Below are positions 1-32,000 of a stretch of DNA of 32,000 bases, piece by piece. The DNA is from Sedimentisphaera cyanobacteriorum (GTDB taxonomy: Bacteria; Planctomycetota; Phycisphaerae; Sedimentisphaerales; Sedimentisphaeraceae): assembly GCF_001997385.1 (NCBI RefSeq), contig NZ_CP019633.1, positions 2,100,001 through 2,132,000 of the forward strand, given 5' to 3'. The first letter of the stretch is position 1; each line of letters opens with the position of its first letter. The notes beneath the pieces were generated by a model. It had not been told where the DNA came from. It saw nothing but the letters and a program-made list of their open reading frames with translations, and did not search any database. The position numbers and the translations under genes were made by a program.

Positions 1-73
1 AAGCCGTTTAGAGGCCTTTGATTTATAACAGATATGGACATTCAATTTTATAATATATCGTGTGAACTAAGGG

Positions 74-97
74 ACGCGTACCAAAACGCGTACCAAA
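74..97. repeat. Perfect tandem 12-bp direct repeat ACGCGTACCAAA x2
   Basis: Read directly: 74-85 and 86-97 are identical. Each unit contains the palindrome ACGCGT. The pair lies about 105 bp left of the first tRNA-like fragment. Confidence 0.9.
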
Positions 98-198
98 TAT
101 GCACCTTTAGTACTACTTTAGTTTAACTTTGATTCTACCTTGGTTTTCATAAGTCTTTATTGACACTGCATTAACCTCTTTCTGGCAACAACTTACAA

Positions 199-819
199 TC
201 ATAGAGCATCGGACTGTCGATCCGAAGGTTGAGGGTTCGAGTCCCTTCGCGTTAGGATAACTTTACCCGACTGGTCATAACTTAAACCTATTGGCAGCGG
301 TACTTGCAATTCTCCTCGGCTGGCTTTGTTTAGAATGCCTCCTCGAAGACGAGCTCGCAGCATATGGAGTTCAGCTTCGCTCATTGTACCCTTCATCCCA
401 AGCAGCAGGCGATCATTAAAATGGCTGGGATCATAAAGACCATCTTCATCTAATATCAAAGTGTCCGTTAAAGCACATATCTCAAGAAGACGGTGCCAGT
501 CACTGGAGTTGCGGGCAAGACGAGAAACTTCCAAGCCTAAAACTATACCTGCCTTGCCCATTCCGACATCAGCAACAAGCTTTTGAAAGCCTTCACGATC
601 TTTAGCAGATGCACCGGATTGCCCCAGATCACTGTCAATGACAATTACGTTGTCATCGGTCCATCCCAATGCAGTGGCTCGCCTGCGAAGATCATACTGC
701 CTTCTGGTGCTCTCTGTGTTATGGAATACCTGATGGATTGTTGATTGTCGGATATACAAATAAGCGTCACGCTTGAGATGTTCGGGACGTACTTTTTGAT
801 GATGAGTATCGCTGATCAT
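199..819 (-). pseudogene. Truncated serine recombinase (resolvase/invertase catalytic domain); the 3' part of the gene is replaced by tRNA-like sequence
   Basis: Translation has YLYIRQSTIHQ (catalytic Ser context), SDLGQSGAS, GIVLGLEVSRLARN and MLRARLRGG...PLPIGL, as in large serine recombinases. At 206 aa it is far shorter than the usual ~500 aa. The last ~18 codons (TRRDSNPQPSDRQSDAL) are the reverse translation of a tRNA T-arm and anticodon arm. A strong AGGAGG lies 7 nt upstream of the ATG at 819. Confidence 0.8.
202..256 (+). other. tRNA-Asp(GTC)-like 3' fragment (D-stem 3' half to acceptor 3' strand), lacking a 5' half; att-site-like
   Basis: Anticodon stem tcgga/tccga with loop ctGTCga, variable aggtt, T-arm gaggg-ttcgagt-ccctt, then cgcgtta. 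No complementary acceptor 5' strand or D-stem 5' half lies upstream. Positions 211-249 are identical to 2786-2824. Confidence 0.6.
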
Positions 820-1133
820 AATGCCACCTCCTGCAATGTCGATAGAACCATCTCTGAGATAGTCATCACCATTCGGCTCCGAATCGTATCAGGTACAGCT
901 ATATTTGTATCGGGTACAGAGATGGCAGGTACAACCGTTTGCTGCTGAGATGATTCAATTTTTGAGAAGGCATATACCCATGCCAAAAATCCACGATGTA
1001 TCAACAACGACAGCCCCCATCCCTGGCAACAGTAGTCTCTGCCCTCCAGTATCATTTGGCGTAATTGCTCGTAACGTTCAAGGCAATGGTCAAAGCATTC
1101 GCCAGACTCTGATAAATTTACAGCCCTTTTTTT
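816..1133 (-). CDS. Possible -1 frame extension ORF linking the HTH gene to the recombinase gene (function unknown)
   Basis: The -1 frame relative to ORF 1118..1579 is open from the A7 run (T7 on + strand, 1127-1133) down to 816. Its TGA overlaps the recombinase ATG as ATGA (816-819). No good SD-preceded internal start was found. Confidence 0.3.
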   Translation of the reverse strand, partial: KKRAVNLSESGECFDHCLERYEQLRQMILEGRDYCCQGWGLSLLIHRGFLAWVYAFSKIESSQQQTVVPAISVPDTNIAVPDTIRSRMVMTISEMVLSTLQEVAL

Positions 1134-1579
1134 AATTGACGCTGCAGTGCACGTTCGATACTGCGGGGATGTACGCTTAATCCGAAATGTTGTTTTATAC
1201 GAGTTGCTAGATCCGTTGCCTGAAGAGTCGCTTTTTTGTTTTTGCAGGCTGAGATAAATGCCATTACATCTTCGGTTAATTTGTGGGCATGCCTGGGACC
1301 TCGCTGATGCGGCATTAGACCGGCTAATCCGTGCTGGTCGTAAGCATGCTGTATCTGGTAGTATGAAACACGAGAAAAACCAAACTTTTTTGCCACCTTC
1401 GAAACTGATTCTCCATCCTGCCGCACCCGTCGAAGCATTTCGTACTTGACCTGCAGCATATCCCTTGGGTCGAAAAACTCGCTGCCTGAAAATAGATCGT
1501 CCGCAACGTTTTCCGGATGCGCATTTAATGTGCCGTTTTGACCAAGTGCTTCCAGTTTTACATCGCCATAATCTTCCAT
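1118..1579 (-). CDS. Helix-turn-helix protein resembling the N-terminal (orfA-type) DNA-binding module of IS transposases
   Basis: 153 aa. SVSKVAKKFGFSRVSYYQIQHAYDQHGLAGLMPHQRGPR matches the HTH followed by GL-GL...RGP pattern of IS481/IS3/IS630 N-termini. A strong SD (TAGGAG) lies 9 nt upstream of the ATG at 1579. Confidence 0.6.
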   Translation of the reverse strand: MEDYGDVKLEALGQNGTLNAHPENVADDLFSGSEFFDPRDMLQVKYEMLRRVRQDGESVSKVAKKFGFSRVSYYQIQHAYDQHGLAGLMPHQRGPRHAHKLTEDVMAFISACKNKKATLQATDLATRIKQHFGLSVHPRSIERALQRQLKKGL

Positions 1580-1801
1580 GATATCGATCTCCTAAACAAG
1601 ACATTTTAACTGTTAGTCTTATTATGCCGGAAATCAGGGAGTTGTCAAGTAAAAAATGTCGTAAATCACTACAGGATAATGCCGTTAAAGCTAATCTAAA
1701 CACAAATAAGGCCTGTTTCGGGAAGCTGATAGCCGGCATAATAAGATTTACACAAAAGGCATAATTTACTTTGCGCTCAATTGGGATTATTGGGCATGTC
1801 A

Positions 1802-2095
1802 TTATTTGCCCTCCACCATGAAATCATCGATTAGCCCAACGAGTTCAAGTAGTTCCCTGAACCGGAAAGCACTGCGGCCTTGAGAGATGAAATTAAATGG
1901 ATGAGGTTCATAAATGCTTGTCCAGCAAGCAGGTATGGATGTCAATCGCCCATCTTCCTGACGATAAAATACTCGATCTTCGCCCCAGGTTTGCTTAAGC
2001 GAAACGATCTGAATCTTTGTGTCGTACAAAGGATGAAAAGGATGGGTGATCGTGCAATATCGCACCTGATCGTTCCCATCGGGTGCAGTTGACAT
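1802..2095 (-). CDS. Small conserved hypothetical protein, DUF5372 (Y4bD/Y4pK)-like from memory
   Basis: The THPFHPL...WGEDRVFY...DGRL.SIPA.WT pattern matches my recollection of DUF5372. The track start at 2104 is TTG, so I prefer the ATG at 2095. Family assignment is not verified. Confidence 0.45.
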   Translation of the reverse strand: MSTAPDGNDQVRYCTITHPFHPLYDTKIQIVSLKQTWGEDRVFYRQEDGRLTSIPACWTSIYEPHPFNFISQGRSAFRFRELLELVGLIDDFMVEGK

Positions 2096-2100
2096 AGTAG

Positions 2101-2343
2101 TCAAATCCCTTTGCGGAACGCTTTGTAAGATCCATAAAACATGAGTGCCTTAACAAGATGATCATCATGGGTGAAACACACCTGAGGCATATTGTTTCTG
2201 AGTATATAACTCATTATCATACAAGCCGCCCGCATACCGGGCTCGAACACAATATGATTGATCCACAACCTCAAGGTGATGGTGAAATCGTTTGTCATGA
2301 GCGTCTTGGCGGATTATTAAAATACTGGAAAAGAGCAGCATAA
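2101..2343 (+). pseudogene. C-terminal remnant of a DDE (rve/integrase-core) transposase, IS481/IS3-like
   Basis: The frame opens at 2101 after a stop and reads SNPFAERFVRSIKHECLNKMIIMGETHLRHIVSEYITHYHTSRPHTGL...LGGLLKYWKR. This is the typical end of rve-domain transposases (ERF.rS.K.ECL ... HYN..RPH.gL). No catalytic domain lies upstream. Confidence 0.75.
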
Positions 2344-2640
2344 AAAGAATGTGACAATTTAGTGTCTTGATTTAGAAGCAAACAGAGAAGGTCTATCCTT
2401 GCTATGGTAAAGCTACATACGGTCTGAATTGACCATGGGTTCTGTCTAATGAATCGGTGCCATACAAACAGATACCTGTTCTTTCTAGGACAGATACCGA
2501 CTATTTGCCAGATGAGACCACTTTTGAAGCGCTTCTGAAATTTCTAATTTAAGCAGATTAAGATGCTGTTCAAGTCACAAAAATATAAAAGGCTCTTAGA
2601 ATTGAAATATGAAAGCTTTAGGGGCCATTTGTATTTTATG

Positions 2641-2719
2641 AGTTCGTCAAAAAGTTCGTCAATTTGCAGTGGATACTGACTTGTCAGCCACTTGTTATTG
2701 AGTTGTCAACCACTTGCAA
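2641..2719. repeat. Cluster of short direct repeats with a GTCAA core
   Basis: AGTTCGTCAAAA / AGTTCGTCAATT are tandem at 2641-2664. TTGTCAGCCACTTG (2681-2694) and TTGTCAACCACTTG (2703-2716) follow. An inverted core CAATTGAC lies at 2725-2732. Confidence 0.8.
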
Positions 2720-2785
2720 CCCTCAATTGACGCTCAAAAACGCCATTTAAGCCCTTGTCTAAAAAGCACTTACGCGCCCAGCCAA

Positions 2786-2830
2786 GGACTGTCGATCCGA
2801 AGGTTGAGGGTTCGAGTCCCTTCGAGTACT
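2786..2830 (+). other. Second tRNA-Asp(GTC)-like 3' fragment (anticodon loop to acceptor 3' strand); att-site-like
   Basis: 2786-2824 is identical to 211-249 (39/39). The 5' strand of the anticodon stem is not conserved here (aagga versus tcgga). The acceptor strand differs (cgagtac versus cgcgtta). Confidence 0.6.
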
Positions 2831-3243
2831 CTGTCGCTGTCCAGAGACCTGCCGGTCATTCCGCAAACCGGCGATACCTTCAGGCTTGTAATTGGAGGGT
2901 TTTTCAGAAGCTCAACCGAAACATTCGGGTACGTTTTGAAAAGATAGAATCGTCTGCCACGTGATTTGCCCGAAGATGGAGCGATTATGGTAAGAGAGCA
3001 AAACGATAGAACTTTTGGCAGAGAGGTTTAGAGAGTTCCGGGCCAGTTCGGCGGAGAATTTACCGTTTTATTGGCAGCCCAAAGAAAACAGAGAGCGGTA
3101 GGATAGAACCGCCTTAAGCCATAAATCACCCGAAACCCCCCAATTTTACGCCAAATATGCGGATATTGAGAAAGCCCAGCCATTTTCATGACCGGGCTTC
3201 TTCGTTAATCGTTAGCAGTGGTTTTTACGCCACTGGTTGTTTT

Positions 3244-3319
3244 TGGCTCCTCGAGTAGGACTCGAACCTACAACCTAGCGGTTAACAGCCGCTCGCTCTA
3301 CCGATTGAGCTATCGAGGA
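3244..3319 (-). tRNA. tRNA-Asn (anticodon GTT), CCA encoded
   Basis: The reverse complement folds as a 76-nt cloverleaf. Acceptor tcctcga/tcgagga, D arm gctc-aatcggta-gagc, anticodon arm agcgg-ctGTTaa-ccgct, variable aggtt, T arm gtagg-ttcgagt-cctac, discriminator g, CCA. Confidence 0.95.
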
Positions 3320-3533
3320 ATAATCGCTATTCAGCGTGCAATAGACGGGATATACTACTAATTTGGCGTTCGCTGTCAAGCAGGTAAATCAAAAAAGAAA
3401 GTAAAAACGTTGAAATTTTTCGTTCTCATTTGCTTAGCATATAAGATTTGGCAGCAACCTAAAGCCGACTGATCTTTGAACTGTGCAGCTTAGCGGTTAA
3501 TCCGCCTGCGCGCCTGCCCGTATTTTCGCATGT

Positions 3534-5192
3534 CTATTTGAGCAGTTTATCGAACATATCCACGGACAGGCAGTGGCGGAGTTTCTGCAGGGCTTTCAGC
3601 TCGATTTGTCTTGCGGTTTCCTGGCTTACGCCGAGCTCTTTCCCAATCTGCTTGAGCGTTTTCTTCTTTTTCTTAATCAGTGAGGGGTCGTCGAGGCCGT
3701 AATGGCTCTTCACTACAAACTGCTCCTTCGGATCGAGATTTGCCGATATAACCTCATCGAGATCCCGCCCCGCCTGCTCAACCACAGGCACAGAGCTTAC
3801 ATCCACATTCCTCATATCCGTATGCATCGAATCCTCCAGAGGCAGCGAATCAGAAGGCGTAATTCTTGCGAAGCTCCGCACCACCGCCCAGCCGGCATAC
3901 GTTGAGAATCGAAAGCCCTTTGTGTAGTCGTAGCCTTCAATCGCCCTGAAAAGAGCCATATTCCCCTCGCTTATCAGTTCAGCAAAAGAAATATGTTTGC
4001 CGATATGCTTAGCGGCTATATTTATAACCACCCTCAGATTAGACTGAAAAACAGCATGCTTTATCCTGCCTATCTCTTCGAGTCTGCTCTGCATTTTCTG
4101 AAGCTTCTTCCCTGAAGGCGAGGAAAGATTAAGCGTTTTCTTTTCCTGCTGGTGAAGCTTTTTCAAACAGTTGTATTTCTTGAACATCTCGAGTTCATGG
4201 TCTCTTGTTGCAGGCTTTATTCTGTTTATCCTGCTGATATATCTGTTCACATCATCAGGAGATGTGCTCACCTCAACGTGTGAAGGCAGAAATATCTTTT
4301 TCTCTTCGATTTTTTTCATCTGAGCGGGTTTTTGGAAATCAGGTGAATCAACAAAACCCAGCTCTACAGCTTCAATCCTCTTTGCCTTGCTTCGATTGAT
4401 TGCCCTGTACACGCTGGAACGGCTGCATCCGAGCATCTTGCAGATATCGCCTACGCTCTCCCCGCCGGCATACAGCTCGCTGATCTGTTTCTGGATTTTA
4501 CTGTTTACCCTGCCCTTTCTCGGGAGATAGATATTGCTTTGCTCGCTTTGTTCTGCGTTTTGAAGGCTGCTTCTGATTGTTTCAAAGCTTCGGTGCATTT
4601 TTTCAGATATCAGCTCGGCAGCTTTGCTCCTTGCGATCTCAGGACGTTTTTCTTTGAGCTGTTTTGAAAGCTCGAGGATTTGTTTTCTCTCTTCTTCTGA
4701 AAGCCTGTTGAAGTTGGAGGCCTTTGTTATTATCTCCGGATTCTGCTTTTTGAAATGTTCGAAGGCCTGCTGAGTAATGGCGAGCTTCTTGATGCCGTCT
4801 TCAAATACGAGGTATCTGACTATAAGCCCGAACCTTTTCCATCGCCGGATTGTTTTATCGCTCACTCCGAGCATCTCAGAGAGCGAGGCAATCGAATATG
4901 CCGGGTGATTAAGCATTGCCGCAGGCTGGCTTACTGTTTTGCTGAGCTCAAGGACAAACAGCCTCACATCCGCCTGAACACTGCTGCCTTCGAGGATCTC
5001 GATTTCGCCCTCTCCGCCCGGGTTGTAGCCTGTTATCTTGCTGCAGACAAATTCATAAGGATACTGCTTGCCGGAATCGAGGAGGAAGTATAGCGATTCG
5101 GCTTTCTCGAGCATCTCCAGCTTCACCCGTATCGGCGAGAAGCGTACATCTGCAAGCAGTTCTTTGATTTTGTCCGTTTTGAAATCAGCCAT
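3534..5192 (-). CDS. Sigma-70 family RNA polymerase sigma factor with ~330-aa N-terminal extension carrying two HTH-like segments
   Basis: Region 2: NLRVVINIAAKH...ELISEGNMALFRAIEGYDYTKGFRFSTYAGWAVVRSFAR. Region 4: TLKQIGKELGVSQETARQIELKALQKLR. N-terminal HTH-like segments: LSEMLGVSDKTIRRWKRFG and ICKMLGCSRSSVYRAINRS. Confidence 0.85.
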   Translation of the reverse strand: MADFKTDKIKELLADVRFSPIRVKLEMLEKAESLYFLLDSGKQYPYEFVCSKITGYNPGGEGEIEILEGSSVQADVRLFVLELSKTVSQPAAMLNHPAYSIASLSEMLGVSDKTIRRWKRFGLIVRYLVFEDGIKKLAITQQAFEHFKKQNPEIITKASNFNRLSEEERKQILELSKQLKEKRPEIARSKAAELISEKMHRSFETIRSSLQNAEQSEQSNIYLPRKGRVNSKIQKQISELYAGGESVGDICKMLGCSRSSVYRAINRSKAKRIEAVELGFVDSPDFQKPAQMKKIEEKKIFLPSHVEVSTSPDDVNRYISRINRIKPATRDHELEMFKKYNCLKKLHQQEKKTLNLSSPSGKKLQKMQSRLEEIGRIKHAVFQSNLRVVINIAAKHIGKHISFAELISEGNMALFRAIEGYDYTKGFRFSTYAGWAVVRSFARITPSDSLPLEDSMHTDMRNVDVSSVPVVEQAGRDLDEVISANLDPKEQFVVKSHYGLDDPSLIKKKKKTLKQIGKELGVSQETARQIELKALQKLRHCLSVDMFDKLLK

Positions 5193-5295
5193 AATGTTTT
5201 CCGTTTATAAACTCTGCAAAGCGATTATAATCGAAATATCAAGGCAAAACAAACTTGCCTGACAGTTTTGAGAGCCTGAAGGCAAAGAGACGGGG

Positions 5296-6336
5296 ATGAA
5301 CAAACAAAAAATAACAATTTGCATTCTTGCTGCATTAGCTCTGCTGATTATCTTGGCCGGCTGCGGGCGTGACAGCGTAAAAACCAGCACAAGCAGCAGC
5401 AGACTGCACATGGATACTGTTGTGAGGATTACTGCCTCAGCACGTTCTGAAAGCGAAGCGGAAAGGGCAATTGAAGCAGGGTTTACGAAGATCAAAAGCA
5501 TCGAAAAACTTATGGACAGGCACAATCCCTCCTCAGCGCTTTCCAAGATAAATTCAAACTCCGGAAGTTGGGTTCAGTCAGACAGAGATATTATAGAGGC
5601 GATCGAAACCTCCAAGCAATTCAGCCGCCAAACGGGCGGGGCATTCGATATTAGCATAGCTCCGGTAATTGATTTATGGGCCGGGGCAGCTGAAAAAGGG
5701 CAAAAGCCCTCGCCTGAAAAGCTCAGCATGGCAAAATCGCTCGTTGACTATCGGAAAATCAAAACAGACCGCAGAAAAGGGCGGGTAAAGCTTGCTGAAA
5801 GCGGGATGAAGCTCGATCTTGGTGCGATCGCCAAGGGCTATGCGTTAGACAGGGCCAAAGAGGCGATGAAAAAGGCCGGCGCAGCAGGCGGGCTGATAAA
5901 CGCAGGCGGCGATATCCTCTGCTTCGGCAAAAACGCAAGTGCAGGCGGCTGGAAGATTGGCGTTCGAAGCCCCGAGGCAAACGGGCAGAATGATATTGAA
6001 TGCATACTTGAGATAAACTCGGGGGCCATAGCAACCAGCGGGGATTATCTTCGCTTCTACGAAATCGAAGGAATCAAAACGAGCCACATAATTAATGCCT
6101 CTACGGGCAAAGGCAGCCTGCTTTTCAAGAGCGCAACGGTTTTTGCGGATAATGCAGCAGATGCAGACGCCCTTGCAACCTCGCTCTCTCTTTTAGGCAG
6201 AGATCAGGGGCTTAAGCTTATAGAATCCATTGAAGGTGCTGAGTGTTTTGCGATAGCCTCGAAAGGCGAAGAGCGGATAAAATCATCCGGCTGGGATAAG
6301 CTTATTCTTCAGCGGTATTCTCAGGAGGAACATTGA
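5296..6336 (+). CDS. apbE: FAD:protein FMN transferase (ApbE family) lipoprotein
   Basis: Lipobox LAGC after the signal peptide. ApbE motifs FDISIAP, DLGAIAKGYALDRA, NAGGD, ATSGDY and HIINASTG are present. Confidence 0.85.
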   Translation: MNKQKITICILAALALLIILAGCGRDSVKTSTSSSRLHMDTVVRITASARSESEAERAIEAGFTKIKSIEKLMDRHNPSSALSKINSNSGSWVQSDRDIIEAIETSKQFSRQTGGAFDISIAPVIDLWAGAAEKGQKPSPEKLSMAKSLVDYRKIKTDRRKGRVKLAESGMKLDLGAIAKGYALDRAKEAMKKAGAAGGLINAGGDILCFGKNASAGGWKIGVRSPEANGQNDIECILEINSGAIATSGDYLRFYEIEGIKTSHIINASTGKGSLLFKSATVFADNAADADALATSLSLLGRDQGLKLIESIEGAECFAIASKGEERIKSSGWDKLILQRYSQEEH

Positions 6337-8113
6337 GATAATCCAGCGTTTTTCCGAGAATCTCCTTCACCACCGGCGCTGAAACCCTTCCGCCGGAATA
6401 GCCCATCCCGAGGCTCCTGTCCGGCTTCCTTATGGATACGAGCACCAAAGCCCTCGGCTCTTCAAACGGAGCCCCGCCCACGAAAGAAGCAGTGTAATGC
6501 TTATTGCTGTACTGACCGGTGGCAGGGTCGTATATGTTGGCGGTGCCGGTTTTGCCGAAAACGGTGTATTCCTCCATTGCTGCATTCTTTCCCGTCCCGT
6601 CTTCTGAGTTTACCACGCCGGCGAGGGCATCCATTATAAAATCGCAGGTGTCTTTAGAGAAGATCTTTCCGTATCGCTCAAAGTCTGCCCCGAGCTGCTG
6701 TACGGTATTCCCGTCGTTGTCAATCACCGCTTTGGCAAGGTATGGACGCACAGACCGTCCGCCGTTTGCTGCTGCGCAGTAGCCCCTGAGGATTTGTATT
6801 CCGGTAATCCCGATTTCCTGCCCGAACGGGATCCTTGTAACTGAATATCCCGTCCATTTGTCCAAAGACCTTATCTCCGGGCTCCTCTCTCCCGGGAGGT
6901 CTATATCGGTTTTGTAGGTAAAGCCGATCTTTTCGAGGCATTCGTAAAGCCCTTCTTTGCCCAGAATAAGCCCGATCTTTGCCATCCCGATATTGCTCGA
7001 ATTAACCAGAATCTCCTTGAGAGAGAGATTTCCGTAGCGATGGTAGTTGTATTCCTTAATTCGCCCGGAGCCTCTTCTGTAGAACATTCCGTCTTCGCAG
7101 TCTATTATTCTGCCCTTGCTCACAGCGTTCATATCAACGGCTCCCGCCATAATCAGCGGCTTAACCACACTGCCCGGCTCAAAGAGGTCGGTAATTGCTC
7201 TGTTCCGCCGGCTTGAAGGCTCAGATTCCTCGAGGTTTTCGGGATCGTAGTTCGGGTAGTTTGCCATCGCCATCACGCCGCCTGTCTGCGGATTCATAAC
7301 TATTGCAAACCCGGATTCCGCCTTAAACTTTTTACACCTTTTCTCAATCGCCTCACGGGCGAACATCTGAATTACAGAATCGAGATTCAGTATAATGCTT
7401 TTGCCGTTTTTAGCCCCTCTCGACCCGCTGAGCCTGCTTACAGGTCTTCGGCCTGAATCTACCAGAAACTTCTGCTCGCCTTTTTCGCCTGAGAGCAGAT
7501 CGAAATAATACCGCTCGAGCCCTTCGCTGCCGGCCTTCTGCTGGCCTGCATACCCCACAGTATGGCAGAAAAGCCTCCCCATCGGATACTCGCGCTGCCA
7601 GCGGTAGTCTATGCCCGTGCCGTATAATCTTGAGCGGGTTATTTCATCGGAGTTTTCATCCCAGCGATACTCGAAGAGCTTGTCGAATTTCGTCCTCTGC
7701 TGCTGAGATATTCCTTCTTTTACGACAATATGCCTGTATCTGTCTTTCGGGGTGTTGTAAATTTTCTTCTCTATGCTGCAATCCGGCAGCCCCAGAAGCT
7801 CTTCAAGCTTTGCGATAGTCTCGTAACGGGCGGTGTAATGCCGGCGTGATTCATTCTTGTAAGGGCTCAGCATAGCTTCCCCGTCTATAAACACATCCTC
7901 CTTGAGCTTGCTTACCGCCAGAAGATTGCCCCTTGCATCAACGATTACGCCCCTTCTTGTCCGCTTATTAACTGTAAGCTCGAACGCATCGAGCCTTTTC
8001 TCAAAAGCAGGCCTGTGCTCTGAAACTATCATAACGCACTTAACCGCCGCAGCGCAGGCCGCTGCAAGGATTAAGGCAAATATAAGATTCATCCTGTGAT
8101 TGTTTTTTTTCAA
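6302..8113 (-). CDS. Class B penicillin-binding protein / peptidoglycan D,D-transpeptidase, FtsI-like
   Basis: N-terminal TM segment plus transpeptidase motifs SxxK (GSVVKP), SxN (NSSNIG) and KTG (GKTGTA). 603 aa. Confidence 0.85.
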   Translation of the reverse strand: MKKNNHRMNLIFALILAAACAAAVKCVMIVSEHRPAFEKRLDAFELTVNKRTRRGVIVDARGNLLAVSKLKEDVFIDGEAMLSPYKNESRRHYTARYETIAKLEELLGLPDCSIEKKIYNTPKDRYRHIVVKEGISQQQRTKFDKLFEYRWDENSDEITRSRLYGTGIDYRWQREYPMGRLFCHTVGYAGQQKAGSEGLERYYFDLLSGEKGEQKFLVDSGRRPVSRLSGSRGAKNGKSIILNLDSVIQMFAREAIEKRCKKFKAESGFAIVMNPQTGGVMAMANYPNYDPENLEESEPSSRRNRAITDLFEPGSVVKPLIMAGAVDMNAVSKGRIIDCEDGMFYRRGSGRIKEYNYHRYGNLSLKEILVNSSNIGMAKIGLILGKEGLYECLEKIGFTYKTDIDLPGERSPEIRSLDKWTGYSVTRIPFGQEIGITGIQILRGYCAAANGGRSVRPYLAKAVIDNDGNTVQQLGADFERYGKIFSKDTCDFIMDALAGVVNSEDGTGKNAAMEEYTVFGKTGTANIYDPATGQYSNKHYTASFVGGAPFEEPRALVLVSIRKPDRSLGMGYSGGRVSAPVVKEILGKTLDYLNVPPENTAEE

Positions 8114-8259
8114 GGGCGTTTCCTGCGTTTTTGCGTGTTAGTAAGCCGATTTAATTTTAGCAATTAAGGTTTGGCTGTCCAATACAATAGCAAAATCAAA
8201 TCCAATGGCAAAAAGGGCAGAAGGCGGACGCAACAGGCGGACAGTTGATTTTGCGAGCC

Positions 8260-8401
8260 CGCAGCGAAATTTATTATCCACAGATATTATGTTTTTTTTA
8301 CCACGAAACACACTAGGATATGGTTTTGGCTGAATTGATGGGCTTAGCTGGTAAACGATCTCGCGGATTTATGTCGCAGCGAAATTAAATTATCCACAGA
8401 T
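8260..8401 (+). repeat. Two copies of a ~26-bp direct repeat (CGCAGCGAAATT.A.TTATCCACAGAT), each containing a perfect DnaA-box consensus TTATCCACA
   Basis: Copies at 8260-8285 and 8375-8401. TTATCCACA lies at 8274-8282 and 8390-8398, in the same orientation. Confidence 0.85.
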
Positions 8402-8562
8402 TGCACTGATGGCACAGATAATTTTAAGAATGTAAAGCCCTTCTATAAAACAATTTATATCAAAATACTTCGCGGGCCTCGAGCACTTCGTGGTTTCAAA
8501 CAAATTACAATAAATCTTCGTGCCATTCGAGCCCTTCGTAGTTCAAATCCAATCCCACGTGG
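8309..8562 (+). repeat. Intergenic repeat family B, copy 1, with a downstream array of CTTCGTG-like heptamers
   Basis: The core 8408-8506 aligns with 14027-14122 at roughly 75-80% by eye. Weaker similarity links 8309-8370 to 13981-14026. CTTCGCG lies at 8468, CTTCGTG at 8486 and 8516, CTTCGTA at 8534, CCACGTGG at 8555. Confidence 0.7.
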
Positions 8563-8711
8563 TTTAAAAAAATTACCCGCCCAAAAATATTGCCGCAGAC
8601 AAATGTGCAAAGAGCAAAATTTTCTTGAAAAACGTATTAAGTTTGGTAGAATGAAATATAAGATAAAGTTTATGCTCTAATAATTAATTAACATAAATCG
8701 AAAGGTGAGTT

Positions 8712-9634
8712 ATGAGGAATTTGACTGTTTCAGTGTTTTTGGCAATTTTACTGCTTTCGGTAAATGTGTATTCTTTTGAAATTATCGGCTTTGAGCCGCC
8801 GCATTATACGGCATCTCAGGGCTTGCCTGCGCCTTGGACTGCAGGAACGGAAAATGCCGGCATCACAGATGTTAACCCTGTCTTTGACGCTCAGTCACTC
8901 TATGCGGGCGGCGAGGGTTCGACAACTGCCGGAACGATATGCACATATCCATTTGACTTACCCGAAGTGATGAGTTTACTTTTTCTGTAACATTAAGAGC
9001 GCCTTCATACAGTCCTGGTAGTTATGGACATGGCTATGTCGGTTTGGGCGGGGTAAGATTTATAGGTTCTAATGCCATTGGTTCCAGGCTTGGGAATATA
9101 TATTTTGATCTGCAAAAGCCATACGGCTCATCGGTTAGTCCTTCTCATTACAAGATAGTTTACGTAAATTATGATTCTTGGCCATATCCTATAATTGGCA
9201 ATTTCGTAAATGGCGGCACATACACTCTCACCTACAATATCAATTGGCAGCAGAAAACTTCGTCGCTAAATATTCAAGGTACAGGCGGAATTGACATTAC
9301 CGTAAATGCTCAAAACGGGTTAAGCGGAATTAATAGAGACAACTTTGAGGGTGTTGAGCTGTATGGGCACAGCATCCCTGAATCTGCAGGAAATTACAGA
9401 GTGCTTTATGACGATATTATAATCGGCAAAGAGCCTGAAGGGTTGGTCGGAGATTTCAATTCCGATGGAGTTGTTGATTATGAAGATTTTGCTGTTTTCG
9501 CTGTTTGCTGGCTAAGCGAGCTTGGCGGTTTAAATTGGAATTCAGCCTGCAATCTTGATATTGACGGCGACAGTGCAGAAAAAATAGACATCGCAGATTT
9601 GCTCATTTTCAGCGAAAAATGGATTGGGGAATAG
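8712..9634 (+). pseudogene. Secreted protein with C-terminal dockerin-like repeats, split by a frameshift (or sequencing error) near 8957-8990
   Basis: ORF 8712..8990 supplies only a signal peptide plus ~70 aa. The frame of ORF 9044..9634 is open back to 8957 and overlaps it. The track start at 9044 is TTG with no SD. The C-terminus has GDFNSDGVVDYEDFAVFAVCW and DIDGDSAEKIDIADLLIFSEKW. Confidence 0.6.
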
Positions 9635-9733
9635 CGGGCAGTTACCTGTTTACTGTATAAAAATGTGTTAAAACCACGAAGTGCATCAAGACAAGAGATA
9701 TTTATTTGAAACTTCGCCCGGAGGGAAAAAGGG
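9631..9733 (+). repeat. Intergenic repeat family A, copy 1 (~103 bp)
   Basis: Aligns with 11456-11559 with 3 substitutions and 1 indel. It starts at the stop codon of the upstream gene. It contains AAACCACGAAGTGC, the reverse complement of the family B core GCACTTCGTGGTTT. Confidence 0.9.
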
Positions 9734-9913
9734 TTAGGTCTCTTCTTGCGGTATTTTTACAATACTATTGCTTATATTGTTGATGGTTTGTGCTGTGAGG
9801 GCTGTGGTTTGCCATTTTACATTCTCCAGCCTTAGGTCTCAAGCCTGATCGTTGTAAACAAAAGGCGGCGTTGTGCTGTCTTATAATTATAAATATTGGA
9901 TTGAAAGGGAAGT

Positions 9914-11266
9914 ATGATGAAAAAGTTATTTTTGTTGTCGTTTGTTTTAATGTTTGCCTCCGCGGCTTTATTTGCCGGTTCGATCGAAGGTGTGAGCCCT
10001 GCTAATGCGTTAAAGGGGCAAAACGCAGTCATTACATTGGATTGTGAGGGCACGTCTTTCACCACCGATGCTGTCGTTGGTGTGTGGCTGGTTAAAGGCA
10101 GTCAGCTATTAAGCGCCGGTAGCTTTACTGTATTAAGCGATACACAGGTAGAAGCGGAGTTTGACCTGTCCGAAAACATCGATAAGGGTATTTGGGCGGT
10201 TGTTGTGTATTCTGAAGGCGGCGTATTCATTCTTGATGAAGGCTTTACTGTTTACGACCCTGATGTCAATGGTGATGGATTGGTTGATACTGTTGATTTC
10301 AGCCTCTACGCGAAACATTTACTTGAAGTAATGCCGGGATATACCCTTGTGCCGAATCTTGTGGAAATTCCTCAAGCCGATGCCGAGCAGCAGATAACCG
10401 ATGCGGGGCTGGTTTTGGGAACTGTAACCGAAGATTACAGCGATACCGTTTCTGTCGGTCTTGTAATGGATCAGTCGCCGCCCGCGGGGCAGAGTGTGGC
10501 TATCGGTTCAACAGTTGATTTTGTTGTTTCTCTTGGCGAGGAAGTAACCGCCCCTGATATCACATGGGTTTATATAGATGACCCCGGCGTTAGCGGGCAT
10601 GAGGGCTTTACCGGCTATATGAGCAAGTATGAGACAACCAACGCGCAGTATTGCCAATATCTTAATGAAGCCCTTGCATCGGGAGATATTGAGGTACGAG
10701 CTAACAATATAGTTTATGGCACAAGCGGCTCTTACAGCGGGCAAATTTACTTTGATACCTATGCCGCGGATAGTGATAGTCAAATAACCTACAGCGGCGG
10801 CGTTTTCAGTGTACGCACAAGGGACGGCTACGATATGAGCAGTCATCCTGTAGTAGAGGTTAGCTGGTACGGCGCGACGGCTTTCGCCGCCTATTACGGC
10901 TGGCGGCTTCCCACGGAGTGGGAATGGCAGGCGGCTGCTGATTATGACGGCAGCTACACTTACGGCTGCGGCACGAGCATCGACCACAGCAAGGCGAATT
11001 ATGACTGGGATAACCCGCTGGATTTCTCAAACTATCCCTATACGACGCCTGTTGGCTATTACGATGAGTTCGGCTACGGCTTGTGCGATATGGCAGGCAA
11101 CGTGTGGGAATGGACGGACAGTTGGTATTCAACCAGTCAAGACTACCGTGTTCTCCGCGGCGGCAGCTGGGGCTTCAATGTCAGCAACTGTGCCGTCTCG
11201 TACCGGTACGGCCACGACCCGTACAGCACTAACTACTACGACGGGTTTCGTGTCGTTCGTCCGTAG
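9914..11266 (+). CDS. Secreted multidomain protein (dockerin-like repeat, PASTA-like domain, C-terminal FGE-sulfatase/C-type-lectin-fold domain); DGR variable-protein type
   Basis: Signal peptide present. DPDVNGDGLVDTVDFSLY is dockerin-like. VPNLV...AEQQITDAGLVLGTV...VMDQSPPAGQSVAIGSTVDFVVSLG is PASTA-like. The FGE-type fold shows HPVVEVSWYGATAFAAYYGWRLPTEWEWQ, GNVWEWT and RVLRGGSWG...GFRVVRP. Confidence 0.85.
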   Translation: MMKKLFLLSFVLMFASAALFAGSIEGVSPANALKGQNAVITLDCEGTSFTTDAVVGVWLVKGSQLLSAGSFTVLSDTQVEAEFDLSENIDKGIWAVVVYSEGGVFILDEGFTVYDPDVNGDGLVDTVDFSLYAKHLLEVMPGYTLVPNLVEIPQADAEQQITDAGLVLGTVTEDYSDTVSVGLVMDQSPPAGQSVAIGSTVDFVVSLGEEVTAPDITWVYIDDPGVSGHEGFTGYMSKYETTNAQYCQYLNEALASGDIEVRANNIVYGTSGSYSGQIYFDTYAADSDSQITYSGGVFSVRTRDGYDMSSHPVVEVSWYGATAFAAYYGWRLPTEWEWQAAADYDGSYTYGCGTSIDHSKANYDWDNPLDFSNYPYTTPVGYYDEFGYGLCDMAGNVWEWTDSWYSTSQDYRVLRGGSWGFNVSNCAVSYRYGHDPYSTNYYDGFRVVRP

Positions 11267-11343
11267 TCTCTGGATTTAACACTTTGCTCTTTTTTCTTTT
11301 ACACTTTGGGGTGCAGGGGCGTTAGCCGCTGCTCGCGAGAAAA

Positions 11344-11454
11344 TTGAAAAATCGGGAATTGAAAATCATACAGGATTTTTATGATTTCACCCTTTGGGTA
11401 ATGAATCATATAAAAAAATTTCCCAGACACCAGAGATATTCACTCGGCAATTGA
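11344..11454 (+). pseudogene. avd: 5' stub of a DGR accessory gene (Avd-like four-helix-bundle protein), truncated after ~32 codons
   Basis: Reads (L)KNREL-KIIQDFYDFTLWVMNHIKKFPRHQRYSLGN-stop. This matches the Avd N-terminal pattern (Y-D-x3-W ... F-P-R-x2-R-[FY]-x-L-G). Possible TTG starts at 11344 or 11359. The stop coincides with the start of repeat A copy 2. Confidence 0.6.
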
Positions 11455-11455
11455 A

Positions 11456-11559
11456 ATAGTGGGCAGTTACCTGTTTACTGTATAAAAATGTGTTAAAACC
11501 ACAAAGTGCATCAAGACAAGAGATATTTATTTGAAACTCCGCCCGGAGGGGAAAAAGGG
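11456..11559 (+). repeat. Intergenic repeat family A, copy 2 (~104 bp)
   Basis: Near-identical to 9631-9733. Looser similarity continues for ~20 bp (TATTTTTAC at 9751 and 11571). Confidence 0.9.
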
Positions 11560-11639
11560 CAGCTGTCCCCTATTTTTACTGTGAGCCTCCGTGGTTAATA
11601 TATTTTTTCTACCACAAGAAATAGGCAGCTGTCCCCTTA

Positions 11640-13877
11640 CTACCTCTGGGGAAGCGGGGAAAAATACAGATTTTGTATCTTATCATCGCTCAATGCTTTA
11701 TCATACACCCTGAAATCGTCAATGATGCCTTCAAAAGGCAGGTGTCCGCTGCGGTTAATGCCGAGCTGGATCCTGTCTATCTGCGTGTCGCTTGCGTTTA
11801 TACTGCCTGCCAAACTGCCGTTATAGTACAGCTTTGTGGTTTCATTTTCGCAGGCAACTGCAATATGCGTCCATGAATCTTCAACCGCACCGATTATCCC
11901 GTCTTCAGAGCCGTGGTATCTGTAGCTGCCCGGGTTTGTGCCGTCAACGTCAATCTGGAAGGTATCTGCATTGTTATTGCTGCTTGTGTTGAAAAGGCCG
12001 CTGTAATTTGCCTGTCCCAGCTGCTCAGGCTTAACCCAAAGGCTTACCGTATATTCCGGCCAATCGCTGTATCCTAAATCTAATGTAACTTTGTCGTCAA
12101 TTCCGTCGAAATAAAGCCCGCTGTCGGAAATACCCAGCACAGAGCCCTCTTGGAAGTTCGTACCGGAAAGAGTGCCGAATCTCGAATTTTCGCTTGAATC
12201 TGAGGCCTGCGTGCCTGTTTGTTCTTCAAACTTCCACCAGCAGAACATATTATTAAAAAATCCCGGCCAGTCTTTGGAAAAGGCGGATAAATCTATCATA
12301 TCCACAAATCCATCTCCAGAGGAAGAAGGTGCGATATCTGCGAATATATTCTCCGGGGAAGACATCCATTCCTCGCTGAGGAGCATAAAGTCTTCGATAT
12401 CAACCTCCATGTCTGCGTTTATATCCGATTTGCTCATAACCGCTGTTATTTTGGTGAGCGAAATTCCTGGAGCTGAAAAAGTGATCTGATTATCTTGATT
12501 CAGAGAAGGAGACATCCTAATCGATCTGTGCCAGCCGTTATCGCCCTCGGCCATTGATGTTGCAAAAACAGAATCGGGGCTTATATTCCCAAGGTCTATC
12601 GTAAAATCCCTGCTTTCGCTGCTGTCTTTGCTTAGAATCAGAATTACTATCTTCGGGTTTTTAGAATTCTCTGTTCTTTCAGCAAGAGCCCCCAGCACAA
12701 TGGCGTTTTGATGGTCTGAGTCAAAAGTGTGAACCTTCTGACCCTGGATATCCTTGAACATCTGCATTGCAGTGAAGCTCGGCCTGTGTTTGTAAGGTTC
12801 AAACTCAATAAGATTTCTGCCTGAACCCGGCCAGTAGATCGGCCAGATGCAGGCCATATCCACGTTCTTCTCAATGAACATCATCATAATCTCAGACATC
12901 ACCATCGCCTGATCGAAGAAATTGCCGTTATCGCTTTGCGTACCTCCAGACCCGCCGTAATTCCATTCAAGAAATCCAAGCTCAATATGTTCCATGCCCG
13001 TATTCTTGCAGAACTGATGGAAGCTGTCTATTTCTGATTTGTATCCGTCAACGGTGAAATCATTGAGCCACTCGCTTCGCGAGTATTCGCCCCAAGCACC
13101 CGTATTGTAATACAAATGCTTGTCTATAACATCGAAATACTGCCCGTAATCTCTCACCAAGTCCTTTACAGTCCAATGTGAGAGGCCGTGTATATAGTTG
13201 CATATAAGCTTTATGTTCGGGTATTCGTTTTTAATACCAATCGAAAACTGCTTTACAAGCTCCGGATAAGCCCCCGCATCTATATGGTTGGGAAGCCCGC
13301 CCTGATGGCCAACCTCATTATCAAGATAGAGGTAAGTTACATCGAAATCATTCTGCTCGCAGTAATCAAGCATTGCCACCGCCTCATCTATTGAATCCTG
13401 CACTCGGTCGAATTTATAGCCTGCAAGCACGTTTACCCCCAGAATCGGCTCTATATCAAGGTTTTTGCATTGCTGGATATACTCATCCAGATCCATATAT
13501 CCCGAATATCGCTGCTCTCTGACCGCCCTTGAGTCGAATGTTCTTGAAGGGTCCCATAAATCTTCCCAGCCACCGGAGAACGGGTCGTCCCAGTGCCAGA
13601 ATGATACAATGTGCCCGCCCGGATAGCGGAGGGAGGTTACTCCTAAATCTTCCATAGTTTGGGGCAGATACTGGTCTTGCCAGCGTTCGTCCGGCATCCA
13701 GCCGTCCTCCGGCTGATCGGGAACGCAGTAAAGAGTGTTGTAGCCGAAGAGCATCTCATTCACCGTTTTATCCTGCCCGGATACATAATTTATATTCACC
13801 TGTTCAGCCGCGGCAAAAGCTGAGGCTGCCGATATCAATAGGAAAAATGCTTTTTTGGGGATATATCTCATAATCAC
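11640..13877 (-). CDS. Secreted clan GH-A (TIM-barrel) glycoside hydrolase with dockerin-like repeats and C-terminal LamG/concanavalin-like domain; family not resolved
   Basis: Signal peptide present. LRYPGGHIVSFWHWDDP, YLYLDNEVG (acid/base NE) and LGFLEWNYGG (nucleophile E) fit clan GH-A. Dockerin-like DINADMEVDIEDFMLLSEEW and GDGFVDMIDLSAFSKDW follow. The LamG-like tail reads LYFDGIDDKVTL...YTVSLWVKP...WTHIAVA...LYYNGSL...FEGIIDDFRVYDKALS. Confidence 0.75.
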   Translation of the reverse strand: MIMRYIPKKAFFLLISAASAFAAAEQVNINYVSGQDKTVNEMLFGYNTLYCVPDQPEDGWMPDERWQDQYLPQTMEDLGVTSLRYPGGHIVSFWHWDDPFSGGWEDLWDPSRTFDSRAVREQRYSGYMDLDEYIQQCKNLDIEPILGVNVLAGYKFDRVQDSIDEAVAMLDYCEQNDFDVTYLYLDNEVGHQGGLPNHIDAGAYPELVKQFSIGIKNEYPNIKLICNYIHGLSHWTVKDLVRDYGQYFDVIDKHLYYNTGAWGEYSRSEWLNDFTVDGYKSEIDSFHQFCKNTGMEHIELGFLEWNYGGSGGTQSDNGNFFDQAMVMSEIMMMFIEKNVDMACIWPIYWPGSGRNLIEFEPYKHRPSFTAMQMFKDIQGQKVHTFDSDHQNAIVLGALAERTENSKNPKIVILILSKDSSESRDFTIDLGNISPDSVFATSMAEGDNGWHRSIRMSPSLNQDNQITFSAPGISLTKITAVMSKSDINADMEVDIEDFMLLSEEWMSSPENIFADIAPSSSGDGFVDMIDLSAFSKDWPGFFNNMFCWWKFEEQTGTQASDSSENSRFGTLSGTNFQEGSVLGISDSGLYFDGIDDKVTLDLGYSDWPEYTVSLWVKPEQLGQANYSGLFNTSSNNNADTFQIDVDGTNPGSYRYHGSEDGIIGAVEDSWTHIAVACENETTKLYYNGSLAGSINASDTQIDRIQLGINRSGHLPFEGIIDDFRVYDKALSDDKIQNLYFSPLPQR

Positions 13878-13980
13878 CTCTCGAATTTAATTAACCCTTT
13901 TATAACAATATGTTCTTAACTAAATGTTTTATTGTAAAAAAAATTTCCTAAAAAAATATTTTTAAGCGTTATGGTAAAAA

Positions 13981-14122
13981 CACTAAGAGGGTATGTTTTT
14001 GGTAAATTTTTCCGCGGATTCCTGCGGATGGCACAGATAGTTTTATGAATGTAAAGCTATGTTATAAAGCAATTTACAAAAAATCTTCGCGCCTTTGGTG
14101 TGCTTCGTGGTTTAATCAAATT
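13981..14122 (+). repeat. Intergenic repeat family B, copy 2
   Basis: 14027-14122 aligns with 8408-8506. CTTCGCG lies at 14085 and CTTCGTG at 14103. Confidence 0.7.
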
Positions 14123-14138
14123 CCCCTGCCGAAAACAA

Positions 14139-14166
14139 GCGCAGCGTTATTGCACGCTGCGCTTTT
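14139..14166 (-). terminator. Rho-independent terminator downstream of the GH38 gene (hairpin is symmetric, T-runs on both strands)
   Basis: The 8-bp GC-rich stem gcgcagcg/cgctgcgc has an 8-nt loop. It is followed by TTGTTTT on the minus strand and TTTT on the plus strand. Confidence 0.7.
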
Positions 14167-14196
14167 ATGTTCTGAAATATTATCCTAACGGGGCGA

Positions 14197-17100
14197 TTAG
14201 TCTTCTGCGATAATATCGATTTCGCTGAAGAATGTCCCCTGAACGCGGTAATCCGTGAGCCACATCAAATATCTGCATTCCATCCCATCTGGAAAATCTA
14301 CAGAGCTTGCGTGTATATCGCCTTCGCCGAGCTCGGAGGTATCAACATCGGCGATAAGCTTCCAGCCCTTCGGGTTTTCTTTTGTGAGATCGGCTTTCGG
14401 GGAGGCCTCTTCAGAGCCCGCCCAGAGGCTGAATCTTTGAGGAGACCTGTCGGAGTGGTGCCGGGAGAAGGTATTAACCTTTTCCACCTTGGCTTTCTGC
14501 TTCAAATCTGCGATAAATCTGCCGCGTCCGTTGTCGAAGAAAACGTTTTTTGATGGCTGGTCTATTTCTTCAGGAACTTCTGAATCGTTGAGCATATCCA
14601 TAGTTCCCTCGGTTAGGTCGTTCGGACGCACATCAAAGCGGAATTCATTCACAAATGAAAACTCAACATCGCTGCCGGTGGTGCTGTCGGCAAAATCTGA
14701 ACCGCTGGGCTGAACTGTAAGCTGCTCGTATGAGCCGGCCTTCTCAAACCATACATCCCCTGCAGCTTCCTTGCCTTCAACGGGGTTTTTGAAGTTTCCT
14801 GTAAGGCGGGGGTTGTCATTGCGAAGCTGGATTTCTTCTCTGCCATCAAAATTATCGTAGAGGCAGGCAGCGGGTGTTATTGTTTGAGGCTCTCTGCTCA
14901 GGCTGAGGGCAAACACCTTTATCTCCCGGGCATCCGGCAGGGTAATCTCCGTGCAGCCGGAAGGCAGGTCGAAGCCGTATCTGAAGAGGTAGCTGAAGTC
15001 GTATGCCTCGTTTTCGCCTGAAAAATCGTGGCGGTGCGTGCAGAACCATGCGAGCGTATCTCTCTTTATATAGCCCTTCTCTATCCCTGAAACCATGGAC
15101 GGAATCTCCGGATGCCATATCCTGTTGTCCCATTGGCCTATAAAGCCCGTCCATTTCTGAACTGAGAAAGGTCTGCTTTCCCCTGCAATTTTTAAGCTGG
15201 CTTCGGTGTCCTCATTAGCAGCAGCAAGAAGGTAAACGCGGCTGAAATCGCCTTCTGGAAGCTTTACGGTTTGCCCTGTGCACTCCATCGCTGAGGCGTC
15301 TGCGGCAAGCTCAAACTCTACTGAACCGCTGACGATTTTCTCGGGAAGCATTTCTTCCGGTATCGTCTTATTATCCTCGCCGAAGCCTTCGCTTGAATTT
15401 TCGCCGTCTTTTGATGCGCATTTGGTATTGAATGCGAGTTTTGCAGGCTCAGAGATCCTTTGGATTTTCTCTTCTCCTGTGTTTGCGAATTTAACAGCAA
15501 AGCTGCGAATTCCGTTTCTATGAAGCTCGAAGCATAGATTGCCGTCTTTTATTTGAGCATCGCCTATGGGGCGTTCCTGCCCGTCCACCTCGCGTGCTTG
15601 TGAGATGTCCAATGCCGTATCGAAGACTACCTCGCCTGTGTCCCTGCCGAAAAGCTCCTGGAAGCGAAGTATTGTCCAGCTGCCCTTTTCGCTCTTTTTC
15701 ATTGCCCTTAAGGCAGCCTGTTCGGAGCTTATATTCAGCATTGAGAATTCTCTGCCGAGCGAACCGCTGTGTTTGCCTGAATTGAAGGCTCTGATGGGCT
15801 GGTTGAGCCGCCTTGCCTTCTGGTGGGTGAGCCCGTCCTGCCAAGAACCTTCATGGCCGTAGAGGGCATAGACGAAGTTGTGGCGTCCCCAGTCCTGAGT
15901 GAACTGGTCTGTATAGCGGTGTACATCCCCGCCCGGGGTGTAGAGAAGCGTTAGACGAAGAGTGTCCTCGGATGGCTTGTCTGAGCCGAATTTGCAGTCC
16001 TCAAGCACTGAAACGCCGTAGTCCCCGGAAGTATCGGTTAGATCGAACCACTGATGCGAGAGCATCTCGAATATTCTGGGGTTGTTTGTTGGCCTCTGTA
16101 TTGTTCCTGCGCTTTCGGTGTATGTGGCAATCTGATTGTTCACAGTAAGCGGGAAGCTGGCCTTGAGCACCTTTGCAGATTCCTGCCAGTCGATATCGCT
16201 GTGCACTTCAATCCGTCTTCCGCCGCTGCCGGCAGAGAGCCTTATCGTTTGGGTGAAGAAGGAATTTCCTGCCTTCCGTTTTACCCGAATTGCAGCAGAT
16301 GCAGGGCCGTTTTCTGCAATCTCAATTTCAGCAGGCCCATCAACGTACCCAAGCGGCGGGATAGCCCTGTCTTCCCAGTCCATATTCCATGCCGGCCATT
16401 GCTCCGTAGAGCCCTCGAGAAATTCGAGCCTTGCAGGAGATTTAAGCATATTCCTGTCAGCAAGCTTGTCGTAAATCTGGGCTATATCGCCCGCTTCGTT
16501 TATTGTTACAGTGTAGAAGGAATTTTCGAGCTTGTGTCCTGTTGCGCTTACGCCTGTATTCAGACTGCAGGGCTGGGATGAACTCTGCACATCGTACACC
16601 TCGAAGCTTGCAGGCTTCATCTTTGCGCAGAAAGCGATTTTCAGAGAAGAACCTGTCCTCTCGATTATCTGGGAAGGCGCTTCTGTGCCGATGGAAGAAT
16701 AAACCCTTATATGCTCCGGCGCATCGTGTGAATACTGAATTTCCGCTGTTACCAGATCCTCACGGGCAAACTCAAGCGGGTTATAAAGCACCAGAGGCTT
16801 GCCTTCGGTTTTTGTATCAAGCTTAGAAGCCACAGACTGAACTGAATCTGTGAGAACATCTGCGAGGAAGTTCGCTGCGATTATTTCATCGTTCCATGAG
16901 TATTCATACGCCTTCGGGATGGATGTGCCCGGGAGGATGTCGTGCATCTGGCTGGCAAGCACACGTTCCCAGGCGGCCTGAATCCTGTCGGTTGGATACT
17001 TATCGCCGAAAAGCATCGCAGCGCAGGCTGCCCTCTCGGCGGCATCTGCGAGCTGCTCATTCTTTCTGTTCATCCTTTTCACGTAGGACTGAGAGGTGAG

Positions 17101-18033
17101 CGTGCCGAAGGAATGGCCGGTGAGCATCATCTCTCCCTTGTATTTCGGAAGCCTTTCCTTCTGGGCGGGAGTTATATCGTGATAGATCTGCTCAGAGGAG
17201 CCCAAAACCACATCAACTTCTGAATCATCATTGTTCAGGCTTGATACTGCTTTCTTAACGTCTTCCTCTCTGGGAGCACCGCCTCTATCGCCTACACCGT
17301 AGTAGCGGTAGTCGGTATAAACGCCGGAAAGCTTACCGGTGTTGTTAATGCGGTTTACCCATTCCTGATCTGTATCCATTCTTCTATCCACACTCGAAAC
17401 ATACGCTCCGGGGTTGAGTGCCGCTATAACTGAATTTCCGTCCGGACCTTCCCAAACCCCTACGGGGAACGGGATGCCAATAGCTGAGCCCCATGTAAGC
17501 TTCTGTGTGGAAAAGCCTTTCAGTCCGGCATGCGCAAATACAGAAGGCAGAGAATGCGGAAATCCGAAGCAGTCCGGCAGGAGGAAATCCTCGCTCTGTT
17601 TTCCGAATTCATTCTGGAAGTATTCGTTGCCGTAAAGTATCTGGCGGATTATTGATTCCGGCGAGGGCACAAGCACATCGCATTCGTCCACCGATGAGCC
17701 AACCACATGCCAGCGTCCCTTGTCGATATATTCCTTGAGCTTTTCGAACTTCTCAGGGTAGTACTCCTCCATCATTTTGTAGCGTACTGAGCCGGTGAAG
17801 TTGAATTCGTATTCAGGATACTTTTCGAAAAGCTTGAAATTGTCATCAAGTGTGGCCTTTATATACTCGTCAATAGTTTGCTTGTAGTCCCATCGCCATT
17901 GCGTGTCCAGATGCGCATAGCCTACAGCGTAAAGTGTTTTGTCTTTGCTTAGATCTCGTGATTGTGCCAAACAGAATTCCCCCGTGAAAATCAGGAATAA
18001 AAGTACTATTCCCGCAGTTGATTTGATACTCAT
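14197..18033 (-). CDS. Secreted GH38 alpha-mannosidase with ~270-aa C-terminal extension
   Basis: Signal peptide present. The GH38 N-terminal metal-site motif GYAHLDTQWRWDY and YGVGDRGGAP are present. At 1278 aa the protein has the central and C-terminal GH38 architecture plus an extra tail. Confidence 0.8.
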   Translation of the reverse strand: MSIKSTAGIVLLFLIFTGEFCLAQSRDLSKDKTLYAVGYAHLDTQWRWDYKQTIDEYIKATLDDNFKLFEKYPEYEFNFTGSVRYKMMEEYYPEKFEKLKEYIDKGRWHVVGSSVDECDVLVPSPESIIRQILYGNEYFQNEFGKQSEDFLLPDCFGFPHSLPSVFAHAGLKGFSTQKLTWGSAIGIPFPVGVWEGPDGNSVIAALNPGAYVSSVDRRMDTDQEWVNRINNTGKLSGVYTDYRYYGVGDRGGAPREEDVKKAVSSLNNDDSEVDVVLGSSEQIYHDITPAQKERLPKYKGEMMLTGHSFGTLTSQSYVKRMNRKNEQLADAAERAACAAMLFGDKYPTDRIQAAWERVLASQMHDILPGTSIPKAYEYSWNDEIIAANFLADVLTDSVQSVASKLDTKTEGKPLVLYNPLEFAREDLVTAEIQYSHDAPEHIRVYSSIGTEAPSQIIERTGSSLKIAFCAKMKPASFEVYDVQSSSQPCSLNTGVSATGHKLENSFYTVTINEAGDIAQIYDKLADRNMLKSPARLEFLEGSTEQWPAWNMDWEDRAIPPLGYVDGPAEIEIAENGPASAAIRVKRKAGNSFFTQTIRLSAGSGGRRIEVHSDIDWQESAKVLKASFPLTVNNQIATYTESAGTIQRPTNNPRIFEMLSHQWFDLTDTSGDYGVSVLEDCKFGSDKPSEDTLRLTLLYTPGGDVHRYTDQFTQDWGRHNFVYALYGHEGSWQDGLTHQKARRLNQPIRAFNSGKHSGSLGREFSMLNISSEQAALRAMKKSEKGSWTILRFQELFGRDTGEVVFDTALDISQAREVDGQERPIGDAQIKDGNLCFELHRNGIRSFAVKFANTGEEKIQRISEPAKLAFNTKCASKDGENSSEGFGEDNKTIPEEMLPEKIVSGSVEFELAADASAMECTGQTVKLPEGDFSRVYLLAAANEDTEASLKIAGESRPFSVQKWTGFIGQWDNRIWHPEIPSMVSGIEKGYIKRDTLAWFCTHRHDFSGENEAYDFSYLFRYGFDLPSGCTEITLPDAREIKVFALSLSREPQTITPAACLYDNFDGREEIQLRNDNPRLTGNFKNPVEGKEAAGDVWFEKAGSYEQLTVQPSGSDFADSTTGSDVEFSFVNEFRFDVRPNDLTEGTMDMLNDSEVPEEIDQPSKNVFFDNGRGRFIADLKQKAKVEKVNTFSRHHSDRSPQRFSLWAGSEEASPKADLTKENPKGWKLIADVDTSELGEGDIHASSVDFPDGMECRYLMWLTDYRVQGTFFSEIDIIAED

Positions 18034-18189
18034 TTTTTGAACCCTTCAAAATGGAATTATTTTTTGTACGGGCACACACCAATATGCCCAGTAATAAATA
18101 TAATCAATTAGCACTTCTTTTAAAGCTGTGTTTATATCTGTAAGCTTCAGTTTTGCCGCTTTTCGGTTTAAAGCACTTAAATAAATCAC

Positions 18190-18225
18190 AAAAAATAAGC
18201 GGCAGTTCCGCCAAGACCTGCCGCT
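18190..18225 (-). terminator. Rho-independent terminator downstream of galM
   Basis: On the minus strand the stem agcggcag/ctgccgct (8 bp) is followed by TATTTTTT. Confidence 0.7.
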
Positions 18226-18248
18226 GTGTGTTATGCTTTTTTCGGTAT

Positions 18249-19418
18249 TTATTTAGTTTTGAATTTGTAGATTGTTTTTGTGTTGTAAACCTCTCCCGGT
18301 TCGAGGATAGTAGATGGGAACTGAGGCTTATTCGGTGAATCGGGGAAGTGCTGGGTTTCAAGGCAGAATGCGCATCTCTGAACGTATCTTTTGCCTTCCT
18401 TGCCCACAATTGTTCCGTCGAGGAAATTGCCGCTGTAGAACTGCAGCCCGGGCTCTTCTGTCCAAACTTCCATAATCCTGCCGCTGTCGGGTTCGTAAAC
18501 CTTTGCAGCGAGCCCCATGCCTTTGCCTTTATCGAGAACAAAGTTGTGGTCGTAGCCTTTGCCGTATTTCATCTGGATATCGGCAGAGTTTATGTGCTTT
18601 CCGATTTTCTTTGGCTCTGTGAAGTCGAAAGGGCCGTAAACATCCACGATCTCTCCGGTGGGGATAAGTCCTTCATCAACAGGAGTTATCTCTGAGGCAT
18701 TGATCATAAGCTTATGGTCGAGGATTTTCCCGCTGCCCTGTCCATCGAGGTTGTAGTAGTTGTGCTGAGTGAGATTAACCGGTGTAGCCTTGTCTGTTTC
18801 GGCTTTGTAGTCTATTACAAGCTCATTATCTGCAGTTATTGAATATGTTACCACGCAGCGGAGGCTGCCCGGGTATCCTTCCTCGCCGTCTTTGCTGAGG
18901 TAGGTTAGGGTGAGGTTTGCGGCATCTTCTGTTACTGAATGCGTAGCAGACCAAACCCGCTTGTCGAAGCCCTTGTCTCCGCCGTGTAGGTGGTTCTCGC
19001 CGTTATTTGTGGCGAGGGTGTAGGTCTTGCCGTTCAGCTCGAATTTGCCTTTTGCAATACGGTTGCCGTATCTGCCGATAAGGGCGTTGAAATAATCGCT
19101 CTTCTCTTCGAAATCCTTGAGATTATCGAAGCCGAGGAGAATGTCATCGCTCTTGCCGTTCTTGTCAGGTACGTTGAGGTAAGTCATAACCCCGCCATAG
19201 GTGATTATTCCTGCATCCATGCCCTTGCCGTTATCGAGCATATACTCGTACACCTTCTGCCCGTCTTTGGTGGTGCCGAAGTAGCTCTTCTCAATAGAGG
19301 GCTTGAGGCTCTGCTTGGGACACTTCTTGGGTGAGTCTTTTTTCTGGGTTTCAGTGCATGATGAAAGCACCGCAACGCTAAGCACTAATGTTAAGATTGA
19401 AAGTTTACGCAACAGCAT
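18249..19418 (-). CDS. galM: Aldose 1-epimerase (galactose mutarotase), lipoprotein-type signal
   Basis: Motifs GNRIAKGKFELNGKTYTLATNNGENHLHGG, NLTQHNYYNL, GYDHNFVL and FCLETQHFPDSPN are present. The N-terminus has LSSC. Confidence 0.85.
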   Translation of the reverse strand: MLLRKLSILTLVLSVAVLSSCTETQKKDSPKKCPKQSLKPSIEKSYFGTTKDGQKVYEYMLDNGKGMDAGIITYGGVMTYLNVPDKNGKSDDILLGFDNLKDFEEKSDYFNALIGRYGNRIAKGKFELNGKTYTLATNNGENHLHGGDKGFDKRVWSATHSVTEDAANLTLTYLSKDGEEGYPGSLRCVVTYSITADNELVIDYKAETDKATPVNLTQHNYYNLDGQGSGKILDHKLMINASEITPVDEGLIPTGEIVDVYGPFDFTEPKKIGKHINSADIQMKYGKGYDHNFVLDKGKGMGLAAKVYEPDSGRIMEVWTEEPGLQFYSGNFLDGTIVGKEGKRYVQRCAFCLETQHFPDSPNKPQFPSTILEPGEVYNTKTIYKFKTK

Positions 19419-19592
19419 TTTAATAAGCTCCTAAAATTGATTAACAATATAACAGTAATATTATAGACGATGCTGGTTTTTAGTCCAGCAGAAATACAGT
19501 CTGAAAGCTTTTATTTAATATAATAACAATATAAACAACGTTTTTACAAAACTTTTTTTAAGAACTTGTGTTTTTATTGCCTTTTTTACATC

Positions 19593-20729
19593 TCATTCTG
19601 CCGGCGGGAAAACCGCTTTGCACAGGGGCTCTATTTCCTTAGGGCAGACAACTTGCTTTACTGTGCTCAGTTCCCTTCTTACAGGATAATTTTTGCGCAG
19701 GCTGTCGAAGAAGTCCGGCCGCTGAGGGTGCTGCATTGAGAGAATTTTTCTAAGGGAGCTGTCGTCTTTTTCAATGTTATAGATATTTTTAACCGCTTCG
19801 TTCAGTCGGCATTCAACGCTGCCAGATTTCCCGATTTCGATTTTTTCCACTTCCGGAGGCGGGAGGAAGTCTTTTTCGTCCACTCTCTTCGGAATCTGGA
19901 AATGCTCGCACATAGCATTCACCACCATCCTCATCGCTCGGATTTTGGCTTCGATAGCGTGGCCGGCGATATGCGGGGTTGCTATAAAGGCCTTTTCCAG
20001 AAGCGGAGCGGATATTTTCGGTTCGCCTTCCCATACATCTATCACCGCATCGCTGAGCCGTCCGGAATCAAGGGCTTTTATTACTGCTTGAGTATCAGCT
20101 ACAGCCCCTCTTGAGGTGTTTATAAGCACGGCACCAGGCCTGATTTTGGATGCAAAATCAGCGTTGAAATAATGCAGTGTTTTATCAATGCCCGAGCGTA
20201 TTAGCGGCGTGTGAAATGATATAAAATCGCAGCCCAGCATTTCATGTATAGGACGGTATTTTTCTTCTCCTGTTGTCCTTTTGAGGGGAGGGTCGTTCAA
20301 AACCACATCCATCCCGAGCCCCTCGCACCTTTTGGCAGCTCTCGAGCCAACGTTCCCCGCTCCGATAATCCCTATAGACTTGCCCTTAAGCGAAAAGCCG
20401 CGCCTGCAGGCGAGATTGAGTATTGCAGCAGTAACGTAATCAGCTACGCTCACAGCATTGCAGCCTGCAGCTGAGGCAAACGCTATACCCTGCGATTCAA
20501 GATAATCTGTGTCTGCGTGGTCTGTGCCAACTGAAGCGGTTGAGGTGAACTGAACTCTGCTTCCTGTAAGCTCTTCTGCCCCGAGCTTTCTAACGCTTCT
20601 TCCAAGATAGGCATCTATATCCTTGAAATCTGATGGGCTCATATCGCTGCCGTGCTTTATTACGGTTTCGCCAAGCCCCTCGATAGCCTTCTCAATGAAG
20701 GGGATGTGTTTGTCTGCTAATATCTTCAT
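19593..20729 (-). CDS. pdxB: 4-phosphoerythronate dehydrogenase
   Basis: 378 aa, collinear with E. coli PdxB as recalled: MKIL.D...P start, GTDH, GIIGAGNVGSR, FHTPL, INTSRGAV, DVWEGEP, HIAG, and the C-terminal LRKNYPVRRE dimerisation-domain motif. Confidence 0.85.
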   Translation of the reverse strand: MKILADKHIPFIEKAIEGLGETVIKHGSDMSPSDFKDIDAYLGRSVRKLGAEELTGSRVQFTSTASVGTDHADTDYLESQGIAFASAAGCNAVSVADYVTAAILNLACRRGFSLKGKSIGIIGAGNVGSRAAKRCEGLGMDVVLNDPPLKRTTGEEKYRPIHEMLGCDFISFHTPLIRSGIDKTLHYFNADFASKIRPGAVLINTSRGAVADTQAVIKALDSGRLSDAVIDVWEGEPKISAPLLEKAFIATPHIAGHAIEAKIRAMRMVVNAMCEHFQIPKRVDEKDFLPPPEVEKIEIGKSGSVECRLNEAVKNIYNIEKDDSSLRKILSMQHPQRPDFFDSLRKNYPVRRELSTVKQVVCPKEIEPLCKAVFPPAE

Positions 20730-20798
20730 AGCTGGAATTATATATAATTAAGAAGAAAATTTGAAGGATAAAAACAATTGAACAGACTTTGAAGACGT

Positions 20799-20830
20799 AA
20801 AAAAAGCCGCTTGGGATGTCCAATGCGGCT
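20799..20830 (-). terminator. Rho-independent terminator downstream of rpsI
   Basis: On the minus strand the stem agccgc/gcggct has a 14-nt loop and is followed by TTTTTTT. Confidence 0.65.
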
Positions 20831-20854
20831 TTGTAGTACAGTTGAGTAAGAAGA

Positions 20855-21352
20855 TTAACGTTTTGAGAACTGGAATCTTCTTCTTGCGCCCGGCTGACCC
20901 GGCTTCTTGCGTTCTTTCATTCTTCCATCTCTTGTGAGCAGTCCTGCATCACGCAGAGGCTTTGAGAACGAAGATTCGTCGTAGTTTGCCATTGCCCTTG
21001 CAAGCCCCAAAAGAGCCGCCCCTGCCTGGCCTGTAGTACCGCCGCCTTCGACATTAATAAAAACATCAAAGCTCTTCATCGCATCGCATTCTTTCAGCGG
21101 TGCAAGAACGGCTTCCTGATCCTGCTGAAGCCTGAAAAATTCTTTCAGCTTCTTTTCATTTATTGTCAGCTTTCCTGAACCCGGTTTGATCCTCACGCGG
21201 GCAACAGAGCTTTTCCTTCTGCCTACGCCCCAGAAAAATCCGCCTTTATCCGGCTTTGCCTTCTTCTGCTGAGAAGAGCCCTGAACTGCCTGAGCATCGC
21301 TCTGCCCTGCAATTGATGGATCAATGAGCGGGGTTTGTGTGTTTTCATTCAT
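20855..21352 (-). CDS. rpsI: 30S ribosomal protein S9 with ~35-aa N-terminal extension
   Basis: GRRKSSVARVRIKPGSG and the C-terminal ARRRFQFSKR are S9 hallmarks. It lies directly downstream of rplM. Confidence 0.95.
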   Translation of the reverse strand: MNENTQTPLIDPSIAGQSDAQAVQGSSQQKKAKPDKGGFFWGVGRRKSSVARVRIKPGSGKLTINEKKLKEFFRLQQDQEAVLAPLKECDAMKSFDVFINVEGGGTTGQAGAALLGLARAMANYDESSFSKPLRDAGLLTRDGRMKERKKPGQPGARRRFQFSKR

Positions 21353-21371
21353 TCTTATAAACCCTTTTCAA

Positions 21372-21800
21372 TTATAATTCCAACTTTTCCGGCTTCTGTG
21401 CTTCATGTCCGTGCTCCTGGCCGGCATACACTTTCAGCTTCTTGAGCATAGCATCGCCGAGATTGTTCTTTGGAAGCATCCTTTTAACAGCAAGCTTAAC
21501 CACTTCTTCAGGCTTCTTGCTTATCATTTCGCTGAACGGAACAATCTTCCTGCCGCCCGGATATCTGGTGTAGTGGTCATAGAATTTGATTTCCTGCTTG
21601 CGTCCGGTAAGCTTAATCTTATCAGCATTAACAATCACTACATAATCCCCTGTATCAACGTGGGGGGTGTATGTAGGCTTGTTTTTGCCCATCAGTATCG
21701 GGGCAACCTCTGCTGCCAGACGGCCGAGCACCTTGTCTTCTGCATCAATCAGAAGCCATTTGCGCTCCACCTGCCCCTTTTTTGCCATAAAACTTTTCAT
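21372..21800 (-). CDS. rplM: 50S ribosomal protein L13
   Basis: MKSFMAKKGQVERKWLLIDAEDKVLGRLA is a typical L13 N-terminus. I prefer the ATG at 21800 (GGAG 11 nt upstream) over the track start at 21818. Confidence 0.95.
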   Translation of the reverse strand: MKSFMAKKGQVERKWLLIDAEDKVLGRLAAEVAPILMGKNKPTYTPHVDTGDYVVIVNADKIKLTGRKQEIKFYDHYTRYPGGRKIVPFSEMISKKPEEVVKLAVKRMLPKNNLGDAMLKKLKVYAGQEHGHEAQKPEKLEL

Positions 21801-21979
21801 TTCAAGCTTTCTCCACATATTTTTATCATCTTGCCCGTTTTGCAGTGTCCTAATTAAATGAACGGGTTAATCAAGGAACAGCAGCAAGCCCTTCTGCGAA
21901 ACTGTGGACATCTGCAGAACCGCTTACAGCCGCCGAAATCACTGCAAAAGCGTTGGCTGTACTGTTACACGAAAGGGTA

Positions 21980-22007
21980 ATATTATTTAACGGCCGAGAA
22001 ATTTCAA
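21980..22007 (-). promoter_or_regulatory. Candidate sigma-70 promoter for rplM-rpsI (TTGAAA-16-TAATAT), giving a ~170-nt leader
   Basis: On the minus strand TTGAAA (22007-22002) and TAATAT (21985-21980) are separated by a 16-nt spacer. This is a motif match only. Confidence 0.3.
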
Positions 22008-22028
22008 CAGATTTATTGCTTTTTTTGC

Positions 22029-22069
22029 AAAAAAATTGAGCGGGAAGCATAAAAGCTGCCCCGCTCAAT
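22029..22069 (-). terminator. Rho-independent terminator downstream of the GH2 gene
   Basis: On the minus strand the 10-bp stem attgagcggg/cccgctcaat has a 15-nt loop and is followed by TTTTTTT. Confidence 0.8.
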
Positions 22070-22097
22070 TACTTACCCAAAACGCTCTGGGGTTTTC

Positions 22098-24488
22098 CTA
22101 TCTATTGCTGCCGGAGCTGTCTGCCGGTGAAATCTGTATTCTTCCGGATTCAAGCCCTTCAGAGCCTGCTTTAATTCTAAGCGGTTTTTCGCCTTCTACT
22201 CTTACTATGCACAAAACTCTGCCCTTGTATGCCGACCAGAGGCTTGTTTCTGAAAAGCTTCTGTGAGAGGTTACATCCCCATTTGATAAGGCGATTATTT
22301 CGCCTCCGCCATCTGCGCTGAATTCCAGCTCATTTTCGGCGTGTTTAACAACCCTGCCTTCAGAATCCACGACTTCTGCTCTTATGTGGCAGATTCCGTC
22401 TTCTCTGGGGGTGTCTTCAGCTGTAAGCCTAACTTTTGCAGGCTCGCCTGAGGTTTTCAATTCATAATTGCAAACTTCTTCGCCGTTTTCGATGCCGGCA
22501 GCACGCAGAACGCCTTTTTCGTAAGAAACGCCCTTAAACTTGACTATCCCGTTCGGGAAATCTGCGAGCTTTTTCTCGCCGATTTTTTTGTCATTAAGAT
22601 ACAAAGCAGCTTTCTTGCAGTTTGTGTAAACAGCGAGGTCTGCTGTCTGCTTATCTTCGAAATTCCAGCTTTCGGTAAGATTAGGCCAGCCCCACTGCCC
22701 AGTTTTAGAAAAATCGTCCGGGTCCTGCTTGTAAACCGCTGCATAAATGCTTGGTTTATCAGACCAGAATGCCTCGTAGAGATAAGAGCTTGCTTTCCTG
22801 AAGCCTGCTATATCGAAGAGCCCTGCTTTAGAGCCGATCTTCGGCCAGCCTGATTCGCCCAAATAGTCTATCCCAACCCAGAGAAAAACACCTGTGTTGA
22901 AATCGCTGCGAGCGGCATCGAGCCAAGGTGCGCTCTCAATCTTTGCATAACGCCTCTTATCACTGCTGTTGAAATATGTGTAGGATTCAGTGCTCACAAA
23001 CGGCTTGTCCGGATTGGTCTCGGCCAGCTCATCCGCCCACTGCTCGCCGTAGTTTAGGGCGATAAGATCCATATACTCGCAGGATTTGAGAATATTCTCC
23101 ACTTTCTTTTCAACGTTGTAATCTCCGCCTCTTCGCATACCTGAAACCACAGGCCTTGTAGGGTCGTGGTATCTGACAAAGCCGCCAAGCATCTTGAGAT
23201 AGCCGTTTTGCTCTTTGCTTCCAGCGGGAAGATTCTCGTTGCCAACGCTCCACATAACAACGCAGGGGTGGTTTCTGTCTCTCTTGATGGTGTTGAGATA
23301 ATTATCACGCCACTCCTCACGAAAATGCTCGTCTGCGAACTTCTCATTTTCCCATTTATCCACAAACTCATCCATCACAAGAAATCCCAGCTCATCGCAA
23401 ATATCGAGAAACTCCTGCGAAGGAGGGTTGTGGGCGGTTCTTATCGCATTGCAGCCAATATCCCTTAAGTTTTCCAGACGCCTCTGCCAAACGCCCTTGG
23501 GAACTGCTGCACCGAGAGTGCCTGCTTCGTGGTGAAGGCATACGCCCTTGAAATCAAGGTTTTTGCCGTTGAGAAAGAAGCCCTCTTCAGCATCGAATCT
23601 CAGACGGCGGATGCCGAATCTCGTTTCTCGCCGGCTCTTGGTTTCCCCATCTGAGGAAACAATGCTAACTGCTTTGTAGAGCTGCGGTCTTTGGGTTGAC
23701 CAAAGCTTAGGCGAATCAACTTCGATTTTCTGATTTATTTTCAGCTTCTCTTTGAAACGGGCTGTTTTTTCTGTTGAAATTTGCTTTATTTTATTCCCTT
23801 CAGGGCCGTATATTTCTGTCCTGAGGGAAAAGTCCTTCTTTTTTCCGTCATTCTTTACAGCAGTTTCGATCTTCACAGATGCCTTTTTACTGCTTACCTC
23901 GGGTGTAGTGATATATGTGCCCCAGTTGGTTATATGGAGGGGGTTTCTGAAGGTAAGCCAAGTATTGCGGTAAATCCCTGAGCCTGAATACCAGCGGCAG
24001 TTTGGGTGCTCTGAATTGTCAACCCGCACAGCGACCGTATTCTCTGCCCCGAAGTTTACGTAATCTGTGATATCGTGATAGAAGGTTGTGTATCCGTCGT
24101 ACTGCATACCGAGCGACCGGCCGTTAATCCACACTTCGCTGTGGCGGTAAATCCCGCCAAACTCAAGCTCAACCTGCTTTTCTGTATGTTCTGCGGGTAT
24201 TGAGAATTTCTTTATATACCACCCGATACCGCCGGGAAGGTTCGCATTGCGGGTTGGGTTATCCTTGCTGAACTCGCCTTCTGTGCTCCAGTCGTGCGGT
24301 AGGCTTAGCTTGCGCCAAGAGCTTGAATCAAACTCGGGAGACTTAAAATCGCCGTCGCCGAGATGAAAACGCCATTCGCTGTTAAAATTGTGCCTTGCAG
24401 GGTAATCTTCTGCGAGCGTTTTTGTGCAAAAAAACGCAGAAAATAACAAAAAACACCATAAAACGGTTTTGGGATAAGATTTCAGCAT
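22098..24488 (-). CDS. Secreted GH2 family glycoside hydrolase (beta-galactosidase/beta-glucuronidase-like)
   Basis: Signal peptide present. GH2 motifs: WRFHLGD, LPHDWS, GIGWY, GGIYRHSEVWINGRSLG, IRTAHNPPSQEFLDICDELGFLVMDE and HPCVVMWSVGNE. Confidence 0.85.
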   Translation of the reverse strand: MLKSYPKTVLWCFLLFSAFFCTKTLAEDYPARHNFNSEWRFHLGDGDFKSPEFDSSSWRKLSLPHDWSTEGEFSKDNPTRNANLPGGIGWYIKKFSIPAEHTEKQVELEFGGIYRHSEVWINGRSLGMQYDGYTTFYHDITDYVNFGAENTVAVRVDNSEHPNCRWYSGSGIYRNTWLTFRNPLHITNWGTYITTPEVSSKKASVKIETAVKNDGKKKDFSLRTEIYGPEGNKIKQISTEKTARFKEKLKINQKIEVDSPKLWSTQRPQLYKAVSIVSSDGETKSRRETRFGIRRLRFDAEEGFFLNGKNLDFKGVCLHHEAGTLGAAVPKGVWQRRLENLRDIGCNAIRTAHNPPSQEFLDICDELGFLVMDEFVDKWENEKFADEHFREEWRDNYLNTIKRDRNHPCVVMWSVGNENLPAGSKEQNGYLKMLGGFVRYHDPTRPVVSGMRRGGDYNVEKKVENILKSCEYMDLIALNYGEQWADELAETNPDKPFVSTESYTYFNSSDKRRYAKIESAPWLDAARSDFNTGVFLWVGIDYLGESGWPKIGSKAGLFDIAGFRKASSYLYEAFWSDKPSIYAAVYKQDPDDFSKTGQWGWPNLTESWNFEDKQTADLAVYTNCKKAALYLNDKKIGEKKLADFPNGIVKFKGVSYEKGVLRAAGIENGEEVCNYELKTSGEPAKVRLTAEDTPREDGICHIRAEVVDSEGRVVKHAENELEFSADGGGEIIALSNGDVTSHRSFSETSLWSAYKGRVLCIVRVEGEKPLRIKAGSEGLESGRIQISPADSSGSNR

Positions 24489-24838
24489 AATCGAAAGTCC
24501 TGAATTAAATAATAGTTGTTCTGCTGCATATTAGCGATGCATAAGTTTTTAATAGCTCGCTTAGTCTTTTAATGTAAAGATTCGCAGAAAGTATGACAAA
24601 TAAAATTTTGCTTGCAAAAAAAAGATGCGCAAAATATTGTTCATATACCTCTGGCCGGTCTTTGAACAGCTCTAATTTAGACAAATCCCTTCATGTAGCA
24701 GTTTTTCCTTTTGCCCCTTCAGAATTAATAAGCACTTCGAGCCGCTGCCTTTTCATCACGCCGGAACCAGAGGACTGTAAGGCCTAAAAACAAAGCCAGC
24801 CAATTCTTTTTTAAGATTATCTGCTTTTGTAACATCAT

Positions 24839-24866
24839 TGACCTGAAGAAAAATTAGACTACAATT
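24839..24866 (+). promoter_or_regulatory. Candidate sigma-70 promoter TTGACC-16-TACAAT upstream of the DUF2294-like gene
   Basis: TTGACC lies at 24839-24844 and TACAAT at 24861-24866, 38 nt upstream of the ATG at 24905. This is a motif match only. Confidence 0.4.
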
Positions 24867-24904
24867 CTCTTAGATTATTAACACTTAATTCACAAATTAA
24901 AGGT

Positions 24905-25306
24905 ATGCCTAAAATTAATAAAACCAAAGGCCAGTTGGAAGCGGAAATCAGCGAAGCTGTAATCCAATTTGAAAAAGAGTATATGGGGCGAGGCCCTAAA
25001 GAGATCAGGACATTCATCTTTGAGGATATGGTAATGATACGTATGCGAGGCGTGCTTACGCCTGCAGAAAAGCAATTGGCCAAGGTAAATAATGGAGATA
25101 CAGGGCGTATGCTGATTAAGCAGGTCAGAAAGGAACTGATCGAGAAAGGCAGAACACTTATTGAAGCGATCATAAAAGACCTGCTGAGTATAGATCCGAC
25201 AAGTATGCACACAGATATCAGCACAGTAACAGGGGAGAAAGTGATTGTTTTCAGCCTCTCTGAGAGCTTTGAATCTGCGGCTGAACAACACAGCGTTCAT
25301 CAGTAA
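24905..25306 (+). CDS. DUF2294 / MpsC-like small protein
   Basis: 133 aa. GQLEAEISEAVIQFEKEYMGRGPKEIRTFIFEDMVMIRMRGVLTPAEK fits the DUF2294 N-terminal pattern as I recall it. Confidence 0.6.
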   Translation: MPKINKTKGQLEAEISEAVIQFEKEYMGRGPKEIRTFIFEDMVMIRMRGVLTPAEKQLAKVNNGDTGRMLIKQVRKELIEKGRTLIEAIIKDLLSIDPTSMHTDISTVTGEKVIVFSLSESFESAAEQHSVHQ

Positions 25307-25313
25307 AAAAAGC

Positions 25314-25341
25314 TTGACAAAAATACGATTGTCTATAAACT
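25314..25341 (+). promoter_or_regulatory. Candidate promoter TTGACA-16-TAAACT for the leader of the 626-aa gene, flanked by TACGATT direct repeats
   Basis: TTGACA lies at 25314-25319 and TAAACT at 25336-25341. TACGATT lies at 25324-25330 and 25342-25348. An alternative perfect TATAAT at 25371-25376 lacks a good -35. Confidence 0.35.
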
Positions 25342-25374
25342 TACGATTCTGGCAGCACAGCGAAGAGGCATATA

Positions 25375-25425
25375 ATGTCTGTTCAAAGCGGGGCCTTTAT
25401 AGTTTGGCAGATTAACTGCGTGTGA
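25375..25425 (+). CDS. Candidate 16-codon leader ORF (MSVQSGAFIVWQINCV)
   Basis: AAGAGG at 25363-25368 lies 6 nt upstream of the ATG at 25375, and the stop is at 25423-25425. The ORF ends 25 nt before the alternative hairpins. Confidence 0.3.
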   Translation: MSVQSGAFIVWQINCV

Positions 25426-25450
25426 TTTGTGAATAAACGGATGGCAAGCA

Positions 25451-25496
25451 GTCGATACGCCATCGACCCCTCGGAAGGGATCGTTGGTTTTTTTTT
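25451..25496 (+). terminator. Leader terminator/attenuator with a competing upstream hairpin
   Basis: The hairpin gtcgat(25451-56)/atcgac(25462-67) shares its 3' arm with the terminator stem cgacccc(25464-70)/gggatcg(25477-83). A T9 run follows at 25488-25496, 110 nt upstream of the start codon. Confidence 0.5.
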
Positions 25497-25605
25497 GCCA
25501 TGAAAATCAACCAAATATCCCTTCCCGAATAATTCCAAAGAAATATAATAGAATTAAAAATACTGTCGGCTCTGAAATTAATATGCAGTTAAAGGAACAG
25601 AAAAA

Positions 25606-27486
25606 ATGAAGACAAATATGCCAGATAATTTAATACTTTCGGATAAATTAGCAGATATATTTGCTAAAGCGCCCTCTGTACAGTTCGCTTCGGGTATTGA
25701 AGACCTTGAGAGTCTTGCCTGCGGCAGCAGCGATAACAGCGAATGGACAGTTTCATATACTCTCCCGGACGGCCGGAAAATGGATGAAGTTAATGTGGTT
25801 CGCGTTAAGAACGGGATCAGCGCGAACTATACCGAGGCATATATGCGTCGGCGTGATCCGAACTGCATGGTTGTGGCTGATGAGAATCCTTCTGATAAGC
25901 CCAAATTCCATGACCGTTTCGGCCATTCTTTTGAGCAGACCCGTCAAGAAACCTTCGACTGGCTCTCTGAGCAGGATTTGGCAGTTTTCGCCTTTGAAAT
26001 GGGCTCAAGCGGCTTAGGGGGAGATGCTTTGGCAGTCTGTCCTGCTAACGCCTGCTTTTTTGCTTTTGGTCTTGGACTGCTCCAAGGCGTTCTTGATGTA
26101 AGGAAGCTTAATCGTTCTTTCAAGCCCTCCTTTATTATATATGTTGCACCGCCTTTCCGGCATACCCACTTTGAAGGCCGTCAGGTAGTAGTCCACAATC
26201 GCGTTGAAGAGCACGAGATGTTCTCATACAATCTCTACCCTGGGCCAAGTGCCAAAAAAGGTGTTTACGGGGCTCTGATTAATATGGGTGTTCGCGAGAA
26301 CTGGGTTACAGCGCACTGCTCTGCGGTGGAGGTTGTAACGCCTTACGACAACATCGTTACATTTATGCACGAAGGTGCCAGCGGCGGGGGTAAAAGCGAG
26401 ATGCTCCAGCAGCCGCATCGTCTCCCGGACGGGCAAATTCAGATTGGCAGAAATATAATTACCGACGAACAAAAGTTTCTCGAAATCCGCAGAACCTGCG
26501 ACCTGCATCCGGTATGCGATGATATGGCGATGTGCCACTCCTCCTTTCAGAAGGATGACGGCAAACTGCGGGTTATGGATGCCGAAGACGGATGGTTTGT
26601 ACGCGTAAATCATATCACTAATTACGGGACTGACCACGACCTCGAGCATCTTACAGTACATCCCCCGAAGTCTTTACTGTTTTTGAATATTGATGTGGTT
26701 TCCGGAGGCACAGCTCTTATATGGGAGCACCTTGAGGATGAGCCGGGCGTTCCTTGTCCGAATCCGAGGGTTGTTCTCCCGAGACGAATAGTACCTGATT
26801 CTGTTGAGGGCAATGTTGCCGTCGATATCCGCTCCTTCGGCGTGCGCACTCCTCCATGCACAAAAGACAAACCAACCTACGGAATCATTGGGCTGTTCCA
26901 TATTCTTCCGCCTGCATTGGCTTGGCTCTGGCGTCTTGTCGCTCCGCGTGGTTATTCGAATCCGAGCATTGTTGATGAAGGTGCGATGAGCAGTGAAGGT
27001 GTGGGCAGTTATTGGCCGTTTACAACAGGACGAAAGGTGGATCAGGCAAACCTGCTGCTCCAGCAATTTGTCGATTCAACCCGAACCCGTTACATCCTCA
27101 CTCCCAACCAGCATATCGGTGCGTGGGAGACAGGTTTTATGCCTCAGTGGCTCGCCAGAGACTATCTGGCAAGACGCGGGCACGCTCAATTTCGTCCAGG
27201 CCAGCTCAAATCATCAAGACTGCCTCTGCTTGGCTATGCACTGAATAACATTCGAATTGAAGGGATTAACGTACCTCGCGAACTGCTTCAGGTTGAAAAG
27301 CAGCCGGAAGTAGGTACCGAAGGGTATGACAATGGCTCAGAGATCCTGCAGAACTTCTTTGAGAGTGAGCTAAAAAAATATATGCATCAAGACCTGAACC
27401 CGCTCGGACGCGAGATTATTAACTGCTGTCTCGATAAAGGGAGCTTAGAGGATTACCAAAAGCTGATAAAAACGGCATCGCAATAG
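25606..27486 (+). CDS. Uncharacterised 626-aa protein with an HprK/PEPCK-like P-loop (DUF4914-like from memory)
   Basis: The Walker-A-like HEGASGGGKSEM is encoded at 26374-26400. There is no signal peptide or TM segment. An AGGA-type SD precedes the ATG. Family name is not verified. Confidence 0.6.
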   Translation: MKTNMPDNLILSDKLADIFAKAPSVQFASGIEDLESLACGSSDNSEWTVSYTLPDGRKMDEVNVVRVKNGISANYTEAYMRRRDPNCMVVADENPSDKPKFHDRFGHSFEQTRQETFDWLSEQDLAVFAFEMGSSGLGGDALAVCPANACFFAFGLGLLQGVLDVRKLNRSFKPSFIIYVAPPFRHTHFEGRQVVVHNRVEEHEMFSYNLYPGPSAKKGVYGALINMGVRENWVTAHCSAVEVVTPYDNIVTFMHEGASGGGKSEMLQQPHRLPDGQIQIGRNIITDEQKFLEIRRTCDLHPVCDDMAMCHSSFQKDDGKLRVMDAEDGWFVRVNHITNYGTDHDLEHLTVHPPKSLLFLNIDVVSGGTALIWEHLEDEPGVPCPNPRVVLPRRIVPDSVEGNVAVDIRSFGVRTPPCTKDKPTYGIIGLFHILPPALAWLWRLVAPRGYSNPSIVDEGAMSSEGVGSYWPFTTGRKVDQANLLLQQFVDSTRTRYILTPNQHIGAWETGFMPQWLARDYLARRGHAQFRPGQLKSSRLPLLGYALNNIRIEGINVPRELLQVEKQPEVGTEGYDNGSEILQNFFESELKKYMHQDLNPLGREIINCCLDKGSLEDYQKLIKTASQ

Positions 27487-27645
27487 GGCAAAGACAGGAT
27501 TTTATTGTATCTGCCCATTATTACGTTTACTAAAGCGCGGGAAGGGGATTAATGTTTGATGCGATTGCAGGGCTGAGCAGTTCTGATTACTGCCTGCAAA
27601 CGTTTACAGACTTTTAGGCTCCCCTTCCCGCAGCTTTGCCCTTTT
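27486..27645 (+). terminator. Long nested hairpin ending in TTTT downstream of the 626-aa gene (terminator or structured RNA)
   Basis: The outer stem is gggcaaag(27486-93)/ctttgccc(27634-41), followed by TTTT. A perfect 12-bp stem gcgggaagggga(27537-48)/tccccttcccgc(27620-31) lies inside it. The inner stem is ttgcagg(27565-71)/cctgcaa(27593-99). Confidence 0.45.
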
Positions 27646-27709
27646 AAATGCGTCCGGCCTAAAAAACGGGAATATTCAAGTGTTTGGGTGAAATCATGGG
27701 CGTTTTTTG

Positions 27710-27738
27710 TTGACTAAAAAACGTTTTTTTGTTATAAG
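27710..27738 (+). promoter_or_regulatory. Candidate sigma-70 promoter TTGACT-17-TATAAG upstream of pheA
   Basis: TTGACT lies at 27710-27715 and TATAAG at 27733-27738. The spacer contains the palindrome AAAAAACGTTTTTT. This is a motif match only. Confidence 0.35.
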
Positions 27739-27860
27739 TCCGTGGTTTGCTGGGGAAAGTTTGCGCATTTTTCGCAAATTCCTTTTTAATTAGTATGTTT
27801 TATTCGCAGCAGAACTATATATAGAATCTTCCGGCAGGTGGAAAACCTCGCAGGTTTATT

Positions 27861-28937
27861 ATGGAACTTGAAGATCTCAGAAAAAAAATCGACCAGATAG
27901 ACTCCCGTCTTGTGGAGCTTATCAACGAGCGCGCTAAGGTTGTCGTGGATGTAGGCAAGCTTAAGCGGCGTGACGGGAGCGTGCCTGTTTACGCTCCGGA
28001 CAGGGAATCTCAGGTTCTCTCTAAGATATGCGAGCTGAATAAAGGCCCGCTTCCGGATAAAACACTCGTTGCAGTCTGGCGTGAGCTTATGAGTGGGTCA
28101 TTCTTTATTGAAAGGCCGCTTAGGATATCGTTTCTCGGCCCTGAAGGCAGCTATTCGCATCAGGCATCCATGAAGAAATTCGGTCAGAGCGTGGATTATG
28201 TACCTCTGGCAGATATCAGGGGCGTTTTTGATGAGGTTGCCCGCGGACAGTGCGATTTCGGTATGGTTCCCGTGGAGAATTCCTCAGGCGGAGGCGTTGT
28301 GGAAACGCTCGATGCCTTCCTCGAAACACGGATTATGATATGCGCAGAGATGGAAATGCCCATCCACCACAACCTGCTCGCCAAGTGCAGGCTTGAAGAG
28401 ATTGAAAAGATATACTCAAAGCCCGAGGTGTTTGCGCAATGCCGCAACTGGATTACAGAGAATCATTTCGAAGGAAAGATTATCACCGAAGCCTCTACCG
28501 CAAGAGCAGCTGAGCTGGCCGCAGAATCTGAGAAATGCGCTGCGATAGGCTCCTCGCTTGCAGGCAGGATATACGGCCTCAACGTGCTCTATGAGAAAAT
28601 CGAGGACAAGCCGGACAACGTAACCCGATTCCTGATTATTTCAAGCCGCGATACGCCCAAAACAGGCGACGATAAAACTGCAGTCGTATTCACAACCCCC
28701 CACAAACCCGGAGCACTTTTCGATGTGCTCGGCGTGTTCGATAAATACGACATCAATCTTACGAGAATAGAATCCCGCCCGAATAAAACGAGGAACTGGG
28801 AATACCACTTCTTCGCAGATATAAACGGGCACAAAACCGATGAAAATATTATCAAAGCACTTGAAAAACTGCACGACAGGACAATACAGGTTCAGATACT
28901 TGGCAGTTTCCCCAGATATACGGGCGAACCGGATTAG
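27861..28937 (+). CDS. pheA: Bifunctional chorismate mutase / prephenate dehydratase (P-protein)
   Basis: The N-terminal chorismate mutase helix reads LRKKIDQIDSRLVELINERAKVV. The prephenate dehydratase domain reads ISFLGPEGSYSHQA ... VPVENSSGG ... TRFLII. A C-terminal ACT domain (ESRP) is present. Confidence 0.9.
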   Translation: MELEDLRKKIDQIDSRLVELINERAKVVVDVGKLKRRDGSVPVYAPDRESQVLSKICELNKGPLPDKTLVAVWRELMSGSFFIERPLRISFLGPEGSYSHQASMKKFGQSVDYVPLADIRGVFDEVARGQCDFGMVPVENSSGGGVVETLDAFLETRIMICAEMEMPIHHNLLAKCRLEEIEKIYSKPEVFAQCRNWITENHFEGKIITEASTARAAELAAESEKCAAIGSSLAGRIYGLNVLYEKIEDKPDNVTRFLIISSRDTPKTGDDKTAVVFTTPHKPGALFDVLGVFDKYDINLTRIESRPNKTRNWEYHFFADINGHKTDENIIKALEKLHDRTIQVQILGSFPRYTGEPD

Positions 28938-28992
28938 TAAATAAACTTTTATAAGATACTACTTCTAAAACAGATAAATGGAGCATATTATA

Positions 28993-29829
28993 ATGAGAAA
29001 ACCATTCATAGCAGCAAACTGGAAGATGAATACCGACAGTCAGTATGCATTAGAGCTGGCATCAGGGCTCGAAAAGGCAATCGCAGATATTCAGGGTGTG
29101 GACGTGGCAGTATGCCCGCCATTTGTTTATCTTCAGTCTGTTGCGAAAAGCCTTTCTGTTGACGGTAACGTTGCAGTTGGCGCGCAGGACGTATATTTCG
29201 AGGGCAACGGCGCATTCACTGGCGAGATAAGCTGCGAGATGCTCAAAGATGTGTGCTGTTCATACGTTATCACAGGCCACTCAGAGAGAAGGCATGTAAT
29301 AGGCGAGAGCGATGAGCTTATCAACAAGAAAACCAAAGCTGCACTTGAAGCCGGACTGAAACCGATTCTGTGCATTGGAGAGCTTCTTGAGGAAAGAGAG
29401 GCCGACAAAACCAGTGAAGTTTGCGAAATGTTGAACCGTCATATCTGCCTGATTTTCAAAAGAGAGGCCGACAAAACCAGTGAAGTTTGCGAAAGGCAGC
29501 TTCGCGAGGGGCTCAAAGGCATCAGCGAGCAGGAGCTTGCTAACGTAACTATCGCTTACGAGCCAGTTTGGGCTATCGGTACCGGTAAAACCGCCACATC
29601 AGATCAGGCGCAGGAAGTTCACGAGTTTGTAAGAGGCGTAATCGCCGAGCTATACAGCAAAGAAGCTGCTGAAAATATCATCATCCAGTACGGCGGTTCT
29701 GCTAAGCCTAAGAACACCAAAGAGCTGATGAGCTGCAAGGATGTTGACGGGCTTTTAGTAGGCGGCGCTGGGCTCAAGGTTGACAGCTTCTATGAAATGG
29801 TGAAAATAACCGAAGAGCTTTATAAGTAA
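28993..29829 (+). CDS. tpiA: Triosephosphate isomerase carrying an in-frame 22-aa insertion
   Basis: Motifs AANWKMN, GHSERR, CIGE, AYEPVWAIGTGKTA and QYGGS are present. I prefer the ATG at 28993 (GGAG 9 nt upstream). The insertion is described in the findings. Confidence 0.9.
   Translation: MRKPFIAANWKMNTDSQYALELASGLEKAIADIQGVDVAVCPPFVYLQSVAKSLSVDGNVAVGAQDVYFEGNGAFTGEISCEMLKDVCCSYVITGHSERRHVIGESDELINKKTKAALEAGLKPILCIGELLEEREADKTSEVCEMLNRHICLIFKREADKTSEVCERQLREGLKGISEQELANVTIAYEPVWAIGTGKTATSDQAQEVHEFVRGVIAELYSKEAAENIIIQYGGSAKPKNTKELMSCKDVDGLLVGGAGLKVDSFYEMVKITEELYK
29393..29494 (+). repeat. Perfect 36-bp direct duplication separated by 30 unique bp, inside tpiA
   Basis: AAAGAGAGGCCGACAAAACCAGTGAAGTTTGCGAAA occurs at 29393-29428 and 29459-29494. 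The spacer TGTTGAACCGTCATATCTGCCTGATTTTCA lies at 29429-29458. Confidence 0.95.
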
Positions 29830-29951
29830 GTATAAGGGGATTGTGCCTTTATACCCTTTCAGTTTTTTAAAGAAATAATAAAAGCCTTGCGAACCGGCCT
29901 TATACAATGGTTTGTTCGCCGGCCTTTGAAGGAAATTTTAAAGGAAAACAA

Positions 29952-30482
29952 ATGCTTCTACCATTTGCCAAAGTACCGGTAATAATGAGTATCATAGCGG
30001 TGATATGGGCTCTCTCTGGCCTTCTGCTGATACTTATCATCCTTATACAAAAAGGTAAAGGCGGAGGGCTAGGTTCTGCATTCGGCGGTGCCGGTTCTAC
30101 GAGCCTTCTGGGAACTAAGACCGGAGACTTCCTTACGTGGGTAACGATAGGGCTTGTTTCGGTGTTCCTTATTTTCAGTGTGGTAATGGCGAAATATTAC
30201 CGCCCCAGTGATCTGGAACAGCTCAAACAGAAAGAGCCGGATATTGAGGCTGTTGATGAGTCTATGCTTATAGACGAAGAGGCAGAAAAATCCGGCCAGA
30301 GCGAAACAGGTCAGCAGGAAGCTGAGCAAACCGGTGAGGATATTGAGAGTCAGCTTGAAAGCTCTGCTGATGAAATTCAGCAGTCTGCCGAGCAAAGCGC
30401 CGGTGAAGCAGAAGAGCAGCTCAAATCGATTGGCAGTGAGGCCGCAGAAAAGGCAGCCGAGCAGCAGGACAATACAGAGTAA
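29952..30482 (+). CDS. secG: Preprotein translocase subunit SecG with a ~100-aa acidic C-terminal tail
   Basis: LILIILIQKGKGGGLGSAFGGAGSTSLLGTKTGDFLT is the SecG signature, and the tpiA-secG synteny is conserved. I prefer the ATG at 29952 (AAGGAA upstream) over the track start at 29907. Confidence 0.85.
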   Translation: MLLPFAKVPVIMSIIAVIWALSGLLLILIILIQKGKGGGLGSAFGGAGSTSLLGTKTGDFLTWVTIGLVSVFLIFSVVMAKYYRPSDLEQLKQKEPDIEAVDESMLIDEEAEKSGQSETGQQEAEQTGEDIESQLESSADEIQQSAEQSAGEAEEQLKSIGSEAAEKAAEQQDNTE

Positions 30483-30584
30483 AGCTGCTTATATATAAAA
30501 AAATAATTACAGGGCAGCAGTGAGAAAACTCTCTGCTGCTCGTGTAGTTTGAAATAAGCATTCATCTATTTTAAAGGTTTTGCA

Positions 30585-31466
30585 ATGCTTTACAGTATGA
30601 CAGGTTACGGCGAGGCTTACCTTGAGAGCTGCGGGATGGCTTTTTCTGTACAGGTTCGTGCGGTGAACAACAAGTTTCTCAAAACCAGCCTGAAAATCCC
30701 TGAAATGCTTTGCTTTCTGGAAGAACGGATTGACAAACTGCTCAGGGAACAATTCACGAGAGGCTATATAACCCTCACGCTCTCAGTTAAATCCCTTGAA
30801 GAGAAGCCGCTGATAGACTTCAATCAGTCTGCACTGAACTACTATATAAAACAGCTGAGCAGCTTTTCAGATAAGAGCAGCATGCTTAGGATAAACGCCG
30901 CCAACCTTCTGCATCTTCCCGGCGTGATAGAGGCTTATGATATAGATGATGAGCAGAAAGCAAAGATTACGGATGCGGCTGTTGAGTTAGTAACAAACGC
31001 CTGCGACAAGCTCACCGCAATGCGAGGAGAAGAGGGAGAGGAGCTGAGGAAGGATCTTCTCAAAAACTGCGATGAGATTGAATCTTTCCTGGACGACATT
31101 GCCGGGAAGGTTTCGATTGTAGTTAAGGAATATTCAGAGAGGCTCCGAAAAAGAATTAATGAGCTCTTGAAAGATGGGAAGATAAGCGTTGAAGAGAACA
31201 CCCTGATCAGGGAAACAGCTGTTTTTGCAGACCGCTCAGATATCTCGGAAGAGGTTTCAAGGCTGAAATCGCACATAAAGCAGTTTCGTGATATCAGCGA
31301 GGATGGCAGGGGAGTCGGCAAGAGGCTGGATTTTCTTGCTCAGGAGATGTTTAGGGAAGCAAATACGATAGGCAGCAAGGCCTCGGATGCCGGGATATGC
31401 CAGCTTGTTGTAGATGTGAAAAGCCGGATAGACAGGATTAAAGAACAGGTTCAGAATGTCGAATAA
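30585..31466 (+). CDS. yicC: YicC family stress-induced protein (endoribonuclease YicC-like)
   Basis: The N-terminus MLYSMTGYGEA and the C-terminal DISEEVSRLKSH...GKRLDFLAQEMFREANTIGSKA (DUF1732 part) are present. It lies adjacent to gmk, as in many bacteria. Confidence 0.85.
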   Translation: MLYSMTGYGEAYLESCGMAFSVQVRAVNNKFLKTSLKIPEMLCFLEERIDKLLREQFTRGYITLTLSVKSLEEKPLIDFNQSALNYYIKQLSSFSDKSSMLRINAANLLHLPGVIEAYDIDDEQKAKITDAAVELVTNACDKLTAMRGEEGEELRKDLLKNCDEIESFLDDIAGKVSIVVKEYSERLRKRINELLKDGKISVEENTLIRETAVFADRSDISEEVSRLKSHIKQFRDISEDGRGVGKRLDFLAQEMFREANTIGSKASDAGICQLVVDVKSRIDRIKEQVQNVE

Positions 31467-32000
31467 TGGCAGACTTTTTGTAGTAAGCGGTCCGAGCGGT
31501 GTAGGCAAGGGCACTATTGTAAAAAGGCTCGATAAGTCTAACGCTGTATTAAGCGTTTCTGCCACTACAAGACAGCCCGGAAAGGGCGAGAAGAACGGGA
31601 TTGACTACTGGTTCATCACCCGCAGCGAGTTTGAAGAACGCATCGAAAAGGGACTTTTCCTTGAATATGCCGAGGTGTTCGGCAATCTTTACGGTACGCC
31701 CACAGACAAAACGCAGGAAGCTGTGGAAAGCGGGAAGGACGTGATTCTCGAGATAGACGTTCAGGGCGGGCTGCAGGTGAAAAATAAGTGGCAGGAGGCT
31801 GCGATGATATTTATAATGCCTCCTTCACGAGAAGAGCTGGAAAAGAGAATACGCAGCAGAGCAAGAGACAGCGAAGAGATTATAAGCAAAAGGCTTGAAG
31901 AGGCGGACAAAGAGATTGAAATCGGCAAAAGTCATTACGAGCATTTTGTAGTGAATGACGTGCTTGATAAAGCCGTAAGTAAAGTACAGACAATAATAAA
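31456..32000 (+). CDS. gmk: Guanylate kinase; the reading frame runs off the window end with no stop (3' end missing)
   Basis: My own translation from the ATG at 31456 reads MSNNGRLFVVSGPSGVGKGTIVKRL...SVSATTRQPGKGEKNGIDYWFI...EYAEVFGNLYGTP...LEIDVQG. It overlaps the yicC stop by 11 nt. It is absent from the ORF track because no stop occurs before 32000. Confidence 0.9.
   Translation, partial: MSNNGRLFVVSGPSGVGKGTIVKRLDKSNAVLSVSATTRQPGKGEKNGIDYWFITRSEFEERIEKGLFLEYAEVFGNLYGTPTDKTQEAVESGKDVILEIDVQGGLQVKNKWQEAAMIFIMPPSREELEKRIRSRARDSEEIISKRLEEADKEIEIGKSHYEHFVVNDVLDKAVSKVQTII

Follow-up and report, generated by a model that had tools for sequence, protein, structure and literature searches.

The planctomycete Sedimentisphaera cyanobacteriorum carries a target gene of a diversity-generating retroelement (DGR), an arrangement of a known kind, in the stretch of 32,000 nucleotides (32 kb) analyzed here, which is called the window. 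On balance, the locus is best regarded as a remote ("orphan") DGR target, that is, a 3'-truncated copy of a cassette of the order target-avd-RT-TR (RT, reverse transcriptase; TR, template repeat), whose variable region (VR) would still be rewritten in trans or was so until recently. The features of the locus are the following.

9630..9742, + strand: direct repeat R, copy 1, containing the AACCACGAAG motif (repeat search, pairwise alignment, blastn)
9914..11266, + strand: target gene of the DGR, with a variable protein of 450 aa as its product (ORF list and Pfam)
11147..11272, + strand: variable region (NNC codons; comparison with the VRs of S. salicampi and with the TR and VR of the related cassette L038)
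11171-11242, + strand: diversified codons of the VR (codon-register comparison)
11273..11308, + strand: conserved post-VR spacer, GATTT and then the pyrimidine-rich core TTTGCTCTTTTTTCTTTTACACTTTG (11283-11308)
11313..11332, + strand: hairpin GCAGGGGC-GTTA-GCCGCTGC (DNA folds, five loci)
11344..11454, + strand: avd stub of 36 codons with a TTG start, MKNRELKIIQDFYDFTLWVMNHIKKFPRHQRYSLGN* (BLASTP, phmmer, NCBIfam)
11455..11567, + strand: direct repeat R, copy 2 (repeat search, pairwise alignment, blastn)

The target protein and its variable region

The target protein has 100% identity with an NCBI protein from S. cyanobacteriorum (P0001). It has a signal-peptide-like segment at its N-terminus and ends in ...GNVWEWT...RVLRGGSWGFNVSNCAVSYRYGHDPYSTNYYDGFRVVRP* (translation of ORF 9914-11266). 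Pfam finds in it a PASTA domain (aa 146-206, nt 10349-10531, E = 1.4e-15) and an FGE-sulfatase domain (aa 235-449, nt 10616-11260, E = 3e-34), together with a weak dockerin-like motif (aa 117-137, nt 10262-10324) which, with E = 0.004, stays below the cut-off. In sequence searches the C-terminal domain also matches solved FGE structures and the variable protein TvpA of Treponema denticola (2y3c, E = 1.7e-6), which likewise has the FGE-sulfatase-type C-lectin fold and its VR at the C-terminus. A sequence-only reading of this DNA had ascribed the C-terminus of a DGR variable protein to the 450-aa product, and the FGE-sulfatase and TvpA matches confirm this; a domain of the C-type-lectin/FGE-sulfatase fold ends in the VR. 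The same reading had called the domain architecture unusual, which did not hold, since PASTA and FGE-sulfatase are combined in dozens of the 120 best target homologues and the dockerin match is below threshold. We propose that the target is a secreted binding protein and that the VR encodes the ligand-binding face of the FGE-type C-lectin domain at its C-terminus.

The VR makes up about the final 125 nt of the target ORF, which is intact; the 5' limit of 11147 is a minimum and possibly lies near 11117. Its invariant frame is CGTGTTCTCCGCGGCGGCAGCTGG...GTCTCGTACCGG...CCG...GGGTTTCG, and the 3' end of the TR homology is deduced to be ...TAGTCTCTG|GATTT. As had been noticed from the letters alone, the diversified codons are strongly biased: 18 of the 24 (75%) are NNC, and all five Tyr codons among them are TAC, as is the one at 11144, whereas the gene 5' of 11144 has a mixture of 16 TAT and 13 TAC.

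One complete related cassette, L038, was found in a Sedimentisphaerales MAG (CAXXMR010000015.1), where it sits among ordinary chromosomal genes in the order target-avd-RT-TR. Its parts are as follows.

9551-10642: target
10733-11068: avd
11065-12462: RT
12131-12273: TR

The VR of this cassette differs from its own TR almost only at adenines, and its target lacks PASTA, unlike that of the window. The window VR and three VRs of S. salicampi, four Sedimentisphaera copies in all, were compared with the L038 TR as reference, so the test for adenine-tied variation is one by proxy, in which the TR of a related cassette stands in for the cognate one. Columns were variable at 32 of 36 adenine positions of the L038 TR as against 10 of 69 non-A positions (Fisher p = 5e-14), so that the footprint of adenine mutagenesis suspected earlier is borne out. 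The variable sites of the four VRs number 19, 15 and 8 at the first, second and third codon positions, respectively. The window VR has 11 non-A differences from the L038 TR, which is therefore not its cognate template. By its codon pattern and by this comparison, the region at 11147-11272 is identified as a genuine DGR variable region.

The avd stub, its surroundings and related loci

The stop codon of the target gene (11264-11266) is followed 77 nt further on by the TTG of a short ORF at 11344, which ends with TGA at 11452-11454. In BLASTP it is identical in 27 of 35 residues (77%) to residues 1-35 of the Avd of L038 (111 aa), and the homology stops at codon 35; phmmer gives E = 2e-14. A word-indexed protein search with 42 aa of sequence in the frame of the stub gave no candidate with three 5-mers in common, but it did not return the L038 Avd either and so carries little information. 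The L038 Avd itself passes the NCBIfam profile DivGenRetAVD (91.5 bits, cut-off 80) and matches Pfam bAvd. The profile search that had been suggested for the stub gave a match to DivGenRetAVD (NF033474) at E = 1.4e-5 over profile positions 1-30 of 104, and the score of 25.4 bits lies below the cut-off of 80 because the stub is a fragment. An Avd-like stub shortly after the target stop had thus been recognized correctly; it does end where a repeat begins, as had been stated, and its length is 36 codons rather than about 32. A full-length Avd has about 105-130 aa in a four-helix bundle and the stub has 36 codons only, and no further avd-like sequence was found in any frame of the 32 kb (phmmer, six-frame translation). 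From its 27/35 identity to a cut-off-passing Avd and its fragment-level score, the stub is judged to be the N-terminus of a DGR Avd, homologous to Avd yet no functional member of the family.

It might be objected that there is no DGR here at all, the Tyr/Asn/Gly-rich end being typical of a subfamily of FGE-sulfatase proteins and the short ORF being due to chance or a relic of a 23S-rRNA-IVP gene. The stub's Pfam match, which is to 23S_rRNA_IVP, is indeed weak (E = 0.027), and two other homologues (L004 and L006) have C-terminal ends similar to that of the target without a clear NNC signature; these two and the homologues L007 and L009 have neither RT nor avd in their contexts. Such a view is scarcely credible, however, and is refuted by the variation tied to TR adenines (p = 5e-14), the DivGenRetAVD match and the identity to the L038 Avd, whose gene has the same spacing from VR and hairpin. 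The latter two matches also rule out descent of the stub from a generic 23S-rRNA-IVP gene.

Between the VR and the stub, the spacer is conserved with L038 and with three further loci (L073, L002 and L001) in a multiple alignment. When up to 6 substitutions were allowed, its 26-nt core was found 3' of the VR at 14 loci, among which an RT is adjacent only at L038. A consensus scan flagged the spacer as promoter-like (TTAACA-18-TACACT). The hairpin that follows occupies the position of DGR target-recognition hairpins, and the VR has a GC-rich 3' end. In the window the stem has 8 bp with one internal G.G mismatch, which is absent in the related loci: L038 (CCAGGGGC/GCCCCTGG), L073 (ACAGGGG/CCCCTGT) and L002 (GCAGGGGGC/GCCCCCTGC) have perfect stems at the same position, and the outer pair shows compensatory changes between loci. 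Rfam gave nothing credible.

The DGR of Bordetella phage BPP-1 (mtd-avd-TR-brt), which is phage-borne and complete, is the reference system. It is like the window in that the target gene closes with the VR, which has a GC-rich end, a hairpin follows shortly after it, avd comes next and variation is adenine-specific. It has the order avd-TR-RT instead of the avd-RT-TR of L038, and its target, Mtd, is not of the FGE type. To our knowledge, a conserved pyrimidine-rich spacer has not been described for BPP-1.

The window is collinear with L038 from the VR through the spacer and the hairpin to avd codon 35, and the stub has the same placement relative to these elements as avd in L038. The targets of both have the FGE-type fold, and the two agree in VR frame, in the core of the spacer, in where the hairpin lies and in the N-terminus of Avd, but L038 continues with a full avd, RT and TR, whereas the window breaks off at codon 35. 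There the second copy of repeat R starts, at the base that follows the stub stop codon, and this is the junction at which the cassette is truncated. The first copy starts at the stop codon of ORF 9044-9634, upstream of the target gene. A repeat of about 104 bp had been noted at the end of the stub; it is present and starts directly after it, and its length is 113 nt. The two copies, the only ones within the window, agree in 92% of positions across 113 nt and in 96% across 105 nt. Repeat R as a widely shared element is unlikely because it is absent from 90 related loci.

Other related loci break off at other points: the avd remnant ends at about codon 31 at L073, about codon 15 at L002 and about codon 12 at L001 and L003, and L057 ends inside the hairpin. 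These comparisons suggest that remote targets in this DGR family originate as 3'-truncated copies of a target-avd-RT-TR cassette. Targets without an RT are the norm: an RT was present in the fetched DNA at one of 78 related target loci, 33 of which were covered by 5 kb or more on either side. L057, on another contig of the MAG that contains L038, keeps the spacer and has neither avd nor RT. Over the 166 nt compared with the L038 TR it has 28 differences at A positions and, in an alignment read by eye, four non-A differences inside the TR-VR homology. RT-less copies of this kind can, as the alignment of L057 indicates, match a distant TR.

The core absent from the window and the recent rewriting of the variable region

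The sequence-only reading had found neither TR nor RT in the 32 kb, its TR search being by eye, and the systematic searches agree. An ungapped sliding comparison on both strands, scored with and without mismatch tolerance at candidate adenines, returned only the VR itself, the next best match being 52/117. Pfam scans detected no RVT_1 among the large ORFs, and tblastn with the DGR RT of L038 gave no match at E < 1e-3. A complete autonomous DGR with RT, TR and full Avd is therefore not contained in the 32-kb window. The 120 proteins listed as related to the L038 RT in a protein search have identities of 61% or more, and neither Sedimentisphaera genome is represented among them. A pattern of the VR/TR frame (34 specified bases, N at the diversified positions, the T of the invariant TAC codon fixed) had no match in genome, viral and metagenome collections, from which it did not recover the known S. 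salicampi VRs either. Within 10 kb of the targets of the S. salicampi strains there was no RT call, and no core adjoins any of the four Sedimentisphaera targets. S. salicampi has no third FGE-type target, for example one beside an intact core, among the top 120 target homologues listed. No paper linking Sedimentisphaera with DGRs was found in the literature, and available supplementary data of Roux et al. (2021) do not mention the genus.

These absences could mean that the locus is a recently dead fossil, namely a target and an avd stub left in a genome without a working RT or TR, with the VR frozen as last written. That is a real possibility, though a less than even one. It would agree with the lack of TR, RT and the rest of avd in the 32 kb, with the cut at codon 35 and the TTG start where the avd of relatives starts with ATG, with the mismatch in the hairpin stem and with the absence of Sedimentisphaera from the 120 closest RT relatives listed; moreover, inactivated DGRs make up a high share of those in genomes (Wu et al. 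2018, PMC5758913). The surveyed inactivated or partial DGRs are like the window in having a DGR component without the full set of parts (Wu et al. 2018, PMC5758913). However, the ORF is intact with its NNC-rich codons, and the silence of the RT search is weak evidence because S. salicampi, whose strains differ in the manner of DGRs, likewise yields no RT.

The comparison with S. salicampi bears on the age of the VR; both species are cultured. Between the window and the S. salicampi locus L001, 33 of 35 third positions in the VR (94%) and 66 of 69 non-A positions are identical, whereas upstream of the VR the same gene retains identity at 57% of third positions and 37-47% of four-fold sites (p = 1.3e-6 for the contrast in neutral identity). 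Because neutral positions are 94% identical in the VR as against 57% upstream, the window VR is judged to have been rewritten recently relative to the split from S. salicampi, and an ancient fossil is therefore unlikely. Any loss of the core must also be recent, because the VR frame is 94-96% identical to the VRs of S. salicampi in its neutral positions despite saturated four-fold sites in the same gene. Furthermore, two strains of S. salicampi have flanks 98-99.4% identical yet 31 differences in the 105-nt VR, 26 of them at TR-adenine positions, and these differences are evidence for recent DGR activity in this sister species. The two alternatives offered by the sequence-only reading, a fossil or an orphan served in trans, remain the live ones.

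Proposed rewriting in trans and its implications

In the favored reading, a remote target rewritten in trans, mutagenic retrohoming would have written the VR: a TR-templated cDNA with random bases opposite adenines would replace the VR. The locus has kept the parts needed in cis, namely the GC-rich 3' end of the VR, the conserved spacer and the hairpin, in addition to the first 35 codons of avd, and has lost avd from codon 36 onward, RT and TR, so it is unable to diversify itself. Rewriting of the VR in trans, still going on or until recently, would be the work of a DGR core at another place in the S. cyanobacteriorum genome, an arrangement seen in related Sedimentisphaerales genomes. Multiple DGR target genes far from the RT and served in trans are also known in Treponema (Wu et al. 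2018, PMC5758913), where, unlike in the window, the RT and TR are known and the remote VRs match them, while the window target carries an avd remnant. Counted against the favored reading are the unexplained 113-nt duplication around the segment, the mismatch in the hairpin stem and the negative searches for a cognate TR or RT and for a further S. salicampi target.

It is very unlikely that the core is non-resident, that is, a mobile avd-RT-TR shared between Sedimentisphaera species which writes chromosomal VRs in trans. The 66 of 69 non-A positions common to both species despite saturated neutral divergence, and the lack of a core beside any of the four Sedimentisphaera targets, would fit such an element. 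On the other hand, nothing related was found in IMG/VR, INPHARED phages or PLSDB plasmids; VR, spacer and stub matched no plasmid or phage; and no close relatives of the L038 RT were found on viral contigs. The predicted 5' end of the TR (GTTCTCCGCGGCGGCAGCTGGAAC) had two metagenome matches, both in unrelated DGRs, and none in viral contigs. In addition, L038, the only complete relative, lies among ordinary chromosomal genes, Wu et al. (2018, PMC5758913) argue that a phage-borne DGR should not have remote targets, and a slowly evolving resident TR would explain the same data.

A broader and improbable idea is that the truncated copies, each with VR, spacer and hairpin and an avd stub of variable length, are dispersed "landing pads" for a core that passes horizontally between Sedimentisphaera species or for some other reason does not reside stably in them. 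If true, this would account for VRs of essentially one template in two species with saturated neutral divergence and for the absence of the core beside all four targets, and the 113-nt repeats would mark movement of the pads, for example by integration of a circle at a repeat.

The finding that S. cyanobacteriorum carries a DGR target leaves the known picture of how DGRs work unchanged. Genome surveys of DGRs are based on the RT, so a target with an avd fragment and no RT, such as that in the window, is missed by RT-anchored pipelines, as are targets without a nearby RT generally. Many RT-less targets retain the 26-nt spacer and the hairpin, and these elements may be required in cis for retrohoming in this DGR family. 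With this locus, a cultured and genome-sequenced planctomycete joins the organisms with DGR-diversified surface or secreted proteins.

The target gene and its surroundings

S. cyanobacteriorum is a member of the Phycisphaerae (Planctomycetota), and the window is ordinary chromosome encoding an FtsI-like transpeptidase, ApbE, the ribosomal proteins L13 and S9, triosephosphate isomerase, SecG and several glycoside hydrolases, with one serine-recombinase element at its left end. There, three minus-strand genes at 199-2827 encode a serine recombinase (PF00239), a 327-aa ORF product without Pfam match and a DUF5372 protein; they are flanked by 42-nt direct repeats (211-252 and 2786-2827, 98% identical) resembling a tRNA 3' half, adjoin tRNA-Asn (3244-3319, minus strand) and are probably an integrated mobile element. 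The triosephosphate isomerase ORF (tpiA, 28978-29829) contains two exact 36-nt copies 66 nt apart (29393-29494), possibly a tandem duplication of 22 codons in frame, and its Pfam TIM match is broken into two stretches. The features of the locus of the diversity-generating retroelement (DGR) type are:

9630-9742, direct repeat R, copy 1, beginning at the stop codon of the upstream ORF 9044-9634
9914-11266, plus strand, target ORF, 450-aa product, 100% identical to an NCBI protein of S. cyanobacteriorum, with the C-terminus ...RVLRGGSWGFNVSNCAVSYRYGHDPYSTNYYDGFRVVRP and stop
aa 146-206 of the target, PASTA domain (Pfam, E = 1.4e-15)
aa 235-449 of the target, FGE-sulfatase domain (Pfam, E = 3e-34)
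11313-11332, hairpin, window copy, with one internal G.G mismatch
11344-11454, plus strand, avd stub, 36 codons, TTG start, 77 nt past the target stop codon
11455-11567, direct repeat R, copy 2, beginning directly after the stub ORF

A dockerin match in the target stays below the Pfam threshold. The sequence-only reading had called this architecture unusual, but the point fails because the PASTA and FGE combination is common among homologues. Upstream, the adjacent same-strand ORFs 8712-8990, with a signal-peptide-like start, and 9044-9634, with a dockerin-like C-terminus, may be a single gene broken by a frameshift or stop.

Adenine-specific variation and its age

The codon bias first noted from the sequence holds: in 11171-11242, NNC accounts for 18 of 24 codons and every Tyr codon reads TAC, whereas TAT and TAC are about equally frequent upstream in the gene. 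The proposed DGR-type variable region (VR) is likewise borne out by comparison of four copies, namely the window, the S. salicampi loci L001 and L002 (complete genome) and L003 (same locus as L001, from a second strain), in which the template repeat (TR) of L038, a DGR locus from a Sedimentisphaerales MAG, served as stand-in for the cognate TR. The four VRs have in common the frame CGTGTTCTCCGCGGCGGC.GCTGG...GTCTCGTACCGG...CCG...GGG and the post-stop TAGTCTCTGGATTT, and they vary at 32/36 A positions of this proxy TR versus 10/69 other positions (Fisher p = 5e-14), with 19, 15 and 8 variable sites at codon positions 1, 2 and 3, respectively. As judged from these alignments, the pattern is an adenine-mutagenesis signature; the view that no DGR is involved is highly improbable, being already refuted by this dependence of VR variation on TR adenines.

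The upstream FGE domain is about 75% identical between S. cyanobacteriorum and S. salicampi, and its third positions (51-57% identical) and four-fold sites (37-47%) are close to saturation, despite which the VR frames of the window and L001 are identical at 33/35 third positions and 66/69 non-A positions (p = 1.3e-6). Therefore, the VRs of both species were copied from essentially one template, long after divergence of the rest of the gene. The two species' VRs thus carry what is apparently a common TR-derived frame, and an ancient fossil is unlikely. The data are compatible either with a resident TR that is conserved in each species or with a core (avd, reverse transcriptase (RT) and TR) that they share; a core common to both species and not resident is a minor reading of low probability.

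L001 and L003, from the two strains of S. salicampi, have flanks that are 98-99.4% identical, while their VRs differ at 31/105 positions, of which 26 are TR adenines, and neither locus has a called RT within 10 kb. Outside the VR, the target gene itself (91% identical over 1150 nt) has also diverged further than the flanks, and exchange of alleles may therefore account for part of the difference. This locus encodes 582 aa in one strain and 353 aa in the other, and the 582-aa form carries additional sequence in the PASTA region. Present in L001 and absent from L003 are an IS110 element (L001 11977-13221) and a 2.1-kb AAA/SMC gene pair (L001 5000-7135).

The avd stub, the complete relative and RT-less copies

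An alignment of the FGE domain scanned against one genome per species gave 78 loci; almost all come from MAGs of Phycisphaerae, Sedimentisphaerales and other Planctomycetota, and none from a Sedimentisphaera isolate. An RT was found at exactly one, L038, a complete DGR arranged as target, avd, RT, TR:

9551-10642, target
10733-11068, avd, 111 aa
11065-12462, RT
12131-12273, TR

Its TR and VR differ almost exclusively at TR adenines, and its Avd scores 91.5 bits with the NCBIfam equivalog DivGenRetAVD, above the cut-off of 80, and also matches Pfam bAvd. In one MAG, locus L040 has two stretches matching the L038 TR (10526-10644 and 11246-11390) and a second FGE-domain start at about 10681, which suggests a tandem pair of DGR-type targets.

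The Avd-like stub suspected after the target is homologous to the L038 Avd, with 27/35 residues identical to residues 1-35 (phmmer E = 2e-14), and matches DivGenRetAVD positions 1-30 (E = 1.4e-5). The DNA from VR to avd is collinear in both loci, but the window cassette is cut inside avd whereas L038 continues into full avd, RT and TR; of such a cassette, then, the 5' portion is what lies in the window. VR, stub and collinearity together support the earlier DGR interpretation as a whole. Searches of the 32 kb confirmed the absence of TR and RT and gave no avd sequence beyond the stub. The stub does end where a repeat begins (11454, then R at 11455), although R measures 113 nt rather than about 104.

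That non-phage DGRs can have remote targets is established in the literature (Wu et al. 2018, PMC5758913). L057 lies on a different contig of the L038 MAG. Compared over 166 nt, its VR and the L038 TR disagree at 28 A positions; within the TR-VR homology there are, on a reading of the alignment, only 4 non-A differences. L057 retains the spacer, its hairpin is partly decayed, and it has neither avd nor RT. From the alignments, the remote targets of this family look like 3'-truncated cassette copies with varied end points:

L057, within the hairpin
L001 and L003, near avd codon 12
L002, near avd codon 15
L073, a related locus, near avd codon 31, with an internal stop; stub fused to the apparent 3' end of a dockerin-like gene
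window, avd codon 35

Somewhat favoured, then, is the reading that the window locus is a remote DGR target, a truncated cassette copy by birth or reduction. A cassette copy would have been truncated inside avd, leaving target, VR, spacer, hairpin and avd stub, and its VR would be rewritten in trans, currently or until recently. That the core was lost and the VR newly frozen is the main rival and a serious possibility. No Sedimentisphaera RT occurs among the 120 L038-RT relatives listed (all at least 61% identical), a weak result since no RT of S. salicampi is among them either, although recent activity is indicated in that species; the lack of a third S. salicampi FGE-type target among the top 120 target homologues slightly favours absence of a canonical core with adjacent target.

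R has no other copy in the window and none in 90 related loci. In L002 (CP021023, 11203-11748), a PDDEXK_3 gene (11311-11697) lies between direct repeats spanning about 67 nt, which the repeat search split into two neighbouring families (11203-11269 and 11691-11748). The first copy starts at the avd stub end, so that, as in the window, a repeat sits where avd is truncated. An intergenic repeat pair (8408-8587 and 14027-14135, 82% identical over about 57-110 nt) flanks the four genes at 8.7-13.9 kb. The motif AACCACGAAG (at most 1 mismatch) occurs 8 times versus 1.6 expected, with occurrences inside both R copies; the sites noted along with the repeat pair are 9672, 11497 and 11587, and a CACGAAG-rich repeat of similar kind lies downstream of the remote target in L057.

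The spacer-hairpin module

Alignment with L038 gives the order 3' of the VR as ...CTG followed by GATTT, the pyrimidine-rich core TTTGCTCTTT.T.CTTTTAC.CTTTG, a GC-rich hairpin and the avd start. The 26-nt spacer core was found 3' of the VR at 14 loci, among which only L038 has an adjacent RT, and the non-coding spacer is near-identical between S. cyanobacteriorum and S. salicampi. The hairpin stems of L038, L073 and L002 are perfect, with compensatory changes in the outer pair. Downstream of the spacer core in L001, L003, L009, L011, L013, L022 and L035, a second hairpin type, TCCGAGCGAAGCGAGGA, stands in place of the GGGG.CAGGGGC hairpin; it includes GCGAAGC, a very stable DNA mini-hairpin. 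The spacer-hairpin module is conserved, and it is testable, S. cyanobacteriorum and S. salicampi both being cultured.
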